Of a DNA stretch of 64,000 bases, positions 1 to 64,000 are shown piece after piece; within the stretch, counting starts at the first letter, position 1; every line of letters starts with the position of its first letter. This DNA is from Eubacterium sp. AM49-13BH (GTDB taxonomy: Bacteria > Bacillota_I > Bacilli_A > Erysipelotrichales > Erysipelotrichaceae). A model generated the notes under the pieces. The model was not told where the DNA came from and ran no database searches. It saw only the letters and a list, made by a program, of their open reading frames with translations. The position numbers and the translations under genes are program-made. Where the stretch lies: positions 700 through 64,699 of the forward strand of contig CAVJMM010000002.1 in assembly GCA_963650865.1 (NCBI GenBank), written 5' to 3'.

Positions 1-195
1 GAATCAGCATCTTTTTCTATCACTGTAGAAGCTTTAAATGCGGATGGCAGTCGATTGGCATTGGATTATGTATATGCGGATAGTTTAGGAAGCAATCAAT
101 CTATGAGTGAAGATGTATTTACTTTTGTCACTTCTGATGATTTAGGTGCCTATCAGAATGCAACATTCCAAGTAATTGAAGTTTCAAAATATTAA
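1..195 (+). CDS. 3' end of an unidentified CDS (partial, enters from upstream of the window)
   Basis: Frame 1 is open from base 1 to a TAA at 193-195 and is followed by a strong hairpin. No recognisable motif in the 64 aa visible. Confidence 0.35.
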   Translation, partial: ESASFSITVEALNADGSRLALDYVYADSLGSNQSMSEDVFTFVTSDDLGAYQNATFQVIEVSKY

Positions 196-201
196 AGAAA
201 A

Positions 202-229
202 AGAATCAGATCGCAATTGATCTGGTTCT
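202..229. terminator. Bidirectional rho-independent terminator between convergent genes
   Basis: An 11-bp stem (AGAATCAGATC / GATCTGGTTCT, one G-T wobble) with a 6-nt loop. A-rich on the left and T-rich on the right. It lies between the stop at 193-195 (+) and the stop at 230-232 (-). Confidence 0.6.
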
Positions 230-1516
230 TTAATCTTCACAGTATTTGTCTAAATAAGAATCCACATAAGTATTTCTCTTTACTTTAGGATCTTTGATGA
301 TTTTTCCATTTCGAATAACCATATTGATATTTCTTAAATGATTTAAATCATCTAAAGGATTTTGACTTGTAACAATCATGTCTGCATATTTTCCTTCTTC
401 AATAGAACCAGTGATATTATCAATGCCTGCAAGTTTTGCGTTATTTAATGTTGCGGTATGCAAGGCAAAAGCAGTGCTGACACCAACATATTTGTGGAAA
501 TAAACAAGTTCACGATAAAAGTCGTATTGACTGATCCAAGGGCAGCCAACATCATTGCCTAACCCAACTGGAATATGATTTTCAAGAGCAGTTTTCGTTG
601 CTTCAATAAAACCATTGAGAACTAATTCGCCATTATATTTTTCAACTTCACTAGTATTGGCAACTTCTCGATCAAATAATGCATATGGAATTCCAGGAGA
701 AATCGTACAAATCAAAAAAGCATTCTTTTCTTTAAATAGTTTGATACATTCTTCATCTAAGATTGCCCCATGTTCAATCGAATCTACCCCATTTTCTAGT
801 GCGACTTTTACACCTTCTGTACTTTCGACGTGTGCAGATACGATGTATCCTAACGCATGTGCTTTTTCACAACACGTTTTGACCATCTTAGGATCCATCT
901 TTAGTTGGCCAGGAACACTTTTTTCTTTTGCGTCCATGACACCACCTGTAATCATTAATTTAATTAAATCTACATTTTCCTTCTTTAATTGTTCAATGAA
1001 ATGTAATGCTTCTTCTGTAGTGTTACAAGCTTTTGCGACACTACCTGCCATATGACCACCTTTAACTGAGATTGCGGTATTACTACAAAGGATTCTAGGG
1101 CCAATCAATTTTCCTTGATTAATTTTATCTCTTGTTTGACTATCGAGAGCTCTTAGACCACCAACGGTTCGAATGGTTGTAACACCAGACATTAATTCAA
1201 TTTGTGCGTATTTTTCTACTAATTTTCTCGCAACATATCTTCCAAGTGCAGTAGCGAAAACTTGTTTGACAAGTTTTTCATTGTCTCTTTGTTTCTTCTG
1301 TGGTTTTCCGTTACCTGCTAAATGGACATGCATGTTGATCAAACCAGGCATCAAGTATTGTTCTTGTAAATCAATGACTTCATAACTAGGATCTAATTGT
1401 GTGCTTGTTGTGATCTTTGTGATTTTTTCTCCATCAACATAAACACTTCCTTTTTTGGCTTTCATTTCTTTTGTTCCATCTAAAATAAAACAATTTGTGA
1501 ATACATATTTTGACAT
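230..1516 (-). CDS. Metal-dependent amidohydrolase family protein (COG1228-like)
   Basis: 428-aa ORF. N-terminal beta-sandwich-like start followed by GLINMHVHL (HxH metal motif), later SAHVE and a downstream D-containing motif typical of the amidohydrolase superfamily. Confidence 0.75.
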   Translation of the reverse strand: MSKYVFTNCFILDGTKEMKAKKGSVYVDGEKITKITTSTQLDPSYEVIDLQEQYLMPGLINMHVHLAGNGKPQKKQRDNEKLVKQVFATALGRYVARKLVEKYAQIELMSGVTTIRTVGGLRALDSQTRDKINQGKLIGPRILCSNTAISVKGGHMAGSVAKACNTTEEALHFIEQLKKENVDLIKLMITGGVMDAKEKSVPGQLKMDPKMVKTCCEKAHALGYIVSAHVESTEGVKVALENGVDSIEHGAILDEECIKLFKEKNAFLICTISPGIPYALFDREVANTSEVEKYNGELVLNGFIEATKTALENHIPVGLGNDVGCPWISQYDFYRELVYFHKYVGVSTAFALHTATLNNAKLAGIDNITGSIEEGKYADMIVTSQNPLDDLNHLRNINMVIRNGKIIKDPKVKRNTYVDSYLDKYCED

Positions 1517-1612
1517 AACGACCTCTTAAATAAAATTAATATTATTATACGAGAATATGAATGATCTTGGAACGCTATGCTAAAATAAATATGCGTTTAG
1601 GAGATAATAGAA

Positions 1613-3544
1613 ATGAAAAAAATCATTGGGGCTAGTTTGGCATTGAGCTGTTTATTAACAGGTTGTAGTACAAACATTGTATCTAGTTTGAATGAATCTA
1701 CATCTGTAACAACATCTCAAACACCAGAAGAAAAAGCAGAGGAGTTTGTAAGTACAATGGATCTACAATCAAAAATAGAACAAATGATCATGCCTGCAAT
1801 TCGTAATTGGAATGGTGAAGGATTTACACAAATGAATGACGAAGTGGAAAGCATGTTAGAAAAGTACCATTTTGGAGGCATCATCTTATTTGCGGAAAAC
1901 TTTTCTGATAATGAATCTGTTGTGAATCTCACACAAGGATTACAAATGGCAAATGCGAATGGTGGTGGCATTCCTTATATGTTGAGTATTGATCAAGAAG
2001 GTGGCTATATTACACGCTTGCAGTATGGGACAAGTACCGTAGGAAATATGGCACTTGCGGCAAGTGGTAAAACGAAAAACGCAAAAAAGAGTGCGAAGAT
2101 CATTTCTTCCGAATTAAAAGCGTTAGGTTTGAACTTGGATTTTGCGCCTAGTGTAGATGTAAATTCTAATCCCGCTAATCCAATCATTGGTGTACGTGCT
2201 TTTTCGGATGATCCAGAAATCGTAACAGAATTTTCAGAGGCGTATTTAAGTGGTTTAGCTTCTAACAATGTCATTGGAACAATCAAACATTTCCCGGGAC
2301 ATGGTGATACAGATACGGATTCTCATACAGGTTTACCAAGAATCGATCGTACAAAGGAAGAAGTGGAAAGTACAGATTTAGTTCCGTTTAAAGAATTGAT
2401 TGCGGATGGAAAAGTAGATATGGTCATGACTGCGCATATACAATTTCCACAGATTGAGACAGAGACTTATACAAGTGTGAAAGATGGTTCAACAATCAAT
2501 TTGCCTGCGACATTATCTAAGACATGGATGACGGACATTTTGAGAAATGAATCAGGATTTGATGGTGTAATTGTTACAGACTCTTTGCAGATGGATGCAA
2601 TTGCGGATAACTTTTCTACAAGAGATAGCGCAAAACTAGCGATTAATGCAGGTGTTAATATTTTATTGATGCCAGTTGAACTTGAAAATGTGGATTCAAT
2701 GAGCGCAATGGATGCATATATCCAAGACATTGTAGATATGGTTAATTCTGGTGAAATTGATGAATCATTGATTGATGAATCTTGTAAGAAAATTATTGCG
2801 TTGAAATATCAAAGAGGCATGATGGATGAAACCTATTCAGAAGAAAAAACACAACAGATGTTAACGAATGTTAATTCTTTGGTTGGAACAGAAGAATCTC
2901 ATAAAGTTGAAAGAGATATTGGAGATGACTGTATGACTGTGCTAAAGAATGAGAATGATATATTACCTTATACAGTTTCTGAAAATGAGAATATTGTAAT
3001 GATTTCTACAACAGATGTACAAAAGAATATCTTAGATCATGGATTTTCTGTATTAAAAGAAGAAGGAAGTATTGATCCTAGTTCAACAATTCAAATTGTG
3101 AATGAAAATAATGGAGAAAATCATGAAGAATGTTTACAAGCAATTGATCAAGCAAATGTATTAATTGTGACAAGTACTTTAGATTCTAGTGCACAACTAG
3201 ATACAACACAATCTGATCGGATTCGAAATGTACAAGAATATATTTCTAAAGCAAAAGAATTAGGAATCCCAGTAATTGTGATTTCTGCTAAGATTCCATA
3301 TGATGCAGCTTTATTACAAGATGCAGATGCAATTGTATGTGCGTATAATTCAAAGGGTGCAAGTAATGTAGATGATCTTTATCGTCCGCTTTCTACATAT
3401 TCTGTCAATCTCATGTGTGCAGAAGATATTATCTTTGGTTCCGCAAAACCAAAAGGAAAATTACCAGTGAATATTTCAACTGTTGAAAATGGTCAATTTA
3501 CAAGTGAAGTTCTTTATGAAAGAGGAACAGGCTTAACTTGGTAA
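1613..3544 (+). CDS. Glycoside hydrolase family 3 lipoprotein (beta-N-acetylhexosaminidase / NagZ-like)
   Basis: Lipobox LLTGCS at the N-terminus. GH3 signature KHFPGHGDTDTDSH and VVTDSLQM-type motif (VIVTDSLQMDAI). RBS GGAG upstream of the ATG. Confidence 0.85.
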   Translation: MKKIIGASLALSCLLTGCSTNIVSSLNESTSVTTSQTPEEKAEEFVSTMDLQSKIEQMIMPAIRNWNGEGFTQMNDEVESMLEKYHFGGIILFAENFSDNESVVNLTQGLQMANANGGGIPYMLSIDQEGGYITRLQYGTSTVGNMALAASGKTKNAKKSAKIISSELKALGLNLDFAPSVDVNSNPANPIIGVRAFSDDPEIVTEFSEAYLSGLASNNVIGTIKHFPGHGDTDTDSHTGLPRIDRTKEEVESTDLVPFKELIADGKVDMVMTAHIQFPQIETETYTSVKDGSTINLPATLSKTWMTDILRNESGFDGVIVTDSLQMDAIADNFSTRDSAKLAINAGVNILLMPVELENVDSMSAMDAYIQDIVDMVNSGEIDESLIDESCKKIIALKYQRGMMDETYSEEKTQQMLTNVNSLVGTEESHKVERDIGDDCMTVLKNENDILPYTVSENENIVMISTTDVQKNILDHGFSVLKEEGSIDPSSTIQIVNENNGENHEECLQAIDQANVLIVTSTLDSSAQLDTTQSDRIRNVQEYISKAKELGIPVIVISAKIPYDAALLQDADAIVCAYNSKGASNVDDLYRPLSTYSVNLMCAEDIIFGSAKPKGKLPVNISTVENGQFTSEVLYERGTGLTW

Positions 3545-3634
3545 AAAAAATAAAACTGAAAGCGTTTTTAAAATTGAATATTCTTTTATAGAAGAAGTTT
3601 GAATGATAAAATCTTATGGCATGGAGGGATGCAC

Positions 3635-5164
3635 ATGAATTTTCTGTTATTTATTTTGGGATTAGCGCCAATTATTTGGTTGGCAATAGCGTTAATGGTA
3701 TTTAAGTGGCCTACATTTAAAGCCGCAATTGGTTCGCTTGTGATTTCCATTGTTTTATCTATTTTTGTTTGGCATATGAATGTATTAGATACGGCAAGTG
3801 CTGGACTAGAAGGAATGTTGATGGCAATTTGGCCAATCATTATTGTTATTCTAGCAGCTGTATTTACTTATCGTTTATCTTTGAGAACAGGTGGCATGGA
3901 TGTTATCAAATCGATGATCACTTCTTTTTCAACGGATAAAAGAGTATTGGTTCTACTGATTGCTTGGTGCTTTGGTGGATTCATGGAAGGTATGGCAGGA
4001 TTTGGTACTGCTGTAGCGATTCCAGCAAGTATGCTTGTTTCTTTAGGATTTGATCCTTTGTTTTCGTGTCTTGTTTGTTTGGTGGCTAATGGAACACCTA
4101 CAGCGTTTGGATCTATTGGGATTCCAACTGTTACATTAGCGAATTTATTGTCGTTAGAAAACACAACACTCTCTTTTATGACGGCGTTACAATTAGCACC
4201 ATTTATTATCTTATCTCCAATTATCATGGTTATGATTACTGGTGGAGGAATCAAAGGATTAAAAGGTGTATTACCAATTACTTTAATGAGTGGGATTGGA
4301 TTTGTTGTTCCTGAAATCATTATTGGTAAATTTGTTGGGGCGGAACTGGCAGTTGTTGTTGGATCTGTTGTATCTTTATTGATTACTGTCTTTATGGCAA
4401 AGACTGTAAAACCGGATCCAGAATATCAAGTGGATATTGCAAATAAGGAAAAGATTACTGCACAAAAGGCATTGCTTGCGTGGTCTCCATTTATCATGAT
4501 CTTTGTATTCTTGTTATTAACAAGTAAACTAGTTGCACCAGTTAATACATTCTTATCACAGTTTTCTTCTAGTATTTCTGTATTTACTGGTGAAAACGCA
4601 AATACAATCACATTTTCTTGGATCAATACACCAGGTGTTTGGATTTTCTTATCTGCAATCATTGGTGGTTTGTTACAAGGGGCAAAAGGACAAGATTTTA
4701 TCATTGTGTTAAAAGAAACATTCTTACAGATGAAAGAAACAATGATAACAATGATTTCTGTACTTGCTTGTGCGAAAATCATGGGATATTCAGGAATGAT
4801 TTCTTCAATCTCTGCATTCGCAATTGGAACAACAGGTGCGTTATATCCTTTATTTGCGCCATGGATTGGAGGACTAGGAACATTCGTTACGGGATCTGGA
4901 ACAAACTCAGGCGTTTTATTTGGTGCAGTACAAAAGAGCGCAGCGGACACATTGAATGTAAATCCATATTGGATGGTCGCACTAAACTCTTTAGGTGTTG
5001 CGGCTGGTAAGATGTTATCGCCACAATCTCTTGCAATTGCGTTAAGCTCTGTAGATGCAAAGGGCCAAGATTCTAAATTGATGAGTCAAATCATGCCATA
5101 TGGAATCTTCTTCTTAGTACTTATGAGTATTTTAGGAATTGTTGGAGCGAATTTAATTCATTAA
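3635..5164 (+). CDS. L-lactate permease family transporter (LctP/LldP-like)
   Basis: Highly hydrophobic multi-TM ORF with an LctP-type N-terminus (MNFLLFILGLAPIIWLAIALMVFKW...). GGAGGG at 3623-3628 favours the ATG at 3635 over the ORF-track start at 3599. Confidence 0.75.
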   Translation: MNFLLFILGLAPIIWLAIALMVFKWPTFKAAIGSLVISIVLSIFVWHMNVLDTASAGLEGMLMAIWPIIIVILAAVFTYRLSLRTGGMDVIKSMITSFSTDKRVLVLLIAWCFGGFMEGMAGFGTAVAIPASMLVSLGFDPLFSCLVCLVANGTPTAFGSIGIPTVTLANLLSLENTTLSFMTALQLAPFIILSPIIMVMITGGGIKGLKGVLPITLMSGIGFVVPEIIIGKFVGAELAVVVGSVVSLLITVFMAKTVKPDPEYQVDIANKEKITAQKALLAWSPFIMIFVFLLLTSKLVAPVNTFLSQFSSSISVFTGENANTITFSWINTPGVWIFLSAIIGGLLQGAKGQDFIIVLKETFLQMKETMITMISVLACAKIMGYSGMISSISAFAIGTTGALYPLFAPWIGGLGTFVTGSGTNSGVLFGAVQKSAADTLNVNPYWMVALNSLGVAAGKMLSPQSLAIALSSVDAKGQDSKLMSQIMPYGIFFLVLMSILGIVGANLIH

Positions 5165-5258
5165 TGAATGGGAATGAGAAATCATTTCCAGTTTTTGAAA
5201 ATCTCATCATTTGTTTTGTCTGTAAGGTAAGATACAAGCAAATAAAGGAGAAGAGGAT

Positions 5259-5834
5259 ATGAAAAAAGTAATGGTATTAGTAGTGGAAGGGTTCGAAGAA
5301 GGAGAAACATTAGAAACAGTTGATGTTTTGAGAAGATGTGGAATCGATTGTGATAGTGTGGGATTAGTACAGAAACAATGTACAGGTTGTAATGGTATTA
5401 CAGTTCTAACAGATTATGTTTTAGAAGAAGTTGATTCAAATCAATATGATATGGTTGTACTTCCTGGAGGGATGCCAGGAGCAGAGCATCTAAAAAATGA
5501 TCAAAGAGTATTAGAAATTGTTCGAAGATTTGATGCAGAGAAAAAATATGTTTGTGCGATTTGCGCTGCACCAATGGTGCTAGCAGAGGCTGGTATTTCT
5601 AGTGGAAGAACATTAACAAGTTATCCAGCAGATAAATATAGAGCGTTATTTGAGGATGCAAATTATATAGATGATCAAATTGTTGTATATGATGATAATC
5701 TCATTACTTCTAGAGGACCAGCAACGGTATTGCCATTTGCGTATGCTTTAGCGGAAGTGTTAGGCGGTAATACAAAAGTAGTGAAGGAAAGAATGTTGTA
5801 TAACAAACTTGTTCAAAGTTATTATATCAACTAA
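5259..5834 (+). CDS. DJ-1/PfpI (ThiJ) family protein
   Basis: 191 aa. LPGGMPGA and the nucleophile-elbow motif AICAAP typical of DJ-1/PfpI. Strong RBS AAAGGAGAAGAGG. Confidence 0.85.
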   Translation: MKKVMVLVVEGFEEGETLETVDVLRRCGIDCDSVGLVQKQCTGCNGITVLTDYVLEEVDSNQYDMVVLPGGMPGAEHLKNDQRVLEIVRRFDAEKKYVCAICAAPMVLAEAGISSGRTLTSYPADKYRALFEDANYIDDQIVVYDDNLITSRGPATVLPFAYALAEVLGGNTKVVKERMLYNKLVQSYYIN

Positions 5835-5843
5835 TATTAATTC

Positions 5844-6596
5844 ATGAAAACATCAAAGATATCTGTTGTTATATTAGGCTATTTACAAGCCTCACAAAAA
5901 GATAGTACGAACGCAATATTAGCTTCTTATTTATTAGAACATATGAATGAGAGTGGGAATCTATCTATCAAAATGATTGCGGAAGATTGTCATGTTGGTA
6001 TTGCGACGGTTTCTCGATTTGTGCGTGATTTAGGTGTTGCGAATTTTAGTGAATTCAAAGACTTGTTAGATGAAGAATATAATACATTTTCTAGATGTGA
6101 TTCTTATGAAGAACTTTATAATAGCTATACTATATCAACAGAAGAATGTTTGAAATCAATTAATCAAGATGAAATCAATTCATTATGTGAATCTATTCAT
6201 GCCTCAAAAACAGTATATGTATTTGGCCTGTTAAAGGCGAAATCTGCTGCAATTCAACTACAAGCAGATTTGTGTTCATTAGGAAAACCAGTATTGACAT
6301 TTGACTCAACTAACGAACAAATGAAATGTATCGAACAAGCTTCACCGAATGATTGTTTGGTTTTGTTTTCAGATACGAGTCGTTATTTTGAATATTTTGA
6401 TGTCAGAAAAATAAAAGAGCATATTTCTCAATTGAACTTATGGATGATTGGTAGTGGAAAAACACCTAATTTTGTAAAACATCATATTATCTATCAAAAG
6501 CCAAAAGTTTCTATAACACATCCTATACAATTGTTATTTGTGGCGGATATGATTTCACAATGTTATGCAAAGAGGTATTGTAATGAAAATAGCTGA
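5844..6596 (+). CDS. MurR/RpiR family transcriptional regulator (HTH + SIS-like domain)
   Basis: N-terminal HTH_6-like segment (SIKMIAEDCHVGIATVSRFVRDLG) followed by a SIS-like Rossmann segment (VYVFGLLKAKSAAIQL). Confidence 0.65.
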   Translation: MKTSKISVVILGYLQASQKDSTNAILASYLLEHMNESGNLSIKMIAEDCHVGIATVSRFVRDLGVANFSEFKDLLDEEYNTFSRCDSYEELYNSYTISTEECLKSINQDEINSLCESIHASKTVYVFGLLKAKSAAIQLQADLCSLGKPVLTFDSTNEQMKCIEQASPNDCLVLFSDTSRYFEYFDVRKIKEHISQLNLWMIGSGKTPNFVKHHIIYQKPKVSITHPIQLLFVADMISQCYAKRYCNENS

Positions 6597-6729
6597 TTTA
6601 GTATGCCCTATTTGTGGTGCGGAATTCAAGAATGAAGATAGAAGTAAATTGATATGTCCTTATTGTGGATGTGTGCTTCTAGTGAAAAGAAAAGCAGCTA
6701 TCAAGAACTATAAAACTATGAGAAAATAG
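6583..6729 (+). CDS. Small zinc-ribbon protein (48 aa), below the ORF-track length cut-off
   Basis: My translation is MKIADLVCPICGAEFKNEDRSKLICPYCGCVLLVKRKAAIKNYKTMRK. It has two CPxCG knuckles 16 residues apart and a basic tail. The ATG overlaps the last 14 nt of the RpiR-like gene. Confidence 0.45.
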   Translation: MKIADLVCPICGAEFKNEDRSKLICPYCGCVLLVKRKAAIKNYKTMRK

Positions 6730-6733
6730 AATC

Positions 6734-7327
6734 ATGAAAGTTTTATTTGTGAATACAAGTGAAGAAGAACATGGATTAACAGAAAAAGGAATTTTAGAGT
6801 GTTCAAAAGTCTTAGAAGAAAATGAAATAGAAACAGAAATCCTTTGGGCATATCCAAATATTCATGCCTGTACTTCTTGTGGAAAATGTTTGAAAAGAAG
6901 AACTTGCATTTTTGGTGGTGTAGTAAATGTTGTCGCACAAAGAAGAGATTCCTTTGATGCACTTGTAGTAGGACTAGATGTCATCTTTAATGAGCCTAGC
7001 AAATCAGCAATCAATTTTATGGAATGTTTATTTCGTAGTTGTAATGAAGCGTATATTTCTAAAGTGGGTGCTTTGATTTTGTCCTCTAAAAATAAAAATA
7101 CAGAAAAAGCATATCAAAGAATGAATACGTATTTTTCTGCTTCTTGTATGTCTGTAGTGACTGGTAGATATTACAATACAATTATAGAAGATGATTCTAT
7201 GGAAGAAATGAAAGTTTTAGGAAAGAATCTTTCATGGATCTTGAAATGTATTCAATTAGGAAATCAACAAGGAATTAAAAATGATTGGATTCCGAAGAAA
7301 CTTGATGAATTTATGAAGGGAAGATAA
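6734..7327 (+). CDS. Flavodoxin-like fold / NAD(P)H-dependent FMN reductase-like protein with Cys cluster
   Basis: MKVLFVNTS... start typical of flavodoxin-fold reductases, and a CTSCGKCLKRRTC cysteine motif as in iron-sulfur flavoproteins. Family assignment is tentative. Confidence 0.5.
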   Translation: MKVLFVNTSEEEHGLTEKGILECSKVLEENEIETEILWAYPNIHACTSCGKCLKRRTCIFGGVVNVVAQRRDSFDALVVGLDVIFNEPSKSAINFMECLFRSCNEAYISKVGALILSSKNKNTEKAYQRMNTYFSASCMSVVTGRYYNTIIEDDSMEEMKVLGKNLSWILKCIQLGNQQGIKNDWIPKKLDEFMKGR

Positions 7328-7356
7328 TGTAAAATAATAGTAGAAATGAGGTACAT

Positions 7357-9048
7357 ATGAGTTATCAAGAAACATATCAAGAATGGTTAGAACATCTAAC
7401 AGATACATCTTTAAAACAACAATTAGTAGATATTCAAGATGATGAAGTGGAAAAAGAAGATCGATTCTATAAGAATTTATCTTTTGGAACTGCAGGATTG
7501 AGAGGGAAAGTTGGTGCAGGAACAAATCGTATGAACATGTATACGGTTGGTAAGGCAACACAAGGCATTGCGCAATTTATCATCAAACATGGTCAAGAAG
7601 CAATGGATAAAGGTGTTGTGATTGCACATGATCCAAGACATTTTTCTAGAGAGTTTTGTGAATTGGCTGCAGGCATCTTTGCGGCAAATGGAATTCGTGT
7701 ATATGCATTTCCGTCTTTAAGACCTACGCCAGAACTTGCTTTTTTGATTCGTAAACTTGGTACGACTGCAGGGATCAATATTACAGCTTCTCATAATCCA
7801 AAAGAATACAATGGATATAAAGCGTATTGGAATGATGGATGTCAAGTATCGAGTGAAATTGCGGATGGCATGGAAACAGAAATCAATTCTGTTGATATTT
7901 GGAATGGTGTGAAGACTTCTTCTTATGCGGAAGGTGTAAAGGAAGGAAAAATCATTGTTTTGGGTGAAAAAGAAGATCGTGAATATTTAGATAAGATCGA
8001 ATCTTTAGCGATTCATTCGGGTGAGGAAATTGATTTATCGATTCCACTTGTTTATACACCACTTAATGGATGTGGTTCGATTCCATTTAGACAGATGTTG
8101 AATGATCGTGGATTTGATAACTGGAAGATTGTTCCTGAACAAGAACAACCTGATCCTGATTTCACAACAGTTGGTTATCCTAATCCAGAAGATCCAAAAG
8201 CGTTTGCGTTAAGTGAAAAATATGGCAGAGAATTTGGTGCAGAATTATTGATGGCGACAGATCCTGATTCTGATCGATTCGCAATTGAAATTCGTGATCA
8301 TAATGGAAATTATGTACCACTAAATGGAAATCAAACTGGCTATTTACTAGTGAATTATGTTTTAGAAGGACATCAATCTGCAGGTACATTACCTAAAAAA
8401 GGTGCCATGGTAAAATCGATTGTCACTTCAAATTTATCTACAAAGATTGCGAAATCTTATGGTGTAGAAATGTTTGAAACATTGACTGGTTTTAAGAATA
8501 TTTGTGGTAAGATTCCTTATCTTCATGAACATGGTTATACATACTTATTTGGTTATGAAGAAAGTGTTGGATATGCAGGATGTGAAGATATTCGTGATAA
8601 GGATGGAATTTCTGCAGGTATGTTAGTAACAGAAGCTGCGGCTTACTATAGAAAACAAGGAAAGACCTTATGGGATGTTCTACAAGAAATCTATGCAAAG
8701 TATGGATATACTTGTGAAGAAGGCGTCAATATCGTTTTAGAAGGCATTCCTGGTAGAGAAAGAATTGAGCGAATGATGAAGTGGATCAGAAGTGAAAAGC
8801 CAACACAGATTGGAAAGTATCATGTAGATCATAGCGTTGATTATATTGATGGTTATGATGATCTACCTCCACATAACGCATTACGTTTCTATATAGATGA
8901 CGATACATGGTTTGCGATTCGTCCAAGTGGAACAGAACCTAAGATCAAGATGTATTTTTATTCCACAGATCAATCAATGGAGGCTGCAAAACAAAAAAAC
9001 GAAGCAATCAAAACTGCAGTATTAGAAATGATTCATTCTGTGGAATGA
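7357..9048 (+). CDS. Phospho-sugar mutase (alpha-phosphoglucomutase / phosphomannomutase family)
   Basis: Active-site loop TASHNPKEYNGYK, Mg loop ATDPDSDR, sugar-binding GYEESVG and phosphate-binding RPSGTEPKIK. Confidence 0.92.
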   Translation: MSYQETYQEWLEHLTDTSLKQQLVDIQDDEVEKEDRFYKNLSFGTAGLRGKVGAGTNRMNMYTVGKATQGIAQFIIKHGQEAMDKGVVIAHDPRHFSREFCELAAGIFAANGIRVYAFPSLRPTPELAFLIRKLGTTAGINITASHNPKEYNGYKAYWNDGCQVSSEIADGMETEINSVDIWNGVKTSSYAEGVKEGKIIVLGEKEDREYLDKIESLAIHSGEEIDLSIPLVYTPLNGCGSIPFRQMLNDRGFDNWKIVPEQEQPDPDFTTVGYPNPEDPKAFALSEKYGREFGAELLMATDPDSDRFAIEIRDHNGNYVPLNGNQTGYLLVNYVLEGHQSAGTLPKKGAMVKSIVTSNLSTKIAKSYGVEMFETLTGFKNICGKIPYLHEHGYTYLFGYEESVGYAGCEDIRDKDGISAGMLVTEAAAYYRKQGKTLWDVLQEIYAKYGYTCEEGVNIVLEGIPGRERIERMMKWIRSEKPTQIGKYHVDHSVDYIDGYDDLPPHNALRFYIDDDTWFAIRPSGTEPKIKMYFYSTDQSMEAAKQKNEAIKTAVLEMIHSVE

Positions 9049-9857
9049 TTGATCAAAGAGAAGCATATGCTTCTTTTTTTGTTATAATGTTTTGGATGAT
9101 TTGTGTATATACTTTGAAAAATTGGTATTTTGATAAAACAAAAGAAAAATATCGTGTATGGGGAAATATCAGTGGCAATGATAACTTTGAAGATGGACAA
9201 TGGATCCATACTTCTTTTGTAACAAAGCTTGAAGTAGAGTGGGGTGCTTTGCATATCTATACTGAAAACTCTGAATATTTAGCGAAATATGCCGAACATA
9301 ATGCGATAGATAAGAGAGTTTTACGAAGAGCTTTGCGTGATTATCTATGGCCAGATGATGTGCTTGTATTTAATAAAATCAAACAATCAGAATCAAGAAA
9401 ACAAAATACGATTCATAAGGAAGAAACACCAGATGATTATAAAAATTGTGCGATACTTACGTTTTCTTCAGATATTCTAAATCATTTTGTATCGTTAGAA
9501 TTACGGAGTGGAAAGAAGATCTATCGTAGATTAGATTATGATATTCAAAGAGGCATGTTTGAAGATGCATTTGTCTTAAGTGATGCAACGTTGAATTATT
9601 ATTTTCGTTTTTTTCCATATGGAAAGAATGCATATCAATTTGATGAGTGGAAAGGAAAATATACACCTGTATTTATTCGAAATATTGGCAGTGATGTATT
9701 TTATGCTTCTACTGTATTTGGTGATTATGAGATACAACCAAATACAACAGTATTGATTTCACAATCCTATTCCAATGAAAGAATCAATACGACTTTAGAT
9801 GAAACAATCAATAGTAAAACAACAGTCTTAACACATGCTTCTGTTAAGATGAAGTGA
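9045..9857 (+). CDS. Hypothetical protein with N-terminal hydrophobic anchor
   Basis: 270-aa ORF whose ATG overlaps the mutase stop (ATGA). A hydrophobic segment (ASFFVIMFWMICVYTL) lies near the N-terminus. No motif I recognise. The start is uncertain because a hairpin, a T-run and TGtTATAAT sit at 9058-9088. Confidence 0.45.
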   Translation: MIDQREAYASFFVIMFWMICVYTLKNWYFDKTKEKYRVWGNISGNDNFEDGQWIHTSFVTKLEVEWGALHIYTENSEYLAKYAEHNAIDKRVLRRALRDYLWPDDVLVFNKIKQSESRKQNTIHKEETPDDYKNCAILTFSSDILNHFVSLELRSGKKIYRRLDYDIQRGMFEDAFVLSDATLNYYFRFFPYGKNAYQFDEWKGKYTPVFIRNIGSDVFYASTVFGDYEIQPNTTVLISQSYSNERINTTLDETINSKTTVLTHASVKMK

Positions 9858-9868
9858 AAGGAGAAAAG

Positions 9869-10504
9869 ATGAATTATAGAGAATTCTTTCATTTATTAAA
9901 AACAGCTAATAACATCGAAGAGATTAAACAATATCAATCAGAAATTATTCGATTGATACCACAATATGAATCTATGATTCAATATGATCAAAACAATCAT
10001 TACCATCAATATGATTTAGATGATCATTCCTTGCATACCGTTTTAAATCTACCAAGAAATCTAGATGATGATATATTGTATCTAGCTGCTTTGATTCATG
10101 ATATTGGTAAACCAATTGCGAGATGTAAAGGAAAACATGAAGGGGATACTGAAAGTCATTATTATGGTCATCCTGAAATTAGTTATGAGATTACAAGAGA
10201 TTCTATTCTTCCATATATGTTAGAACATGGTGCATCATTAACAGAAGAAGAACAAGAACGTTTATTATATTATGTACTCCATCATGATGATCATATGTCA
10301 TTAAGAATCAAACATTTAAAAGAACATTTAAAGCTTGTTGATTTTGAAACGTTTCAGAAATTGATGTTATTAGAAGTTGCTGATGCTAGAGCACATGTAT
10401 TACTTCCAGTCATCGTGTCTAGAATTGATATTTGTTCACAATGGGCAGGAGCATATGGAAGAGAAAAATATCATGAATTATTACAAGAAAAAAGAGTCAA
10501 CTGA
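9869..10504 (+). CDS. HD domain-containing phosphohydrolase
   Basis: H...HD motif (LAALIHDIGKP) plus downstream HHDDH. AAAGGAG at 9857-9863 supports the ATG at 9869 rather than the GTG at 9854. Confidence 0.7.
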   Translation: MNYREFFHLLKTANNIEEIKQYQSEIIRLIPQYESMIQYDQNNHYHQYDLDDHSLHTVLNLPRNLDDDILYLAALIHDIGKPIARCKGKHEGDTESHYYGHPEISYEITRDSILPYMLEHGASLTEEEQERLLYYVLHHDDHMSLRIKHLKEHLKLVDFETFQKLMLLEVADARAHVLLPVIVSRIDICSQWAGAYGREKYHELLQEKRVN

Positions 10505-11018
10505 ATGACTCTTTTGCTTTGGTGTCTATATCGATATAAATATTTTGATAGTTTGTAAAATCATTTGTTTTAATAGAACGATACATATTTTTAAGTGTAT
10601 CTAATTGTAATACTTGTTTCCAATCTACTAAGTCATCTGTATTACTATATTTTTTACAGATTTCTGAGATTTGTGTTTCTAATGTATTCAATAACAAACT
10701 ATCTCGTTCTCTTTTCGCAAATGCATCCAAATATGTTTCAACAATATCATATGCTTTGATATCTTTTCCTTCTATTTTTAATACGATGGAATCGTATTGA
10801 GAACTATCTTTCCATGCGGAAGAATCAGAATATGCGACGATTTGCCAATCATAGTTTGAATAATCAGAAGATTTACGATCTTGTAAATAAGTATGTGTTG
10901 ATTTAAACACAACATCAAAACCTGTATTATCATATAGACATACATAATTAGATTCACCACATTTTTCCATCATTGCATATCCAATTGGTTTTGGTTTTCG
11001 CACTACTTTTCTTCTCAT
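10497..11018 (-). CDS. Hypothetical protein
   Basis: 173-aa ORF convergent with the HD gene. The 3' ends overlap by 8 nt. No recognisable motif. Confidence 0.4.
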   Translation of the reverse strand: MRRKVVRKPKPIGYAMMEKCGESNYVCLYDNTGFDVVFKSTHTYLQDRKSSDYSNYDWQIVAYSDSSAWKDSSQYDSIVLKIEGKDIKAYDIVETYLDAFAKRERDSLLLNTLETQISEICKKYSNTDDLVDWKQVLQLDTLKNMYRSIKTNDFTNYQNIYIDIDTKAKESFS

Positions 11019-11090
11019 GTCTATAGTATAAAAAGTAACGGTGATATTTTGGTTATATCATAGAAATTTGTGAAAAAATGAAAAGAATTT

Positions 11091-11912
11091 TCAAGAAAAA
11101 CGATAACCTTGTATTCCTTTGACATCAGAAAGAATCATGAATACATGAGGATCAATTTCTGTAATTGTTTTTTGTACATCTTTTAGTTTGGATAATGGAA
11201 GTGCACAAAGAAGGACTTCGGTTGGTTTATTGGTATAACCATGCTTACTTTCAAGAAGTGTTAATCCAATATCATTTTCTTTTAAAAGAACTTCTCTCAT
11301 TTCTTGAGATACGTCAGTAATAATGAGTAGTTGTACCAAAGAAGTCCCTTTCAATAACATGTTGTGTAATACAAATGTGGATACGAGGATTGCAGTCAAT
11401 CCATAAAGAATTTCCTCTTTTGTATGAAATGGAATTTGTAGTAAAACAATACAAAGATCAATTCCGTTGACAACATAAGATAAATTCCATTTTGTTTTTT
11501 TATGAATGAATAAAGCTAAGATATCAAATCCACCAGTACTTCCATCACTATTCAAAATGAGTCCAATGCCCCATCCCATACAACATCCACCAATGACAGA
11601 GGCAAAGAAGATATCTTCCACCAGAGGATGGAAAAAGGATAATGTATTGAAAATAGAAAAAAGAAATGGAAATAAAATAGATGATAATAAAGTTTTCATC
11701 GCAAAATCTTTTCCAAAACAAAATGTTCCAAATAAAAATAATACGATTGTAATTCCATACACATAGAAATTTAAAGAAATTGGTACGATTTCATTCAAAA
11801 CACTAGAAAAACCAGAAATACCACCTAATAAAACATGATGGTCTAATAAAAATACACTGATACCAAGTGCTAATAGAATGTTTCCTAAAATCATCATAAC
11901 GAATTTTTTCAT
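11091..11912 (-). CDS. YitT family membrane protein (DUF2179 C-terminal domain)
   Basis: Several TM helices with repeated GG(I/F)SG / STGG motifs (LLGGISGFSS, DGSTGGFDIL), followed by a soluble C-terminal domain. This is the typical YitT layout. Confidence 0.7.
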   Translation of the reverse strand: MKKFVMMILGNILLALGISVFLLDHHVLLGGISGFSSVLNEIVPISLNFYVYGITIVLFLFGTFCFGKDFAMKTLLSSILFPFLFSIFNTLSFFHPLVEDIFFASVIGGCCMGWGIGLILNSDGSTGGFDILALFIHKKTKWNLSYVVNGIDLCIVLLQIPFHTKEEILYGLTAILVSTFVLHNMLLKGTSLVQLLIITDVSQEMREVLLKENDIGLTLLESKHGYTNKPTEVLLCALPLSKLKDVQKTITEIDPHVFMILSDVKGIQGYRFS

Positions 11913-11965
11913 GCCTTTTCTCCCTTTTTTTCAAGGAAAAATATATACTGTTTATGAGAGAAAAT

Positions 11966-11983
11966 TTGTAGCCTATACTACAA
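11966..11983. promoter_or_regulatory. Perfect inverted repeat TTGTAG-N6-CTACAA, candidate Crp/Fnr-family operator
   Basis: The sequence TTGTAGCCTATACTACAA lies 13 nt upstream of the crp-family ATG, in the divergent intergenic region. Its 5-6-5 geometry resembles CRP-type sites (TGTGA-N6-TCACA). Confidence 0.35.
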
Positions 11984-11995
11984 AAATAGAAAGTT

Positions 11996-12676
11996 ATGAC
12001 AAAATTGAATGAGGAATTCTTAACGATTGTTAAGAAATATGGTGTTGAAAAGAAATATCAAAAGAATGAAATGATTTATCGTACATATGATGATGCGAAT
12101 GATATTTTTGTTGTGCAAAAGGGTAGAATCAGAACATACGCAATAACCAAAGATGGTCAAGAAGTGACTTATGAAATATTAGCAAAAGGAAAGATCTTTG
12201 GAGAAACAAGTTTATTGAATCAAGGGAAAAGACCAGTATATGCAAGTGCAGTTGTAGATACGATCTTATTACAGATATCCAAGAAAGATGTAGAAGAATT
12301 AATTATGCAGTATCCTGCATTTAGTATGGCATTTATTAAAATGATTGCGGAAACGAATGTATATTTATGTGATCGTTTAAGAAATAATCAAGATTATAAT
12401 CGCTATCAAAAAGTAATTTATTTTTTGTTGGATACAACAAAAGAAGATGCAGTGGATAAAGAAATTTCACATGGTGTTTTACCATATACACATGAAGATA
12501 TCGCAAATTGTGTGCAGTTAAATAGAGTTACGGTTTCTAGAGTGTTGAATGAATTAGAAAAGAAGGGATATATTCGAATGAAGTATAAGAAGATACAAGT
12601 TTTAAAGAGAAAAGAATTAGAAGAAGAGTACTTGTCAATAACCCACGGTCCAAGGACCAGTGGGCTTGAGGTGTAA
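11996..12676 (+). CDS. Crp/Fnr family transcriptional regulator, with 3' end running into the inserted element
   Basis: cNMP-binding-like beta-barrel (GRIRTYAITKDGQEVTYEIL...IFGE) and C-terminal HTH (EDIANCVQLNRVTVSRVLNELEKKGYI). The last roughly 12 codons (..ITHGPRTSGLEV*) are read from the GC-rich left-end hairpin of the insertion. Confidence 0.8.
   Translation: MTKLNEEFLTIVKKYGVEKKYQKNEMIYRTYDDANDIFVVQKGRIRTYAITKDGQEVTYEILAKGKIFGETSLLNQGKRPVYASAVVDTILLQISKKDVEELIMQYPAFSMAFIKMIAETNVYLCDRLRNNQDYNRYQKVIYFLLDTTKEDAVDKEISHGVLPYTHEDIANCVQLNRVTVSRVLNELEKKGYIRMKYKKIQVLKRKELEEEYLSITHGPRTSGLEV
12642..12664 (+). repeat. Left-end (LE) subterminal imperfect hairpin
   Basis: CCCACGGTCCAAGGACCAGTGGG has arms CCCACGGTC / GACC(A)GTGGG with one bulged A. 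It matches 14348-14370 except at two positions that face each other at the top of the stem. Confidence 0.7.
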
Positions 12677-12975
12677 ACCTTAAGCTCGGTTGATAAGCCT
12701 CAGTGCCTGTCGACAGGCAGACACTACGTTATCCAAGAATGTCCGCTCCAGCGGACAGGGATAGGTACCAAGGGATACTTCACTAGTCCCTTGCTCTACG
12801 GTATTGCATTAAACATCTCTGAGGGTAGGAGAAGTGTGTAATACATCAAACCTTGGATAACATTGGCGAAGTGAACTACCCGCGTTATGCGGAGAAGCTA
12901 CATCTTTGAATGTAGAAGGCGTAAGCCAGTGCCGAAAGGCACACATAACTACGACAGTAGTAGAAAGGAGGCACC
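12642..12975 (+). ncRNA. Candidate IscB omegaRNA (HEARO-type structured RNA). The 5' guide is expected at or just left of this span.
   Basis: A GC-rich non-coding stretch directly upstream of iscB. It has many perfect local stems: 12704-12719, 12740-12757, 12769-12793, 12880-12892, 12898-12915, and 12929-12942 with a GAAA loop. A 10-bp long-range helix pairs 12728-12737 with 12852-12861. The ORFs here are short and lack an RBS. Confidence 0.65.
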
Positions 12976-12977
12976 AT

Positions 12978-14327
12978 ATGATGGTTGCAGTGTTGAGTTC
13001 TACAGGCATCAGATTGATGCCAATATCCTGCTACAAAGCAAGACGACTACTCAAGAAAGGGAAAGCTGAAATCGTGCAGTACAGACCTTTCACAATTAAA
13101 TTAACTCAACGAAGCACAGGAAATACTCAGCCTATTGAGTATTGCTGCGATACAGGATATCAACATATCGGAATTTCTATCAAATCTGAAAAGCATGAAT
13201 ATGTTGGAATCCAAGTGGATTCTCTCAAGGATGAGAAATCCAAACACAAGGATTGCTTAGTTTACAGACGTACTAGACGCAATCGTAAAAGATACAGAAA
13301 GCCTAGATTCAACAACCGTAAGGCTTCCAAACCAGAAGGATGGTTAGCACCAAGTATCGAGCACAAGAAAGCTATCCATCTGTATTGGATTAAGAAGTAC
13401 ATGGCAGTTATGCCTATTACAAATATTACATTTGAGATGGGTGAATTCGATACACAGTTGCTTAAGGAAATCGAGGAAGGAAAGCCAATTCCTGTTGGCA
13501 CAGATTACCAACATGGTGAACGCTACGGTATTGAAACACTTAGAAGTGCAGTATTTGCACGAGACAACTACACATGCCAGTGTTGTGGTAGTACAAAAGG
13601 ACCGTTTTGTGTACATCATGTAGTACCACGGAGTGAAGGCGGTACAAACAGAATGTCAAACCTAGCTACAGTGTGTACAGGTTGCCATACACCACCAAAT
13701 CACAAATACGGTGGTAAGTTGTGGAAGCTCAAGCAAGATTGGCATCCATTACAGTTTAAAGGTGCAACCTTTATGACTTCTGTTAGATGGCAGATGCTTG
13801 ATGCACTCAAAGAAGAGCTCCATGATGCAAGGATTCATTTGACATACGGCGCTACTACTAAAGGTGCTAGAAGAATCCTACATATGCAGAAGTCACACAT
13901 TAACGATGCGTATTGTATGGGAATGTTTCATCCAAAACATCGCACTCCACACTATCTGTACTCTAAAAAACGTAGAAACAACAGAATTCTCTCTAAGTTC
14001 TACGATGCAAAGTACATCGATAGTAGAGATGGCTCTAAAAAGTCTGGTCAGCAGTTGTTCAATGGTAGAACAAAGAGAAACCACGATTTAGATACCGAAA
14101 ACTTGCATGTATACCGGGCAAAGAAAGTATCTAAAGGTAGAACTTCTGTTAGAAAGAAACACTATCCAATACAACCAGGTGACTGTTTGTATGCAAATGG
14201 TAAATATGTAATCACCAATGGTTGCCATAATAATGGCACCAGGGTCTTATGCAATGGCAAATCCATTGCAGTCAAAAATGTATGCTTGCACAAATATGCA
14301 GGAGGATATACATATGTCAAATTATAA
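12978..14327 (+). CDS. iscB: IscB RNA-guided endonuclease (PLMP, split RuvC, bridge helix, HNH, C-terminal TAM-interacting-like domain), 449 aa
   Basis: AAAGGAGG at 12964-12971 precedes the ATG at 12978. RLMP at residues 12-15. RuvC-I CCDTGYQHIGISI (D58). Arg-rich YRRTRRNRKRYRKPRFNNRK. RuvC-II ITFEMGEFD (E153). HNH CQCCGS..VHHVVPRSEGGTNRMSNLATVCTGCH. RuvC-III KSHINDAYCM (H307, D310). Confidence 0.9.
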   Translation: MMVAVLSSTGIRLMPISCYKARRLLKKGKAEIVQYRPFTIKLTQRSTGNTQPIEYCCDTGYQHIGISIKSEKHEYVGIQVDSLKDEKSKHKDCLVYRRTRRNRKRYRKPRFNNRKASKPEGWLAPSIEHKKAIHLYWIKKYMAVMPITNITFEMGEFDTQLLKEIEEGKPIPVGTDYQHGERYGIETLRSAVFARDNYTCQCCGSTKGPFCVHHVVPRSEGGTNRMSNLATVCTGCHTPPNHKYGGKLWKLKQDWHPLQFKGATFMTSVRWQMLDALKEELHDARIHLTYGATTKGARRILHMQKSHINDAYCMGMFHPKHRTPHYLYSKKRRNNRILSKFYDAKYIDSRDGSKKSGQQLFNGRTKRNHDLDTENLHVYRAKKVSKGRTSVRKKHYPIQPGDCLYANGKYVITNGCHNNGTRVLCNGKSIAVKNVCLHKYAGGYTYVKL

Positions 14328-14347
14328 GAAAGGAGACGGCGTTTCCT

Positions 14348-14370
14348 CCCACGGTCTAAAGACCAGTGGG
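14348..14370 (+). repeat. Right-end (RE) subterminal imperfect hairpin
   Basis: CCCACGGTCTAAAGACCAGTGGG lies 21 nt after the iscB stop. It has the same arms and bulged A as the LE hairpin. C/G in LE is replaced by T/A at the two facing positions. Confidence 0.7.
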
Positions 14371-14397
14371 TTTCCACGCCGAAAGTTTTATGAAAAA

Positions 14398-14417
14398 ATG
14401 GGAACCTGAGTTCCCAT
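14398..14417. terminator. Hairpin terminator at the 3' end of the convergent alpha-galactosidase gene
   Basis: ATGGGAAC-CTGA-GTTCCCAT is a perfect 8-bp stem preceded by AAAAAA on the + strand. It overlaps the stop of the minus-strand gene at 14417-14419. Confidence 0.55.
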
Positions 14418-15988
14418 TAGAGGATGCTTGTATCACAAGTGTATGTATTTGTTTTGCCATCTAGATCATACTGGATAGTGAGTATTTTATCATACATGTT
14501 TGTATGAATATTTGTAGCCGTTGATAAATGACGATAGTGATGGTATTTGTCAATTTGATCAGATGTATAGTTAGATGGATTATCACTTGTTAAGAATACA
14601 CCACCTAATAATGCATCGATCGTAATTAACATTTCTTTTTGTTGTTCTGTTAATTTTAGGTTTTCATCTCTTAAGAAAAATACATCAGGATCAGATAGAT
14701 AAGCTCTTGTATTGATCTGTCTTCTGAAGATTGTATTAGCTAAAGAGTGTTTTGTGGATACGCGTTCTCTATGAAATAAACGCATATACCAAACATCATT
14801 CCAATCTAGTCCTACATCACATCCTACACGATTGTATTCGAAGATACCAAGTGTTGAACAAAATGGAACACCGCAACCTAATATTGGATGATCTTTACAG
14901 AGCTCTTTTAAGAATAGAATTGCCCGTTTCATTTTATGTGCTCTTGATTCGGATTCAGTTCCAAATGGAGCTGCAGCGTATAAGAAATCTAATTTCACAA
15001 GATCAAAATTCCATTCATTAAAGATTTGATCAAAAACATCTTTTAGATATTGGATTACTTCAGGATGATCAATATCTAATGCATAGGCACCATCCCAATT
15101 ACATCCAACAAACCATGGTTCCCCATTAACTTTTAATAACCAATCTGGATGTTCTTTTACAAGTTTGGAATGAACAGACGCAAGAAATGGTGAAACCCAA
15201 ATACCTGCTTTGAAATGTGCTTGATGAATTCGATCCGTTTCATAGCGTAATCCATGAGGAAACTTAGCAGAATCATATTCTAACCAATCCCCCGTGCATG
15301 GTTGCCATCCATCATCGATTTGGAATAAATCATTTTCTTGAAGAATGATTTTACATCCTTCTAAATCTTCTTGGATTGTATCTGTGGATATATTTTCATA
15401 ATGGTTATACCAACTTGAATATCCATATAACTTAGGTCGTGTTTGTTTTGGAATGTTCATTGCGTTGAACCATCCATCAAATACTTCTTGTTCACTGCCA
15501 ATTTGTTCATAAATATCAAAGATTGTATATGTTCCATCAAACGTTACACCTTCACAGTCTTTTTCAATTGTGAGTGTATTATTTTTATAGTTGAAGATTG
15601 TATATCCTAGATCTTCATTGATGGATGCAAGTAAATGATATTTGTTACCTTTTCGAAGATACATGTATGTATATCCATGAAAGATTCCTTTGTGTTTTGG
15701 ATATGCATGAAAATGATAGTCACCATATCGATCAAAATGATATTGATCAATTAATTTTTGAGGGACATGTTGTAGACCTCTGAAAGAATCAGATATTTTC
15801 ATTTCTTTATTGTATGTCCATGTTTGATAACCATTGAAGAATAGATAATCTGTAGTAGAAACTTCTAATGAAGTGGTAGCTTTGATAGATTGAATTGTTC
15901 CGTGGATTTCTTCTGTGATATTTTGAAGCGTATCAGTTGTATATTCAATTGTTTGTATATCTGTTTGAATTTGTATTTTCCAAGTCAT
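14417..15988 (-). CDS. Alpha-galactosidase-like glycoside hydrolase (GH36/melibiase family)
   Basis: FQIDDGWQ motif and KLDF nucleophile-region motif typical of the melibiase fold. The gene sits in an operon with a GPH sugar symporter. Confidence 0.7.
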   Translation of the reverse strand: MTWKIQIQTDIQTIEYTTDTLQNITEEIHGTIQSIKATTSLEVSTTDYLFFNGYQTWTYNKEMKISDSFRGLQHVPQKLIDQYHFDRYGDYHFHAYPKHKGIFHGYTYMYLRKGNKYHLLASINEDLGYTIFNYKNNTLTIEKDCEGVTFDGTYTIFDIYEQIGSEQEVFDGWFNAMNIPKQTRPKLYGYSSWYNHYENISTDTIQEDLEGCKIILQENDLFQIDDGWQPCTGDWLEYDSAKFPHGLRYETDRIHQAHFKAGIWVSPFLASVHSKLVKEHPDWLLKVNGEPWFVGCNWDGAYALDIDHPEVIQYLKDVFDQIFNEWNFDLVKLDFLYAAAPFGTESESRAHKMKRAILFLKELCKDHPILGCGVPFCSTLGIFEYNRVGCDVGLDWNDVWYMRLFHRERVSTKHSLANTIFRRQINTRAYLSDPDVFFLRDENLKLTEQQKEMLITIDALLGGVFLTSDNPSNYTSDQIDKYHHYRHLSTATNIHTNMYDKILTIQYDLDGKTNTYTCDTSIL

Positions 15989-17364
15989 AGTCTTTTCTCA
16001 CTTAATGTTTGTGCAATTTCATTTGCCTTTTCATCTGTTAATATAAATTTTTTCTGGAATAAAATGTAAGCAACAACTAAACCAATACATGGTAATATCG
16101 TCATCAATAGATGTAAGCCTGTAATTGTAGATGCGCTTTGTGCGACTGGAATTCCATCCGCACTATTTCCATTTAATCCAATGAGATCTAATCCAATACC
16201 AGATAGGAATACCGCAAAACCAGAGGCTGCTTTGACAACAAATGTCTGCATCGAGAAGATGACAGATTCTTCTCTTCTTCCTGTTTTAATTTCACCATAA
16301 TCAACAGAGTTGGATAAGAATACAGTTGTTAATACACTTAACATTCCATTGGCGACAAACACCAGCATGCCAATGGCACAAAGTAAAGGCATCACATGAG
16401 ATAGATTTGTAAAACAAGAAAGCAATAAAAAAGCATAACCAGTAATTGCCATCAATAAACTTGTCTTAAAGATTGCTTCATTGGAGAGTTTCTTTCTGAG
16501 AAGTGGATAGATCAACATCATACCTAATATCTGACCTGCACCACCAACTGTTGTGAATAAGGTGTATTGTGTTTTCCAAGCTTCTCCACCTAAATCATAT
16601 TTAAAGAAATAAAGAATCAAATTACTTGTGATATAAAGTGCACTATTGATTAAGATGATTGTAATAACAGTGACCATTGCTTGATCATTATGGAATAAAG
16701 CTTGGAACATTTCTTTAACAGTTGTTGTTTCCATTTGTTTATCACTTTTCTTTTCTTTGATTGTGAAGAATAAAATGGATTCTGTGACGACGAATATAAT
16801 TGCGACAAGTAAAGAAAACCATTTAAATCCAATGGATTCACTATTTCCACCAAGCATGGCAACGCAAAGTACTGTTCCAACTTGAATGAGTGCTGAACCA
16901 ACACCTGCACATGTTCTACCAATGACGGATAATTGTTCTCTGTCACTTGGCTTTTCTGTAACGGCAGGAATCATCGACCAAAATGGAATATCCATCATGG
17001 TATACGTAACGCCCCAAAGAATATAAACGATAGCGAAATAGATCATTAAACCTGAAGAAGATAAAGATGGTGCTGAAAATAAAGCGTATAAAACAAATGC
17101 ATTTAATACAGATCCTGAAATGATCCAAGGTCTAAATTTTCCATATTTTGTATTTGTTTTTGCGACCAAGATTCCCATAAATGGATCATTGAATGCATCA
17201 AAGATTCTCGCAATCATTAATATCATCCCAACAAATGTTGCTTGTAAACCAAGAATATCTTGGTAGTAATACATGACGTAGGAACTTGATAAGGCATAGA
17301 CCATATCTTTTCCAACAGCGCCTAATCCAAATGCTGCTTTTTCTTTTGTGCTAAATTTTTTCAT
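15985..17364 (-). CDS. Glycoside-pentoside-hexuronide (GPH):cation symporter, MFS superfamily (MelB-like)
   Basis: 12-TM-like hydrophobic profile and a GPH signature region (ARIFDAFNDPFMGILV.KT..KYGKFRPW). The ATG at 17364 with GAAGGAA 6 nt upstream is preferred to the TTG at 17379. Confidence 0.85.
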   Translation of the reverse strand: MKKFSTKEKAAFGLGAVGKDMVYALSSSYVMYYYQDILGLQATFVGMILMIARIFDAFNDPFMGILVAKTNTKYGKFRPWIISGSVLNAFVLYALFSAPSLSSSGLMIYFAIVYILWGVTYTMMDIPFWSMIPAVTEKPSDREQLSVIGRTCAGVGSALIQVGTVLCVAMLGGNSESIGFKWFSLLVAIIFVVTESILFFTIKEKKSDKQMETTTVKEMFQALFHNDQAMVTVITIILINSALYITSNLILYFFKYDLGGEAWKTQYTLFTTVGGAGQILGMMLIYPLLRKKLSNEAIFKTSLLMAITGYAFLLLSCFTNLSHVMPLLCAIGMLVFVANGMLSVLTTVFLSNSVDYGEIKTGRREESVIFSMQTFVVKAASGFAVFLSGIGLDLIGLNGNSADGIPVAQSASTITGLHLLMTILPCIGLVVAYILFQKKFILTDEKANEIAQTLSEKRL

Positions 17365-17365
17365 A

Positions 17366-19699
17366 TTATTTTCCTTCAACTTTTATATTTAAAGTGATGC
17401 TAGATAAACCAGGTGATGCAATCGTGACTGTTCCTTCACCAATCATTCCATTTGTTTTGAGATAGGTGCCACTCATACCACCTTCACACACAATGATTTT
17501 TGGTCCAACGACTTCTAAGTGATCAGAAGTTGTTATTGTGAGTGGAAGTTGAGCATATGGTGCAATATTATTATTTTCATCTTTGACTTGAATGCGAATT
17601 GCACACATGTCATATGTATCAGATTCCTGAAGAATGGATGAAGATAGGATTGCTTCTAAATGTAATGTATTACCAGGAGATTTTGTGATGGATTTTATGA
17701 TTTTTCCATCTTTGATAGCATCAAATCTCCATTTTGTTGATTCTCCACCCCAGTTTCCTACATATTTACTATAGAGATCATATCCATCTGCGAATGACAT
17801 ATGATAGCGCATCATGACATAAGCGAATAATGTTTTATATTTGAGTGGAAGATTTGCCATGCCGTAAAGTGCTGCTGCATTTAAGCATTCCGCAATTTGT
17901 TTGGCTTGCGTTGGTGACATTTTTTCTTGTTCTTCTAAAAGATGACCAATTGTATCATCAATCAAGATAGGACCATGTTTTAAAGCCTTGTAAGGTGTGT
18001 TTTTAAACTCTTTTACAAAATGATCATTTTTATACAAGCGAATTGCATCTCCATTTGTAAAACAATAGAATTGTGGGAGTTGCCCAGCTGGATAATCTCC
18101 AATTTCCATGTTGGAACTCACTTCTAATACAGGTGTTTGATCTTGTTGCGATGCATAGATGGATGCGGCAAGCTTTGGATTTCTAAAGCTATCCATGACA
18201 CCGTGATAACAAATCTTATCTCCACTTCCAAAGTCTTTATGTGTTGCGTAATCAAACATGCACCATTCAAAACAACCGAGATGTTGTTGATCTTTCATTG
18301 CGTCATTTAATACTTGCGCATGTCTTAAAGCGTGCTGCTGACGTTGAATTGAACGATCATATGTTTTTGTTGGGAACATATGCCCATTACATTCAGATAT
18401 CAATAATGGTTTATCTAAGTGTGTTGTAACAGATTTCTTTGGTTTACATCCCGGATTTGTTCCGTTGTGAGAAAAATCATTATAAGCATAGATATCTTCT
18501 AATAAGGAACTTTTTTCTAGGTAACGAACACCACTTGTAGGTCTAGTTGGATCTAAACGATGTGCAATGGCATTTGTCTTTGTATATAGTTCATCATCAT
18601 CTTGGCTTTCATTGACACGTACACCCCAAATACAAATCGAAGGGTGATTGCGATATTGCAAAACCATTTCTTCTGTGTTTTTGACACAAGTTTCTCTCCA
18701 AAATGGTTCTTTAGATACATGTTGCCAACCAGGAATTTCTGTGAATACTAGAATTCCTCGTTTATCACATTCATCAATGAAATAGTGAGATTGTGGATAA
18801 TGCGATGTTCTAACCGCATTGACGCCTAACTCTTCATCTAAGATTCTTGCATCTTCTCTTTGTAAAGATTCACTTGCGGCATAGCCAATATATGGGAAAG
18901 ATTGATGGCGATTTAATCCTCTTAGAAATACAGTTTTCTCATTTACCAACAAACTATTTTCTGTTAATGATATTGTTCTTAAACCAAATGTTGTTCTTTT
19001 GATATAAGTGCCTACTTGTAATTCTAATGTATACAAATAACCATGATGGACTTGCCAAAGAATTGGATTAGGAATTTGTAAGGAAATAGAAGAAGGACAA
19101 TTCTCATATTGTCGTTCAACAACACATTGTTGATTTTCATTGAATACCTTTAACAATAAGTTAGTTGTTTCTGTTGGACCATCATATGTGATATCTACAT
19201 CAATATCTGATAAAGATGATTTCGTTTTTACAAATGCATCAGAAATATATGTGTTCGGTACTTCATCAATCCAAACATCTCGATAGATTCCACCATATGT
19301 TAAATAATCAATCACAAATCCAAAAGGTGGAATCGATGGATCTTCTGTTGTATTCAATTTTAAAACAATCAGATTATCCCCAGAATGAACATACTTTGTG
19401 ATTTCAATGCGATATGCAGTATAACCATTATAGTGTGTACCAATTTCTTTTCCATTGACATATACCGTACAAATATGTGCAGCACCATCTAATTGTAAAA
19501 AGTAACGTTCTTTTATATCAACTAAATGGAGATGTCTTCGATAACCACAAATCATTTGATAAGATGCAATATCAACATAGTGTAGTGGTAGTTCTTTGAC
19601 ATTATGAGGAATACGAACTAATTCATAAGTTCCTTTTCCTTGTAAAAAATCTTCGTTAAATGTTTCTGTAAATTCCCATTGATCATTGATTCTTTTCAT
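17366..19699 (-). CDS. Glycoside hydrolase family 2 protein (beta-galactosidase/beta-glucuronidase-like)
   Basis: 777 aa. GH2 sugar-binding N-terminus, NAVRTSHYPQSHYFIDECDKRGILVFTEIPGW catalytic-barrel region, and a WGVRVNES acid/base region. Confidence 0.85.
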   Translation of the reverse strand: MKRINDQWEFTETFNEDFLQGKGTYELVRIPHNVKELPLHYVDIASYQMICGYRRHLHLVDIKERYFLQLDGAAHICTVYVNGKEIGTHYNGYTAYRIEITKYVHSGDNLIVLKLNTTEDPSIPPFGFVIDYLTYGGIYRDVWIDEVPNTYISDAFVKTKSSLSDIDVDITYDGPTETTNLLLKVFNENQQCVVERQYENCPSSISLQIPNPILWQVHHGYLYTLELQVGTYIKRTTFGLRTISLTENSLLVNEKTVFLRGLNRHQSFPYIGYAASESLQREDARILDEELGVNAVRTSHYPQSHYFIDECDKRGILVFTEIPGWQHVSKEPFWRETCVKNTEEMVLQYRNHPSICIWGVRVNESQDDDELYTKTNAIAHRLDPTRPTSGVRYLEKSSLLEDIYAYNDFSHNGTNPGCKPKKSVTTHLDKPLLISECNGHMFPTKTYDRSIQRQQHALRHAQVLNDAMKDQQHLGCFEWCMFDYATHKDFGSGDKICYHGVMDSFRNPKLAASIYASQQDQTPVLEVSSNMEIGDYPAGQLPQFYCFTNGDAIRLYKNDHFVKEFKNTPYKALKHGPILIDDTIGHLLEEQEKMSPTQAKQIAECLNAAALYGMANLPLKYKTLFAYVMMRYHMSFADGYDLYSKYVGNWGGESTKWRFDAIKDGKIIKSITKSPGNTLHLEAILSSSILQESDTYDMCAIRIQVKDENNNIAPYAQLPLTITTSDHLEVVGPKIIVCEGGMSGTYLKTNGMIGEGTVTIASPGLSSITLNIKVEGK

Positions 19700-20240
19700 A
19701 TAATATGCCTTTCAATAAAATATCTACAAGATCTTGTAATGATTGTTGATATGTATGTTCATCAATTGATGAAGAAAGAAGTGCATTCATAGAAGAAGTC
19801 ACAATGACTTCTATCATAGAAAGTGGAACTTCTCTTAAAATCTTTTGATTGATTCCTTCTTGTATGAAATCAAAGACTGGTTCCCAATTGGAACGTAAAT
19901 GTTTTGAGATAGATTCTGATACAACAGGATATTGTGTAGCTAATGGTTCCAATTGTTTGAAATCTATGGATTCAATATCTGTTGGCATCGCAATCAACAA
20001 TTTCTTTAATTTATCTATATACGGAATGTTTTCTTTTAGAATCTTTTTTTTATTTTCTTGAATGTTATGAAATCCATATTCCACGATGCCTTGTAATAGT
20101 TCTTCTTTTGAAGTAAATATGCGATAGATCGTCTTTTTCGCAATGTGAAGATCTTTCGCAATATCATCCATTGTAAAGTTGAGACCTTTGTTTTGATAAA
20201 GTGTGATTGCACTTTGAATGATTGTTGTTTTCTCTACCAT
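19683..20240 (-). CDS. TetR/AcrR family transcriptional regulator
   Basis: N-terminal HTH (FTMDDIAKDLHIAKKTIYRIFTSKEELL). Its 3' end overlaps the GH2 start by 17 nt. Confidence 0.85.
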   Translation of the reverse strand: MVEKTTIIQSAITLYQNKGLNFTMDDIAKDLHIAKKTIYRIFTSKEELLQGIVEYGFHNIQENKKKILKENIPYIDKLKKLLIAMPTDIESIDFKQLEPLATQYPVVSESISKHLRSNWEPVFDFIQEGINQKILREVPLSMIEVIVTSSMNALLSSSIDEHTYQQSLQDLVDILLKGILYEKNQ

Positions 20241-20368
20241 AGGAAACTTAATCTCCTTATCTAGTTTCCATTATAGTTAAATGTAAGCGATTACACAATA
20301 GTTTTTTTCGAAATATAACGCAAATAAAACAATTCTGTGTTAATCTTTACATTAACCGAGGTGCTTTT

Positions 20369-21073
20369 ATGAGTGAAATCAATGAAATTATTAAATTTCT
20401 ACCATGTTCTATTGATAATGTTTGTGATGTAGAAGAGTGGTTAGATGTTTTAAGTACAGAAGGATATTTGTTGAAAAGCCAAACAATCAATTTGTTGGCT
20501 GGGATTTTTTATTTGGAACCAGATAAAAGAAGATACTATCATCATGTTGTCGTAGGTGAAAAAACAAAGAATAAAGATATTTTTGAAAATGATCGAATTA
20601 CAGTGGAGAAATATACGAGTCAAGGATTGGAATTTTTAGGCAAGACTTGTGGATATTATTTCTTTCGAACAGATCAGCGTTCATTGATTGAAAGTGTGAG
20701 TGATCCAACAGAAAAGAAAAGAAAATTACATTTGATTTATCATGGAATTATGACAATCATCATGATTTGTATTTTCTCGGCAGTTTTATTTCATGGATTG
20801 AATATTTATAATTACAACACATTCGCAAATATCTTGGCAGAAGTGATGGGACTATTATTAGTAGTTATCATATTAGTGCTTGGTGTAGAAGTTTATGGTG
20901 CGTTTGAAGATTTGAAATGTCCAGATAAAATGAAACCGACATATCAAAGAAAACTGCATAAACAAACACCGGAATTAGAACTAACGTATAAGGCAATGTT
21001 ATTGACATTGATTCTATCGTTTGTAGTTTTGATTTTGATGCAAGATATGATGCTTGGACAAATGATTAAGTAG
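20369..21073 (+). CDS. Membrane protein, possibly DUF2812-like
   Basis: Soluble N-terminal domain followed by several TM helices. GAGGTG RBS. Family assignment is tentative (by eye only). Confidence 0.4.
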   Translation: MSEINEIIKFLPCSIDNVCDVEEWLDVLSTEGYLLKSQTINLLAGIFYLEPDKRRYYHHVVVGEKTKNKDIFENDRITVEKYTSQGLEFLGKTCGYYFFRTDQRSLIESVSDPTEKKRKLHLIYHGIMTIIMICIFSAVLFHGLNIYNYNTFANILAEVMGLLLVVIILVLGVEVYGAFEDLKCPDKMKPTYQRKLHKQTPELELTYKAMLLTLILSFVVLILMQDMMLGQMIK

Positions 21074-21101
21074 AAAAGGATGTCTCATAGAGACATCCTT
21101 T

Positions 21102-22721
21102 TTAGAGATTGATTACTTTTCCGATATCTGCACTTTTTCTATGAGATATAGAAATAACAGTTCTATCTTTGGATACAGAATCCAATGTTTCTAATATCTC
21201 TTTTTCACTTTCTGCATCTAAGCTCGCAGTGATTTCATCCAACATGAGAATCGAAGGATCTGTAACAATTGCTCGTGCAATCGATAATAATTGCCACTGT
21301 CCTTTTGAAAATAATTCTTCTTTACAAAGTGTATGAATATCATCTTGAAAGGAAAATACCGTTTCATATAAATGACATCTTTTTAACGCAAGAATAACTT
21401 GTTGGTCTGTGATAGAAGAATCATACAATGTAATTTGATCTTTAATCGTTCCTAATACAGGATGAAATGTTTGTTCGACATAACCAAATATCTTTCTTCT
21501 TTGGTTGGAGTCGAAGTGATATGGTTCCTGCCCATAGACTAAGATCTTTCCTTGGCTTGGCTTATAGAGACCTAAAATAAGTTTGAATAATGTACTTTTC
21601 CCAGAACCTGTTCTACCTAAAAGCGTAATATGTTCTCCTTTATGAATCTCTAAAGAATAATTATGTAATACATCTTTATCTTGATAGGCAAAAGAAATAT
21701 TTTGAATAGAGATAATAGGATCTTGATCAACATTTGTGATTCTTTCATTTCTAGAAGGATTTTTTTCTTTGTATTTCAAAAATTCATTAATTCTTTGTAC
21801 ACCAGATAACGCGGATTGAATCGTTGTGATTTCCATGCCAATGGATTCAATTGGTTCAAATATTTGAGAAACCAATTGAATGATCATGACTGCACTTCCT
21901 GCACTCATAGAAAAGAAAGTAAGGATGTTGGAATTGTTTGTAGAAGATAGAAGGATCACAATTGCGATGATGCATGCGTTAGTGCATTGAATGACAGGGG
22001 AGTATAACGCATCATAAAAATTGGTTTTTGTGATTGCGAGATATCCTTTTTGGATAGAAGCATCATATTTTTGTTCGAAATAAGTTTGTTTGTTGAGATT
22101 ATGGATCGTAACAATATTTTGGATGACTTGTGGAATGAATGCGTTTGTTTCTTGTACAGCTTTACGATTCTTGATTTCACTTTTTAACATACTTTTTTGA
22201 ACATGCCTTGTGAAAAGGAAAAGAAATGGCAATACAACTAATAAAGTGAAGAATAAACCTTTTGTTGTTTGATAAATCATCACTAAGATACTCAGTAAAC
22301 TAATAGCATCCGCAATTAATGAAATAATTCCATTGGTAAACAAAGCTTCTACGGTATCTACATCATTCATGAAACGAGAAACGATACTACCTGGTGCGAC
22401 TTGTGTAATGACATGAATATCTAGATTCGAATATTTCTGCATCAAAGCAGAACGTAATGCATGTGTAATTTTTTGACCATAAACAAGTAATAACGCATCA
22501 CGAATGGATAACATGATATTACTTACAAGCAATGTCATAAAATAGAAAGAAATAATATACAAAGATATTTGTGATTGACTTGTTAGAGTATCGACGATTT
22601 GAGAAAGAATATATGGTGGTAAAAGGGAAAACAGGATACATCCTAAAACAGATAATAGAATGGATAAACAGAGATACCATTTACGAATGGATGTTTGAAT
22701 CATAATTGAAGTTACATTCAT
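21102..22721 (-). CDS. ABC transporter, fused permease/ATP-binding protein (exporter type)
   Basis: N-terminal 6-TM domain. Walker A GRTGSGKST, signature-like FSKGQWQLLSIARA and Walker B ILMLDEITASLD. Confidence 0.9.
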   Translation of the reverse strand: MNVTSIMIQTSIRKWYLCLSILLSVLGCILFSLLPPYILSQIVDTLTSQSQISLYIISFYFMTLLVSNIMLSIRDALLLVYGQKITHALRSALMQKYSNLDIHVITQVAPGSIVSRFMNDVDTVEALFTNGIISLIADAISLLSILVMIYQTTKGLFFTLLVVLPFLFLFTRHVQKSMLKSEIKNRKAVQETNAFIPQVIQNIVTIHNLNKQTYFEQKYDASIQKGYLAITKTNFYDALYSPVIQCTNACIIAIVILLSSTNNSNILTFFSMSAGSAVMIIQLVSQIFEPIESIGMEITTIQSALSGVQRINEFLKYKEKNPSRNERITNVDQDPIISIQNISFAYQDKDVLHNYSLEIHKGEHITLLGRTGSGKSTLFKLILGLYKPSQGKILVYGQEPYHFDSNQRRKIFGYVEQTFHPVLGTIKDQITLYDSSITDQQVILALKRCHLYETVFSFQDDIHTLCKEELFSKGQWQLLSIARAIVTDPSILMLDEITASLDAESEKEILETLDSVSKDRTVISISHRKSADIGKVINL

Positions 22722-24409
22722 TTTGGATCACCTTCTTGTAATGTATAAAGTTGTTTGTATTCTGAATTTGTTTTTAAAAGATCAGAATGGGTACCAACAT
22801 AGCCTTTTGTCTGGTTGATAAAAAGGACTTGATTAGTTTGATTGAAAATATGTAAACGATGAGAAATCAAAAGAATGATTTTATCAGAAGCTAGCTTTTT
22901 TAGATTTTGAAATATAGTTTCTTCTGTATGAATATCTAACGCAGAAAAAGGATCATCTAAAATGAGAATAGAAGAAGCATGGGCGAGAGTTCTGGCTAAG
23001 GCAACTCTTTGTTGTTGACCACCCGATAAACGCATACCTGAATTTCCAATCTTTGTATATACACCATCTTCCATCTGTTGGACTTCTTCATCCATACAAA
23101 CAAGTTTTAAATAATACAGCACATCAATTGGATCACCTAAAGCGATATTATTTTCAATCGTATCATCAAATAATTGCGGTTCATGTCCTAAATAAGAAAT
23201 ACAATCATGAATTGCATACGAAGAAAGATTTTTCTGATTGAACAAGATTTGACCAGAATATTTCCATTCGTTTAAAAATAATTTTCCAAATGTAGTTTTT
23301 CCACACGCTACAGGACCAGTGATACCTATGATTTGTCCCACATGAAGATCAAACGAAATATGGTTGAGTAAAGATGTTGAATTTGGATAGAAAAATGAAA
23401 TATCCTTTACAGAAAGATCATGAATGAAAATTGGATTGTTTTTGAGAACTGTTGCTTCGTTTTGTACGTATTTTTGAATTCTAGAATAAGAAACTTGTGC
23501 TTTATGAACAGCGTTAAATAACTTTGCGGATTTACTGGATTTATCTGCCATTTTCATAAAACAAGAAATATAAGTTGTAAAGATTGCGATGTTCCAAGTT
23601 CCTTGAAATATATTTTGACTACCAAAATATAAAATAAAGAAGATTCCAAAAATAGAAATGGATTTATAAAGGGGTGGTAAAGCGACGATTGGTAAAGAAG
23701 ATAAGATATTTGTATATTCATAATCAGATAGATACGTTTCATACGATTCTTGTTGGTGTGTTTCTCTACCATAAACACGATATGTGATTGCGTTAGTTGC
23801 ACGATCTAGTGTAACTGCATTTAATTGTGTCGCAGATAATTTGGCTTTTGTGGTTAACTTTTGAATGATTCCTTTCATCTTTTCCGCAAAGATATAAGAA
23901 AATGGTGTAAAAAAGATACAAACAAAGGCAATCTTGTAATCGTAATAAAATAACATACAAACATAAGCACATAGGGCAATTCCAGTGTCGAAGATCTCTG
24001 TCGTAAACTTTCGCATACCTTCACTACAATCATCTACATCTGAGATTGCCTTGGTGAGGATATTTCCAATCCCTTCTTGAATGAGTGTTTTATGAGAAGT
24101 ATAGATCAAGTTATGGAAGAGTGTTTCTTTCATTCTTTTATTTGTGTTATTTGCGAAGACACGAACGTAATTACGTTTTAAATATCTACAAAATTGAACA
24201 GTGAAAATAGAAAACAAATAAAGAATCTCAAGTTTCAACATGTCAGAAAATACAGCTTGTTTTTGTAAGATATCATATAAACATCCAGTCAGTTTTCCTT
24301 CAAATAATGGAACTAAGACCAATCCAATATTATAGATGATTCCTGTAATTGTCACGATTAATAAAGTTTTCCATTCTATTTTAAAATAATCATAAATCGT
24401 CTTATTCAT
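22718..24409 (-). CDS. ABC transporter, fused permease/ATP-binding protein (exporter type)
   Basis: TM domain plus Walker A GPVACGKTT, signature LSGGQQQRVALAR and Walker B ILILDDPFSALD. A 4-nt overlap with the downstream partner suggests a heterodimeric exporter. Confidence 0.9.
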   Translation of the reverse strand: MNKTIYDYFKIEWKTLLIVTITGIIYNIGLVLVPLFEGKLTGCLYDILQKQAVFSDMLKLEILYLFSIFTVQFCRYLKRNYVRVFANNTNKRMKETLFHNLIYTSHKTLIQEGIGNILTKAISDVDDCSEGMRKFTTEIFDTGIALCAYVCMLFYYDYKIAFVCIFFTPFSYIFAEKMKGIIQKLTTKAKLSATQLNAVTLDRATNAITYRVYGRETHQQESYETYLSDYEYTNILSSLPIVALPPLYKSISIFGIFFILYFGSQNIFQGTWNIAIFTTYISCFMKMADKSSKSAKLFNAVHKAQVSYSRIQKYVQNEATVLKNNPIFIHDLSVKDISFFYPNSTSLLNHISFDLHVGQIIGITGPVACGKTTFGKLFLNEWKYSGQILFNQKNLSSYAIHDCISYLGHEPQLFDDTIENNIALGDPIDVLYYLKLVCMDEEVQQMEDGVYTKIGNSGMRLSGGQQQRVALARTLAHASSILILDDPFSALDIHTEETIFQNLKKLASDKIILLISHRLHIFNQTNQVLFINQTKGYVGTHSDLLKTNSEYKQLYTLQEGDPK

Positions 24410-24872
24410 GTTTGGCCTCTTTGATTAACTTTGTGACATTTTGAAAACCAGTACGACTTTCGGTTTTGGATTTGAGATATATTTTATCTAATGCGGTTAG
24501 AAACTGTTCTTTTTCTTCTTTTGATAAATCTGTTAATAACCAATCATAAAAAATGGATTCGATTTGTGTTTTAGACTGTTTTAAAGATTCTGCTTTTTGT
24601 GTTGCGTAAAGATAATGTTTTCTTTTATCTGTTGAATCTGTTTCTTTGATGAGAAATCCTTTTTTCTCTAAAGACGAAACTCTTTTCGCAATTGCACCTT
24701 TATCACAGTTCAATTGTTCACAAACATCTTTTTGTGCAATGCCTGGATGATGACGAACGAGATGGATCAAATCAAATTCAGAAGAACCAATTCCTTCTTC
24801 TTTGACCATGCGAATCGTTAACTTGTTTAATTCTCTAGCAATTTTACTTAATTTTCTTGCATCTTTTTTCAT
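24402..24872 (-). CDS. MarR family transcriptional regulator
   Basis: Winged-HTH region (IAQKDVCEQLNCDKGAIAKRVSSLEKKGFLIKETDSTDKRK). The ATG at 24872 has GAGGTG upstream. The ORF-track start at 24899 lies inside the operator-like palindrome. Confidence 0.85.
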   Translation of the reverse strand: MKKDARKLSKIARELNKLTIRMVKEEGIGSSEFDLIHLVRHHPGIAQKDVCEQLNCDKGAIAKRVSSLEKKGFLIKETDSTDKRKHYLYATQKAESLKQSKTQIESIFYDWLLTDLSKEEKEQFLTALDKIYLKSKTESRTGFQNVTKLIKEAKHE

Positions 24873-24881
24873 AGTCACCTC

Positions 24882-24905
24882 AAATGGTTGTATATACAAC
24901 CATTT
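24882..24905. promoter_or_regulatory. Perfect 24-bp palindrome, candidate MarR operator
   Basis: AAATGGTTGTAT|ATACAACCATTT is a perfect inverted repeat starting 10 nt upstream of the marR ATG. It abuts the RBS. Confidence 0.5.
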
Positions 24906-24963
24906 AGATTGTAGAGCTACATCAAAAATTTGTAAACAAGAAGGTGAGAAAAAGTGAATGTTG

Positions 24964-24992
24964 TTGAAATTATGCGTTAGTAAGCGTATAAT
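24964..24992 (+). promoter_or_regulatory. Sigma-70-type promoter upstream of typA
   Basis: TTGAAA (24964-24969), a 17-nt spacer and TATAAT (24987-24992), about 38 nt upstream of the typA ATG. Confidence 0.55.
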
Positions 24993-25029
24993 CTTAACGT
25001 TTTCATAAAAAAGAGAAGAAGGTGAATGT

Positions 25030-26871
25030 ATGGATTATCAAAAGGTTATAAATATTGCGGTGATTGCTCACGTAGATGCTGGTAAGTCTACTCTTGTTGA
25101 TGCATTCCTAAAACAATCTCATGTTTTTAAAGACAATGAGAAAGTTGTTGACTGTATTATGGATTCAAATGATCTTGAAAGAGAAAGAGGAATTACAATC
25201 TACTCCAAGAACTGCTCCGTACAGTATAAAGATTATAAAATCAATATCGTAGATACACCGGGTCACGCAGATTTTTCAAGTGAAGTAGAAAGAATTATTA
25301 AAACAGTTGATACTGTTATTTTATTGGTTGACTCTGCAGAAGGACCAATGCCACAAACACGTTTCGTACTACAAAAATCATTGGAAAATGGTTTAAGACC
25401 AATTCTTTTGATCAATAAGATGGATAAACAAGATGCACGTGCAGTGGAAGTTATTGACGAATGTTATGATTTGATGCTTGAATTGAACGCAACAGATGAT
25501 CAATTGGATTTCCCAATTTTATATGGTTGTGCTAGAGAAGGTATCGTTCGCTATGATTGGGAAGATACAAACACAGATATCGTTCCATTATTTGAAACAA
25601 TCATTCATCACGCACAAGCTTATCCTGATCTAACACAAGAACCATTACAAATGCAGATTACAGCACTTGCATATGATGATTATATTGGAAGACTTGGGAT
25701 TGGTAGAATCTATAAGGGAAGCTTAAAAGCAGCTACAAGTTATACAGTTTGTAACTCTGATGGATCTGCACCTCATCAAGGTAAGACAAACCAAATCTTC
25801 GTATATAAAGGATTATCTAGAGTTTCAGTGGATGAAATTCAATCTGGTGAAATTTGTATGATTAGTGGTATCGCAGACATTAATATTGGGGATACTTTAT
25901 GCCCAGTTGGTGCGCCTGATCCACTTCCAGCAATCAAAATTGAAGAACCAACTCTATCTATGAACTTCATGGTCAATGACTCACCATTTGCTGGTCAAGT
26001 TGGTAAGTTTGTGACTTCTAGAAATATTCGTGAAAGATTAGATCGTGAATTACAAGTTAACGTTGGTTTGAAAGTAGAAGAAACAGATTCTACAGATACA
26101 TTTAAAGTATCTGGTAGAGGTGAATTACATTTAACAATTCTTTTGGAACAAATGAGACGTGAAGGTTATGAAATTGCGGTTTCTAGACCTGAAGTTATCT
26201 TAAAGAAAATTGATGGTGTTACTTGTGAACCAGTTGAAGAAGTTGTAATTGATGTTCCAAATGATTATTCTGGATCTGTTATTTCTTCATTGAATGTTCG
26301 TAAAGGTCTATTAAACAACATGGAAGATCAAGGAACTTATACAAGAATCACTTATATGGTTCCTACAAGAGGTTTGATTGGTTTTAGATCTGACTTTATC
26401 AATATGACGCATGGTGAAGGTACAATGGTACAAAGACTTGCGGATTATGAACCTTGGAAAGGTGAAATTCCACAAAGAGAAAATGGTGCATTGATTTCTA
26501 CAGAAACAGGTGGCGCTATGACATATGCTTTATGGAATATTCAAAATAGAGGCCAATTATTCATTGGCGCACAAACACCAGTTTATGAAGGTATGATCAT
26601 TGGAATTTCTGCGAAGAATATGGATATGACTGTTAACCCAATCAAGAATAAGAAAATGACTGCGGTTCGTTCTACAGGTAATGATGAAGCAATGAAACTT
26701 GTTCCACCAAAGATTCTTACATTGGAACAAGCAATTGAATTCATCAATGATGATGAACTTGTAGAAATTACACCTACTGATATTCGTGTACGTAAGAAAT
26801 ATCTCACAGCAATCGATAGAAGAAGACATGCTAGAGAACTAGGCAAGATTGAAAACGAATCTGATGAATAA
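25030..26871 (+). CDS. typA: Translational GTPase TypA/BipA
   Basis: G1 AHVDAGKST, G2 RGITI, G3 DTPGHADF and G4 NKMD. The 613-aa length and EF-G-like domain order match TypA/BipA. Confidence 0.95.
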   Translation: MDYQKVINIAVIAHVDAGKSTLVDAFLKQSHVFKDNEKVVDCIMDSNDLERERGITIYSKNCSVQYKDYKINIVDTPGHADFSSEVERIIKTVDTVILLVDSAEGPMPQTRFVLQKSLENGLRPILLINKMDKQDARAVEVIDECYDLMLELNATDDQLDFPILYGCAREGIVRYDWEDTNTDIVPLFETIIHHAQAYPDLTQEPLQMQITALAYDDYIGRLGIGRIYKGSLKAATSYTVCNSDGSAPHQGKTNQIFVYKGLSRVSVDEIQSGEICMISGIADINIGDTLCPVGAPDPLPAIKIEEPTLSMNFMVNDSPFAGQVGKFVTSRNIRERLDRELQVNVGLKVEETDSTDTFKVSGRGELHLTILLEQMRREGYEIAVSRPEVILKKIDGVTCEPVEEVVIDVPNDYSGSVISSLNVRKGLLNNMEDQGTYTRITYMVPTRGLIGFRSDFINMTHGEGTMVQRLADYEPWKGEIPQRENGALISTETGGAMTYALWNIQNRGQLFIGAQTPVYEGMIIGISAKNMDMTVNPIKNKKMTAVRSTGNDEAMKLVPPKILTLEQAIEFINDDELVEITPTDIRVRKKYLTAIDRRRHARELGKIENESDE

Positions 26872-26899
26872 GATGATGGAGAAATCTATCATCTTTTTT
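26871..26899 (+). terminator. Rho-independent terminator after typA
   Basis: AGATGAT...ATCATCT stem followed by TTTTTT. Confidence 0.55.
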
Positions 26900-26927
26900 A
26901 AATTTATATCCTCATTCTAATTGGGAT

Positions 26928-27515
26928 ATGTTACAATTTTCACATATGAAAGAAAAGAAGTGTGCCATCTTCCTCGCAGATGGCTTTGAAACATGCGAGG
27001 GATTGATTGTAATAGACTTGTTAAGAAGAGCAGGGATTACAATTGATATGATATCGATGAATGATGATTTAACAGTCACGACATCTCAAAAAGTTGTTCT
27101 ACAAGCTGAGAAGCTTTATCAAGATATTGACGTCAAAGATTATGATGTATTGATTTTACCAGGTGGCAAAGTTGGTACTGCGAATCTAGAAGCGTGTGAT
27201 TCTTTGGAAAAAGCATTAAAAGAACATTTTGAAAGTGGAAAACTAACATGTGCTATTTGTGCTGCCCCATCTATTTTTGGACATCTAGGCATGTTAGAAG
27301 GAAAGAAATATACTTGCTTCCCAGACTTTGATGGAAATTATTGTGGATTCTATCAACAAGAGTTAGCAGTCAGTGACGGGAATTTGATTACTGGTCGTGG
27401 TATGGGTGCGACTTTAGAATTCGCTCGAGAAATACTAAAACAGTTGATTGATGAAGAAGCATTAAAGAAGGTTCAACACGGAATTCAATACGAACATACA
27501 TTCCGTAACGAATAA
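26928..27515 (+). CDS. DJ-1/PfpI (ThiJ) family protein, second copy in the window
   Basis: LPGGKVG and AICAAP motifs, with the same layout as 5259-5834. The start could be the ATG at 26946. Confidence 0.8.
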   Translation: MLQFSHMKEKKCAIFLADGFETCEGLIVIDLLRRAGITIDMISMNDDLTVTTSQKVVLQAEKLYQDIDVKDYDVLILPGGKVGTANLEACDSLEKALKEHFESGKLTCAICAAPSIFGHLGMLEGKKYTCFPDFDGNYCGFYQQELAVSDGNLITGRGMGATLEFAREILKQLIDEEALKKVQHGIQYEHTFRNE

Positions 27516-27549
27516 AAAAGAAAGAGAAAAATATTGAGGAGAAAATACT

Positions 27550-29025
27550 ATGGAAAACATGTTTTCAAATGACTCAAGACAATTGAAGTTTGATGTTTTA
27601 GTAGCGCTTTGTAAAGCCGCTTCACAAGGTGAAGTAAATGAAGACGAAATTCAAGCTTATGCCCATGATCTTGTTTCATTGTCATCCCCTAGATTAAGAT
27701 GCTGCGTTTATAAAGAAAGAGAAATTCTGAGACAAAGAGTTCGTCTAGCAATGGGAAAAGATGCATCTGAAACATTGGATCATCAACCAACACAAATCGT
27801 TCAAGTCATTGATGCAGCTTGTGATGGATGTACGATCAAAAAGATTAGAGTGACTGATAACTGTAGAAAATGTATGGCAAAGAGCTGTATGGCAGCATGC
27901 CGTTTTGGTGCGATGCATATGGGAACATATCATTCTGAAATTGATTACAATTTATGTAAAGAATGTGGTGCTTGTGTAAGAGCTTGTCCATATAACGCAA
28001 TTGTTATGACAGAAAGACCATGTTTTGCGCATTGTCCAGTACAGGCAATTGGTTGGAATGAGAATGGTCTATGTAAGATTGATGAAAGTAAGTGTATCAA
28101 TTGTGGTCAATGTGAAAATGCATGTCCTTTTGGTGCAATTGAAGATAAGAGCCTTGTTGTTCCAGTCATGAATGATATTCGTTTGGGTAAAAAAGTATAC
28201 GCAATCGTAGCACCATCTATTCAGGGACAATTTGAAAATACAAACTTAGCTCAAATCATGAAAGCAGTAGAAATGATTGGCTTTACAGAATGTATTGAAG
28301 TAGCTGCTGGTGCAGATCTAGTCGCACAAACAGAATACAAAGAATTAAAAGAACATAAAGAAGCTGGTGTTCCTTTAACAACTTCTTGTTGTCCTGCATT
28401 TGTTAATATGTTGAAGATTCATTTCCCAACGATTTACGAAAATAATAAGAGTTCTACACTTTCGCCAATGTTGGCATTAGCGAAGAAGTTAAAGAGTGAT
28501 GATCCAGAATGTGTTGTAGCTTTTATTGGACCATGTATCGCAAAGAAGAGTGAAATCAATTTATCAGATTATTGTGAGTATGCTTTGACATATGAAGAAC
28601 TTGCCGCAATGTTTATTAGTAAAGGTATTTCTCCAAGTGAAGTCGAAGTTGGGCCACTTGAGAAATATGCATCAAATTATGGGCGTAACTTTGCCCATTC
28701 TGGTGGTGTTGCCGCAGCTGTTGTACAAGCCGCAAAAGAAGCAGGTGATACAGAAACATATAACGCTGTCATCGCAAATGGTGGTTTTGAATGCAAGAAA
28801 CAACTATTGTTGATGAAAGTTGGTAAGTTCCAAGGCAATATCTTAGAAGGTATGAATTGCGAAGGTGGATGTATTGCGGGACCTGCATGTATTACTGATC
28901 CTATGACTGTGAAAGGTAGAATGGCAAAAGAAAACATGCAGACAGATAAAAAATCAATTGAAGATTCTGTAAAATTGTATGATTTGAAAGAGTTTGATAT
29001 TGAAATCGAAAAGGATGCAGAATAA
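27550..29025 (+). CDS. [FeFe]-hydrogenase family protein with N-terminal 4Fe-4S ferredoxin-type domains
   Basis: Two CxxCxxCxxxCP ferredoxin motifs (CKECGACVRACP, CINCGQCENACP). H-cluster-like motifs TSCCPAF (L1), GPCIAKKSE (L2) and EGMNCEGGCIAGP (L3). Confidence 0.7.
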   Translation: MENMFSNDSRQLKFDVLVALCKAASQGEVNEDEIQAYAHDLVSLSSPRLRCCVYKEREILRQRVRLAMGKDASETLDHQPTQIVQVIDAACDGCTIKKIRVTDNCRKCMAKSCMAACRFGAMHMGTYHSEIDYNLCKECGACVRACPYNAIVMTERPCFAHCPVQAIGWNENGLCKIDESKCINCGQCENACPFGAIEDKSLVVPVMNDIRLGKKVYAIVAPSIQGQFENTNLAQIMKAVEMIGFTECIEVAAGADLVAQTEYKELKEHKEAGVPLTTSCCPAFVNMLKIHFPTIYENNKSSTLSPMLALAKKLKSDDPECVVAFIGPCIAKKSEINLSDYCEYALTYEELAAMFISKGISPSEVEVGPLEKYASNYGRNFAHSGGVAAAVVQAAKEAGDTETYNAVIANGGFECKKQLLLMKVGKFQGNILEGMNCEGGCIAGPACITDPMTVKGRMAKENMQTDKKSIEDSVKLYDLKEFDIEIEKDAE

Positions 29026-29029
29026 ACTG

Positions 29030-29061
29030 ATAACCATGAACACTTGTTCATGGTTATTTTT
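29030..29061 (+). terminator. Rho-independent terminator after the hydrogenase-like gene
   Basis: Perfect 12-bp stem ATAACCATGAAC / GTTCATGGTTAT, 4-nt loop, then TTTTT. Confidence 0.75.
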
Positions 29062-29622
29062 ATGGAAAAGAAGTTAAATTTAAAAGAATTGAAATGGGTA
29101 CATGAACCAAAAAGATCGGTTCTAAATGAAAACCAATTGATATTAGAAACAGAACCACATACTTCATTGAATCTGTTAGGTGGTAGTGCAGAAGCGGTAG
29201 AACTAGGGATGGAAACTGAAGATAACTTTCATTTCTCGATTCGTTGTGATTTTCATTACAAGAAAGCTTTGGATCAATGCGGGATTGTCTTATATGACAC
29301 AACGGGTAGAAAAATGATTTGTGGATGTGAGAAAAGAGATGGTGAAGTTTCCAAAATTGTTGTTCGAGTGAATCATGTGGATGGCACAGATCGTTCGGAA
29401 AGAGAAATTGGTTCGGCAATTCAATGGTTGTATTATCGTGTATGGTTTCGTGGTGGAATTGTTAGAGTTCAGTATAGTTTTAATGGAAAGAGATATTCTG
29501 ATTTAAGGGAATTTGTTGTACATGACAAAATAGAAAAGATTGGTGTTTATGCTTGTTCACCAAATGATTCGTATTTTGATTGTATATTTTCAGAAGCAGT
29601 TTTAGATAAGGATGGGTATTGA
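29062..29622 (+). CDS. Hypothetical protein, possibly DUF1349 (concanavalin-like beta-sandwich) family
   Basis: The ORF begins right after the terminator. The ATG at 29062 is chosen because earlier in-frame ATGs lie inside the terminator stem. Family guess is from N-terminal similarity by eye only. Confidence 0.4.
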   Translation: MEKKLNLKELKWVHEPKRSVLNENQLILETEPHTSLNLLGGSAEAVELGMETEDNFHFSIRCDFHYKKALDQCGIVLYDTTGRKMICGCEKRDGEVSKIVVRVNHVDGTDRSEREIGSAIQWLYYRVWFRGGIVRVQYSFNGKRYSDLREFVVHDKIEKIGVYACSPNDSYFDCIFSEAVLDKDGY

Positions 29623-29623
29623 T

Positions 29624-30847
29624 ATGAGTGCTGTTGAAAGATTGATTCGTTATTGTAAAGTGGATACACAAAGTGATCCAACCAATGAAAGTGTTACGCC
29701 TAGTAGTGAGAAGGAATTTGATCTAGCTAAAATATTAGAAAAAGAATTAAAAGAATTAGGTGTAGAAGATGTAACATTAGATGAACATTGTTATGTATAT
29801 GGATGGTTACCTTCTAATATGGATAAAAAAGTTCCTACGGTTGGTTTTATTGCGCATATGGATACTGCTCCAGATTATTCTGGAACAAATGTAAATCCTA
29901 GAATCATTGAAAACTTTGATGGAAAAGATATTGTGTTAAATGAAACAATGGTTACAAAGATGGAAGATTTTCCTGAGATGAAACAAGCAAAGGGAAAGAC
30001 ATTGGTTGTAACAGATGGAACAACATTATTAGGTGCAGATGATAAAGCTGGTGTTACAAGTATTATGGAAGCAATCACTTATTTACAAGAACATCCAGAA
30101 GTAAAACACGGAAAGATTGCGATTGGTTTTACACCCGATGAAGAAATTGGAAATGGGCCAAAATATTTTGATATCGAAAAATTTGGCGCTGATTTTGCGT
30201 ATACGATGGATGGTGGAACCGTTCGTGAAATTAGTGATGAAACATTCAATGCCGCAAGTGCAGTTGTTACATTGAAAGGATTTTCCATTCATCCAGGATC
30301 TGCGAAAGATAAGATGATCAACGCCGCAAGCATTGCTTGTAGTTATCAAAACTTATTGCCAGAATATGCTAGACCGGAACATACAGAAGGCAGAGATGGC
30401 TTTATCCATCTAACAGGGATGGAAGGTAGTACAGAGAAAGCAACCCTTTCTTATATCATTCGTGATCATGATTTGACAAAGTTGAATGAGAAAAAAGAAC
30501 TGATGCAGAAAACATGTGCGTATGTGAATGCTCGCTATGGAGAAGACGTATGTTCTATTGAAATCAAAGATGCATATCATAATATGAAGGAAGTATTGGA
30601 TGAACATCCAGATGCATTGAAATATGCATACAAAGCATTTGAACAACTTGGTATCACACCATTACATGAACCTGTTAGAGGTGGGACAGATGGTGCGGAA
30701 TTATCTTTAAGAGGACTTCCATGTCCAAACTTAGGCGTTGGTGGTGGAAATTTCCATGGACCATATGAATATTGTGTTGTTGAAGAATTAGAACAAGCTA
30801 GAGAAGTTGTCTTAAAAATCGTTGAAAATATCGCAAAAGGAGAATAA
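29624..30847 (+). CDS. pepT: Peptidase T (tripeptide aminopeptidase, M20B)
   Basis: N-terminus ..ERLIRYCKVDTQSDP, metal ligands in FIAHMDTAPD and GADDKAG, and PDEEIG. Length is about 407 aa. Confidence 0.9.
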   Translation: MSAVERLIRYCKVDTQSDPTNESVTPSSEKEFDLAKILEKELKELGVEDVTLDEHCYVYGWLPSNMDKKVPTVGFIAHMDTAPDYSGTNVNPRIIENFDGKDIVLNETMVTKMEDFPEMKQAKGKTLVVTDGTTLLGADDKAGVTSIMEAITYLQEHPEVKHGKIAIGFTPDEEIGNGPKYFDIEKFGADFAYTMDGGTVREISDETFNAASAVVTLKGFSIHPGSAKDKMINAASIACSYQNLLPEYARPEHTEGRDGFIHLTGMEGSTEKATLSYIIRDHDLTKLNEKKELMQKTCAYVNARYGEDVCSIEIKDAYHNMKEVLDEHPDALKYAYKAFEQLGITPLHEPVRGGTDGAELSLRGLPCPNLGVGGGNFHGPYEYCVVEELEQAREVVLKIVENIAKGE

Positions 30848-30849
30848 TC

Positions 30850-31770
30850 ATGATTTGTACATGTACAATGAATCCTTCATTGGATTATTATCTTGAATTT
30901 GAATCGGATGTGAAAAATGGTGCTGTTAATCGTTCGGAGTTGGAATATTATGAAGCTGGTGGAAAAGGAATCAACGTATCTATTGTTTTGAACAACTTAG
31001 GAATTCCAACAAAGGCATTTGGTTTTATTGGTGGATTTACAAAAGATTTCTATATTTCATTACTTGCGAAATATGAAAATATTCATCCTAACTTTACGTA
31101 TACGAATGGGCATACAAGAGTGAATGTAAAGTTACATGGGAAAAGTGAAGTGACGGATATTCATGCGATGGGACCATACATCACACATGAAGATATGAAT
31201 AATCTCATGCGTAAGACAGAAAATATGTATGAACAAGATTATTTTGTTTTAGCGGGTAACACACAACCTTGGTTAACAGAAGAAACAGAAAATATGTTGA
31301 TTCATTTGATTGAGGAAGGTGTAAAAGTAGTTCTTGATACAAATACTGTCATTATGAAAGATATGTTACGGTATAAGCCATTTCTTTGTAAGACAACAAG
31401 TGAAGAATTGAAAGATATTTTAGATATTGAAATCAATACAGAAGAAGATGCAATCCAAGGTGCAAAACAGCTTTATACTTTAGGTGCGAAGCATGTTTTA
31501 GTTCTAACAAATACTTTAGCGATCTTAGTGAATGATCATGGTACATTTACATGTGAATTCTTGGATGAAGATTCTGTAGTGAATACGGTTGGTACTGGTG
31601 ATTCTATGATAGCGGGATTTTTGATGAATTATTTGAGAACAAAAGATTCTTATGATTCTTTGAAGTTTGGTGCTTCTTGTGGAAGTGCAACTGCATATTC
31701 AAAAGGATTGGCGACAAGAGAAAAGATTGATGCGATGTACCAAAATACAGTCGTTCATAAAATAGACTGA
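30850..31770 (+). CDS. 1-phosphofructokinase family hexose-phosphate kinase (PfkB family)
   Basis: N-terminus TMNPSLDY typical of FruK/LacC, and a C-terminal GTGDSMIAGF anion-hole motif. Confidence 0.8.
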   Translation: MICTCTMNPSLDYYLEFESDVKNGAVNRSELEYYEAGGKGINVSIVLNNLGIPTKAFGFIGGFTKDFYISLLAKYENIHPNFTYTNGHTRVNVKLHGKSEVTDIHAMGPYITHEDMNNLMRKTENMYEQDYFVLAGNTQPWLTEETENMLIHLIEEGVKVVLDTNTVIMKDMLRYKPFLCKTTSEELKDILDIEINTEEDAIQGAKQLYTLGAKHVLVLTNTLAILVNDHGTFTCEFLDEDSVVNTVGTGDSMIAGFLMNYLRTKDSYDSLKFGASCGSATAYSKGLATREKIDAMYQNTVVHKID

Positions 31771-31806
31771 TAAAAAGTGATATAATAAATTCTTGCGAGG
31801 TGACAA

Positions 31807-32418
31807 ATGAAAAAATTTATAACATGTCTTTTAACAACTGTTTTATTGACGGGGTGTGCTTCTACTGCGAGTACAAGTTCAACAAATAGTAGTGAAACTT
31901 CTACAACAGAACAAGTAACAATTACAAATGATGTTGAATTAGCAGCTGTTAAAACAAATTTAAGTGGTTATAAATGGGTTGGAGATGAAATTGGTGACTT
32001 CGAAGAAACTTCTTTGAAGGAAACAATTCGTTTATTTGATGAGAAAGGCAGTGCAGTTGTTTATTATGGATATGTAGGATGTCCATGGTGTGAAAGAGCA
32101 TTGCCGGAATTAAACAAAGTTGCGTTAAAAACAGGTATCAAAATCTATTATGTAGATGCTTCTGTTTCACCAGCATCCGAGGATTATCAAAGTTTAACAG
32201 GATATTTGGGAGATGCTTTGAGTACAGATGAAGAAACTGGTGAAAAAGAGATGTATGTTCCATTTGTTGTGGGAATTAAAAATGGAGAAGTTGTTGGCAG
32301 TCACACAGCTTTGATTGATGGATTTGAAATTAAAGATGATTCTTCTCAAATGAGTGATTCTCAAAAACAAGAACTACAAGATATTTATACAGATATCATT
32401 GATAAAGTTGCAGATTAA
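31807..32418 (+). CDS. Thioredoxin-fold lipoprotein
   Basis: Lipobox LLTGCAS, a Ser/Thr-rich linker and a CxxC motif in YVGCPWCERALPEL. Confidence 0.5.
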   Translation: MKKFITCLLTTVLLTGCASTASTSSTNSSETSTTEQVTITNDVELAAVKTNLSGYKWVGDEIGDFEETSLKETIRLFDEKGSAVVYYGYVGCPWCERALPELNKVALKTGIKIYYVDASVSPASEDYQSLTGYLGDALSTDEETGEKEMYVPFVVGIKNGEVVGSHTALIDGFEIKDDSSQMSDSQKQELQDIYTDIIDKVAD

Positions 32419-32441
32419 GTAGTGTGAAAACACTACTTTTT
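32418..32441 (+). terminator. Rho-independent terminator
   Basis: AGTAGTGT-GAAA-ACACTACT perfect 8-bp stem with a GAAA loop, followed by TTTTT. Confidence 0.7.
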
Positions 32442-32468
32442 ATATGGAATTTGTACTACAATGAAACT

Positions 32469-33401
32469 ATGAAAAAGACAATTTACGCTGGGACTTATAC
32501 CAGCAAGACCTCCAAGGGAATTTACCAATTTTCTTTTGAAGATGGAAAGTTCTCTGATGCGAAACAATTCTGTACAATTAAAAATCCAAAATATTTAGCG
32601 ATTGAGAATCATGAAATCATTGCGGTTGCGGATTTTGACCATGACAGTGGAGTGGCTTTGATCGATGCGAAAGGAGTAGTAAAAGATAAAAAGGCATTCG
32701 AAGAAAGAACATCCTGTTATGTAACAGAAGCCAATAATGATATTTATACAGCGAATTATCACACTGGCATTGTAACACATTTAAAGAATGAAAATGGAAA
32801 TCTAAAATATATCAATTCGATTCAGATACAAGATGGTGCTGGTTGTCATCAAGTACTTGTGTACAATGATTTATTATTAGTTCCTTGTTTATTTTTGGAT
32901 CGTGTTATTATTTTAGATCAATCATTAAAGAAAGTAGGTTCCATTCATTTTAATGCGAATACAGGACCTCGACATGGTGTATTTACAAAAGATCATGAAT
33001 ATTTATATTTGGTATCTGAATTATCGAATGAATTGTTTGTGCTTCATACAGGTGATTGGAAAATTGAATCACAGATTTCTGTATTTATGAATCAAGAAAA
33101 ACATCTTCGTGATACAGCTGCTATTCGTTTATCGGAAGATGAAAAATATTTGTATGTTTCTACACGTACAAAAGATGTCATTTCCACAATTGAACTAGAA
33201 GATCATAAACCAACAGTGATTCAAACAACAAGCTGTGGTGGAAAACATCCAAGAGACTTTATCTTAGTGGATCATTATTTGTTGTGTGGAAATCGCAACT
33301 CAAATGAAGTTGTAAGTTTTCAAATCAATCAAGATGGAACATTAGGAAAAATAACAGATCGTATTGAAATTCCTGAAGTTGTATCATTAATAGAAGAATG
33401 A
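32469..33401 (+). CDS. Lactonase family protein (7-bladed beta-propeller, 6-phosphogluconolactonase-like)
   Basis: MKKTIYAGTYTS... start and repeated blade-like segments (GPRH, YLYVS). The ATG at 32469 is used because the ORF-track GTG at 32424 sits inside the upstream terminator. Confidence 0.6.
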   Translation: MKKTIYAGTYTSKTSKGIYQFSFEDGKFSDAKQFCTIKNPKYLAIENHEIIAVADFDHDSGVALIDAKGVVKDKKAFEERTSCYVTEANNDIYTANYHTGIVTHLKNENGNLKYINSIQIQDGAGCHQVLVYNDLLLVPCLFLDRVIILDQSLKKVGSIHFNANTGPRHGVFTKDHEYLYLVSELSNELFVLHTGDWKIESQISVFMNQEKHLRDTAAIRLSEDEKYLYVSTRTKDVISTIELEDHKPTVIQTTSCGGKHPRDFILVDHYLLCGNRNSNEVVSFQINQDGTLGKITDRIEIPEVVSLIEE

Positions 33402-33504
33402 AGTCACTACGAATTGTAGTGATTTTATTTGATAAAAAAGATAAATTTTCATATAAATCAGATGAGTGCATATGGTAGAATTTTGGTACGAATAAAGTGT
33501 GCTT

Positions 33505-36078
33505 ATGAATAAGATAAATGAAAAGAAAACGAGTGCTGAACTAGACAGGAATCTACAAAAGGTCATCGATGAAAAGAATGATACGGAAAGATTCTTAAAG
33601 TTGGTTGCTCCTGAATATTTAGGTGTTTATGTTGTGAATCGAAGAAATGGTCTTTTTAGAGATGTTATTGGACCTGATTATTTTAGAAAAATCGTTGAAG
33701 ATAAAAATGGTTCATATGTAGATGCATTAAAAGTATATAAAGAACAGTTTGTTGAAGAAGATTGTTACGCAACAATTGATTTTGTGTTGGATTTGGATCA
33801 TGTTCATGAAATCTTGGAATCTGGTGAAACAATTAATGTTTCTTATATGAAAAAAGATGGAATGTCGGTGAAATTACAAATTCGTTCGTATTCTGATAAA
33901 GAAAGTGAAAAAGATATATCGATGTGGATCTATACGAATGAATATATTAGAAATAAGAAGCAGGAAGCAGAAAGACAAAAACAATTATCAGATGCGTTAA
34001 ATCTGGCTAAGAAAACAAATGATCAATTGAAAGTAGCAATTCATCAAGCAAAAACAGAAAAAAGAACATTAGAAAAACTATGTATGGATTTTGTTTCGAT
34101 GTATGCAGTAGAAGTGAATACAGGAAAGTTTGAAATTTTAAAATTACAGAAAACAACAAACGCAAAAACACTTGTAGATCATGAAACCTATCAACATTTT
34201 AATGATTATGTAAAAGATTATTGTAAAGAATATGTTATTGAAGAAGATAAACAAGCATGTAAAGAATGGTTCTCGTGTGAAAATTTAAAAGAAAGATTAT
34301 CGCAAGAAGATAGAATCTTGTTCTATTTTCAAAGTATTCCAAATAAAGTAGGACAAAAGTTTTTTGAAGCACAAGCAGTCAAATCTTATGTAGATGATTC
34401 TGAGTTTAATGTATTTATTGGGTTGCGATATATCGATGATTTGATTGTGGAAGAAAAGCAGAAACAAGAAATATTACAATATGCATTAGATGAGGCGAAT
34501 CTAAAAAATGAAATTATTTCTGCGATTGGTAAAACGTATCAATACATCTCTAGAATTGATTTGGAAAATAATTACTATGAAGAATTAACAGCGTTAAATG
34601 AATTTCATCAAGGGGATAATCGAAAAGGCGATCCAAATGAAAATGCACGACGCATGAGTGAAGCTAGAGTGGATAAAGAATATCAACAAGCATTCTTAGA
34701 GTTTTCAGATACTTCTACACTAGCAGAGCGTCTTAAGAATAAAGAATTGATTGATTTTGAATATCGTATTCAAAATGGAGATTGGCATATTATGTGGTTC
34801 ATTGTACAAAGAAGAAATTCTTTAGGAAATGTGACACATGTCTTATGCGCAATACGAGGTATTAGTAAACGGAAAAGAGAAGAACAAAAACTGATCTTAT
34901 TAGCGGATGAAGCTAGACAAGATGCCGCAATGAAAACGAGATTCTTGTCGAATATGTCTCATGATATCAGAACACCAATGAATGGAATTATTGGATTGTT
35001 AGAGAAGGCGGATCATTATCCGTATGATATGGCGATTCAACAAGAGTGTCGTAATAAGATGATGGATCTTTCTAAATCGCTTGTTTTGATGGTGAATGAT
35101 ATTCTAGAAATGAATAAATTAGAAACAGATGATGATAATACTTTAATTACAACATTTGATGTTACAGATTTATTACGTACTGCAAATGAAGAGGCACAAG
35201 AAAAAGCTTTGAAAAAAGGGATTGATTATGTTGTGGAATGGGAGAAAGGAAGTTATTCACAACGCTATGTGATGGGGAATCCATATTATTGTAAGAGAAT
35301 CTTACAAATCATATCTGACAATGCAATTAAATTTTCTGAAAAAGGAAGTAGTATTCATGTTTGGTTTAATGAAGAAATGATTGATGAAAAAACAGGAAGA
35401 TTTTCATTTGTTTGCCAAGATCATGGAATTGGAATGGATGCTGATTTTGTTGACCAAGCATTTGATGTCTTTGCGCAAGAAAAACAAGGTAGTCGAGCAA
35501 AATATGAGGGTACAGGTCTAGGTCTATCTATCGCAAAGAAAATGGCTGAACAAATGCATGGGAAAATTACACTAGAAAGTAAAAAAGGCGTAGGTACTTT
35601 AGCGATATTTAGTGTCCCTTTACGTTATGCGGAAAATGTTGATGTTTTAGAAGAAAAAGATTTAACTGAAGTATCTCTAGATGGATTACGTGTATTGTTG
35701 GTAGAAGATAATGAAATGAATATCGAAATTGCGAAATACATTTTAGAAGAAAATAAAATTGATGTAGATTGTGCGATGAATGGAAAAGAAGGTGTAATGA
35801 AGTTTGAACAATCATCGATTGGTTATTATGATGTCATTCTAATGGATATTTTGATGCCAGAGTTAAATGGTTTAGACGCAACACGTACAATTCGTTCTTT
35901 AAAAAGAATGGATGCAAAGTCGATTCCTATCATTGCGATGTCAGCGAATACTTTTGCGGAAGATATTATGAAAAGTTATATTGCGGGCGTGAATTATTAT
36001 CTTCCAAAGCCAATTGACGCAACGAAGTTAATTACAACAATCAAAAAGTTTATGGTAAAGAAAAAGCTAGTCATTTAA
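33505..36078 (+). CDS. Hybrid sensor histidine kinase / response regulator
   Basis: H-box FLSNMSHDIRTPMNGI, N box, G boxes (DHGIGM, GTGLGLSI), then a receiver domain (LLVEDNEMN...ILMDILMPELNG...). A long N-terminal region of about 460 aa has no obvious TM helix. Confidence 0.85.
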   Translation: MNKINEKKTSAELDRNLQKVIDEKNDTERFLKLVAPEYLGVYVVNRRNGLFRDVIGPDYFRKIVEDKNGSYVDALKVYKEQFVEEDCYATIDFVLDLDHVHEILESGETINVSYMKKDGMSVKLQIRSYSDKESEKDISMWIYTNEYIRNKKQEAERQKQLSDALNLAKKTNDQLKVAIHQAKTEKRTLEKLCMDFVSMYAVEVNTGKFEILKLQKTTNAKTLVDHETYQHFNDYVKDYCKEYVIEEDKQACKEWFSCENLKERLSQEDRILFYFQSIPNKVGQKFFEAQAVKSYVDDSEFNVFIGLRYIDDLIVEEKQKQEILQYALDEANLKNEIISAIGKTYQYISRIDLENNYYEELTALNEFHQGDNRKGDPNENARRMSEARVDKEYQQAFLEFSDTSTLAERLKNKELIDFEYRIQNGDWHIMWFIVQRRNSLGNVTHVLCAIRGISKRKREEQKLILLADEARQDAAMKTRFLSNMSHDIRTPMNGIIGLLEKADHYPYDMAIQQECRNKMMDLSKSLVLMVNDILEMNKLETDDDNTLITTFDVTDLLRTANEEAQEKALKKGIDYVVEWEKGSYSQRYVMGNPYYCKRILQIISDNAIKFSEKGSSIHVWFNEEMIDEKTGRFSFVCQDHGIGMDADFVDQAFDVFAQEKQGSRAKYEGTGLGLSIAKKMAEQMHGKITLESKKGVGTLAIFSVPLRYAENVDVLEEKDLTEVSLDGLRVLLVEDNEMNIEIAKYILEENKIDVDCAMNGKEGVMKFEQSSIGYYDVILMDILMPELNGLDATRTIRSLKRMDAKSIPIIAMSANTFAEDIMKSYIAGVNYYLPKPIDATKLITTIKKFMVKKKLVI

Positions 36079-36090
36079 TGACTAGCTTTT
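36062..36090. terminator. Bidirectional terminator hairpin
   Basis: Perfect 13-bp stem AAAAGCTAGTCAT / ATGACTAGCTTTT with a 3-nt loop. The kinase stop codon spans the loop and the first base of the 3' arm (36076-36078). Confidence 0.7.
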
Positions 36091-36095
36091 ATCAG

Positions 36096-36168
36096 TGGAG
36101 CTAAGGGGAATCGAACCCCTGACCCCCTGCTTGCAAAGCAGGTGCTCTCCCAGCTGAGCTATAACCCC
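36096..36168 (-). tRNA. tRNA-Ala (anticodon UGC), CCA not encoded
   Basis: The reverse complement reads GGGGTTATAGCTCAGCTGGGAGAGCACCTGCTTTGCAAGCAGGGGGTCAGGGGTTCGATTCCCCTTAGCTCCA. It has a G3:U70 pair, anticodon loop TTTGCAA and T-loop GGTTCGATTCC. Confidence 0.92.
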
Positions 36169-36190
36169 AGGATACATTTTTGAGAATAAA

Positions 36191-36267
<77 letters not shown>

Positions 36268-36355
36268 ATATTCTCAACAAGTGCTTAAATATAATATCAA
36301 TACATGATTCATGTGTCAAGCATTTTTGTATTATAATATTTTTGCGAGGTGTCTT

Positions 36356-36730
36356 ATGGATTTTAGTGAAAGATTAAATCTATATGTAGAAGGTGGTTTG
36401 ATTACATCAGTTGATGTTAAAGACATTGAAAAAATCATTGTTTTGTTTGATGAAAAATATCATATTCAACTATGTGAAGAAAATGCTTCCTTTTTGATTG
36501 CACATATTTGTGCGATGTATCATCGGAATCAAATCAATGAAGAAATTGATGATTTATCTGATCAAGAAATACGAGAAGTAAAACAATTAAAAACATATCC
36601 AAAATCAATTGCAATTTTAGAGGATGTTGTAAAAAATATGCATATTAATGTAAAAGAGGTTGAACGAAATTATCTTCTTTTGCATATCAATGCGATATTA
36701 CAACAAAATGGAGATGCATATGGTATTTGA
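36356..36730 (+). CDS. Stand-alone PRD-domain protein (YhfY-like)
   Basis: About 124 aa, with a PRD-like helix pattern including ASFLIAHICAMYHR and LLLHINA. GCGAGGTG RBS before the ATG at 36356. Confidence 0.5.
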   Translation: MDFSERLNLYVEGGLITSVDVKDIEKIIVLFDEKYHIQLCEENASFLIAHICAMYHRNQINEEIDDLSDQEIREVKQLKTYPKSIAILEDVVKNMHINVKEVERNYLLLHINAILQQNGDAYGI

Positions 36731-38024
36731 ATATTCATTGTTATTTCGCGCTATTGTTTTGATGAGTGTTTGTGCGTGGAGTTCTTTATTAGCGCATTTA
36801 GGAATCTCTAGTTTTAATGATGGTGCAAGATTAGTGTACCCAGAGTTTTTAGAAGGAAGAATGAAGCGTGTAGAGTTTGCGGTAATTGTTACTGGTATGG
36901 GAATTGGTTGGGTCTTAGCTGGTTTTAGTCAATGGTTAGCGACAGGATTAATTGCGATTCATTTAACGTTGATTGCGACAGATTGCATTGGGGCGTGGTC
37001 TGCGAATAAATGGATTGCGTTAGTGCTAGGTGCTTGTTATGGTGCTGTTTGTATGTTTGGAACGACATTGATTAATTCTGTTTTTACGGCAATGCCTTAC
37101 AATTTCTTGAATGATCTCACACAGATTACAACACCAGCCTTACCTTTGTTTTGTTTATATCCTGCAGTTGCGGTTGCTGGGCAATTTGGAACAAAACCTG
37201 GTGTGATTACTGGAGTATTAGAAGCTATCATTTATATTGTTTGTACAATTGTTGGAAAGATCACGATTGGTTCTGTTGGGATTTCTTTATATCCATATAC
37301 ATTTTCGATGCTCATTGGTATGTGCTGTTTATTTATATTTGCGATCAAGAAATCCAAAGAAAGTGATGGTATTGATTATACAGATGAAGAAGAAAATCTC
37401 TTTATTAAAAATATCAAACGGATTCAATCAAATTGGATGTATCTTTGTATACAAGGTGCGTTGAATGCTTTGGCAATCAAAATATTGGCACAAACCTATC
37501 AACCATATGTTTTAGCGAGTGCTCTAGAAGCAAATGATATGTCAGTGTTTTATTTGGCAATGATAGGAGTGATTCTTGCGTTTATTCCTTTGATTGTGTC
37601 TACCTCTTTAGCGACAGGTGTATATCAAGCAGTTGGTTTAACAACCGTCATGTTAGTTGGTGTATTAGCACCAACGTGGTGGTTAGCAGTTCTATTTGGA
37701 TTTTTTGCGGAATGGCTAGAATTACGATTGTTGAATTTGTTTGGTGGAGTGTTATCAAAATTTCCAGAGCTTTCGAAATCAAGTGATCATATTCGCAATG
37801 GAATGATGAGCTGCTTGACATTGGCTCTTACAGTAGGCTCATTTTTAGCGGCGAATCAAATATGGGGAAGTGTAGGCATTACAATTGTTGGTGGTCTTTA
37901 TGTATTAAATGAAATTACAGGGCAAAGAATTCCCAAAATGGCAGTTGGTCCAATTGGTGCGGTTGTAGTTGGGATTGTCTATAATATCGTTGTTGTTTTA
38001 GGTTTTGTTTCAATTATTGGATAA
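36720..38024 (+). CDS. Multi-TM membrane protein (YhfT-like putative transporter)
   Basis: About 434 aa, hydrophobic throughout. GGAG precedes the ATG at 36720, which overlaps the PRD gene stop. The gene order PRD / membrane / DUF2620 resembles the E. coli yhfY-yhfT-yhfU genes. Confidence 0.5.
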   Translation: MVFEYSLLFRAIVLMSVCAWSSLLAHLGISSFNDGARLVYPEFLEGRMKRVEFAVIVTGMGIGWVLAGFSQWLATGLIAIHLTLIATDCIGAWSANKWIALVLGACYGAVCMFGTTLINSVFTAMPYNFLNDLTQITTPALPLFCLYPAVAVAGQFGTKPGVITGVLEAIIYIVCTIVGKITIGSVGISLYPYTFSMLIGMCCLFIFAIKKSKESDGIDYTDEEENLFIKNIKRIQSNWMYLCIQGALNALAIKILAQTYQPYVLASALEANDMSVFYLAMIGVILAFIPLIVSTSLATGVYQAVGLTTVMLVGVLAPTWWLAVLFGFFAEWLELRLLNLFGGVLSKFPELSKSSDHIRNGMMSCLTLALTVGSFLAANQIWGSVGITIVGGLYVLNEITGQRIPKMAVGPIGAVVVGIVYNIVVVLGFVSIIG

Positions 38025-38037
38025 GGAGAAAGAATTT

Positions 38038-38409
38038 ATGTTGAAAATTGAATGTTGTGGATTATCTTCTACAGAGACAAAGAAAATCATTGATGAAAAA
38101 TTCAATGGACAAGTAGAAACGTTTACGGATCCAGATATGATTGCAGCACGGAAAGTGAAAAATGGAGAAGTTGACTATTATTTGGGTTCTTGTATGACAG
38201 GCGGGGGTGGTAGTTTAGCTACCGCAATGATGGTTCTTGGTTATAACAAATGTGTTGTTGTTTCAAAACAAGGAAATTGTCCAGATGTAAATAAAGTAAA
38301 AGAAATTGTGAATGCAGGGGATTACAAAGCATTTGGTTATGTGAAAACACATACAGAACAAATCGTTGTTTCGATTGTGCAAGCATTAATAGAAAAATCT
38401 AATTCTTAA
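38038..38409 (+). CDS. DUF2620 family protein (YhfU-like)
   Basis: About 123 aa, containing YYLGSCMTGGGGSLATAMMVLGY. AAGGAG RBS lies 9 nt upstream of the ATG at 38038. Confidence 0.55.
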   Translation: MLKIECCGLSSTETKKIIDEKFNGQVETFTDPDMIAARKVKNGEVDYYLGSCMTGGGGSLATAMMVLGYNKCVVVSKQGNCPDVNKVKEIVNAGDYKAFGYVKTHTEQIVVSIVQALIEKSNS

Positions 38410-38477
38410 GAAATGTGAAGTTGTATGGATTTTATATCCATGTTAAAGTTAATCTGTTTTTTTAGAAGAGGTATGAT

Positions 38478-38969
38478 ATGCAAGGATTTGTTACATGGTG
38501 GGCGGCACATGTTGCCTTACCAAAATGGTTGAGTGTTTTTTTTGTTTCGATGATTCCACTTGTTGAAGAAAGAGGTGGACTTGTATTAGCGAAATTATTA
38601 GATATGCCAATTTGGTCTGGCGTATTTTGGTGTGTGATAGGAAATATTGTTCCAATTCCCTTCATCTTATTACTAATTAAAAAGATCTTACATTGGATGA
38701 GTGATCATCACATGAGTAAGATTACTGACTGGGTCATGGAAAAGGCAACAAAGAATAAACCAAAGATTGAAAAATATGGTTTTTGGGGATTAACGTTATT
38801 TGTAGGTATTCCTTTACCAGGAACAGGTGCTTGGACAGGTGCACTTGTTGCGAGTGTGTTTGATATGGATCTGAAAAAGGCTTCCATTTCAATCTTGTTA
38901 GGTGTTTTCTTAGCTGCAGTGATTATGACAATTGTTTCTTATGGCATGATAGGAGCAGTGATTTCTTAA
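38478..38969 (+). CDS. Small membrane protein (COG2426 / putative small multidrug export family)
   Basis: 163 aa with 4 predicted TM segments, IPLVEERGG near the N-terminus and GIPLPGTGAWTGAL motifs. Confidence 0.5.
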   Translation: MQGFVTWWAAHVALPKWLSVFFVSMIPLVEERGGLVLAKLLDMPIWSGVFWCVIGNIVPIPFILLLIKKILHWMSDHHMSKITDWVMEKATKNKPKIEKYGFWGLTLFVGIPLPGTGAWTGALVASVFDMDLKKASISILLGVFLAAVIMTIVSYGMIGAVIS

Positions 38970-39607
38970 TGAACTATAGTGCTTTGATTTGTGCTGCTGG
39001 TAGTGGAACAAGAATGCATTTGGGTTACAACAAAGTCTATGCCAAATTACCTAGTGGTTCAACAATTTTAGATGCAACAATTTCGATGTTTGAAAAAGAT
39101 GAGGATTGTACACAAATCGTAGTTGTTACCGATCCAGATGCTTTTGAGGAATATCATGTTTCTTCTAGTAATAAAATTGTTGTCGTTGATGGTGGTGCAA
39201 CAAGACAAGAATCTGTTTATCATGGTTTATTAGCTGTGAGTAATGAATATGTCATGATTCATGATGGTGCTCGTCCATATCTTACACAACAAAACTTACA
39301 AGATCTAAAAATAACATTGCAGAAAGAAAACGCATGTTTATTAATGGTTCCTTGTAAAGATACGATCAAAAAAGTCATCAATGGTTATGTAGAAACAACT
39401 TATGATAGAAGTACTTTGATGAACGCGCAAACACCACAAGCATTTCGTACTTCTTTGATTATTGAATGTACTAAAAAAGCTATCCAAGATAACTTTGTAG
39501 GAACAGATGATGCTTCATTAGTGGAGAAATATAGTGATGTAAAAGTAAAAGTTGTTGAAGGTAGTTATTCAAACATTAAAATCACAACAATAGAAGATTT
39601 GAAATAA
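38969..39607 (+). CDS. ispD: IspD/TarI family cytidylyltransferase (2-C-methyl-D-erythritol-4-phosphate or ribitol-5-phosphate cytidylyltransferase)
   Basis: N-terminal AAGSGTRM nucleotide-binding loop, VMIHDGARP and TPQAF motifs. Confidence 0.75.
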   Translation: MNYSALICAAGSGTRMHLGYNKVYAKLPSGSTILDATISMFEKDEDCTQIVVVTDPDAFEEYHVSSSNKIVVVDGGATRQESVYHGLLAVSNEYVMIHDGARPYLTQQNLQDLKITLQKENACLLMVPCKDTIKKVINGYVETTYDRSTLMNAQTPQAFRTSLIIECTKKAIQDNFVGTDDASLVEKYSDVKVKVVEGSYSNIKITTIEDLK

Positions 39608-39632
39608 AGTTGGAGGAATTCCAACTTTTTTT
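39608..39632 (+). terminator. Rho-independent terminator after the ispD-like gene
   Basis: AGTTGGA-GGAAT-TCCAACT stem-loop followed by TTTTTTT. Confidence 0.65.
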
Positions 39633-39656
39633 GTGAATAGTATATTGAGGTGGTTT

Positions 39657-40802
39657 ATGAAATGTAAAAGATGTTTAAATGAAGATGAAAGTTGGTTTTA
39701 TAAAGGAAGTAAAGGTTGGTATTGTAGAAAATGTATTTCGTTTGGGAGAGTATTAATAGAAGAAGATATGAAAAGTGTTGGTCTATCACAGAATGAAGAT
39801 TGTGGTGAGTATACATTGAAATATCCTCTAACAAACGATCAGAAAATCATCGCAGCGAAATTGTTGCATCATATTCCAACAAGTGATGTTTTGGTACAAG
39901 CTGTTTGTGGAGCTGGGAAAACAGAAATTGTGATTCCTACGATATCGGAATATTTGTTGCATCAAAAAAAGGTATGTTTTGCGATATCAAGAAGGCAAGT
40001 TGTATTAGAAGTGGCAGAAAGATTACAAAGTTACTTCAAAAATATGAAAGTAATTGCGGTGTGTGGTGGTCATACAGATGTATTAGATGGTGATTTAATT
40101 GTGTGTACTTGTCATCAATTATATCGATATTATCATGCATTTGATTTACTGATTTTAGATGAAATTGACGCTTTTCCCTTTGCTGGAAACGATGTGCTAT
40201 CGCAAATTGCGAGGACTTCTTGTGTAGGAAATATCATCTATTTAACGGCTACTCCAGATGAAAAATTGAAACAAAGATGTGAAGAAGGAACACTTGTTTG
40301 TTTGAAATTGAATCGAAGACCACATGGCAAACCAATTCCAGTTCCACGTAAAAAGATTGCACCTTTATGGATGGATTATCTCTTTTTGCATCGATGGATC
40401 AAGGAACATGCAATGCATCCAAGAATCATTTTTATTCCGACAATTCGCATGAGTGAAATCGTAGGAAAGATTTTTCGGCTGTTTATGAAATGCTATGTCT
40501 GCACCAGCAAAACAGAAAATCGAGATGAAGTGATTGAACAATTTCGAAAAGAAAAGAATGGGGTTATGTTTTCTACAACAGTATTAGAAAGAGGTGTGAC
40601 ATTTCCACATACAGATGTATGTGTATTTCAAGCAAATCATCCAGTATTTAATGAAGCAAGTTTAATTCAAATGGCTGGAAGAGCAGGCAGAGATTTTTAT
40701 GATCCAACAGGAGATGTTTTATTTCTTTGTGATGAGAAAAGTGAACGCGTTGATCAATGTATTTCATCCATTGAGGAGGCAAATCTGTCATGCGGTGTTT
40801 GA
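39657..40802 (+). CDS. comFA: ComFA-like DEAD/DEAH-box helicase (competence protein ComFA)
   Basis: N-terminal zinc-ribbon (CKRC...CRKC), Walker A VCGAGKTE, DEID box and motif VI QMAGRAGR. It is followed by comFC with overlapping ends. Confidence 0.8.
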   Translation: MKCKRCLNEDESWFYKGSKGWYCRKCISFGRVLIEEDMKSVGLSQNEDCGEYTLKYPLTNDQKIIAAKLLHHIPTSDVLVQAVCGAGKTEIVIPTISEYLLHQKKVCFAISRRQVVLEVAERLQSYFKNMKVIAVCGGHTDVLDGDLIVCTCHQLYRYYHAFDLLILDEIDAFPFAGNDVLSQIARTSCVGNIIYLTATPDEKLKQRCEEGTLVCLKLNRRPHGKPIPVPRKKIAPLWMDYLFLHRWIKEHAMHPRIIFIPTIRMSEIVGKIFRLFMKCYVCTSKTENRDEVIEQFRKEKNGVMFSTTVLERGVTFPHTDVCVFQANHPVFNEASLIQMAGRAGRDFYDPTGDVLFLCDEKSERVDQCISSIEEANLSCGV

Positions 40803-41395
40803 TGTGTGGAAAAGAACTTGGGGAAAGTTCTTTGAGAGATGTTGTAATTGGGGATGATCCATTGTGTAGTACTTGTAGAAGACAATGGGAAAAGAAGCGT
40901 ATCAAATTTGAATTGGATGGGATAAAAGGAGAAGCGGATTATGTATATAATGATGCTTTTTCTTCTTCTTTAATTCAATTTAAAGAATGTGGAGATGAAG
41001 CGTTAAAAGATATCTTTTTATATGAAGTGAAAAATAGAATCAAAAGAAAATATAGAGGATATACATTGTGTTGTATGCCAAGTTCTATTGAAAAGATGAA
41101 TAGTAGAGGTTTTTCTCATCTACAAGAAATGTTTTCGTGTTTAAATATGAAAATGTTAGATCCTTTTGTGAAAAATACAAACGTCTCGCAAAAAGAAAAT
41201 CCAGGTTATTTAAGAAAGAATATGAGTCATGAAATACAGTTGAAAAATGGCGTTGTTTTGCCGAAAAAGATATTGCTTGTAGATGATACGATCACAAGTG
41301 GGGCAACTTTAAAAGGTGCAATTGCGTGCATAGAAAGAAAACAACATCAAATCAGAATTTATTGTGTGAGTGCGAACCAATCTTGGTTAAAGTAG
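40790..41395 (+). CDS. comFC: ComFC-like phosphoribosyltransferase-fold protein
   Basis: N-terminal CxxC..CxxC zinc motif (CLMCGKE...CSTC) and a C-terminal PRPP loop ILLVDDTITSGATL. Confidence 0.8.
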   Translation: MRCLMCGKELGESSLRDVVIGDDPLCSTCRRQWEKKRIKFELDGIKGEADYVYNDAFSSSLIQFKECGDEALKDIFLYEVKNRIKRKYRGYTLCCMPSSIEKMNSRGFSHLQEMFSCLNMKMLDPFVKNTNVSQKENPGYLRKNMSHEIQLKNGVVLPKKILLVDDTITSGATLKGAIACIERKQHQIRIYCVSANQSWLK

Positions 41396-41400
41396 GAACG

Positions 41401-41429
41401 TTGCTATTTTGGATTCTTGACGATATAAT
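41401..41429 (+). promoter_or_regulatory. Sigma-70-type promoter upstream of secA
   Basis: TTGCTA (41401-41406), a 17-nt spacer and TATAAT (41424-41429), about 37 nt before the secA ATG. Confidence 0.45.
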
Positions 41430-41465
41430 TATTGAGGTTTTTTATGCAAAAAATGGAGGCTATAT

Positions 41466-43829
41466 ATGGCAAATTTCATTTCTAGATTATTTGATGAAGA
41501 TGCACGAAAGATTAGACAAATTGAAAAGAAAGTTCAACCGGTTTTAGATCTTGAAGAAGAATATAAAAACAAGTCTGATGATGAGCTCAAAGCGATGACA
41601 CCAAAGCTAAAAGAAAGACTCGCAAATGGTGAAACGTTAGATGATATTTATACAGAAGCTTTCGCAACTGCACGTGAAGCTGCACGAAGAGTGATTGGAG
41701 AATTTCCATATCCAGTACAGTTAATGGGTGCGACGGTTATGCAAGGTGGCGACATTGCGGAAATGAAGACTGGTGAAGGTAAGACTTTGACTTCTGTTAT
41801 GGCAGTATATTTAAATGCGTTAGAAGGAAAAGGTGTACATGTCGTAACAGTTAACGAATATCTTTCTCAACGTGATGCTGAGTGGATGGGACAAATCTAT
41901 CGTTTCTTAGGATTGAGTGTTGGTGTTAATTTAAGACAATTAACAAAGTTCCAAAAGAAACAAGCTTATGCATGTGATATTACATATACAACAAACTCTG
42001 AATTAGGATTTGACTATTTGAGAGATAACATGGTCACAAATGTAAATGATCGTGTTTTAAGAGGATTGAATTTTGCGTTAGTGGATGAAGTTGACTCAAT
42101 TTTAATTGATGAATCTAGAACACCATTGATTATTTCTGGTGGTCAAAAACAAACCGCAAATCTTTATTTACAAGCAGATCGTTTCGCTAAGAAACTTACA
42201 AAAGATGAAGATTATGAAATTGATGCAAGAAGTAAGAGTGTAACATTGACAGAAGAAGGTGTTTCTAAAGCGGAAAGAATGTTTAAAGTTGAAAACCTTT
42301 ATGATATTTCTCATACACAATTGTTACACCATATCAATCAAGCAATGAAGGCAAACTACATCATGATTAGAGATATTGATTATGTTGTCGATGATGCGGA
42401 AGATGAAATCGTCATCGTTGATCCTAATACTGGTCGTTTGATGAAGGGAAGACAATGGTCTGATGGTTTACATCAAGCAGTTGAGGCAAAAGAAGGTATT
42501 TCGATTAAACAAGAAACAACAACTTTAGCTACAATTACTTACCAGAATTTCTTCCGTTTATATAACAAATTGGCTGGTATGACAGGTACTGCGAAAACAG
42601 AAGAAGAGGAATTCTTAGAAATCTACAATATGTATGTTGTAGAAATTCCTACAAATAGACCAGTTGCACGTATTGATTATCCAGATGCGGTGTATGGAAC
42701 AAAGAAGGCTAAGTTTAAAGCTTTAGTAGAAGAAGTTATGGAACGTCACGCTACAGGACAACCAATCTTAGTTGGTACGATTGCTGTAGAAACTTCTGAA
42801 TTGATTTCAAAATATTTGAAAGAAAGAAAGATTCCACACAATGTATTGAATGCGAAGAATCATGCACGTGAAGCTGAAATTATTTCTCATGCGGGTGAAA
42901 TTGGAGCAGTAACGATTGCGACAAATATGGCTGGTCGTGGTACGGATATCAAATTAGGTGAAGGTGTTCGTGAACTTGGTGGTTTATGTGTTTTAGGTTC
43001 TGAAAGACATGAATCTAGACGTATTGATAACCAGTTGAGAGGTCGTGCAGGCAGACAAGGTGACCCTGGTATGAGTAGATTCTTTGTATCTGTACAAGAT
43101 GATTTGATGATTCGATTTGGCTCTGAAAGAATGGAAGGTATCTTCGCTTCATTAGGTGATGAAGCTGTTGAATCCAAAACAATCACAAAAGCAATTTCTT
43201 CTGCACAAAGAAGAGTTGAAGGTGTAAACTATGATGCTCGTAAACAATTATTACAATATGATGATGTTATGAGACAACAAAGAGAAACAATGTATGATCA
43301 AAGAAACTTCATTCTAGAAAATGATGATGTTCATACAGTTGTTCAACAGATGTTCCAAAGAGTTATTTCTGACATGGTTTCTTCTTATACAAACTTTGAG
43401 TCTAGAAGCCAAGATGTTGATACTGATGGATTGATCAAGGGATTAAATGATATTGGTTTTAAAGATCTTGTAACAAACAATGATCTAGCTGGTAAGAATC
43501 GTGAAGATATTTCTGGCTTTGTTTATGACAAAGCTTGGGCTTACTACGAAAAGAAGGTTGAACCAGTAAAAGAGAAGATTAGAAATGTAGAAAAAGAAGT
43601 ATCTTTGAGAACCATTGATAGAGCTTGGTCAAATCATATTGATACAATGGATAAACTTAGAAATGGTATTGGTTTAAGAGGCTATGCACAATCCAATCCT
43701 TTACAAGCTTATGTACAGGAAGGTTATCAATTATTTGAAGATATGATGGCTACAATTTCTCAGGAAATCGTTACTTTCTGTATGAATGTACGTGTTATTC
43801 CAGCAAGTGAAGCAAATAAGGAGGCGTAA
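41466..43829 (+). CDS. secA: Preprotein translocase ATPase SecA
   Basis: MKTGEGKTL Walker A, LVDEVDSILIDE DEAD-like box, TNMAGRGTDI and GRAGRQGDPG. Confidence 0.97.
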   Translation: MANFISRLFDEDARKIRQIEKKVQPVLDLEEEYKNKSDDELKAMTPKLKERLANGETLDDIYTEAFATAREAARRVIGEFPYPVQLMGATVMQGGDIAEMKTGEGKTLTSVMAVYLNALEGKGVHVVTVNEYLSQRDAEWMGQIYRFLGLSVGVNLRQLTKFQKKQAYACDITYTTNSELGFDYLRDNMVTNVNDRVLRGLNFALVDEVDSILIDESRTPLIISGGQKQTANLYLQADRFAKKLTKDEDYEIDARSKSVTLTEEGVSKAERMFKVENLYDISHTQLLHHINQAMKANYIMIRDIDYVVDDAEDEIVIVDPNTGRLMKGRQWSDGLHQAVEAKEGISIKQETTTLATITYQNFFRLYNKLAGMTGTAKTEEEEFLEIYNMYVVEIPTNRPVARIDYPDAVYGTKKAKFKALVEEVMERHATGQPILVGTIAVETSELISKYLKERKIPHNVLNAKNHAREAEIISHAGEIGAVTIATNMAGRGTDIKLGEGVRELGGLCVLGSERHESRRIDNQLRGRAGRQGDPGMSRFFVSVQDDLMIRFGSERMEGIFASLGDEAVESKTITKAISSAQRRVEGVNYDARKQLLQYDDVMRQQRETMYDQRNFILENDDVHTVVQQMFQRVISDMVSSYTNFESRSQDVDTDGLIKGLNDIGFKDLVTNNDLAGKNREDISGFVYDKAWAYYEKKVEPVKEKIRNVEKEVSLRTIDRAWSNHIDTMDKLRNGIGLRGYAQSNPLQAYVQEGYQLFEDMMATISQEIVTFCMNVRVIPASEANKEA

Positions 43830-44944
43830 TGGAACTATATGAGATGAAGCAGTCTGTTTCAAAGAACCAAGAAAAATTGAAGTCTATGGGTGCTTCACTC
43901 GATCTTGATTCTAAACGCAAACAGATTGAAGAAAATAATTTAAAGATGCAAGAAGCTGATTTTTGGAATGATCAAAAAGCAGCACAAAAATTAATCAAAA
44001 ATAACAATCAAATTAAATCATTGGTTGATAGTTATGATGAATTGGTTGGAATTCTTTCTGACTTGAATGATTCAGTGAATGAATTGAGTACAACATTTGA
44101 TGAAGACATGAATGAACTTGTACAAGAAGAATTTACAGAAGCAATGAAAAAGTTTGAAGAATTTGAAATTCAAGTTTTATTATCTGGACCTTATGACAAT
44201 CATAACGCAATCTTAGAAATTCATCCTGGTGCAGGTGGTACAGAAGCGATGGATTGGGCTGGAATGTTATATCGTATGTATATGCGTTATTGTGAAAGAA
44301 AAGGATACAAGATTACGTTATTAGATTATCAAGAAGGTGAAGAAGCTGGATTGAAATCTTGTTCTGTGCAAATTGAAGGACCTATGGCATATGGTTATTT
44401 GAAAGCTGAAAATGGCGTACATAGACTTGTTCGTATTTCTCCTTTTGATTCCAATGCGAGAAGACATACATCATTTGCTTCTGTAGAAATTGTTCCTGAA
44501 TTTGATGATGACATGGAAATTGAAATCGATGATAAAGATTTAGATGTTATTACAATGCGTTCTTCAGGTGCAGGTGGTCAGCATATCAATAAAACAGACT
44601 CTGCAGTACGTATGACACATAAGCCAACAGGTATCACAGTATTCTGTCAAACACAACGTTCTCAATTACAAAATAGAGAAGCTTGTTTAAACCAATTGAA
44701 GAGTAAATTATTGCAACTAAAGATTCGTGAACAAGAAGAAAGAATGGCTTCTATCAAGGGTGAAGTAAAAGCCAATGAATGGGGTTCTCAGATTCGTTCT
44801 TATGTTTTTGCGCCATATACAATGGTAAAAGATTTAAGAACAGGTCATGAAGTAGGAAATATTCAATCTGTTATGGATGGTGATCTAGATGGATTTGTAG
44901 ATTCCTATTTAAGAAGTCAAATTACAAGTGATATCGATGAATAA
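43829..44944 (+). CDS. prfB: Peptide chain release factor 2 (single uninterrupted ORF)
   Basis: SPF tripeptide (RISPFDS) and GGQ motif (SGAGGQHINKT). The start overlaps the secA stop (TAATG). Confidence 0.95.
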   Translation: MELYEMKQSVSKNQEKLKSMGASLDLDSKRKQIEENNLKMQEADFWNDQKAAQKLIKNNNQIKSLVDSYDELVGILSDLNDSVNELSTTFDEDMNELVQEEFTEAMKKFEEFEIQVLLSGPYDNHNAILEIHPGAGGTEAMDWAGMLYRMYMRYCERKGYKITLLDYQEGEEAGLKSCSVQIEGPMAYGYLKAENGVHRLVRISPFDSNARRHTSFASVEIVPEFDDDMEIEIDDKDLDVITMRSSGAGGQHINKTDSAVRMTHKPTGITVFCQTQRSQLQNREACLNQLKSKLLQLKIREQEERMASIKGEVKANEWGSQIRSYVFAPYTMVKDLRTGHEVGNIQSVMDGDLDGFVDSYLRSQITSDIDE

Positions 44945-45815
44945 AACAATTGAAATCACAATTGAAGAAACAGAAAACAGCCTTCCTTTAAAGGCTGTTT
45001 TGTCTAAAAGTGTTGGCTTAAGTAGAAGAGAAATCTCTAGATTGAAATTTTCTCATGGTTTATTGTTGAATGGTGAAGAATGTAGAGTTACAGAAATCGT
45101 ACATACAAATGATGTAATTACCTTAACTTTTCTAGAAAAAGATCTCCCACATGTGATTCGTATGATTGGAAAACCGGATATTTTGTATGAAGATGAAGAT
45201 TTTGTTATCGTCAATAAACCTGCAGGCATGGTATGTCATCCAACACATGAACACTTGGATGATGATATGGGAACTTTGTTACAGAATTATTATGGGCAAG
45301 GTTTTATGATACGCTCCATTGGAAGATTGGATAAAGATGTATCAGGTATTATGGTCTACGCTAAAAACCAAGTGGCTGCTTCTCGATTGAGTGAACAAAG
45401 AAAAAAGGAAACGTTACATAAAAAATACCATGCGATTGCCCAAGGTATCTTCGATGAAAAAGAAGGCACTTTAACGTATTCTTTAGAAAGACAAGAACGC
45501 AGTAAACAACGAAAAATCAGTGAAATGGGAAAACCTTGTATTACACATTACAAAGTCTTAAAACAATTTGAGAATTATACATTGTTAGAAATCTCCATTG
45601 AAACAGGAAGAACACATCAAATTCGTGCTGGTATGGCTAGTATTTCTCATCCACTTTGTGGAGATACGTTATATGGTGGATCGAATCATTTCATTGATCG
45701 ACCAGCCTTGCATTGCGCAAGTATTGATTTGTTACAACCATTCCAACAAACACCAATTCATATTGAATTAGTAGAACCTGAAGATATGGCACAACTATTA
45801 AAAACTCACCAATGA
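44937..45815 (+). CDS. RluA family pseudouridine synthase (RluD-like, with S4 domain)
   Basis: S4-like N-terminus, catalytic motif RLDKDVSG and HQIRAGM. The ATG at 44937 overlaps the prfB stop, and a GTG at 44928 is an alternative start. Confidence 0.85.
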   Translation: MNKTIEITIEETENSLPLKAVLSKSVGLSRREISRLKFSHGLLLNGEECRVTEIVHTNDVITLTFLEKDLPHVIRMIGKPDILYEDEDFVIVNKPAGMVCHPTHEHLDDDMGTLLQNYYGQGFMIRSIGRLDKDVSGIMVYAKNQVAASRLSEQRKKETLHKKYHAIAQGIFDEKEGTLTYSLERQERSKQRKISEMGKPCITHYKVLKQFENYTLLEISIETGRTHQIRAGMASISHPLCGDTLYGGSNHFIDRPALHCASIDLLQPFQQTPIHIELVEPEDMAQLLKTHQ

Positions 45816-45826
45816 CGGTGAGTTTT
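45801..45826. terminator. Bidirectional terminator between convergent genes
   Basis: AAAACTCACC-AATGAC-GGTGAGTTTT perfect 10-bp stem. It overlaps both stop codons. Confidence 0.65.
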
Positions 45827-47132
45827 AATATTTTGTGTAGATGATTTGAAATGATTTTCCTTCTAATGTACAAGAACCATTAAACTGGATTTCTTGTTTG
45901 GTAAATAAATCGATTCCTTTTTCTACGCCTGCATCAAAGTATAGTTGAGTAGGTTCTTGATCGATATTCAATAAGAAAATGATTTGTTCTGTTTCGTTTC
46001 TTCTAACAAAAACCAATTGTTTGTTTTGGATGTATAACTGTTGATAATCACCATCTGTAAAAACAGGATAGTGCTTTCTAAGTTCATTTAGTTTTTGAAT
46101 GAAATCAGTCAGTTCATTCCATTCAGGCTTTGAGAAACAAGGTCTGAGCTCATCATCTGACCAATTGGTTCTTGTACCTTTTGCTCCCCATTCACTTCCA
46201 TAATAAATACATGGAATTCCTGGCATTGCATATAAAAGAGCATAGATGAGTGGTAAATCTGCTTCATCTGTTAATTCTGAAGCAATTCTATTGACGTCGT
46301 GATTATCTACAAAACTTAATAGATGTTTTCCTGTATATAAGCACCATGGATCTTTTCCGAATTGTCGATTTAAAGAATATCCAATTTCAAATAGATTTAA
46401 ACTGTTAAATGAAGAATACAAACCTTTTCTACATTCATAGTTTGTTACAGAATCTAATAATCCATCATCCATGATTTGATTATAGTCACCACCAATCATT
46501 TCTCCTAAAAAGAAAAATTCTGGTTTGTAAGAACGTATATGATTACATAATTCATGAATGAAGTTACGATCTACCATATAGGCAACATCTAAGCGTAAAC
46601 CATCAATTTGAAAATCTTGAATCCAAGTATCAACACATTGTATGAGATAGTTTCTTACTTCAGGATTGTTCATATTTAATTTCACAAGTTCTTGATGACC
46701 TTCCCAACCTTCATACCAAAATCCATCAGGTTGATTTGTATCATCAAAATTAATGTGAAACCAATCTTTATATGGAGAATCCCATTTATTTTGAATGACA
46801 TCTTGAAAATAAGGAAATCCTCTACCAACGTGATTAAAGACACCATCTAAAATGACTGAAATATGATTGTTGTGTAAAGCATTGCATACTTCTTTGAAGT
46901 CTTCATTGGTTCCTAAACGACAATCGATTTTAGTGTAATCTCTTGTATCGTAACCATGTTTATCACTTTCAAAGATTGGATTAAAAAGAATAGCAGTCAT
47001 TCCTAACTTTGTGAAATGAGGAATCCAATCCATTACTTTTAAAATGCGATGTTCTAATACACCATCATTTTCTTTAGGTGCTCCACAAAATCCTATTGGA
47101 TAGATTTGATAAATCGTTTGATTAAAATTCAT
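45825..47132 (-). CDS. Glycoside hydrolase family 13 (alpha-amylase family) protein
   Basis: GH13 conserved regions DGVFNH, GLRLDVA, FLGEMIG and FVDNHD. 435 aa with no signal peptide. Confidence 0.85.
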   Translation of the reverse strand: MNFNQTIYQIYPIGFCGAPKENDGVLEHRILKVMDWIPHFTKLGMTAILFNPIFESDKHGYDTRDYTKIDCRLGTNEDFKEVCNALHNNHISVILDGVFNHVGRGFPYFQDVIQNKWDSPYKDWFHINFDDTNQPDGFWYEGWEGHQELVKLNMNNPEVRNYLIQCVDTWIQDFQIDGLRLDVAYMVDRNFIHELCNHIRSYKPEFFFLGEMIGGDYNQIMDDGLLDSVTNYECRKGLYSSFNSLNLFEIGYSLNRQFGKDPWCLYTGKHLLSFVDNHDVNRIASELTDEADLPLIYALLYAMPGIPCIYYGSEWGAKGTRTNWSDDELRPCFSKPEWNELTDFIQKLNELRKHYPVFTDGDYQQLYIQNKQLVFVRRNETEQIIFLLNIDQEPTQLYFDAGVEKGIDLFTKQEIQFNGSCTLEGKSFQIIYTKY

Positions 47133-47136
47133 AAAA

Positions 47137-47943
47137 CTATAGTTCTCCTTTTAAATAACGATGGATCATTTCTGCAGTAATACTAGCATCATCTAATGGA
47201 TCAACATAGGAATCGTTTCTTGTGATCCATTCTGCGATTTTTAATTCATTATCATCTAATGAAATTGTTTGATTTCCATGCGCATACGCAATAAATGTGA
47301 AAATCAAAGAAGATGACCAAGCCCAAGGCTGATCTTTGTAGAATGTAAGATCACTAATGGTAAGTCCTGTTTCTTCCTTTGCTTCACGAATTGCAGCTTC
47401 TTCTGCAGTTTCACCAATCTCAATAAATCCTGCAACCAATGCGTATTTTGCGTAAGATGCATGTGCGTATTTCGTTACTAAAAGTTCGTCTTTATCATTT
47501 TTAATCGCAACGATAACAACAGGATTGATTCTAGGAAATACTAGATTTCCGCATCTTGGACAACGCAGCGCTCTTTCTTTTGTATCATCTTCCATTCTTG
47601 TAGAACATCTGCCACAAAATACATTATTGCGATACCAGTCATAAAGATGCCATCCTGTAATAGCAGCGAATGCATTTACTTTTGGTTCATATTTTCTTAA
47701 TGATTGAATATCTAAAGAGATTGGATATAAATAAATCAAATCTCCTAAAAAATAATTTATATCATCAATTTGAAATAAATAACGTAATGAGATTTGATTA
47801 GAAATATCTTCATAATGATAAAAAGAGCGATCTTCTTTTAATAGAATATTTCTTCCATCATAAGAAAGGATAACATCATTCTTTTTTGGAGAAACTGGGT
47901 TGTAATGATTCTTGAATTGATGTGGAATAATTGTCTGATACAT
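47137..47943 (-). CDS. nudC: NADH pyrophosphatase (Nudix hydrolase with zinc ribbon, NudC-like)
   Basis: Zinc ribbon CGRC...CPRCG, followed by the Nudix box GFIEIGETAEEAAIREAKEETG. Confidence 0.8.
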   Translation of the reverse strand: MYQTIIPHQFKNHYNPVSPKKNDVILSYDGRNILLKEDRSFYHYEDISNQISLRYLFQIDDINYFLGDLIYLYPISLDIQSLRKYEPKVNAFAAITGWHLYDWYRNNVFCGRCSTRMEDDTKERALRCPRCGNLVFPRINPVVIVAIKNDKDELLVTKYAHASYAKYALVAGFIEIGETAEEAAIREAKEETGLTISDLTFYKDQPWAWSSSLIFTFIAYAHGNQTISLDDNELKIAEWITRNDSYVDPLDDASITAEMIHRYLKGEL

Positions 47944-48360
47944 AGTAAGTAATGACCCTCAACAATATAATTATACAGAAAAAAATTTTGTAAAAATAGA
48001 CTGTTCTTTAAAAATAATTAGATTATATTATAAGTACAAACAAAGAAGAGCTCTAAAAGAAAAGGAGGAGTTCATATGAAGGAGATTCTACTCGAATATT
48101 AGTTAAGTTCTTCTAATTGTGATGCAGAAACAATTGGGAGAACAAATAAAAGTACCAATGATCTTAACAATAACTGGAAGATCAAATGAAAGAAAAAAGA
48201 AAGTAGAAAAGTCTGCATAAGAGTCAGACCAATGGACAATTTAAATTAACAACTGAATAATAAAACGATTCAAGAAAATTCTTGATGAAAATTAGATTAT
48301 AGTATCTAAGAAAAAAATACAGAAAAATAAGATGTGGACATAATAGCCACATGAAAAAGA

Positions 48361-48387
48361 AACCACACGAAATCAAGTGTGGTTTTT
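48361..48387. terminator. Terminator hairpin downstream of the minus-strand dehydrogenase gene
   Basis: AACCACAC-GAAATCAA-GTGTGGTT stem-loop flanked by an A-run and a T-run. It lies immediately after the stop at 48386-48388. Confidence 0.6.
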
Positions 48388-49315
48388 AATAGCCTAATTT
48401 TTTATCAACGATATTTTCTAATTCTTCATGGTTCAAATAATGAATTAAGTTTCTATAGAAAATAGAAATGACATTATCATAACTTGCTTGTGCATTAAAT
48501 CTACCAGAGATATGAGGTGTGATATAAACATTTTCTATATTCCATAGATCCATGTTTTTAGGAAGTGGTTCATATTCTAAAACATCTAAACAAGCAGCAG
48601 ATAGATACTTTTCTTTCATAACTTTCACAAGATCTTTTGTGACGATTGCGGAACCTCTACCAACATTCATGATGACTGCATCTTTCTTCATTTTATGCAA
48701 TCTGTCGTAATCAAACATATGAATTGTTTCTTTTGTTTCGGGTAATGATAAAACAACAATATCCATGTCCGCTAATGCAGAATCGATTTCATCCATTGTA
48801 TACAAGCTTTCTAAATAATTAGGTTTATCGTGCTTCGTGCGACGTACACCATATACTTTTGCGCCTAATAAATGCATTGTTTGTGCGTATTTGCTACCAA
48901 TACTGCCCATACCAACAGAAAGAATCTTTAAGTTAGAAATCGTAGGAACAGAACCTAGATTTGTCCATTCGTGTTTTGCGGCAATTTTTTCATACGCAAA
49001 TAATTTCTTTGTGACAGCTAATGTACACGCGAGTAGATGTTCTGATATCGCAATATCATATGCACCAGATGCATTGGTTAAGATGATAGATTCCGGAATA
49101 TCACAATAGGTATTTGCACCAGCAGAATCTAATTGAATCCACTTTGTAGAATTGGAATCAATCATATCTTTGTTTGGATTACCAAAAATGATATCAACTT
49201 CTTTAAAGTCTTCTTTTGTGACAGCTGTTTTATCTTTGAAGTGACATTCAATATTTGTTTCTTTAAATTTATCTTTCATTTCTTCTGTGATTGGTGTTAA
49301 AAATAATGCTTTCAT
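48386..49315 (-). CDS. D-isomer-specific 2-hydroxyacid dehydrogenase family protein
   Basis: NAD-binding GMGSIGS motif, catalytic-region NVGRG, and a PHISG-type His near the C-terminus. Confidence 0.85.
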   Translation of the reverse strand: MKALFLTPITEEMKDKFKETNIECHFKDKTAVTKEDFKEVDIIFGNPNKDMIDSNSTKWIQLDSAGANTYCDIPESIILTNASGAYDIAISEHLLACTLAVTKKLFAYEKIAAKHEWTNLGSVPTISNLKILSVGMGSIGSKYAQTMHLLGAKVYGVRRTKHDKPNYLESLYTMDEIDSALADMDIVVLSLPETKETIHMFDYDRLHKMKKDAVIMNVGRGSAIVTKDLVKVMKEKYLSAACLDVLEYEPLPKNMDLWNIENVYITPHISGRFNAQASYDNVISIFYRNLIHYLNHEELENIVDKKLGY

Positions 49316-49403
49316 AATATTCTCCCAACAATACTTAAATATTGTAACTATTTTGTTTGAATTTAGTAGTATAAAATAGAAAGAGAAAAAAGGAGAATTT
49401 TGT

Positions 49404-50051
49404 ATGTTGAAACATATTAAGTGGACAGATGTGTTAATGTCACTGGCATATATTGTGGCAGGTGTTTTATTGATTATTTTCCCAAATGAAAGTGGTCAAA
49501 TGATATCTTATATTGTTGGAGGCAGTGCAATCGTATATGGCATTGTTTCTTTGACGGCTTACTTTCTTGCGGATATTCGCGATACGTTATACAACAATCA
49601 TTTTGTATTAGGATTGATGGCAATAATATTTGGTGTCGCAATCATTGTGAAGAAAGATCTGATTATGGATTTGATACCATTTATCTTAGGCTTATGCATT
49701 GTGACAAGTGGTTTGATCAAATTACATCGTGCAGTCATTGCCTCGAGAATTAAATATGATGCTTCTTTAACTTATGCACTATTAGGCGTTGTATCGATCA
49801 TCTTTGGTGTTGTTGTGATGTTTTTCTTGAGTGGAGAAACTGCACAGAATATTATCTTTACTGTCATCGGATGTGGATTAATTTATAGTGGATTATCTGA
49901 TTTGTTTATTCAATTCTTTTTGGCGAATAAGTTTAATGCGTTTATCAAAGCGTTTGAAGATGCATTTCATCAAACACAAAGTAATATTGTAAATGTTGAA
50001 GCAATTGAAAAACCAGTAGAAGAAACGAAACAAGATGATTCTAATATTTAG
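49404..50051 (+). CDS. HdeD/DUF308 family membrane protein
   Basis: Six TM-like repeats with a recurring G..L...G pattern. AAAAGGAG RBS. Confidence 0.55.
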   Translation: MLKHIKWTDVLMSLAYIVAGVLLIIFPNESGQMISYIVGGSAIVYGIVSLTAYFLADIRDTLYNNHFVLGLMAIIFGVAIIVKKDLIMDLIPFILGLCIVTSGLIKLHRAVIASRIKYDASLTYALLGVVSIIFGVVVMFFLSGETAQNIIFTVIGCGLIYSGLSDLFIQFFLANKFNAFIKAFEDAFHQTQSNIVNVEAIEKPVEETKQDDSNI

Positions 50052-50096
50052 AGATTTGTTCTAACTGTGGTAGAATGAGTCGGCGGAGGTTTTGTC

Positions 50097-50855
50097 ATGT
50101 TTAATGATTGGTTGAGTATCGGACCATTTACGATTCATGGATATGGTGTCATGATTGCGATTGGTATCTTAGTCGCTGCGTGGCTTGCATCTAAGCAATG
50201 TAAGAAATATGGTCTTGATTATGAAAATATAGATTCATTTATCCTATTTGTCATTGTAATTGGATATGCTTTTAGTAAATTGACGTATTGTTTAACGGTT
50301 TTTGATCAATTCATCAAAGATCCACTTAGTACACTTGGATCTGGCGGATGGGTCGTATATGGTGGCGTACTTGGAGGAATCTTAGCAGCTGCAATTTGGT
50401 GCAAATGGAAAAAATGGAAGTTTATGGACTATTTTCCTGTACTGATGCCATGTGTTGCCTTAGCACAAGGCTTTGGTAGAATTGGGTGCTTCTTTGCGGG
50501 ATGCTGTGGAGGTGTCGTAACAGATGCGTGGTATGGAATTCAATTTCCCGCAGGTTCGCTTGCTTGGACAACGTCACAGAAGATCGTTCCAACGCAATTG
50601 TTATCGAGTGCTGGTGATTTTATGATTTTTGCGTTTTTGTTTTACAACTTAAACAAAGGGAAACATCCTGAAGATACAGGTGCTTGGTATTTGATTCTAT
50701 ATTCCTTAGGAAGATTTGTAATTGAGTTTTTCAGAGGTGATTTGATTAGAGGACAAATTGGTCCATTTTCAACATCACAATTTATATCATTATTTGTATT
50801 TATAATTGGTGCTTATTTAATTTGGAATAGACAAAGAAAAGGGGAAAAGGTATGA
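50097..50855 (+). CDS. lgt: Prolipoprotein diacylglyceryl transferase
   Basis: Lgt signature GRIGCFFAGCCGG, YGVMIAIGIL N-terminus and C-terminal RFVIEFFRGD. Confidence 0.9.
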   Translation: MFNDWLSIGPFTIHGYGVMIAIGILVAAWLASKQCKKYGLDYENIDSFILFVIVIGYAFSKLTYCLTVFDQFIKDPLSTLGSGGWVVYGGVLGGILAAAIWCKWKKWKFMDYFPVLMPCVALAQGFGRIGCFFAGCCGGVVTDAWYGIQFPAGSLAWTTSQKIVPTQLLSSAGDFMIFAFLFYNLNKGKHPEDTGAWYLILYSLGRFVIEFFRGDLIRGQIGPFSTSQFISLFVFIIGAYLIWNRQRKGEKV

Positions 50856-51301
50856 AAATTGGTATTGCGAATGATCACTCAGCGGTAGAAATGAAGAACG
50901 AAGTCAAAGCCTATTTAGAAAGCTTAGGTTACGAAGTCATCAATTATGGAACAGATACAAATGATTCTGTTGACTATCCATTATATGGTCAAAAAGTAGC
51001 AGAAGCAGTTGCGAATGGAGAAGTTGATAGAGGTGTTGCGATATGTGGAACAGGTGTAGGAATTGGTTTAGCATGTAATAAAGTAAAAGGTATTCGTGCA
51101 TGTACTTGTTCGGAACCATATAGTGCAGAATATTCTAGACGTCATAATAACGCTAATGTTGTGACATTTGGTGCTAGAGTTATTGGACCAGAAACTGCCA
51201 AACAAATCGTCAAAGTGTTTATGGAAACTGAATTTGAAGGTGGTAGACACGAAAGACGTGTCAATCAATTGATTGATATTGAAAATAAATATTTCAAATA
51301 G
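50852..51301 (+). CDS. rpiB: Ribose-5-phosphate isomerase B (RpiB/LacAB family)
   Basis: MKIGIANDHSAVEMK.. N-terminus, AICGTGVGIGLACNK active-site loop and a HERRV C-terminal motif. Confidence 0.9.
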   Translation: MKIGIANDHSAVEMKNEVKAYLESLGYEVINYGTDTNDSVDYPLYGQKVAEAVANGEVDRGVAICGTGVGIGLACNKVKGIRACTCSEPYSAEYSRRHNNANVVTFGARVIGPETAKQIVKVFMETEFEGGRHERRVNQLIDIENKYFK

Positions 51302-51360
51302 AATGGTTGAAAAATCATTCTTTTTCTTTATAATTTTCCAAAAGAAAAGAGGAATGAAGT

Positions 51361-52347
51361 ATGTATTATTTGGATATGCATTGTGACACAATTACGAGAT
51401 TATTAAGAAATGCAGATGAAGGAAAAGATTCGTCTCTTAGAAAAAATGATTTGCACATTGATTTAGAAAGAATGAAACAATCGAATTATCTATTACAGAA
51501 TTTTGCAGTATTTACACCATTAGGTCATGTAGATGATCCAATGTATTTCGCTTTACGAGCAATTGACAAGTATTATGAAGAAATTGATCAGAATACAGAT
51601 ATTATTAAACCTGTATACTCTTATCAAGATATCATGAAAAACAAAGAAGATGGGTTCATGTCTGCGATGTTAACTTTGGAAGAAGGCGCAGTTGTGCATA
51701 ATGACCTTCGTGTACTAAGAGATTTTTATAGACTTGGTGTAAGAATGATTACTTTGACTTGGAACTATGAAAATGGAATTGCTTTTCCAAACTTTACACC
51801 TTCCAAAGATATGAATCGTAATGACATGTTAAGACATATCAATGATACAGATGGACTAACAAAATTTGGCGTAGAATATGTCAAAGAATGTAATAAATTA
51901 GGAATTATTGTTGATGTATCTCATTTAGGTGATAAAGGATTCTGGGATGTGATTTCTTTATCAACAAAACCAATCGTAGCTTCTCACTCTAACGCAAGAA
52001 GTGTATGTGGTGTTGCTAGAAACATGAGTGATGAAATGATTCTTGCCTTACATAAAAATGGTGGTGTCATGGGTATGAACTATTGTGATGATTTTGTCAG
52101 TGATGATAGTGATGGAAGTGTTAAAAATCTTGTAAAACATATCAACCATATTCGTGATTTAGGATGCATTGATAATATTGGACTTGGCTCTGATTTTGAT
52201 GGTATTTCTACACGTAAAGAAATGGAAGAGTGTGGAAAGATGTATGAACTTGTAGATGCTTTGAAACAAGAAGGTTATACAGAAGAAGAAATTGAGAAGA
52301 TTTGTTATAAAAATGTATTGCGTGTATATGCAGAAGTTTTGCTATAA
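51361..52347 (+). CDS. Membrane-dipeptidase family (M19) dipeptidase
   Basis: N-terminal DMHCDT metal motif, ITLTWN, VDVSHL and GLGSDFDG. Confidence 0.85.
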   Translation: MYYLDMHCDTITRLLRNADEGKDSSLRKNDLHIDLERMKQSNYLLQNFAVFTPLGHVDDPMYFALRAIDKYYEEIDQNTDIIKPVYSYQDIMKNKEDGFMSAMLTLEEGAVVHNDLRVLRDFYRLGVRMITLTWNYENGIAFPNFTPSKDMNRNDMLRHINDTDGLTKFGVEYVKECNKLGIIVDVSHLGDKGFWDVISLSTKPIVASHSNARSVCGVARNMSDEMILALHKNGGVMGMNYCDDFVSDDSDGSVKNLVKHINHIRDLGCIDNIGLGSDFDGISTRKEMEECGKMYELVDALKQEGYTEEEIEKICYKNVLRVYAEVLL

Positions 52348-52910
52348 TGAATTCAATGAGTGATATAACGAAATTAAAACTAGCATACGCAATGAGAGAA
52401 TGCATGGAAAAAGCAACAGTAGAAGATATTACTGTTCGTTCGATTTGCCAAAAAGGTGATTTTTCAAGACAGACATTTTATCGTTGTTTTCAAGATAAGT
52501 ATGAATTGATCAATTGGTATTTTGATCGTATTTTAAACGAGTCTTTTAAAGAGATGGGGAAAGGAACGACCATTCGTGAAAGCTTAGTTTTGAAATTTCG
52601 TTATATTCAACAAGAACAATTGTTTTTTCGGGCTGGATTTAAAAGTGATGAACAAAACAATCTAACAGATCATGATTTTAAAATGATATTTGCTTTCTAT
52701 AAGAATCTGATTCATGAAAAAAGTGGTTATTATCCAAAACAAGATATCCAAGATGTTTTAGAGATGTATTGTCATTCTTCTGTTTATATGACAGTGAAAT
52801 GGATCATGAATGATGAAGGTAGAACGGCAGAAGATTTAGCGGATTTGATGGTAGAGGCAATGCCTTATGTATTATCAGAATTGTTTAAAAAACTAAAAAT
52901 ATTAGCTTAA
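52347..52910 (+). CDS. TetR-like transcriptional regulator (DhaS-type C-terminal domain)
   Basis: HTH region ITVRSICQKGDFSRQTFYRCFQDKYELINWYF. The start overlaps the dipeptidase stop. Confidence 0.65.
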   Translation: MNSMSDITKLKLAYAMRECMEKATVEDITVRSICQKGDFSRQTFYRCFQDKYELINWYFDRILNESFKEMGKGTTIRESLVLKFRYIQQEQLFFRAGFKSDEQNNLTDHDFKMIFAFYKNLIHEKSGYYPKQDIQDVLEMYCHSSVYMTVKWIMNDEGRTAEDLADLMVEAMPYVLSELFKKLKILA

Positions 52911-52936
52911 ATATCACAGAAATGTGATATTTTTTT
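52911..52936 (+). terminator. Rho-independent terminator
   Basis: ATATCACA-GAAA-TGTGATAT perfect stem with a GAAA loop, followed by TTTTTT. Confidence 0.7.
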
Positions 52937-53078
52937 GAAATGTTAATGAAAATTATTTTCATAAAGAATGAAAAAGTTTCTGAAAAATAGTCAATATTTT
53001 ATTGCGTATGCTTTTTGGAAGGAATAAACTTGAAACATGATTTGTTAGAAAACAAATGATGATGAGGAGGAAATACAG

Positions 53079-54002
53079 ATGGGCAAGTATATCGTAAAAC
53101 GTTTAGCTATTGGTATATTGACTCTGTTTATTCTTGCGACGATTACCTTCTTCCTGATGCATGCCATACCAGGAAGTCCATTTGGAGCAGATAATAAGAG
53201 TTTAACTGCTGAACAGTATGCAGCAATGGAGGCTAAATATAATTTGGATAAGCCATTGTTACAACAGTATGGAACTTATATGGTGAATCTACTACATATG
53301 GATTTTGGAGAAAGTATTTCAAAGAAAGGTGAACTTGTAGCAGACATCATTATTAAAAGAGCTCCTGTTACAGCGAAATTAGGTGCTTGTGCATTTGTGA
53401 TTTCAGTCATTGTAGGAATTACACTTGGAATCGTTGGTGCGTTAACAAAGAAGAAAGCAGTCAATGGTTTCATTACTTTTCTAGCAACAATGGGCGTTTC
53501 ATTACCAAGCTTCATTGTAGCGATTCTATTAATGATATTCTTTGGTGTTAAGTTAAAGATTTTTCCACTTCTTGGTTTGAATGATGCGAAGAGTTACGTG
53601 CTTCCTACGATTGCCTTGAGTATTGGACCAATCGCAATGGTTACGCGTTTAACAAGATCTTCATTGAAAGATGTTATGAATAAAGACTATATCATCTTGG
53701 CTCGTAGTAAAGGTACAGATGATATTCGTGTCATTATCAAACATGCATTAAGAAATGCATTGTTACCAGTTATTACGTATTGTGGACCTTTATTTGCAGG
53801 TCTAGTTACTGGTAGCTTTGTTGTAGAGACATTGTTTACGATTCCTGGAATTGGAAAAGAATTTACAAGTTCTGTTACGAATAGAGACTATCCTATGATT
53901 ATGGGACTCACGATATTCTTAGGAGCTATCGTTATTATTATGCAGCTAGCGAGTGATATCGTTGCCGCATTAGTTGATCCACGTATCAAGGTGAAGAGTT
54001 AG
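53079..54002 (+). CDS. Opp/Dpp-type peptide ABC transporter permease (OppB-like)
   Basis: MGKYIVKRL..., six TM segments and the EAA-like loop region RSKGTDDIRVIIKHALRNALLP. Confidence 0.9.
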   Translation: MGKYIVKRLAIGILTLFILATITFFLMHAIPGSPFGADNKSLTAEQYAAMEAKYNLDKPLLQQYGTYMVNLLHMDFGESISKKGELVADIIIKRAPVTAKLGACAFVISVIVGITLGIVGALTKKKAVNGFITFLATMGVSLPSFIVAILLMIFFGVKLKIFPLLGLNDAKSYVLPTIALSIGPIAMVTRLTRSSLKDVMNKDYIILARSKGTDDIRVIIKHALRNALLPVITYCGPLFAGLVTGSFVVETLFTIPGIGKEFTSSVTNRDYPMIMGLTIFLGAIVIIMQLASDIVAALVDPRIKVKS

Positions 54003-54013
54003 GAGGGTGAATC

Positions 54014-54937
54014 ATGTCAGAAGTAAAAATGAAATATGATCCATCCATGTTTGAAAAGTTGGATGATAGTGAAAAGAATGATGAAGCCATTGCGATGGAA
54101 TCAAAAACATTCTTACAAGATACTTGGAGAAGATTCTCACAAAACAAACTTGCGATAATTGGCTTGATTGTTATCTTGTTGATGATTGCTTTAGCGATCT
54201 TTGTACCAATCTTTTCAAAATATACTTATGATGGACAAGATTTAGCGAATACAAACAGTCTTCCTTCCGCAGCACATTTATTAGGAACCGATAAACTAGG
54301 AAGAGATATCTTAGTTCGTGTATGTTCTGGTATGAGAGTGACATTGGCAATTGGATTTGCTTCTGCCGCAATCAACTTGTGTATTGGCATTATCTATGGC
54401 GGATGTGCAGGATATTTTGGTGGAAGAGTGGATATGACATTGATGAGAATCGTAGATATTATCGATTCCGTACCATCTTTGTTATATACAATCATGATTT
54501 TGATGGTATTTGGAAATAGTATCTTTTCCATGATGCTTGCGATTTCTTTGACATCTTGGATTACAATGGCACGTCAAGTTAGAGCACAAGTTATGAGCTT
54601 AAAAGAAATGGAATTTGCGATGGCTGCGAAAGTTATTGGTTGTTCTGATATTCGTATCTTATTAAAGCATCTTGTAGTCAATGCATTAGGGCCTATCATT
54701 GTATGTTTGACAATGATGATTCCTTCCGCAATCTTTACGGAAAGTTCATTGAGTTTTATTGGTATTGGTATTCAAGCACCTGCTTGTTCATTGGGCTCTT
54801 TAGCTAATGAAGCTAGACAGTTGATCAATACTCAACCATTGCAAGTTGTATGGCCAGTTATCGCGATTGCGTTAATTACACTATCTTTAAACTTCATTGG
54901 AGATGGTATTGGTGAAGCTTTGGAAGCAAAACGATAG
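54014..54937 (+). CDS. Opp/Dpp-type peptide ABC transporter permease (OppC-like)
   Basis: N-terminal extension, then HLLGTDKLGRD and the EAA-loop region AAKVIGCSDIRILLKH. Confidence 0.9.
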   Translation: MSEVKMKYDPSMFEKLDDSEKNDEAIAMESKTFLQDTWRRFSQNKLAIIGLIVILLMIALAIFVPIFSKYTYDGQDLANTNSLPSAAHLLGTDKLGRDILVRVCSGMRVTLAIGFASAAINLCIGIIYGGCAGYFGGRVDMTLMRIVDIIDSVPSLLYTIMILMVFGNSIFSMMLAISLTSWITMARQVRAQVMSLKEMEFAMAAKVIGCSDIRILLKHLVVNALGPIIVCLTMMIPSAIFTESSLSFIGIGIQAPACSLGSLANEARQLINTQPLQVVWPVIAIALITLSLNFIGDGIGEALEAKR

Positions 54938-54949
54938 GAGGTGTGAAAA

Positions 54950-55954
54950 ATGTCCTTATTAAAAGTAGAAGATCTACATACAGAATTTCAGACAGATCAA
55001 GGAATTGTTCACGCTGTTCGTGGTGTTTCCTTTGAATTAAAACAAGGTGAAGTTTTAGGAATCGTTGGTGAATCTGGTTCTGGTAAATCACAAACAATGT
55101 ATACGATTATGGGTTTGTTAAGTGAAAATGCATTGCCAGTCAAAGGAAAAGTTACATTTGATGGAAAAGATATTAGTGCAGAATCATTTTCTAGTAAAAA
55201 AGAATACAACAAAATGATGAATGAAATTCGTGGAAATACAATTTCTATGATTTTCCAGGATCCAATGACATTCTTGAACCCAGTATTGAAAATTGGAACA
55301 CAATTGATTGAACCAATCATGAATCATAAGAAAGTTTCTAAGAAAGAAGCTTATGATATCGCAATCAATTTAATGAAACAAGTTGGTATTCCGAGTCCTG
55401 AAAAAAGAATCAATCAGTATCCATTTGAATTTTCAGGTGGTATGAGACAGAGAATTATCATCGCAATTGCGTTAGCTTGTTCTCCGAAATTAATTATTGC
55501 GGATGAACCTACAACTGCATTGGATGTAACAATCCAAGCACAAGTGTTGGAACTCATCAATTCTTTAAAAGAAGAGAGTGAATCTTCCATTATCATGATC
55601 ACTCATGATTTAGGTGTTGTAGCGAAGCTGTGTGATAGAGTTGCCATCATGTATGGTGGAAAAATCGTGGAAATTGGAACAGATCGAGAAATCTTCTATG
55701 AACCACAACATCCTTATACACAAGGTTTGTTGAGTTGTATCACAAATCCTGAAGATGATTCCGATGAAGATCTACAACCAATTCCTGGTACACCACCAGA
55801 TTTATTAAAACCACCTGTTGGATGTCCATTTTATGCAAGATGCCAACACGCAATGAGAATATGTAAAGAACAATTACCTGAAACAACAACATTCTCTGAA
55901 ACACATCAATGTGCATGTTGGTTGATTCAAGCAAAGGAGGTAAGTCATGAGTGA
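54950..55954 (+). CDS. Opp/Dpp-type peptide ABC transporter ATP-binding protein (OppD-like)
   Basis: Walker A GESGSGKS, signature FSGGMRQR, Walker B IIADEPTTALD and a C-terminal oligopeptide-type Cys motif. Confidence 0.92.
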   Translation: MSLLKVEDLHTEFQTDQGIVHAVRGVSFELKQGEVLGIVGESGSGKSQTMYTIMGLLSENALPVKGKVTFDGKDISAESFSSKKEYNKMMNEIRGNTISMIFQDPMTFLNPVLKIGTQLIEPIMNHKKVSKKEAYDIAINLMKQVGIPSPEKRINQYPFEFSGGMRQRIIIAIALACSPKLIIADEPTTALDVTIQAQVLELINSLKEESESSIIMITHDLGVVAKLCDRVAIMYGGKIVEIGTDREIFYEPQHPYTQGLLSCITNPEDDSDEDLQPIPGTPPDLLKPPVGCPFYARCQHAMRICKEQLPETTTFSETHQCACWLIQAKEVSHE

Positions 55955-56921
55955 TGTAATTTTAAAAGTAGAAAATCTAAAGACTTACTTCGATGTTACA
56001 AAAGGTGTTTTCGCAAAGAAGCAAATTGTTAAAGCGGTAGATGATGTTAGCTTTGAAGTGATGAAAAATGAAACGTTTGGACTTGTAGGGGAGTCTGGAT
56101 GTGGAAAGAGTACTTTAGGTAGAACAATCGTAAAACTATATGATCCTACAGAAGGTTCTATTAACTTTGAAGGAAAAGATATTTCTAAGATCAAAGGGAA
56201 GGAATTGAAAGCATATCGAAAAGACATGCAGATGATTTTCCAAGATCCATATGCTTCTTTGAATCCTAGAATGACAGTTGGTGAAATTATCAAAGAACCA
56301 ATGAAAATCTTTAACATCTATGATACAGATGCAGAAAGAGAAGCTAGAGTCAGAGAACTATTAGATATCGTTTCTTTAAAACCTGACCATATTCGTAGAT
56401 ATCCTGCAGAATTCTCTGGTGGTCAAAGACAACGTATTGGAATTGCTAGAGCGTTAGCAGTAAATCCAAAGTTTATTGTTTGTGATGAACCAATTAGTGC
56501 ATTGGATGCTTCTATTCAAGCGCAGGTCATCAACTTATTGAAACACATTCAAAAAGAAATGGGAATTTCCTATATCTTTATTGCCCATGATTTGGGTATG
56601 GTAAAACATATCAGTGATCGTATTGGTGTTATGTATCTTGGACACTTAGTAGAATGTGGTCCTAGTGACGCAGTTTATCACACACCATTACATCCATATA
56701 CACAAGCACTTCTCTCTGCGATTCCAATTCCGGATCCAGATGTTGCGAAGGCAAAACAGAGAATTGTCTTGGAAGGTGAAATTCCTTCACCAATCAACAC
56801 ACCTGCGGGTTGTCCATTTGCATCTAGATGTCCTCGAGCAACGGAAAGATGTAAAAAGGAAACACCAAAGTCTATTCAACTTGGTGAACGTAGTGTTGCT
56901 TGTTTCTTATATGAAAAGTGA
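55947..56921 (+). CDS. Opp/Dpp-type peptide ABC transporter ATP-binding protein (OppF-like)
   Basis: Walker A GESGCGKST, signature FSGGQRQR and Walker B FIVCDEPISALD. Confidence 0.92.
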   Translation: MSDVILKVENLKTYFDVTKGVFAKKQIVKAVDDVSFEVMKNETFGLVGESGCGKSTLGRTIVKLYDPTEGSINFEGKDISKIKGKELKAYRKDMQMIFQDPYASLNPRMTVGEIIKEPMKIFNIYDTDAEREARVRELLDIVSLKPDHIRRYPAEFSGGQRQRIGIARALAVNPKFIVCDEPISALDASIQAQVINLLKHIQKEMGISYIFIAHDLGMVKHISDRIGVMYLGHLVECGPSDAVYHTPLHPYTQALLSAIPIPDPDVAKAKQRIVLEGEIPSPINTPAGCPFASRCPRATERCKKETPKSIQLGERSVACFLYEK

Positions 56922-56938
56922 AAAGGAGAGAAAAAATT

Positions 56939-58570
56939 ATGAACAAGGTATTGAAATCCGTATTATCTGCGTCAATGGCACTTGGTTTAGCTGCTTGCTC
57001 CAGTAGCTCAGGTTCCACTGCCGCAACATCCACTTCTGGTAGTAGTGTACTCAAAGTCGCTATCGGTGGTGAATCTAACTATCCAGATGCAGCAATTGCT
57101 TCTGATAGTATCACAGGTAGTGTTACAATGTTGACACAAACAGTTCTTTATCGATTAACTTCTTCAGGCGATATTGAACCAGCTGCTGCAACTGGCTATG
57201 ATGTCAGTGATGATGGTCTTACATATACATTCCATCTAAGAGATGGCCTTAAGTGGAGTGATGGTTCTGACTTAACAGCGAAAGACTTTGAATATGGTGT
57301 TAAGAGATCTCTAGGTATGAGCGTAGCTGATGCTGGATTTAACACATATATTTCTAACTATCTAAAGAATGGTGATAAATATAACGAAAATAACGCTGTA
57401 TCTGAAATGACAGATCTTGGTGTTGAAGCTACAGATGATACAACACTTGTATTCACACTTCAAAAACCATGTGATTACTTCCCATGCTTAACAACATTAG
57501 GTGTTTATTCACCAGCTAAGGAAGGTTCTTATACAGAACATGATTATACATGGGCTGATGATACATCTATCCCTGTATCTGGACCATATAAGATCACATC
57601 TATTGACCGTTCTACAGAAATCGTATTGGAAAAGAATGAGTATTGGTATGATGCTGAAAACGTAACAACAGATGAAATCGATTATGAAGTAATCACAGAT
57701 ACATCTGCACAATTGATGGCTTATCAGAATGGTGAAGTTGATTTCGCAACAAGCTTAGATACTTCTGTCATCAACCAATATGAAGGTCAAGAAGATCTTG
57801 TATTACCAGGTGGTGTTATCAACTACTATGTTGAACTTTATACAGCTGATGGAACAACATGTGAAGCGTTGGCTGATAAGGATATCCGTAAGGCAATTTC
57901 TGAAGGTGTTAACCGTGAAGAAATGTGTAATGCTTTAGATGCTGGTGATCTTTATGTTCCACTTTATGGCTTCGTTCCAAAGGGACTTCCTGGAGGAGCT
58001 GATGGATCTGACTTCCGTACAGAAGGTGGCGATTTGATTACTGAAGATCAAGCAGATGCTAAGAAGATCATGGAAAGCAAAGGATATACAGAAGACAATC
58101 CACTAGAAATCGAATACTACTACAATGATTCTTCTATCCACTCAACAGTTGCACAAGTATTACAACAACAACTTGCTAAGATCAACATCAAGTTAACTCT
58201 AAAGACTGGTGAAATCAGAACATTCTTCTCAGATCGTACAAATGGTAACTTCCAAGCAGCTAGAAACGCTTATTCAGCTGACTACATGGATGTATCTAAC
58301 TATCTAAGTCTATGGACATATGATACACAATCCACAAAGGTTACTTCTGATGAAAAGTATGATGAACTATATTACGCTGCTGAAAACACAACAGATCATG
58401 ATGAACGTTACAAGCTCTTACATGAAGCTGAAGAATACTTCATTAAAGAAATGAACTACAATGTTCCATTATTCCAATATGGTTCATTCTACCTATTAAG
58501 ATCTGGAATCACAGGTATTGAATTCACACCACAGGGTTCTGCTGATCTAACATACGTAAAATTATCTTAA
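56939..58570 (+). CDS. Peptide ABC transporter substrate-binding lipoprotein (family 5 SBP, OppA-like)
   Basis: Lipobox LGLAACSS after the ATG at 56939 (AAAAGGAGAG RBS). Size of about 543 aa and position after the opp ATPases. Confidence 0.88.
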   Translation: MNKVLKSVLSASMALGLAACSSSSGSTAATSTSGSSVLKVAIGGESNYPDAAIASDSITGSVTMLTQTVLYRLTSSGDIEPAAATGYDVSDDGLTYTFHLRDGLKWSDGSDLTAKDFEYGVKRSLGMSVADAGFNTYISNYLKNGDKYNENNAVSEMTDLGVEATDDTTLVFTLQKPCDYFPCLTTLGVYSPAKEGSYTEHDYTWADDTSIPVSGPYKITSIDRSTEIVLEKNEYWYDAENVTTDEIDYEVITDTSAQLMAYQNGEVDFATSLDTSVINQYEGQEDLVLPGGVINYYVELYTADGTTCEALADKDIRKAISEGVNREEMCNALDAGDLYVPLYGFVPKGLPGGADGSDFRTEGGDLITEDQADAKKIMESKGYTEDNPLEIEYYYNDSSIHSTVAQVLQQQLAKINIKLTLKTGEIRTFFSDRTNGNFQAARNAYSADYMDVSNYLSLWTYDTQSTKVTSDEKYDELYYAAENTTDHDERYKLLHEAEEYFIKEMNYNVPLFQYGSFYLLRSGITGIEFTPQGSADLTYVKLS

Positions 58571-58576
58571 TGAAAT

Positions 58577-58616
58577 AAACCAGGTTGCAGAGGCTGTAGC
58601 CTGGTTTCTGTTTTTT
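58577..58616 (+). terminator. Rho-independent terminator after the SBP gene
   Basis: AAACCAGG...CCTGGTTT stem followed by CTGTTTTTT. Confidence 0.65.
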
Positions 58617-58626
58617 GGAGGAAGTT

Positions 58627-60075
58627 ATGAAATTTGATTTAACAAAACCATATTGTTATTACTTTAATGAAATCACAAAGATTCCGCATGGTTCTTATAA
58701 TGAAAAAGGAATCAGTGATTATGTTGTTTCTTTTGCGAAAGAACATGCATTAAAATATGTACAAGATGAAAAAAATAATGTCATTATCTATAAAGATGCT
58801 TCTGAAGGATATGAAGAATATGATCCTTTAATGTTACAAGGACATTTAGATATGGTTTGTGAAGCAGTATCTGGTTTAGATTTTGATTTTGAAAAACAAC
58901 CAATTGAAACTTATGTTGATGAAGAAGGAAGATTGCGTGCAAAAGGTACAACATTAGGTGCAGATGATGGTATGGGTGTTGCGGAAATGTTAGCGATACT
59001 TGCGGATGATTCTTTAAAACATCCACCATTAGAATGTGTATTTACTGTACAAGAAGAAGTTGGCATGTTTGGTGCATTTGCATTGGATCGTTCTTTGCTT
59101 CATTCACATCGTATGATTTCTTTAGACGGTGGTGGAGAAGTTGTCACTGCTGTTTCAAGTGCAGGTGGTGTGAATGTCATTAATACGATTCCTTGTACAT
59201 TTGTAAAAAATACAAAATCAACATATTCTTTAAAAGTAACAGGATTACTTGGTGGACATTCTGGTGGAGAAATCCATAAAGAAAGAGGTAACGCAAATAA
59301 ACTTGTGACACGAATTCTAAAAGAAATGATGAAAGAAGTTGATGTTTCTTTGATTTCAATTGATGGTGGTACAAAGGATAACGCAATCACTAGAGAATCC
59401 ATTGCGATATTTAGTAGTAATGCATCTGAAGAACAATTGCATTCATTGGTTGAACAACTAACTAATAAAATCTATGTAGAATTTGAAGATTCGGATCCTG
59501 GTTTGAAAAGTGAATTGTTAAAAGTAGATCAGAAAGAAAAATGTATGGATGAAACAAGTACGAAAAACGTCATTGATTATATGTATCTTGTTCCAAATGG
59601 TTTTCAACATCGTTCAACAGTAATTGAAGGATTAACAATCACAAGTTTAAATCTTGGAATCGTTAAAACTGAAGAGGATAAAGTGATTTGTAATTCTTCC
59701 GTTCGAAGTGCATTAGAAGAAGCGATGGATGATTATATCGATCATTTAAAAACACTTGCGGGATATACAGGTGGAAGTGTTACCACCTTTGCACGTTATC
59801 CTGGTTGGAAGTATGATGAAAATTCTAAAATCAGAAAAACATTTAAAGAAGTACTTGCGAAGTTGTATGATGGAAAAGAGCTCATCGAAAGAGCAGGACA
59901 TGGTGGATTAGAGTGTGCAGTATTCACACAAATTGAGGGTGGTATGGACATTATTACTTGTGGGCCTGTTTCAGAAGGCTGCCATACACCAGATGAATTT
60001 TTAGATTTAGCTAGTTTTGATAGAACATATGAATTGTTAACAACGATCATTGCGAGCGTAGATAGGAAGGCATAA
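58627..60075 (+). CDS. pepD: Aminoacyl-histidine dipeptidase (PepD, M20C)
   Basis: Y(F)xEITKIPHGS N-terminus, LQGHLDMV, GADDGMGVA and TVQEEVGM metal-ligand motifs. GGAGGA RBS before the ATG at 58627. Confidence 0.85.
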   Translation: MKFDLTKPYCYYFNEITKIPHGSYNEKGISDYVVSFAKEHALKYVQDEKNNVIIYKDASEGYEEYDPLMLQGHLDMVCEAVSGLDFDFEKQPIETYVDEEGRLRAKGTTLGADDGMGVAEMLAILADDSLKHPPLECVFTVQEEVGMFGAFALDRSLLHSHRMISLDGGGEVVTAVSSAGGVNVINTIPCTFVKNTKSTYSLKVTGLLGGHSGGEIHKERGNANKLVTRILKEMMKEVDVSLISIDGGTKDNAITRESIAIFSSNASEEQLHSLVEQLTNKIYVEFEDSDPGLKSELLKVDQKEKCMDETSTKNVIDYMYLVPNGFQHRSTVIEGLTITSLNLGIVKTEEDKVICNSSVRSALEEAMDDYIDHLKTLAGYTGGSVTTFARYPGWKYDENSKIRKTFKEVLAKLYDGKELIERAGHGGLECAVFTQIEGGMDIITCGPVSEGCHTPDEFLDLASFDRTYELLTTIIASVDRKA

Positions 60076-60076
60076 G

Positions 60077-60646
60077 ATGAAAAAAGGATTAGTTGTAATT
60101 TTAAGTGGTGCTTGTTCAGTAGGAAAACATGATCTTACAGATCGCTTATTGAATGATAAAGATTTAGATTTGATGTATTCTGTTTCTTTGACAACAAGAC
60201 CAAAGAAAGAATCTGAAGTGGATGGAAAAGATTATTATTTCGTTGATTTCCAAAGCTTTGCGGAAGCAGTAAAAAAGCATCAATTGTTAGAATATACTGA
60301 ATTTAATGGTTGGTATTATGGAACACCAAAAAATCAAGTGGAGTTTTTAAGAGATTCTGGAAAGAATGTTTTGATTACAGTAGAAGCACAAGGGGTTGGA
60401 CCAATTAAATTAGAATTGCCAGATGCATTGGCTATCTTTATTACACCTGCTTCTATTGAAGAGTTAGAATCTAATATTCATGAAATCTATCAAGATGAAG
60501 ATGCAAGTGCACAACGTCGTATCAATAAGGCAAAAATGGACATGGAATTAGCTCCATTATTCACAAATGTTGTAAAGAGTGATGATGCTGATAAAACATA
60601 TGAAGAAGTAAAACATATGATTTTAGAAGCAATGAAGGATGAATAA
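60077..60646 (+). CDS. Guanylate kinase family protein (atypical P-loop)
   Basis: The overall Gmk layout is present (SxTTRPxRxxExxGxDYxF: SLTTRPKKESEVDGKDYYFV; EYTEFNGWYYGT). The P-loop reads SGACSVGKH rather than the usual GPSGxGK(S/G)T. Confidence 0.65.
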   Translation: MKKGLVVILSGACSVGKHDLTDRLLNDKDLDLMYSVSLTTRPKKESEVDGKDYYFVDFQSFAEAVKKHQLLEYTEFNGWYYGTPKNQVEFLRDSGKNVLITVEAQGVGPIKLELPDALAIFITPASIEELESNIHEIYQDEDASAQRRINKAKMDMELAPLFTNVVKSDDADKTYEEVKHMILEAMKDE

Positions 60647-60648
60647 AC

Positions 60649-61887
60649 ATGTATTCTAAAGAAATGTTAAATCGTTATGCAGATGTTCTTTTAGAAAAAG
60701 GTGTCAATCTGCAACAAGGACAATATTTGTTACTACAATGTTGTCCGGATTCGTTAGAACTTGCGGAAATTGTATGTGAAAAAGCACTTCAAAAAGGTGC
60801 GAAAGATGTTCATATTTCCATTAATGATCCAAACGTTGATCATTTGCGTGCAAAGTATTTGACGCCTGAACAATGTAAGAAAGTCATGGAATGGGAAAAA
60901 GAAGAACTAGATTCTTATTTAAGAGAAGATTGTGTGCAACTCGGAATCATGGGAACTTATCCTACTCTTTTTGAAGATGTAGAGGATGAAAATGCCATGG
61001 CAATCGCACAAGCAAAAAATGAAGTGCGTAATGTTGTTCGTAAATATATTCATGATGGTTCTTTACAATGGACAGGAACAGCGTATCCAACAAAACAATG
61101 GGCAAAACAAGTATATCCAGAGATGAATGAAGAAGATGCACTTGCACAACTAGAAAAAGATATTGCGCATATGATGCGTTTAGATACAGAGGATCCTTGT
61201 AAGGCTTGGGATGAACATTGTTCAAAACTAAGAAGTGTTGGTGATAAATTAAATGCCTATCAATTTGAAAAATTACATCTTACAAGTGAACTTGGAACAG
61301 ATCTTACAGTTGGCCTTGTAGAAAATCATATTTGGTGTTCTGCAGCAGATATGGGTGAAGCAAATGTTAGAGCGAAGTATATTGCCAATATGCCTACAGA
61401 AGAAATCTTTACAGATCCACATTGTGATAAAGTCAATGGAATTGCATATGCTTCCAAGCCTTTGGTCATCAATGGAAAATTAGTTAAAGATTTTTGGATC
61501 AAGTTTGAAGATGGTCTAGCAGTTGATTGTGGTGCGAGTCAAAATGTCGAATTCTTAAAAGACGCGTTATTTCATGATGAAAGAACAAGAAGACTTGGAG
61601 AAGTTGCATTGGTTTCGAAACAATCTCCAATCAATCAAATGCGTCGTTTATTCTACAATGGTTTGATTGATGAAAATGCCGCAAGTCATTTAGCTTTTGG
61701 TTCTAGCTTTCCAACAAATATTCAAAATGGAATTTCAATGAATGAAGAAGAACTAATTGCACATGGTGTTAATGTAGCATCTAGTCATCATGATTTTATG
61801 GTTGGTACAGAACATTATCATGTGGAAGGTGTCACAAAAGATGGTGAAGTTGTTGTCATCATGGATGAAGGTGACTTTGTATTATGA
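60649..61887 (+). CDS. Aminopeptidase, M29 (AmpS/PepS) family
   Basis: M29-type N-terminus (L.RYADVLLEKGVNLQQGQ) and conserved EE, HLAFG and HxDF segments. Confidence 0.8.
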   Translation: MYSKEMLNRYADVLLEKGVNLQQGQYLLLQCCPDSLELAEIVCEKALQKGAKDVHISINDPNVDHLRAKYLTPEQCKKVMEWEKEELDSYLREDCVQLGIMGTYPTLFEDVEDENAMAIAQAKNEVRNVVRKYIHDGSLQWTGTAYPTKQWAKQVYPEMNEEDALAQLEKDIAHMMRLDTEDPCKAWDEHCSKLRSVGDKLNAYQFEKLHLTSELGTDLTVGLVENHIWCSAADMGEANVRAKYIANMPTEEIFTDPHCDKVNGIAYASKPLVINGKLVKDFWIKFEDGLAVDCGASQNVEFLKDALFHDERTRRLGEVALVSKQSPINQMRRLFYNGLIDENAASHLAFGSSFPTNIQNGISMNEEELIAHGVNVASSHHDFMVGTEHYHVEGVTKDGEVVVIMDEGDFVL

Positions 61888-63236
61888 ATATCTCAAAGGA
61901 AGACTTTTTAACGGATATTCCAAGTGTTGATGATTTGTCTGAAAAACTGGTATCTTATCGGAAAGAATGTGAAATCATTGATCAATGGTTAGTAAAGAGA
62001 TTGGATACGATTTTACCAGTTATCATGAAAAGAGAAGGAATTGATACATGGGTTATCTGCAACAATGAACACAATGAAGATCCTGTCTTTCGTACATTAT
62101 CACCTGCTTTGATGATGAGTGCTAGAAGATTGACAATCTTAGTCATGCATTTGAATGAAGATGGCATAGTTGAAAGATATTCTTTTACACATCCTGTTCC
62201 TGATATTGCACATCTATATACACCTTGTTGGTTGAATCCAAAAGATGCAGTATGGGGAAATGATAAATATTTCCTGGAAAATAAAAAAGGTGTGAAAGTT
62301 TCTGAGGTACCAGAAACACAATGGGAATGTTTTGGTAGAGTCATTCATGAATTAAAACCGAAAAAGATTGGCTTAAATTATTCTGAATATGATGCGTATG
62401 CGGATGGATTGTCTCATAGTTTATATCAAAAAGTAATGAATTCTCTCTATCCAGAAGACAAAGATAAAGTTGTATCAGCTGAGCCACTCTGTATTGGGTG
62501 GTTAGAAACAAGATTAGATGAAGAATTGGATGCTTATAATGGTATTGTACAAATTGCACATGCGTTGATCAAAGAAGCATATTCCTCTAGAGTGATTCAT
62601 CCAGGCATTACAACAAATGATGATGTTCGTTTTTGGATGATGGAAAAAGCGAGAAGTTTAGGATTAGAACCATGGTTTGATTTTGAAACTTCTATCATAC
62701 GAAAAGAGGAAGAGATTGAAGGTGAAGCAGTTATTAAACCAGGGGATGTATTACATTGTGATATTGGATTTCGTTATTTAGGATTGTGTACAGATACACA
62801 GGAAATGGCGTATATTCTCAAAAATGATGAAATCGATGCACCAGAAGAATTAAAAGATGCAATGAAAATAGTGAATCAACTACAAGATATTACATTACAA
62901 CAATTTGGAGTTGGGAAAACTGGAAATGAAGTTCTAAAACAAGCAAGAGAAGAAGCAATCAAACAAGGAATTGAACCTTGTATCTATTCTCATCCATTAG
63001 GCTTTGATGGCCATGCAGCAGGTCCTACGATTGGTTTGTGGGATCATCAAGATGGTGTTGAACATGAAGGAGATTATGTCATTCATGATCATACTTGTTA
63101 TTCTTTAGAACTCAACGCAACGGTAGAATTTTTTGGGAAAAAGCAGATATTCAGTATGGAATCTGATATCATGATTCGAGATAACAAAAAATATTTCTTA
63201 GCTGGAAGGCAAACAAATTTTCATTTAGTGAAATAG
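61884..63236 (+). CDS. M24 family metallopeptidase (Xaa-Pro peptidase-like)
   Basis: Pita-bread fold motifs are present: DVLHCDIG..(D), GHPLG-like HPLGFDGH, and E residues near the C-terminus. The N-terminal domain is atypical. Confidence 0.65.
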   Translation: MNISKEDFLTDIPSVDDLSEKLVSYRKECEIIDQWLVKRLDTILPVIMKREGIDTWVICNNEHNEDPVFRTLSPALMMSARRLTILVMHLNEDGIVERYSFTHPVPDIAHLYTPCWLNPKDAVWGNDKYFLENKKGVKVSEVPETQWECFGRVIHELKPKKIGLNYSEYDAYADGLSHSLYQKVMNSLYPEDKDKVVSAEPLCIGWLETRLDEELDAYNGIVQIAHALIKEAYSSRVIHPGITTNDDVRFWMMEKARSLGLEPWFDFETSIIRKEEEIEGEAVIKPGDVLHCDIGFRYLGLCTDTQEMAYILKNDEIDAPEELKDAMKIVNQLQDITLQQFGVGKTGNEVLKQAREEAIKQGIEPCIYSHPLGFDGHAAGPTIGLWDHQDGVEHEGDYVIHDHTCYSLELNATVEFFGKKQIFSMESDIMIRDNKKYFLAGRQTNFHLVK

Positions 63237-63246
63237 GAGGAAAACA

Positions 63247-63615
63247 ATGAAAGAAATCGTAACAAAGAATGCACCTGCCGCAATTGGACCATATGCGCAA
63301 GGCTATGTAACAAAAGACTTTGTCTTTACTTCAGGGCAATTAGGTGTTGATCCTACAACAGGCGAAGCGCCAGAGGGTATTGCAGCACAAGCTGAATGGT
63401 CTTGTAAGAATGTCAGTGCTATTTTAGAAGAAGCTGGAAGTGATGCAACAAAAGTGATTAAAACAACATGTTTTTTAGCTGATATGAATGATTTTGCGGC
63501 ATTCAATGAAGTATACGCAAAATATTTCACAGGAAAACCTGCAAGAAGTTGTGTAGCTGTCAAAACATTACCTAAGGGTTTGTTGTGTGAAATTGAAGCT
63601 GTTGCAGAATTGTAA
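63247..63615 (+). CDS. ridA: RidA family reactive-intermediate deaminase (YjgF/L-PSP)
   Basis: APAAIGPYAQG, FTSGQLG and PARSCVAV..LP....EIEAVA motifs. 122 aa. Confidence 0.9.
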   Translation: MKEIVTKNAPAAIGPYAQGYVTKDFVFTSGQLGVDPTTGEAPEGIAAQAEWSCKNVSAILEEAGSDATKVIKTTCFLADMNDFAAFNEVYAKYFTGKPARSCVAVKTLPKGLLCEIEAVAEL

Positions 63616-63632
63616 GCAAAATGAAATTTTAT

Positions 63633-63671
63633 AAGTTACACTTTGGCAAAGGTGTAACTTGTTTTTGTTTT
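63633..63671 (+). terminator. Rho-independent terminator after ridA
   Basis: AAGTTACAC...GTGTAACTT 9-bp stem followed by GTTTTTGTTTT. Confidence 0.6.
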
Positions 63672-63714
63672 CACAACCTTTAAACTAAAAGTATGAAAAA
63701 GGAGTGTTTAATCA

Positions 63715-64000
63715 ATGGCAAACAAAATTTCATTAAATCCTACATCTTATCATGGTGCAGGTGCAATCAATGAGATTGCAACAGAAATCAAAGGACATGG
63801 CTTCAAGAAAGCTTTTGTCGCAAGTGATCCAGATTTAGTTAAGTTCGGTGTTACAGGTAAGGTTACAGATATTTTAGATAAAGAAAATATTCCTTGGGAA
63901 CTTTACAGCAATATCAAACCAAACCCAACAATTGAAAATGTTAAGACTGGTGTAGAAGCATTCAAAAACAGTGGTGCTGATGTCATCGTTGCGATTGGTG
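63715..64000 (+). CDS. Iron-containing alcohol dehydrogenase (lactaldehyde/propanediol reductase-like), N-terminal part, truncated by the window end
   Basis: AAAAAGGAG RBS. The N-terminus ..YHGAGAINEIATEIKGHGFKKAFVASDPDLVKFG.. and later NPTIENV are typical of Fe-ADH family proteins. Confidence 0.7.
   Translation, partial: MANKISLNPTSYHGAGAINEIATEIKGHGFKKAFVASDPDLVKFGVTGKVTDILDKENIPWELYSNIKPNPTIENVKTGVEAFKNSGADVIVAIG

Follow-up and report, generated by a model that had tools for sequence, protein, structure and literature searches.

A probable non-autonomous IS200/IS605-family insertion sequence of the IscB (OMEGA) type at the 3′ end of a crp-like gene

Positions 12634–14389 of the window, as the whole 64,000-nt stretch of DNA analysed here is called, very probably represent a non-autonomous IS200/IS605-family insertion sequence of the IscB (OMEGA, 'ISC') type (rough probability 0.88). 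A preliminary description made from the sequence alone had proposed an IscB/omegaRNA (OMEGA) identity, with which the HEARO RNA match and the IscB profile, sequence and fold matches all agree. The GC-richer block mentioned there was found as well, the G+C content being 42.0% in the element versus 33.7% in the remaining window. Its only genes are those for a HEARO/omegaRNA and an intact iscB. The element is of a well-known kind, carried on transposons and considered ancestral to Cas9. It belongs to a large family that has been well characterised, knowledge of IscB/omegaRNA elements dating from 2016–2021 and solved structures being available. The features are listed in Table 1.

Table 1 Features of the IscB element and its junctions with the host sequence (window coordinates).
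Feature	Position	Strand	Basis or remark
crp/Fnr-family regulator gene	11996..12676	+	ORF; Pfam cNMP_binding, HTH_Crp_2 and Crp
Predicted guide-encoding flank TAGAAGAAGAGTACTT	12618..12633	+	Host crp sequence directly 5′ of the element
Whole inserted element	12634..14389	+	1,756 bp; occupied versus empty alleles, sister-copy ends, GC
omegaRNA scaffold core (HEARO RNA)	12634..12881	+	Rfam RF02033; begins with the first base of the element
Subterminal imperfect hairpin CCCACGGTCCAAGGACCAGTGGG	12642..12664	+	8 nt in from the element boundary; transposon right end (RE) with respect to TnpA
Leader/omegaRNA 3′ extension past the Rfam model	12882..12964	+	Conserved hairpins upstream of the ribosome-binding site; fold
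Ribosome-binding site AAGGAGG	12965..12971	+	6 nt ahead of the iscB ATG; invariant in 8 copies
iscB	12978..14327	+	449-aa predicted RNA-guided nuclease; profiles, PDB matches, model
Left-end structure (TnpA sense)	14337..14381	+	Hairpin 14348–14370 CCCACGGTCTAAAGACCAGTGGG within an outer 6-bp stem
Host target motif ATGAAA	14390..14395	+	TTCAT on the minus strand; TnpA target site, predicted IscB TAM
Host intrinsic terminator, melibiase gene	14397..14418	-	Outside the element, marks the host side of the junction

Vacant alleles of the insertion site were found in this species as well as in a sister species, which shows the segment to be an insertion and not a block that is uninterrupted in all relatives. 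The empty sites read GAGT[A/T/G]CTT followed directly by ATGAAA, and in the occupied ones CTT is followed by the element, starting with GTCAAT and finishing with GTTTT, and then by ATGAAA; no target-site duplication is seen when the two types of allele are compared. The site is occupied in the window and at loci L040 and L001 and empty in 12 contigs from the same species, so the insertion is a presence/absence polymorphism. A second assembly with the same insertion, reached via P0131, a cluster member of the IscB protein, is 99.5% identical over 9.3 kb, and related copies occupy different sites in further genomes (L015 and L041). Both limits of the element were set by the empty-site alleles together with eight ends of sister copies. 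The hairpins described earlier as delimiting the block are present, but not as its outer limits, the true ends lying 8 nt and 19 nt further out.

The element had been placed between two host genes. It does adjoin host genes but interrupts the crp-like gene within its last sense codon: the final 42 nt of the crp ORF (12635–12676) are element sequence, and the product has 226 aa in the occupied allele versus 213 aa in the native one, including the element-encoded tail SITHGPRTSGLEV, the native 213-aa Crp alleles terminating in EEEYL. On the other side there is a melibiase gene (14417–15988), which is convergent with crp and the element and the terminator of which is unchanged in the empty-site alleles.

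The two hairpins reported before as near-identical are imperfect, 23 nt long and directly oriented (12642–12664 and 14348–14370); they share the pattern CCCACGGTC-N4-GACCAGTGGG and are spanned by a 26-nt repeat with 88% identity. The pattern gave no chance matches in 100 shuffles and is present nowhere else in the window. At the left end, the foot of the inner hairpin (14370) is 19 nt away from the boundary of the element, and around this hairpin CGGCGT (14337–14342) and ACGCCG (14376–14381) form an outer stem. A compensatory change preserves this stem in L015 (TGGCGT/ACGCCA), and other lineages have equivalent stems. Both hairpins represent IS200/IS605 ends and are subterminal; according to Meers et al. 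(2023, bioRxiv 10.1101/2023.03.14.532601), the RE of IscB elements is on the omegaRNA side. The insertion is directly 3′ of TTCAT on the minus strand, which is the same motif as the TAM of GstIscB (Meers et al. 2023), and the corresponding ATGAAA overlaps the native crp stop codon TGA. ATGAA[A/T] follows the element in all six independent insertions with these ends.

A pure homing-endonuclease gene, spread by IscB cleavage and recombination with no transposase involved and with hairpins that are merely RNA structure, would account for the single site occupied in this species and for the first of the two hairpins being part of the omegaRNA fold. It is nevertheless very unlikely, as the same hairpin is found again downstream of iscB, beyond the omegaRNA, the left and right hairpins co-vary lineage by lineage, the copies are located at six unrelated sites having only the pentanucleotide ATGAA in common, and the same ends bound an IS605 element encoding TnpA. 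Hairpin recurrence, co-variation of the ends, a common target pentanucleotide and TnpA-bearing kin are hallmarks of integration by a Y1 transposase.

As to the base pairing between the cleavage sites and the sequences 5′ of the hairpins (the IS608 rule), TTGA/TCAA is seen at the RE and TTC/GAA at the LE, in the same register; the IS608-type pattern is not cleanly reproduced in the L030 lineage.

Y1 TnpA, TnpB, Cas1 and Cas2 were not found with Pfam among 50 window ORFs of at least 100 aa, a scan that excludes Cas2-sized ORFs shorter than 100 aa; neither TnpA nor TnpB was found by tblastn of the window with the cognate proteins, and no CRISPR-like spaced repeats are present in the window. The ORF scan, tblastn and the repeat search thus agree with the earlier statement that the 64 kb contain no CRISPR array, cas1/cas2 or TnpA, and since TnpA is absent from the window, the element is non-autonomous, as had been claimed. 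A possible partner is seen at locus L011, where the same ends (35 nt at 94% and 53 nt at 92%) surround genes for a Y1 TnpA (Pfam Y1_Tnp, 117 bits; NCBIfam transpos_IS200) and TnpB. This locus belongs to a different MAG, and its TnpA frame has a stop after the first codon. Judging by the shared ends, TnpA of the L011 type may be considered a candidate trans-acting transposase family for the element. Hairpin matches in species-representative genomes of Streptomyces, Anaerolineae, Gemmatimonadaceae and Lentisphaeria were set aside as unrelated chance matches, and a hairpin scan of viral contigs gave no matches, so phage carriage is unsupported.

It is possible, if rather improbable, that the element is stranded, that is, an intact IscB/omegaRNA unit in a genome with no compatible TnpA, inherited only vertically and perhaps helped to persist by IscB cutting vacant alleles after recombination. 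Such a reading has much in common with the main explanation, the one point of difference being mobility at the present day. Besides TnpA and TnpB not being found in the 64 kb, it is consistent with both occupied assemblies carrying the element at the same site, with the single copy within the window and with the scan of species-representative genomes, which returned no genome of this species with these hairpins. Yet the TnpA search covered the 64-kb window, which is one part of the genome, and the same ends flank IS605 elements with TnpA and TnpB in low-GC gut MAGs of the same accession series (CAV...), the contigs of which break at these ends, suggesting multicopy elements; a related contig from the same species also breaks inside the right hairpin.

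The earlier reading of the 449-aa ORF as having PLMP, split-RuvC, bridge-helix and HNH motifs is borne out. The protein comprises an N-terminal PLMP-type domain (RLMP here), a split RuvC, an arginine-rich bridge helix, HNH and a C-terminal TAM-interaction region. It was identified as IscB by Pfam (RRXRR, 3.5e-45, plus HNH), by the NCBIfam equivalog 'RNA-guided endonuclease IscB' (guided_IscB, 293.9 bits versus a cut-off of 175), by PDB sequences, the top matches being IscB chains (E 5e-31 to 7e-29), and by the AlphaFold2 fold (pLDDT 76), whose best match is the IscB–omegaRNA–DNA complex 8csz_D (E 2.8e-26, probability 1.00), IscB complexes being followed by IsrB and then by small Cas9s. The RuvC D/E/H/D and the HNH residues align with solved IscB residue by residue, and D58, E153 (within ITFEMGEF), H213, H214, N228, H237, H307 and D310 (H307xxD310) are invariant among 30 homologues. 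With dN/dS values of 0.106–0.111 against the L015 and L041 copies, iscB is intact and, judged by these sequence comparisons, under purifying selection. More than 4,600 close IscB homologues are present in public data, and there is a 100%-identical cluster representative; an exact look-up of the protein gave nothing recorded.

The distant fold and sequence similarity to small Cas9s could be taken to indicate a remnant or minimal type II CRISPR-Cas9 locus, the probability of which is negligible: CRISPR-like repeats were not found in the window, nor cas1/cas2 among its scanned ORFs of at least 100 aa, the protein has only 449 aa and lacks a REC lobe, it matches IscB better than Cas9, and the RNA is HEARO, so a type II locus is refuted. 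A plain HNH homing endonuclease was also considered and rejected.

The leader, described before as self-complementary, non-coding and about 330 nt long, was measured at 344 nt (12634–12977), with a fold z of -7.3. The Rfam covariance search with RF02033 gave a full-length match (model positions 1–211 of 211) of 126.4 bits, with a gathering score of 83 and an E value of 8.7e-26, and the hairpin at 12642–12664 corresponds to model positions 9–32 and forms the first omegaRNA stem-loop. HEARO also precedes iscB in L015 and in 16 of the 19 related metagenome loci, the other three having no intact upstream sequence, so the leader is conserved at homologous loci. In an 8-sequence alignment there are compensatory changes at 23 of 68 predicted pairs. 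The 3′ extension is likewise conserved in the eight copies, with compensatory changes in alignment columns 290/337, 347/373 and 378–380/385–387; RF02033 is known not to include downstream structural elements (Meers et al. 2023). The impression of an intact element is thus upheld by the full-length HEARO and by the catalytic residues, all of which are kept.

The same observations speak against a domesticated or decaying copy, in which the nuclease would be inactive or co-opted by the host, e.g. for modulating the crp-like regulator through the 13-aa tail or a long structured 3′ UTR. The insertion does change the Crp-like C-terminus and put iscB into the crp transcript, but the catalytic residues are all intact, mobile copies compared with one another give a dN/dS of about 0.11, the match of the omegaRNA extends over the full Rfam model, and the insertion is missing from each of the 12 empty-site contigs that this species yielded and is therefore not a fixed host feature. 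Such a history is highly improbable.

Conservation among the element copies begins exactly at 12634, and the flanks differ in every copy. In IscB elements the guide is located outside the transposon boundary (Meers et al. 2023), and a guide of about 16 nt is needed by IscB (PMC9640706). By analogy with OgeuIscB, a guide length of 16 nt was assumed, and the last ~16 nt of crp (TAGAAGAAGAGTACTT) are inferred to encode the guide. The genes crp and iscB point the same way, no terminator separates them, and the upstream gene is co-oriented with the element in all four other loci, such co-orientation having been reported for the family (Meers et al. 2023). A promoter scan upstream of the omegaRNA revealed no sigma-70-like signal above chance (7 sites versus 10.1 expected), hence an element-specific omegaRNA promoter was dropped and guide transcription would rest on crp read-through.

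Based on established family knowledge, the following mechanism may be suggested for the IS200/IS605-family insertion. A Y1 (HUH) TnpA acting in trans would have moved the element as single-stranded DNA ('peel and paste'), with the minus strand as the active strand, so that the omegaRNA side would be the right end of the transposon. Transcription of the crp-like gene would then read into the element and supply the omegaRNA with its 5′ guide, and IscB with this omegaRNA would recognise the vacant site, where the same 16 nt are followed by the TAM ATGAAA. HNH would cut one strand and RuvC the other, after which homologous recombination with an occupied copy would restore the element. The occupied site would stay uncut, since the guide match there precedes GTCA and no TAM is present. 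If vacant sites are cut and repaired by recombination in this way, the nuclease would serve retention and homing of the element and not host defence. Guide length and mismatch rules were taken over from OgeuIscB, whose identity in the structural alignment is only ~20%.

The element was compared with several known systems. OgeuIscB (PDB 7XHT, 7UTN, 8CSZ) has the same domain order (PLMP, RuvC-I, bridge helix, RuvC-II, HNH, RuvC-III, TAM-interaction domain), its catalytic residues are all aligned, it is the best fold match, and in such systems the omegaRNA/HEARO is also directly upstream on the same strand; its reported TAM, NNRR / NWRRNA, accommodates the ATGAAA flank, the predicted TAM here. 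In contrast, the protein has 449 aa here and 496 aa in OgeuIscB, with the low identity mentioned above, and the leader is longer here (344 nt), with lineage-specific hairpin insertions. The ISGst IscB/TnpB elements of Geobacillus stearothermophilus (Meers et al. 2023) are likewise non-autonomous, belong to the IS605 family and have an omegaRNA bounded by the RE, and they share the TAM TTCAT, the common ends of IscB-type and TnpA/TnpB-type elements and the co-orientation of the upstream gene. Unlike them, the element described here resides in a low-GC, uncultured gut-type bacterium, with a single visible copy and with a TnpA-bearing partner only in other MAGs. It is an instance of the ISC transposons (Kapitonov, Makarova & Koonin 2016, PMC4810608), which encode a Cas9 homologue, are non-autonomous members of the IS200/IS605 superfamily and have no CRISPR/cas genes. 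HEARO RNA (RF02033) is similar in its full-length match followed by an ORF for an HNH endonuclease, and differs in that there is an extra inserted hairpin here (12739–12760) and ~85 nt of conserved structure 3′ of the model. IsrB (PDB 8DMB) also has an omegaRNA and a core made up of PLMP, RuvC and bridge helix, but it is a nickase with no HNH, whereas the HNH domain is present here with intact motifs, which rules out an IsrB identity.

Alignment of 14 strain-level sequences (2 occupied, 12 empty; 3,642 columns) revealed 132 variable sites, only one of which is tri-allelic. It belongs to the predicted IscB target, as the fourth base counted upstream from the TAM, with A in the occupied alleles and three empty ones, G in eight empty alleles and T in one. 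At the protein level, 3 of the 6 amino-acid substitutions among six Crp alleles from a 15-billion-protein collection are within the last three residues, and the allele EEDYL implies a change at target position 6. The natural target variants are GTGCTT, GTTCTT and GATTACTT/GACTACTT, besides one with G at position 15. For OgeuIscB, a single mismatch at positions 1–14 was reported to abolish cleavage, mismatches at positions 15–16 being tolerated (PMC9640706). It may therefore be proposed, very tentatively and as an unlikely explanation, that natural mutations in the vacant alleles confer resistance to the guide RNA of the element itself.

The protein family has already been named by NCBI automated annotation, and the element itself adds little to it. 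Its practical value is that of a clean natural example, with the ends, the target motif, the guide flank, the empty and occupied alleles and a candidate TnpA all defined, which makes it a ready substrate for activity tests or a source of a compact 449-aa predicted nuclease. Of more interest are the substitutions that cluster, among vacant alleles, in the seed of the predicted target. If this clustering holds, both target-site escape and the homing/retention model of Meers et al. (2023) would be supported by evidence from the field, and resistance of the vacant alleles, if true, would be the trace left in a population by homing or retention through IscB and by the host escaping it, analogous to gene-drive resistance alleles.

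The insert belongs to the IscB/OMEGA family and to the ISC group of IS200/IS605 elements, and all the defining IscB and ISC features that can be tested in silico were found in it. It is located in the 3′ end of a gene coding for a Crp-like protein, whose ORF extends into the inserted block. A search with residues 1-213 of this protein returned native 213-aa proteins with 99%, 82% and 80% identity, the contigs of which contain crp, about 22 nt and a convergent melibiase gene, with no insert. The same-species empty site reads ...GAAGAAGAGT[A/T/G]CTT^ATGAAAAAATGGGAACC..., and the occupied site in the window ...GAAGAAGAGTACTT^GTCAATAACCCACGG ... GGGTTTCCACGCCGAAAGTTTT^ATGAAAAAATGGGAACC (junctions are marked with ^), which gives an insert of 1,756 bp with no target duplication. 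The 2-nt (TT) ambiguity in end placement left by this pair alone is removed by the sister ends in other genomes, where the preceding base varies (t, t, t, t, a, a, g), the element always opens with GTCAA and ATGAA always follows it. The element proposed in the preliminary description at 12642-14370 is thus present, but its real ends lie further out, at 12634-14389, with the hairpins subterminal, 8 nt and 19 nt inward. The insertion had also been placed between two host genes; it is real, but it interrupts crp within its final sense codon (TT^A), replaces the TGA stop and adds the tail SITHGPRTSGLEV.

The insertion is found at the identical site in GCA_963637595.1 (99.5% identity over 9.3 kb) and in one Logan contig, which ends within the right hairpin, and the site is empty in 12 other same-species contigs (98-99.4% identical). 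Comparison with these empty sites demonstrates the insertion suspected before, which is therefore polymorphic within the species.

GC content is 0.38-0.47 across 12550-14500 versus about 0.30 on either side, and 42.0% in the element block versus 33.7% in the rest of the window, in agreement with the GC-rich block noticed originally. The two near-identical hairpins reported in direct orientation are imperfect, 23 nt each and held in a 26-nt direct repeat (88% identity), with their pattern occurring at only 2 places in the 64 kb and in none of 100 shuffles. As proposed, the sole contents are a non-coding self-complementary leader of 344 nt between the hairpins, lacking a long ORF (folding z = -7.3 versus shuffled controls), and a 449-aa ORF preceded by AAGGAGG. 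The right-hand hairpin lies inside an outer 6-bp stem, CGGCGT/ACGCCG, which is retained via a compensatory change (TGGCGT/ACGCCA) in L015, an IscB element copy from another genome, and has equivalents in other IscB lineages (GTGGC/GCCAC and GGCGC/GCGCC). This stem could be a TnpA-related DNA structure or a 3′ RNA structure of the iscB message.

The 449-aa protein matches Pfam RRXRR (3.5e-45) and HNH, and scores 293.9 bits (cut-off 175) with the NCBIfam equivalog "RNA-guided endonuclease IscB", while IscB chains are the best matches in the PDB sequence search (E 5e-31 to 7e-29). The RuvC-I Asp, RuvC-II Glu, HNH HH..N..H and RuvC-III H..D align with their IscB counterparts and are invariant across 30 homologues. 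The AlphaFold2 model (pLDDT 76.4, pTM 0.64) ranks complexes of IscB with omegaRNA and target DNA first (8csz_D, E 2.8e-26), followed by IsrB and then small Cas9s, so both the profile and the structure searches uphold the IscB identity. The dN/dS values of 0.106-0.111 against L015 and L041, another copy (both 80% identical in DNA), indicate that iscB is under purifying selection. More than 4,600 homologues (E ≤ 1e-30) are present in the protein collection, and an NCBI entry is 100% identical. Two other assignments were considered and rejected, namely Cas9, as the window contains no CRISPR-like array and, among its ORFs of at least 100 aa, no cas1/cas2, and the protein lacks a REC lobe, and IsrB, as HNH is present.

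The leader proved to be an omegaRNA, as had been supposed. The whole Rfam HEARO model (RF02033) is matched with 126.4 bits (gathering score 83, E 8.7e-26) from the first base of the element, the left hairpin being the first stem-loop. HEARO has the same position in L015 and in 16 of 19 related metagenome loci, the other 3 lacking intact upstream sequence. In an alignment of eight leaders, similarity starts abruptly at GTCAA and runs through to the start codon, and RNAalifold predicts 68 pairs, among which 23 show compensatory double changes; hairpins located 3′ of the Rfam model are included. It had been noted previously that downstream structural elements are missing from RF02033 (Meers et al., bioRxiv 10.1101/2023.03.14.532601).

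An invariant GCCU is paired by RNAalifold with AGGC in the iscB ribosome-binding site; in the Rfam model the same GCC-containing segment forms a pseudoknot with UUGGC. No covariation bearing on the GCCU/AGGC pairing was seen among the eight leaders; as an alternative pairing it could couple the omegaRNA fold to iscB translation. Compared with the Rfam consensus, an extra hairpin (GTCCGCT..AGCGGAC) is inserted into the HEARO core only in the window, in L040 (a further occupied locus) and, with compensatory differences, in L015, which has another insertion of about 60 nt within the 3′ extension of the leader. The omegaRNA seems able to accommodate extra stems in individual lineages.

The element has IS200/IS605 geometry: its subterminal hairpins are in direct orientation, its target is not duplicated and it is inserted beside a fixed pentanucleotide. 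ATGAA[A/T] follows the element at six independent sites (the window, L015, L041, L011, L009 and L018). On the minus strand ATGAA is TTCAT, which is the TAM of Geobacillus IscB/TnpB elements, and in IscB elements the omegaRNA side is the transposon right end (Meers et al., bioRxiv 10.1101/2023.03.14.532601). The active strand for the transposase would thus be the minus strand of the window, with the predicted layout TTCAT ^ 19 nt - hairpin ... hairpin - TTATTGAC ^. Elements of related lineages have hairpin sequences of their own, with left and right matching each other.

When species-representative genomes were scanned for the hairpin pattern, L015 was found as a second full IscB element (84% amino-acid identity), together with L011, which is of IS605 type and shares the ends of the window element (35 nt at 94% and 53 nt at 92%) but has other cargo, namely a 414-aa TnpB on the opposite strand (NCBIfam guided_TnpB, 205 bits) and a Y1 transposase (Pfam Y1_Tnp, 117 bits; NCBIfam transpos_IS200). 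The TnpA frame has a stop right after the first codon and may be a pseudogene or an assembly error. Ends of this type also occur in L009, L013, L014 and L017-L019, many at contig ends or breaks, which suggests a multicopy element. The same has been described for ISGst elements, of which the IscB-type and the TnpA/TnpB-type have ends and a transposase in common. The 50 window ORFs of 100 aa or more are ordinary chromosomal genes (e.g. SecA, PrfB, BipA, Lgt, Opp), and none of them encodes TnpA, TnpB, Cas1 or Cas2; tblastn with the TnpA and TnpB of L011 gave no match in the window, nor does it contain a CRISPR-like array. The element is therefore non-autonomous, as stated initially.

In the minus-strand view, the right end finishes with TTGA-C^, to which TCAA immediately 5′ of the right-end hairpin is complementary; the left-end hairpin is immediately preceded, in the same register, by GAA, the complement of TTC in the target TTCAT. 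This resembles IS608, in which cleavage sites are recognized by internal guide bases. The TTGA/TCAA-type complementarity does not transfer cleanly to L030, the locus of another IscB lineage. Elsewhere in the window, Pfam (E ≤ 1e-5) assigns no family to five ORFs of 173-270 aa.

Coordinates of features in the window and at two other loci
Feature	Coordinates	Strand	Remarks
ORFs without Pfam family	9045-9857, 10497-11018		synteny conserved in related contigs
ORFs without Pfam family	20369-21073, 31807-32418, 40790-41395		
Crp-like ORF	11996-12676		upstream
Predicted target	12618-12633		
Right-end (transposase sense) complementarity	12634-12641 / 12665-12671		
HEARO match	12634-12881		
Direct repeat copies	12642-12667, 14348-14373		
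GCCU	12697-12700		
Extra hairpin	12739-12760		
UUGGC	~12867-12871		
Hairpins 3′ of Rfam model	12882-12964		
AGGC	12969-12972		
iscB ORF	12978-14327		
Outer stem	14337-14381		
Left-end (transposase sense) complementarity	14371-14394		
Two tandem tRNA genes	36096-36267	(-)	Rfam tRNA, 68.9 and 66.8 bits; unrelated to element
IS605-type element	L011:703-2633		Lachnospiraceae MAG CAVKTV01; terminal 35 nt and 53 nt as in window element
Element after terminator-like hairpin	L041:440-473		

The anatomy, insertion, conservation and selection described here were observed at the locus, and we infer the steps of a mechanism from the IscB family. The IscB omegaRNA guide lies outside the transposon, 5′ of the scaffold (Meers et al., bioRxiv 10.1101/2023.03.14.532601), and so has to come from transcription of the flanking DNA. 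In the window this is the 3′ end of crp, which has the same orientation as the element and is not separated from it by a terminator. The upstream gene is co-oriented in all 4 other loci having one, and no promoter signal above chance was detected within crp. The guide read from this flank would be approximately TAGAAGAAGAGTACTT, and in the vacant site the guide-matching sequence would be followed by ATGAAA, in agreement with both the lineage's natural TAM and the NNRR / NWRRNA of OgeuIscB (Kato et al., PMC9640706). At the occupied site the guide match is followed by GTCA, with C at the first R position, so it should be spared. Vacant copies would be cut and then repaired from the occupied copy, by which the element would be retained or spread. 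In L041 the upstream gene has a hairpin and T-run resembling an intrinsic terminator, and the element follows directly (GAGTAGgaggaCTACTCATTTTTTT^GTCAAC), so the guide there would be terminator sequence and its transcription would need read-through.

The predicted target varies among vacant alleles. The 90%-identity cluster of the Crp-like protein contains six alleles with six amino-acid differences, three of which (Y212F, Y212C and E211D) are in the last three residues. In a DNA alignment of 14 strain sequences with the element removed (3,642 columns; the window, L040 and the empty-site alleles L002 and L045-L055), the only tri-allelic site among 132 variable ones is the 4th base upstream of the junction/TAM, a post hoc test on loci retrieved via distinct Crp protein alleles. 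Position 4 is A in both occupied alleles and 3 empties, G in 8 empties and T in 1; the G alleles fall into essentially a single clade, with the T allele outside it, which implies that the site was hit independently at least twice. The target varies at only one other base in the alignment, position 15 (A in the occupied alleles and G in every empty one), and a further Crp protein allele alters position 6. All the target changes are nonsynonymous and affect the last residues of the Crp-like protein, C-terminal tails being often weakly constrained; Tyr212 is kept in three sister-species Crp proteins. In OgeuIscB, mismatches at positions 1-14 abolish cleavage and those at 15-16 are tolerated (Kato et al., PMC9640706). 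By these rules, borrowed from a distant homologue, many vacant alleles might be resistant to IscB cleavage under the guide of the element, which we consider rather unlikely. The element itself is an uncharacterised new member of a well-known family and no surprise to a specialist; the target-site variation in vacant alleles may matter more than the element itself.

Follow-up and report, generated by a model that had tools for sequence, protein, structure and literature searches.

The structured region that begins at position 12634 of the window (the whole stretch of DNA that was analysed, 64,000 nt) is almost certainly the scaffold of an IscB omega RNA (HEARO), located at the iscB-proximal end of a 1756-bp non-autonomous element of the IS200/IS605 type. 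The Rfam covariance model HEARO (RF02033, gathering score 83) matched positions 12634 to 12881 on the plus strand along the entire model (positions 1-211 of 211), with 126.4 bits and E = 8.7e-26. The match ends at 12881, upstream of an iscB gene that starts at 12978 on the same strand, and HEARO is also found 5' of iscB in the relatives L001, L002 and L004. The region is read as an omega RNA because its position, its strand, the transposon-end boundary and the flanking motif match the published biology (Meers et al., bioRxiv 10.1101/2023.03.14.532601; PMC9640706). The locus is a known kind of element and an ordinary HEARO/omega RNA example, which fits published IscB/omega RNA biology. The features of the locus are listed in Table 1.

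An earlier note, made from the letters of this DNA, had described about 330 nt of non-coding sequence upstream of iscB as a candidate omegaRNA/HEARO scaffold. The 126.4-bit score, above the gathering score of 83, with IscB encoded directly downstream, confirms this identity, and the covariance-model search which the note had suggested as a check returned a full-length match. The region is also GC-rich and densely structured, as the note had claimed: its G+C content is 0.43-0.47, versus about 0.30 in the flanks, and the minimum free energy (MFE) of 12614-12990 is -137.9 kcal/mol, compared with -102.4 +/- 6.3 kcal/mol for shuffled sequences (z = -5.66, 0 of 100 shuffles as stable). The span indeed ends at the iscB Shine-Dalgarno. 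Its start had been placed at 12642, whereas the structured element starts 8 nt earlier. As for its non-coding character, the three ORFs dismissed in the note exist as described, but the crp-like ORF enters the span by 43 nt.

Table 1. Features of the omega RNA, iscB and the surrounding insertion sequence (positions in the window).
Feature	Position	Strand	Description
Upstream crp/fnr-family regulator gene	11996-12676	+	Pfam cNMP_binding and HTH_Crp_2
Predicted guide segment TAGAAGAAGAGTACTT	12618-12633	+	Encoded by the final crp-like codons, outside the element; 16-nt length assumed by analogy
Whole insertion sequence	12634-14389	+	1756 bp; omega RNA and iscB, without tnpA and without target duplication
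5' domain, guide-adaptor position	12634-12694	+	Closing stem 12634-12639/12689-12694 around hairpins 12643-12663 and 12664-12685 (GUAA loop); Rfam alignment and MFE fold
Omega RNA hairpin 1	12642-12664	+	Also the subterminal hairpin of the iscB-side transposon end ('RE', TnpA convention)
Nexus stem, 5' strand GCC	12697-12699	+	Partner GGC 12865-12867; Rfam structure
Stem-loop	12702-12725	+	Tip is hairpin 12704-12719 of the earlier note; in Rfam a 5-bp stem with a lineage-specific insertion
Central stem	12728-12737 with 12852-12861	+	Around three hairpins; Rfam structure
Extra hairpin UGUCCGC-UCCA-GCGGACA	12740-12757	+	Lineage-specific; insertion relative to the Rfam model
Pseudoknot hairpin	12765-12799	+	Inner stem 12769-12776/12786-12793, the CAAGGGA...TCCCTTG of the earlier note
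Pseudoknot	12779-12783 with 12871-12875	+	UUCAC (hairpin loop) with GUGAA
Large stem-loop	12801-12844	+	Rfam structure; absent from the earlier note
Conserved tail UUGGCGAAGUGAACUAC	12863-12879	+	Single-stranded and paired; nexus 3' strand, pseudoknot 3' strand, linker
Hairpin CCGCG-UUA-UGCGG	12880-12892	+	3' of the Rfam-matched region; innermost pair G.U
Terminal hairpin CUACAU-N6-AUGUAG	12898-12915	+	
Mini-hairpin GGC-GUAA-GCC	12918-12927	+	Conserved; absent from the earlier note
Optional hairpin GUGCC-GAAA-GGCAC	12929-12942	+	Lineage-specific
Hairpin ACUAC-GACA-GUAGU	12948-12961	+	Closest relatives only; lineage-specific
iscB Shine-Dalgarno AGGAGG	12966-12971	+	6 nt 5' of ATG 12978; kept in relatives
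iscB	12978-14327	+	449 aa, apparently intact
Subterminal hairpin, iscB-distal end	14348-14370	+	'LE', TnpA convention; 19 nt from the boundary
Target/transposon-adjacent motif ATGAA	14390-14394	+	TTCAT on the minus strand; just outside the element

A protein-profile scan of metagenome contigs yielded 80 related loci. To test the core helices, 23 relatives were aligned with MAFFT, blind to structure. In the core, 95.0% of cells were paired, versus 78% with shuffled partners and 32-47% with slid partners; both-sided changes occurred in 27 of 48 pairs, and 0 of 500 shuffles reached any of the five measures. These compensatory changes in relatives support the helices and supply the covariation across homologues that the note had named as a further check. 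All seven helices which it had listed (12704-12719, 12740-12757, 12769-12793, 12880-12892, 12898-12915, 12929-12942 and 12728-12737/12852-12861) lie where it had placed them. The first of them, however, competes with the longer stem-loop 12702-12725 and is best seen as its tip, while 12740-12757 and 12929-12942, although present, are lineage-specific additions and not part of the conserved core. The 5' three-way junction, the pseudoknot, the stem-loop 12801-12844 and the mini-hairpin 12918-12927 go beyond what had been noticed before.

Within the 5' domain, the closing stem is 98.7% paired in relatives, and the three-way junction folds in 12 of 13 relatives despite their differing interiors. 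The nexus stem is fully paired (100%) in 13 relatives, one of which, a divergent one, carries two both-sided changes. At the base of the stem-loop 12702-12725, AGUG/CACU is 92% paired and three of four pairs have changed on both sides; the same is true of 6/10 pairs in the central stem (23 relatives). The outer helix of the large stem-loop 12801-12844 is 98.1% paired (both-sided changes in 7/9 pairs), and the inner stem of the pseudoknot hairpin 98.9% (7/8 pairs). The pseudoknot itself is 97.4% paired. Its loop and tail occur in four versions among relatives (UUCAC/GUGAA, UCCUC/GAGGA, UCCAC/GUGGA and UUCUU/GAGAA), and two of its columns are split CG:13/UA:9 and AU:11/UA:11. The equivalent pseudoknot is essential in OgeuIscB (PMC9640706). 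The tail at 12863-12879 is nearly invariant among relatives except for these covarying positions.

The structure continues 3' of the Rfam-matched region. The hairpin 12880-12892 shows both-sided changes in all four tested pairs (CCGC/GCGG, CCAC/GUGG, CCUC/GAGG), and 81% of its cells are paired even in the structure-blind alignment. The terminal hairpin 12898-12915 is 89% paired, with both-sided changes in 5/6 pairs (25 relatives). The mini-hairpin 12918-12927 is present in nearly all of 61 relatives and is 100% paired, all three pairs having changed on both sides (e.g. GGU/ACC, AAC/GUU, UGC/GCA); in position and size it resembles terminal hairpin 2 (10 nt) of the OgeuIscB RNA (PMC9640706), to which it may correspond. 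The remaining elements are more variable. The hairpin 12740-12757, inside the core, is found only in the window, in L001 and, partly, in L077. When each relative was folded separately, a hairpin of differing sequence appeared at the 12929-12942 site in 17 of 25 relatives and none in the rest; in the structure-blind alignment, which is out of register there, this site is 42% paired. The hairpin 12948-12961 shows one compensatory change, in L010 (CAC/GUG). It is conceivable, if decidedly improbable, that the extra ~100 nt (12740-12757, 12880-12892 at the 'linker', 12929-12942 and 12948-12961) form a functional module undescribed in characterised systems, possibly setting the 3' processing site or coupling omega RNA maturation to iscB translation and, separately, that the insertion at a stop codon would tie guide-RNA supply to transcription of the Crp/Fnr regulator.

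The boundaries of the insertion sequence were defined by an empty-site allele on a conspecific contig (L091). It reads ...GAAGAGTTCTT followed immediately by ATGAAAAAATGGGAACC, i.e. 12555-12633 joined directly to 14390-14500. A 2-nt TT ambiguity at this junction was settled by other copies: four independent copies share homology from GTCAA (12634) up to the base before ATGAA. The boundary 12633/12634, given by L091 and the four copies, thus coincides with the first base of the HEARO match. The 23-nt sequence CCCACGGTCCAAGGACCAGTGGG at 12642-12664 is repeated as CCCACGGTCTAAAGACCAGTGGG at 14348-14370. No third match exists in the 64 kb (0 expected by chance), and the iscB-side hairpin lies 8 nt from the element boundary. 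As in IS200/IS605 elements, subterminal hairpins are found at both ends, terminal inverted repeats and target-site duplication are absent, and a specific short insertion motif is used. The Y1 (HUH) TnpA of this family was not detected: the element has a single long ORF, which is iscB, and none of the 10 small window ORFs tested matched Y1_Tnp. Being without tnpA, the element is non-autonomous, as are ~98.5% of iscB loci (Meers et al., bioRxiv 10.1101/2023.03.14.532601). No further copies of the end hairpin were found in the window, where the element is the single visible copy, and its mobility, hence its homing role, may be lost in this genome.

The iscB product has Pfam matches to RRXRR (residues 3-179, 3.5e-45) and HNH (residues 200-238), and it matches PDB IscB chains, including OgeuIscB 7xht/7utn, with E ~1e-29 to 5e-31. 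The PLMP region, RuvC I-III with the bridge helix, the inserted HNH and the catalytic residues of IscB are all present. Columns invariant across relatives hold RLMP 12-15 (the LMP of the PLMP motif), D58, E153, the HNH residues C200/C203 (CxxC), H213/H214, N228 and C233/C236 (CxxC), and also H307 and D310.

In such an RNA the guide comes from the flank directly 5' of the scaffold, beyond the transposon end (Meers et al., bioRxiv 10.1101/2023.03.14.532601), and guides of 16-17 nt are in use (Kato et al., PMC9640706). Here the segment TAGAAGAAGAGTACTT, unique in the window, lies directly 5' of the scaffold and of the transposon boundary; both its length of 16 nt and the exact 3' end of the RNA are adopted from the literature and are thus provisional. 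On the other side of the element lies ATGAA, whose TGA originally terminated the crp-like gene; among 14 related elements, 11 are directly followed by this motif. For GstIscB, experiments identified TTCAT as the TAM (Meers et al., bioRxiv 10.1101/2023.03.14.532601), and by this identity ATGAA is predicted to be the TAM of the window's IscB. The excised (donor-joint) site would carry the guide match, then ATGAAA, which also fits the OgeuIscB NWRRNA motif (PMC12660989). Inside the element the guide is followed by GTCAA, which differs from ATGAA at two positions. Such a two-position mismatch has been described as protecting the donor copy (Meers et al., bioRxiv 10.1101/2023.03.14.532601).

Uninterrupted homologues of the crp-like gene encode 213 aa and end in ...EEFL or ...EEYL; in the window, its last 13 codons and stop are now IS-encoded. 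The gene is on the same strand as the omega RNA, in agreement with the orientation bias reported by Meers et al. (bioRxiv 10.1101/2023.03.14.532601). A promoter scan for the omega RNA gave 6 sites versus 9.2 expected by chance, so that an internal promoter is unsupported. The crp/fnr-like gene is the likely source of the guide-supplying transcript. A weak promoter match at 12545-12574 (+) was given no weight.

The scaffold was then compared with known systems. It shares with HEARO RF02033 the 5' closing stem, the nexus and central stems, the pseudoknot hairpin and the GGCGA-G-GAAC tail. The consensus pseudoknot UUCGC/GCGAA is replaced here by UUCAC/GUGAA through compensatory changes. Unlike the model, the window has two lineage-specific insertions (the tip of 12702-12725 and the hairpin 12740-12757) and ~95 nt of added hairpins 3' of the matched region; that RF02033 lacks the downstream elements was noted already by Meers et al. 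(bioRxiv 10.1101/2023.03.14.532601). The scaffold is also ~100 nt longer than the 242-nt average given in that study (Meers et al., bioRxiv 10.1101/2023.03.14.532601).

The OgeuIscB protein (7xht, 7utn; Kato et al. 2022, PMC9640706) aligns with the present one across the PLMP, RuvC and HNH regions with E ~1e-29. Its RNA likewise has a guide-adjacent hairpin domain, nexus and central stems, a loop-to-post-nexus pseudoknot, a linker and terminal hairpins including a 10-nt one, and the flanking ATGAAA fits its NWRRNA/NNRR motif. However, the scaffold reaches up to 344 nt here versus 206 nt in OgeuIscB, and the guide-adjacent domain is a three-way junction instead of a single 14-bp hairpin. The hairpin 12880-12892 stands where OgeuIscB has a single-stranded linker, and the peripheral stem-loops seem to be arranged around the central stem in another order than in the published description. 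Helices were mapped to OgeuIscB helix names by position only; a literature text search for GCGTAAGCC gave no match.

The element of GstIscB (ISGst family, Geobacillus stearothermophilus; bioRxiv 10.1101/2023.03.14.532601) is similarly a non-autonomous IS605-type element, with the scaffold derived from the iscB-side transposon end and the guide outside the element. It also shares the flanking TTCAT, an in-element motif two positions off the TAM, an upstream host gene in the same orientation and the catalytic residue number D58. It differs in that the window comes from another host lineage (a low-G+C gut Firmicute, judged by relatives), has a single visible copy, lacks a cognate tnpA among the 10 tested window ORFs and is known from its sequence alone.

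By analogy with the published systems, from which transcription and processing of the RNA, its binding by IscB and cleavage are all taken, the locus could work as follows. Transcription from the same-strand crp/fnr-like gene would produce an RNA with a host-derived 5' guide (~12618-12633), and the next ~295-345 nt would fold into the multi-helix, pseudoknotted scaffold bound by IscB. If a TnpA acting in trans excised the element, the rejoined site would consist of the guide match and ATGAA. By means of the guide and the ATGAA motif, the IscB-omega RNA complex would recognise and cut this site, after which the element would be restored through recombination with a sister copy.

The conserved structure might instead act mainly as DNA, the single-stranded transposon end offering a subterminal hairpin and a cleavage motif to TnpA. 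The repetition of the 23-nt hairpin 12642-12664 at 14348-14370 would suit such a role, as would the lack of target duplication and the boundary-hairpin distances of 8 and 19 nt, which resemble those of IS200/IS605 ends (10 and 19 nt in IS608). A TnpA end, though, needs a few dozen nucleotides, whereas covarying helices and a pseudoknot reach ~300 nt inward and match an RNA covariance model, so that a mainly DNA-level function is very improbable. The two roles are not in competition but overlap, since it is the transposon end that gave rise to the scaffold (Meers et al., bioRxiv 10.1101/2023.03.14.532601). Still harder to credit is a role without guide function, in which the region, as a cis-acting 5' leader, would control the translation of iscB or the stability of its mRNA. 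The structure does extend to the Shine-Dalgarno, the conserved core is separated from the ribosome-binding site by the hairpins 12929-12942 and 12948-12961, and the MFE fold pairs GCCUC 12697-12701 with GAGGC 12968-12972, overlapping the Shine-Dalgarno. This anti-Shine-Dalgarno pairing is not conserved, since its position varies in relatives (GCCUC, GCCUA, GCCUU, GCCGG). The core, moreover, matches a family with experimentally shown guide RNAs (PMC9640706; Meers et al., bioRxiv 10.1101/2023.03.14.532601), and a leader would predict neither a scaffold that starts at the transposon end nor a TAM-like motif at the other end.

It is also unlikely, though worth some weight, that a locus which is a genuine omega RNA/IscB system by descent is now a stranded, inert relic in this genome. 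Only one copy is present, neither the element nor the tested ORFs include a tnpA, and decay does occur in the lineage, as L004 shows, which retains the RNA and both ends but is missing ~0.9 kb of iscB. In the window, by contrast, the ORF has its full length of 449 aa and every conserved catalytic residue, the RNA scores well over threshold and its helices are intact. The near-identical strain L091 lacks the element, which points to a recent insertion or excision.

With the omega RNA reading preferred, the significance of the locus lies mainly in annotation, and nothing conceptually new is added for OMEGA systems. The appropriate label for the region is IscB omega RNA (HEARO) in an IS200/IS605-type element, not unexplained intergenic sequence, and the 13-codon IS-derived tail should be flagged in the annotation of the crp/fnr-like gene. 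Given its exact boundary, predicted 16-nt guide, ATGAA motif and empty-site allele, the locus could serve as a natural test case, and it could add to the set of compact IscB candidates.

Metagenome contigs gave no match when scanned for the exact pattern TAACNTTGGCGAAGTGAACNACCC, and a protein scan of viral contigs revealed no relatives. The DNA tail motif matches two viral contigs, L007 and L008.

The span directly upstream of iscB (12642-12975) had been described in an earlier note as a densely structured, GC-rich candidate omega RNA. Every helix listed there was found at its coordinates, and the three overlapping ORFs that had been set aside (12809-13009 minus, 12887-13069 plus and a TTG-started extension from 12906) are present in a mechanical ORF list. 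The G+C content rises to 0.43-0.47 in the span, compared with about 0.30 on either side. The MFE of 12614-12990 as RNA was -137.9 kcal/mol, well below the -102.4 +/- 6.3 kcal/mol of dinucleotide shuffles (z = -5.66; 0 of 100 shuffles equal), and the structure first noticed is real and far beyond chance. In an Rfam scan of the whole window, HEARO (RF02033) was the sole non-tRNA match, at 12634-12881 (+), with 126.4 bits (gathering score 83), E = 8.7e-26 and model positions 1-211 of 211, not truncated. This search, which the note had proposed, supports the omega RNA identity, while the boundaries were corrected and the list of helices was extended. The locus is a textbook HEARO/omega RNA-IscB locus, a kind already known, and its sole departure from published descriptions is a set of lineage-specific extra hairpins.

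Helices of the omega RNA scaffold and their relation to the HEARO model
Feature	Position	Strand	Source
Central stem of HEARO model; the 10-bp long-range helix of the earlier note	12728-12737 with 12852-12861	+	
8-bp hairpin of HEARO model; CAAGGGA...TCCCTTG of the earlier note	12769-12793	+	
Lineage-specific extension of the 5-bp model stem-loop (12702-12725)	12704-12719	+	
Hairpin inserted relative to HEARO model	12740-12757	+	
Closing stem around two hairpins; not listed earlier	12634-12639 with 12689-12694	+	Rfam model
3-bp stem around the remainder; not listed earlier	12697-12699 with 12865-12867	+	Rfam model
Large stem-loop; not listed earlier	12801-12844	+	Rfam model

For covariation, the helices of the window were projected onto structure-blind MAFFT alignments. 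In the core alignment (12724-12878, 23 sequences below 94% identity), 95.0% of cells were standard pairs, versus 77.9% with shuffled partners and 32-47% with partners slid by 1-3 columns. Both sides had changed in 27 of 48 pairs, including 6/10 in the central stem, 7/8 in the pseudoknot hairpin and 7/9 in the large stem-loop, and 0 of 500 shuffles reached any of five measures. Covariation, which the note had suggested testing, supports the core helices. In the full-length alignment (13 sequences), the 5' closing stem was 98.7% paired and the 3-bp enclosing stem 100%, and three of the four pairs at the base of stem-loop 12702-12725 showed both-sided changes. Because the interior of the 5' domain is too variable to align, relatives were folded one by one, and the same three-way junction was obtained in 12 of 13.

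Within hairpin 12769-12793, the loop bases UUCAC (12779-12783) are the complement of GUGAA (12871-12875), which is part of the conserved tail GGCGAAGUGAAC; the corresponding segments of the Rfam consensus are UUCGC and GCGAA. The two strands co-vary in relatives (UUCAC/GUGAA, UCCUC/GAGGA, UCCAC/GUGGA, UUCUU/GAGAA) and are 97.4% paired, with two columns divided roughly evenly between two pair types. The equivalent of this pseudoknot in the OgeuIscB omega RNA is the nexus pseudoknot, disruption of which abolished activity (Kato et al., PMC9640706).

RF02033 does not include the downstream structural elements (Meers et al., 10.1101/2023.03.14.532601), which here fall in 12882-12977. Among 25 relatives, hairpin 12880-12892 had both-sided changes in 4/4 tested pairs, and hairpin 12898-12915 was 89% paired with such changes in 5/6. 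The mini-hairpin GGC-GUAA-GCC (12918-12927), absent from the earlier list and recognisable in nearly all of 61 distinct upstream regions, was 100% paired and changed on both sides in 3/3. By position and size, the latter two resemble, and may match, terminal hairpins 1 and 2 of the OgeuIscB RNA (20 nt and 10 nt; PMC9640706). A hairpin of another sequence stands in place of 12929-12942 in 17 of the 25 relatives, and none in the others; hairpin 12948-12961 is confined to the closest relatives. Since neither is general, the conserved scaffold probably ends near 12927, and the stretch from there to the Shine-Dalgarno is a variable extension. A scan found no terminator-like site 3' of the scaffold on the + strand, and omega RNA and iscB mRNA are therefore probably co-transcribed. 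The conserved omega RNA tail TAACATTGGCGAAGTGAAC is also carried by two viral contigs (IMG/VR), L007 (230-300) and L008 (5241-5400); in L007 an IscB-like start (...PLMP) lies only ~45 nt after it, so the 3' region is much shorter.

Similarity among four independent copies of the element begins exactly at GTCAA (12634), with unrelated sequence upstream, and ends just before ATGAA. When the crp-like protein was trimmed to its predicted native end, a protein search gave a 213-aa homologue, 99% identical, encoded on contig L091 of another strain. The uninterrupted allele of L091 reads ...GAATTGGAAGAAGAGTTCTT|ATGAAAAAATGGGAACCTGAGTTCCC..., in which window 12555-12633 runs straight into 14390 and beyond; a TT ambiguity at the junction was settled by the other copies. 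From both comparisons, the element is 12634-14389 (1756 bp), and target duplication is absent. Near-identical 23-nt hairpins, the sole two matches in 64 kb, lie 8 nt (12642-12664) and 19 nt (14348-14370) from its boundaries. The element encodes no tnpA and is therefore non-autonomous, as are most iscB elements (Meers et al.); nor did a search of 10 small ORFs in the window find one.

The insertion split the native end of the crp-like gene (...TAC TTA TGA), extending the ORF by 13 IS-encoded codons to TAA 12674-12676. This crp/fnr-family regulator (11996-12676 (+)), 213 aa in uninterrupted homologues, has lost its native stop and ends in the IS-encoded residues SITHGPRTSGLEV, and an omega RNA hairpin has the new TAA in its GUAA loop. 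On the other side, a convergent gene of melibiase/GH-like type (14417-15988, minus strand) has a terminator-like hairpin and T-run at 14397-14418 (-). This T-run ends in the insertion motif TTCAT; the insertion thus fell between two convergent genes, and the terminator was not disrupted.

The correct start codon of iscB is ATG 12978, with AGGAGG lying six nt before it, and relatives start with MMVAVL at the equivalent place. The 449-aa product matched Pfam RRXRR (3.5e-45) and HNH (3.5e-09), as well as solved IscB chains, OgeuIscB 7xht/7utn included, at 5e-31 to 7e-29. Across alignments that include relatives as low as 60% identity, invariant columns hold the LMP of the PLMP motif, D58, E153, the cysteines and histidines of the HNH domain (C200, C203, H213, H214, C233, C236), H307 and D310; GstIscB was inactivated by mutating the counterparts of D58 and the HH pair (Meers et al., 10.1101/2023.03.14.532601). 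Judged by its sequence, the product is an intact IscB with the catalytic residues present. Its HNH domain has three residues fewer between the first CxxC and HH (window 13575-13600, residues ~205-210) than that of more distant relatives, a gap shared with its closest relative, P0002. A genome scan gave six related loci, and the upstream region, present in three (contigs L001, L002 and L004), scored above the HEARO threshold in all three. A protein search returned thousands of homologues, and a profile scan of metagenome contigs added 80 further loci (49-65% protein identity). The L004 element (2660-3509) has kept HEARO (155 bits) and both ends; ~0.9 kb is gone from mid-iscB, and it is therefore a decayed derivative.

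From the boundary, empty-allele and end data, the guide is predicted at ~12618-12633, TAGAAGAAGAGTACTT, a sequence unique in the window. Once the site is rejoined, ATGAAA would come after the guide match. Of 14 related elements, 11 have ATGAA after them. Read on the opposite strand, this is TTCAT, which experiments identified as the motif of GstIscB and of its TnpA (Meers et al.); ATGAAA also agrees with NWRRNA, the motif given for OgeuIscB (PMC12660989). In the occupied state, GTCAA comes after the guide; it is unlike ATGAA at two positions, in agreement with the internal motif two positions off, sparing the donor copy, that was described by Meers et al. The L091 empty-site allele (3120-3150) has two mismatches to the predicted guide (window 12618-12633), with TTGGAAGAAGAGTTCTT in place of TTAGAAGAAGAGTACTT. 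As one of these lies 4 nt from the motif, that allele might escape cutting by this omega RNA. Downstream of iscB in close relatives L009 and L010, TTAAA replaces ATGAA at the iscB-distal end, which suggests that the target motif switched within the lineage.

The crp/fnr-like gene shares its strand with the omega RNA, in line with the orientation bias reported by Meers et al. and with the need for a transcription start outside the element; a promoter scan gave nothing above chance. The present analysis established the RNA and protein families, the helices, the pseudoknot, the exact boundary, the flank, the flanking motif and the intact catalytic residues. By analogy with homologues described in the literature, a transcript reading through from the crp-like gene would be processed to an RNA with a guide of ~16-17 nt, which would bind IscB; the empty site would be cleaved after TnpA-mediated excision and the element restored through recombination.

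A structure serving purely at the DNA level, as a transposase end, would explain only part of the span, since such a role accounts for the first few dozen nucleotides only. A cis-regulatory leader of iscB is suggested by the MFE fold, in which GCCUC (12697-12701) pairs with GAGGC (12968-12972), overlapping the iscB Shine-Dalgarno; however, this pairing is not conserved in relatives and is therefore probably fortuitous. The locus may also be inert in this genome, where it is single-copy with no tnpA seen, and the iscB of the relative L004 is internally deleted. Against this, the ORF is intact and a nearly identical strain has an empty allele, both of which speak for recent activity.

Elsewhere in the window, two adjacent tRNA genes lie at 36096-36267 (-) (Rfam tRNA, 68.9 and 66.8 bits). 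Beside a gene for a YitT-family membrane protein lies a 173-aa ORF (10497-11018 (-)) without a Pfam match, which is also present in the L091 strain.

Follow-up and report, generated by a model that had tools for sequence, protein, structure and literature searches.

The 449-aa open reading frame at 12978-14327 of the window (the whole 64-kb stretch of DNA analysed here) is a complete, ordinary IscB, an uncharacterised member of a well-known family. IscB proteins are transposon-borne RNA-guided DNA nucleases, and Cas9 is thought to descend from them. In this work, we found that both nuclease active sites of the protein, RuvC and HNH, appear intact, and that the 1756-bp IS200/IS605-type element in which its gene lies encodes no other protein and also carries an omega-RNA (Table 1). 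We put the probability at roughly 0.9 for the reading that combines these features, namely, a full-length IscB with two apparently intact sites that would serve the homing of its element by the cycle proposed below.

Table 1. Features of the iscB element and its flanks (positions are those of the window).
Feature	Position	Strand	Evidence or remarks
Crp/Fnr-family regulator gene	11996-12676	+	Pfam cNMP_binding and HTH_Crp_2; same orientation as iscB
Predicted guide segment (~16-20 nt)	12614-12633	+	Directly 5' of HEARO position 1; unpaired in the MFE fold
Whole non-autonomous IS200/IS605-type element, 1756 bp	12634-14389	+	Empty-site comparison; boundary ±2 nt
Omega-RNA scaffold core, Rfam HEARO RF02033	12634-12881	+	126.4 bits (gathering threshold 83); E = 5e-27; model positions 1-211 of 211
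Subterminal palindrome CCCACGGTC-CAAG-GACCAGTGGG	12642-12664	+	Canonical RE; also the first stem of the omega-RNA
Probable omega-RNA 3' extension	12882-12945	+	Three small hairpins and the conserved motif GAAGGCGTAAGCC
Ribosome-binding site AAAGGAGG	12964-12971	+	Read from the sequence; 6 nt ahead of the ATG; kept in related loci
iscB (whole frame), N-terminal residues	12978-14327	+	PLMP ~1-50; RuvC-I D58; bridge helix ~86-116; RuvC-II E153
iscB (whole frame), central residues	12978-14327	+	HNH 200-242 (H213/H214, N228, H237, Cys4); RuvC-III H307, D310
iscB (whole frame), C-terminal residues	12978-14327	+	WED ~320-395; TI (modelled) ~397-449
Subterminal palindrome CCCACGGTC-TAAA-GACCAGTGGG	14348-14370	+	Canonical LE; inside the outer stem CGGCGT/ACGCCG
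Flanking ATGAAAA	14390-14396	+	Also in the empty site; its TGA natively terminates the Crp-family gene
Terminator hairpin of the convergent melibiase-family gene (14417-15988, minus)	14397-14418	-	Terminator scan; also in empty sites

The reading frame is uninterrupted (449 aa and a stop codon, with zero internal stops on translation). This agrees with the original prediction, which had reported neither stops nor frameshifts inside the frame and whose motif and codon coordinates were all correct when checked against the sequence. Read mechanically, the longest possible frame starts from a TTG at 12906. The ATG at 12978 is favoured because a Shine-Dalgarno sequence (AAAGGAGG) precedes it and because the N-termini of homologues read MMVAVLS or MVAVLS. 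Family membership is well supported by profile searches: Pfam RRXRR matches with 154.4 bits over the whole model (cutoff 25), Pfam HNH with 37 bits over residues 200-238, and the NCBIfam equivalog NF040563 (guided_IscB) with 293.9 bits over aa 4-315 (cutoff 175). At E ≤ 1e-10, 4821 homologues were found, the nearest of which come from gut Lachnospiraceae and Erysipelotrichaceae metagenome-assembled genomes (MAGs). An identical protein is already present in NCBI, where several homologues are named "RNA-guided endonuclease IscB." Among solved structures, the best sequence matches are OgeuIscB, TbaIscB, HfmIscB, and OrufIscB; IsrB and Cas9 proteins, of type II-D and others, rank behind them. An exact look-up of the protein in the contig index gave no record. 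As to copy number among relatives, a reading of the 45 contigs of P0075 as many separate insertions was rejected; they represent one orthologous locus in many gut samples.

The residues that had been named as catalytic in the original prediction coincide with those of a characterised enzyme. In a phmmer alignment to OgeuIscB (7xht), D58 (codon 13149-13151), E153 (codon 13434-13436), H307 (codon from 13896), and D310 (codon from 13905) fall on D61, E193, H340, and D343, which are the RuvC catalytic residues of OgeuIscB (Kato et al., 2022; PMC9640706). H214 falls on H247, the conserved HNH residue of OgeuIscB and the counterpart of Cas9 H840 (Kato et al., 2022; PMC9640706). A complete HNH domain (beta-beta-alpha-metal) within the RuvC split, as had been proposed, is indeed inserted between RuvC-II and RuvC-III; the part from C200 to H237 corresponds to nt 13575-13688 and includes a zinc knuckle of the form CxxC...CxxC (C200, C203, C233, and C236). 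The motif described earlier as PLMP-like is RLMP and not PLMP (residues 12-15); it aligns with PLMP 14-17 of OgeuIscB in the same search, with L13, M14, and P15 conserved and the first position variable in the clade. The Arg-rich bridge helix was likewise found where it had been placed, with YRRTRRNRKRYRKPRFNNRK at residues 96-115, conserved arginines at R100, R101, R105, and R107, and a helix at 86-102 in the predicted structure of this region.

These positions are under strong constraint. In 18 homologues of 60-84% identity, no variation is seen at the catalytic residues, at N228 or H237, or at the four zinc-knuckle cysteines. Across 129 homologues down to 38% identity, D58, E153, H307, and D310 are invariant or at least 90% conserved, and C200, C203, C233, C236, H213, H214, and H237 are invariant (elsewhere in the analysis given as invariant or at least 90% conserved). 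Pairwise dN/dS of iscB against three independent relatives is 0.10-0.12, and the frame is therefore under purifying selection. For comparison, GstIscB is inactivated by D58A/H209A/H210A (Meers et al., 2023). On these sequence grounds, the protein is expected to cleave DNA. It is very improbable that the protein is an HNH homing endonuclease standing on its own, or a degenerate IscB that still binds both RNA and DNA but no longer cleaves and acts, for example, as a regulator: older annotations of homologues do read "HNH endonuclease" and catalysis is not provable from sequence alone, but the RuvC and HNH catalytic residues and zinc cysteines are all present and conserved, the architecture is that of a full-length IscB with a confident fold, and dN/dS is ~0.1 across the whole frame.

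The predicted structure is consistent with this assignment. A first AlphaFold run on 18 close homologues gave a pLDDT of 52 and was discarded; for a second alignment, 38 diverse IscBs, obtained by translating related loci, served as the search profile, and the resulting 129 sequences gave an AlphaFold2 model of the protein alone with a pLDDT of 85.8 and a pTM of 0.74. In a Foldseek search of this model against the PDB, the top eight matches are all IscB-omega-RNA-DNA complexes (E from 2e-25 to 9e-19), followed by DtIsrB, HfmIscB, type II-D Cas9, and larger Cas9s. The TM-score to RNA-bound structures is only ~0.5 overall, which is expected because the model is RNA-free and multidomain with a mobile HNH, and this score provides no residue-level proof of a TAM-interacting (TI) domain.

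The original prediction had placed a Gly/Asn/Cys-rich tail where the TI domain lies in solved IscB structures. The placement is supported by the model, in which strands at 403-406, 409-412, 422-425, 428-431, and 435-439, and a terminal strand at 443-448, are predicted with a pLDDT of 85-90; the TI domain of OgeuIscB is a five-stranded barrel plus a C-terminal strand (Kato et al., 2022; PMC9640706). The description of the tail as Gly/Asn/Cys-rich did not generalise and is true of this sequence alone, because the tail cysteines are not conserved in homologues. The C-terminal 149 aa by themselves had no relevant match in a phmmer search of the PDB, so the TI assignment draws on the model and on a family profile whose positions 118-447 are collinear with residues 260-598 of the OrufIscB chain (9nvu). 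Among solved IscBs, the family profile extends across the C-terminal WED/TI region in OrufIscB alone, and the comparison is with the form in 9nvu, an engineered REC-swap variant with an inserted REC domain.

In comparison with OgeuIscB (7xht, 7utn, 8csz, and 8ctl), which is among the best structural matches, the domain order is alike (PLMP, RuvC-I, bridge helix, RuvC-II, HNH, RuvC-III, WED, and TI) and the catalytic residues correspond one to one. The two proteins differ in length (496 aa in OgeuIscB and 449 aa here) and share ~19-23% identity over the Foldseek alignments. About 30 residues of OgeuIscB near 118-146 are missing here, such that the stretch from the bridge helix to RuvC-II is shorter. 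The first motif also differs (PLMP in OgeuIscB and RLMP here), as does the TAM, which is NNRR in OgeuIscB (PMC9640706) and likely ATGAA here. IsrB (DtIsrB, 8dmb) has the RuvC fold, bridge helix, PLMP domain, and omega-RNA in common with this system but lacks an HNH domain; the presence and conservation of HNH here bear out the earlier choice of IscB over IsrB.

The boundaries of the element are defined by a vacant allele in a sister strain. With 12634-14389 removed, the window aligns to the empty-site contig (L093) over 3946 nt without gaps at 99.1% identity. The flanks are joined exactly in the empty site, and there is no target-site duplication. Because flank and element both end in TT, the boundary can be placed only to within 2 nt. 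A second assembly (L089, GCA_963637595.1) carries the same insertion. The element has a GC content of 42%, compared with 33.9% for the window. Comparison with related elements, namely, L009 (85% identical) and six copies in one Lachnospiraceae MAG, gives concordant limits, as homology starts at GTCAAT/CTCACT, which is HEARO position 1, and stops just before ATGA. Ungapped boundary-finding on the multicopy relatives was partly informative, with indels interfering.

Both ends have the organisation of IS200/IS605 elements, with subterminal imperfect palindromes at the two ends on one strand and no terminal inverted repeats. The window contains exactly two copies of a 23-nt imperfect palindrome (CCCACGGTCYAARGACCAGTGGG), both on one strand; zero are expected from shuffled sequences. 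The TnpA strand is the minus strand of the window, which places the canonical RE at the left of the window and the canonical LE at the right. The RE cleavage point is 8 nt outside the hairpin at 12642-12664, and the LE hairpin at 14348-14370 is 19 nt from the element boundary. In relatives, the hairpin at the LE position differs in sequence and its pairing is kept. No exact match to the pattern of the 33-nt LE hairpin was found in a scan of JGI metagenomes.

The element has inserted directly after the final sense codon of a Crp-family gene, ahead of the stop codon, and lengthens the product from 213 to 226 aa. Before homologues were retrieved, we predicted a 213-aa protein ending in ...EEEYL with a TGA stop as the outcome of precise excision. 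This prediction held, as the Crp-family homologues (99, 82, and 80% identity) are all 213 aa in length and end in ...EE(F/Y)L. The element is surrounded by ordinary chromosomal genes, which encode, in addition to the Crp-family regulator, a melibiase-family hydrolase, an MFS transporter, and a GH2 hydrolase. The element adjoins the far side of the T-tract of the terminator of the melibiase-family gene.

The omega-RNA is represented by the sole HEARO match in the window, which is on the same strand as iscB and ends 96 nt before its ATG. HEARO was found upstream of iscB in 16/16 occupied related loci and was absent from 2/2 empty-site loci. Conservation continues beyond the HEARO model to ~12945: the motif GAAGGCGTAAGCC at 12915-12927 is conserved across 15 related loci, and the minimum free energy (MFE) fold of 12614-12980 (z = -6.8) contains the small hairpins of 12882-12945. 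This fits the remark that RF02033 is without downstream structural elements (Meers et al., 2023).

In IscB-associated RNA, the transposon RE marks the limit of the scaffold, and the guide comes from DNA beyond this limit, 5' of the scaffold (Meers et al., 2023). By this rule, the predicted guide here is host DNA outside the element and corresponds to the last codons of the Crp-family gene. With a guide outside the boundary, transcription must come from upstream, and genes upstream of iscB are biased to the iscB orientation (Meers et al., 2023). The Crp-family gene is the probable source of the guide-bearing transcript. A promoter scan upstream of the guide found 7 promoter-like sites compared with 8.6 expected, which is not above chance.

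These findings also bear on whether the protein could be a miniature Cas9, such as a type II-D-like effector of a CRISPR system. Cas9 has the RuvC fold and bridge helix in common with this protein, the RuvC-bridge helix-HNH architecture is shared, and type II-D and other Cas9 structures do appear lower in the sequence and fold searches. This reading is effectively refuted. Cas9 has a REC lobe and CRISPR/tracrRNA, both of which are absent here: in this protein of 449 aa, nothing but the bridge helix and a short linker connects RuvC-I to RuvC-II, no CRISPR array was found in the window by TRF and a direct-repeat search, and neither cas1 nor cas2 occurs among the neighbouring genes. Furthermore, the protein has a PLMP-type N-terminal domain and is accompanied by a HEARO RNA, the score of the IscB equivalog is well above its cutoff, and the gene sits between IS200/IS605-type ends with a vacant allele in another strain. 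The earlier preference for IscB over Cas9, which had cited the missing REC lobe, thus stands and is joined by the missing array.

The sequence ATGAA, the reverse complement of TTCAT, abuts the iscB-distal end of the element; that is, TTCAT on the minus strand abuts the LE. Either ATGAA or ATGAC follows the related elements (L009, L010, six JAKVNF01 copies, and two Stecheria copies). In ISGst5, 5'-TTCAT-3' is the flank of the element and also the TAM of GstIscB (Meers et al., 2023). We infer that ATGAA is a candidate both for the TAM and for the TnpA target motif.

The mechanism that we propose is modelled on published work on GstIscB and OgeuIscB. Read-through transcription from the Crp-family gene would produce an RNA in which ~16-20 nt of host sequence at the 5' end, acting as the guide, precede the scaffold, and this guide-scaffold RNA would be bound by IscB. 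Excision by a trans-acting TnpA may follow, rejoining the flanks as ...GAAGAAGAGTACTT and ATGAAAAA, such that the guide target is followed on its 3' side by the TAM ATGAA. The rejoined donor site would read GAATTAGAAGAAGAGTACTT and then ATGAA. IscB could then cut the vacant site, with HNH cleaving the target strand and RuvC the non-target strand, and the element would be restored by recombination with a sister copy that still carries it. Since the rejoined site would present both guide target and TAM, with features as in the system of Meers et al. (2023), the most likely function of this IscB is cleavage of the vacant site, which would drive re-copying of the element.

The closest published parallel is GstIscB of ISGst5 from Geobacillus stearothermophilus (Meers et al., 2023), which we set beside the present locus by its published features. 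It is likewise encoded by a non-autonomous IS200/IS605-family element that holds only iscB and an upstream omega-RNA, likewise takes its scaffold from the transposon RE and its guide from the flank, and also has D58 as its RuvC aspartate and an HH pair in HNH. Its TAM, TTCAT, is the reverse complement of the flanking ATGAA here, where the TAM is predicted from the flanks. The hosts differ, as the closest relatives here are from gut Lachnospiraceae and Erysipelotrichaceae MAGs.

The proposed cycle presumes a trans-acting TnpA. The element has space for omega-RNA and iscB only and encodes no tnpA. Within the window, no Y1_Tnp Pfam match was found among 14 small ORFs (122-197 aa), and a scan of six-frame translations for the HUH...Y motif was empty. 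With tnpA found in neither element nor window, the element is therefore non-autonomous, as are ~98% of iscB loci (Meers et al., 2023), and its mobility needs an unseen transposase, or it may now be immobile. In the latter case, the gene would be intact and conserved within an immobile relic, the genome would contain no TnpA, and IscB would be kept for a benefit to the host or only transiently, without homing. We consider this unlikely, albeit the most serious of the alternatives. It would accord with the lack of a Y1 transposase in the window, with the single copy of the element and its hairpins in 64 kb, and with the fixation of the same insertion at the same site in the second assembly. It would also accord with the report that only ~1.5% of iscB genes are near tnpA (Meers et al., 2023). 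Against it are the presence/absence polymorphism between strains with 99.1% identical flanks, the intact hairpins at both ends, the strong purifying selection on the frame, and the multicopy state of a relative in one genome; moreover, the search for tnpA covered the 64-kb window alone. Homing with a transposase acting in trans is the reading that we prefer.

The vacant allele of the sister strain (GAATTGGAAGAAGAGTTCTT and then ATGAA) departs from the guide at two positions (12619 and 12630 of the window) out of the last 20 nt. The second substitution, 4 nt away from the TAM, replaces Y212 with F. Judged against the homologues of 80-82% identity, the sister strain has the derived state at both positions. 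Of the 35 differences that distinguish the sister strain, these two fall inside the 20-nt protospacer; against a background divergence of 0.84%, this corresponds to a post-hoc Poisson P of ~0.013 from a single comparison. An improbable explanation of this pattern is that, in nature, a homing IscB element is in competition with a vacant allele that resists it. If true, it would provide field evidence that vacant-site cleavage by IscB selects escape mutations, and guide expression would be tied to a host Crp-family regulator whose stop codon has been displaced by the element.

The locus adds little new biology, given that published work already covers IscB and its omega-RNA, their residence in IS200/IS605 elements, and the part that IscB plays in transposon retention, and that homologues number in the thousands. 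Its practical value may be modest, as a compact IscB of 449 aa that is apparently functional, judging from its residues. The natural empty site sets the guide position, the likely TAM, and the exact boundaries, and the protein is therefore a clean candidate editing nuclease. For the family, the locus is a tidy natural example of the donor-joint logic known from GstIscB.

The IscB-bearing element lies precisely between L213, the final sense codon of a Crp/Fnr-family regulator gene, and its TGA stop codon. Crp/Fnr-family homologues that lack the insertion are 213 aa long, and the regulator ORF now carries 13 added residues (SITHGPRTSGLEV) that are translated from the omega-RNA scaffold. The element is inserted at the distal end of the T-tract (TTTTTTCAT, immediately before the junction) of the terminator of a convergent melibiase-family gene, and this terminator remains intact. 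The GC content of the element (window 12634-14389) is 42%, compared with 33.9% for the window; this higher value is consistent with a horizontal origin of the element.

The vacant insertion site in a sister strain (contig L093, 3620-3640) differs from the predicted guide region of the window at two of 20 nt (window 12619 and 12630), with flanks that are 99.1% identical. Judged by more distant homologues, both mismatches represent the derived state, and one of them, located 4 nt from the candidate TAM, gives Y212F in the regulator. Across all 638 nt of the regulator gene compared, only three differences were found between the window and L093. For the clustering of mismatches in the 20-nt guide region, a post-hoc Poisson calculation on this single comparison gave P ~0.013.

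Rfam matches across the window were limited to HEARO and two tRNA genes. A pair of DJ-1/PfpI-family paralogues is also present and has no relation to the IscB finding.

Coordinates of features in the window
Feature	Position	Strand	Remark
Crp/Fnr-family regulator gene	11996-12676	+	current ORF, extended by the element
Melibiase-family gene (convergent), terminator hairpin	14397-14418	-	
Two adjacent tRNA genes	36096-36267	-	Rfam
Two DJ-1/PfpI-family paralogues	5259-5834 and 26928-27515	+	

Among the IscB homologues, P0011 is the best match of the family profile (818 bits), with an alignment that spans just 75% of the query. At 558 aa, this protein is approximately 100 aa above the family norm, and it may be a fusion or bear an internal insertion. 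Several homologues (P0174, P0189, P0195, and P0198) are named "paclitaxel/taxanoid biosynthesis susceptibility protein TS1" in the database, which looks like a propagated misannotation.

The Lachnospiraceae MAG JAKVNF01 harbors at least 10 copies of an approximately 50%-identical IscB element within a single genome (loci L023-L032); in two of these copies (L031 and L032), the match is restricted to residues 1-368. Because JAKVNF01 copies have sharp boundaries, they provide a good system for studying the ends of this IscB element family.
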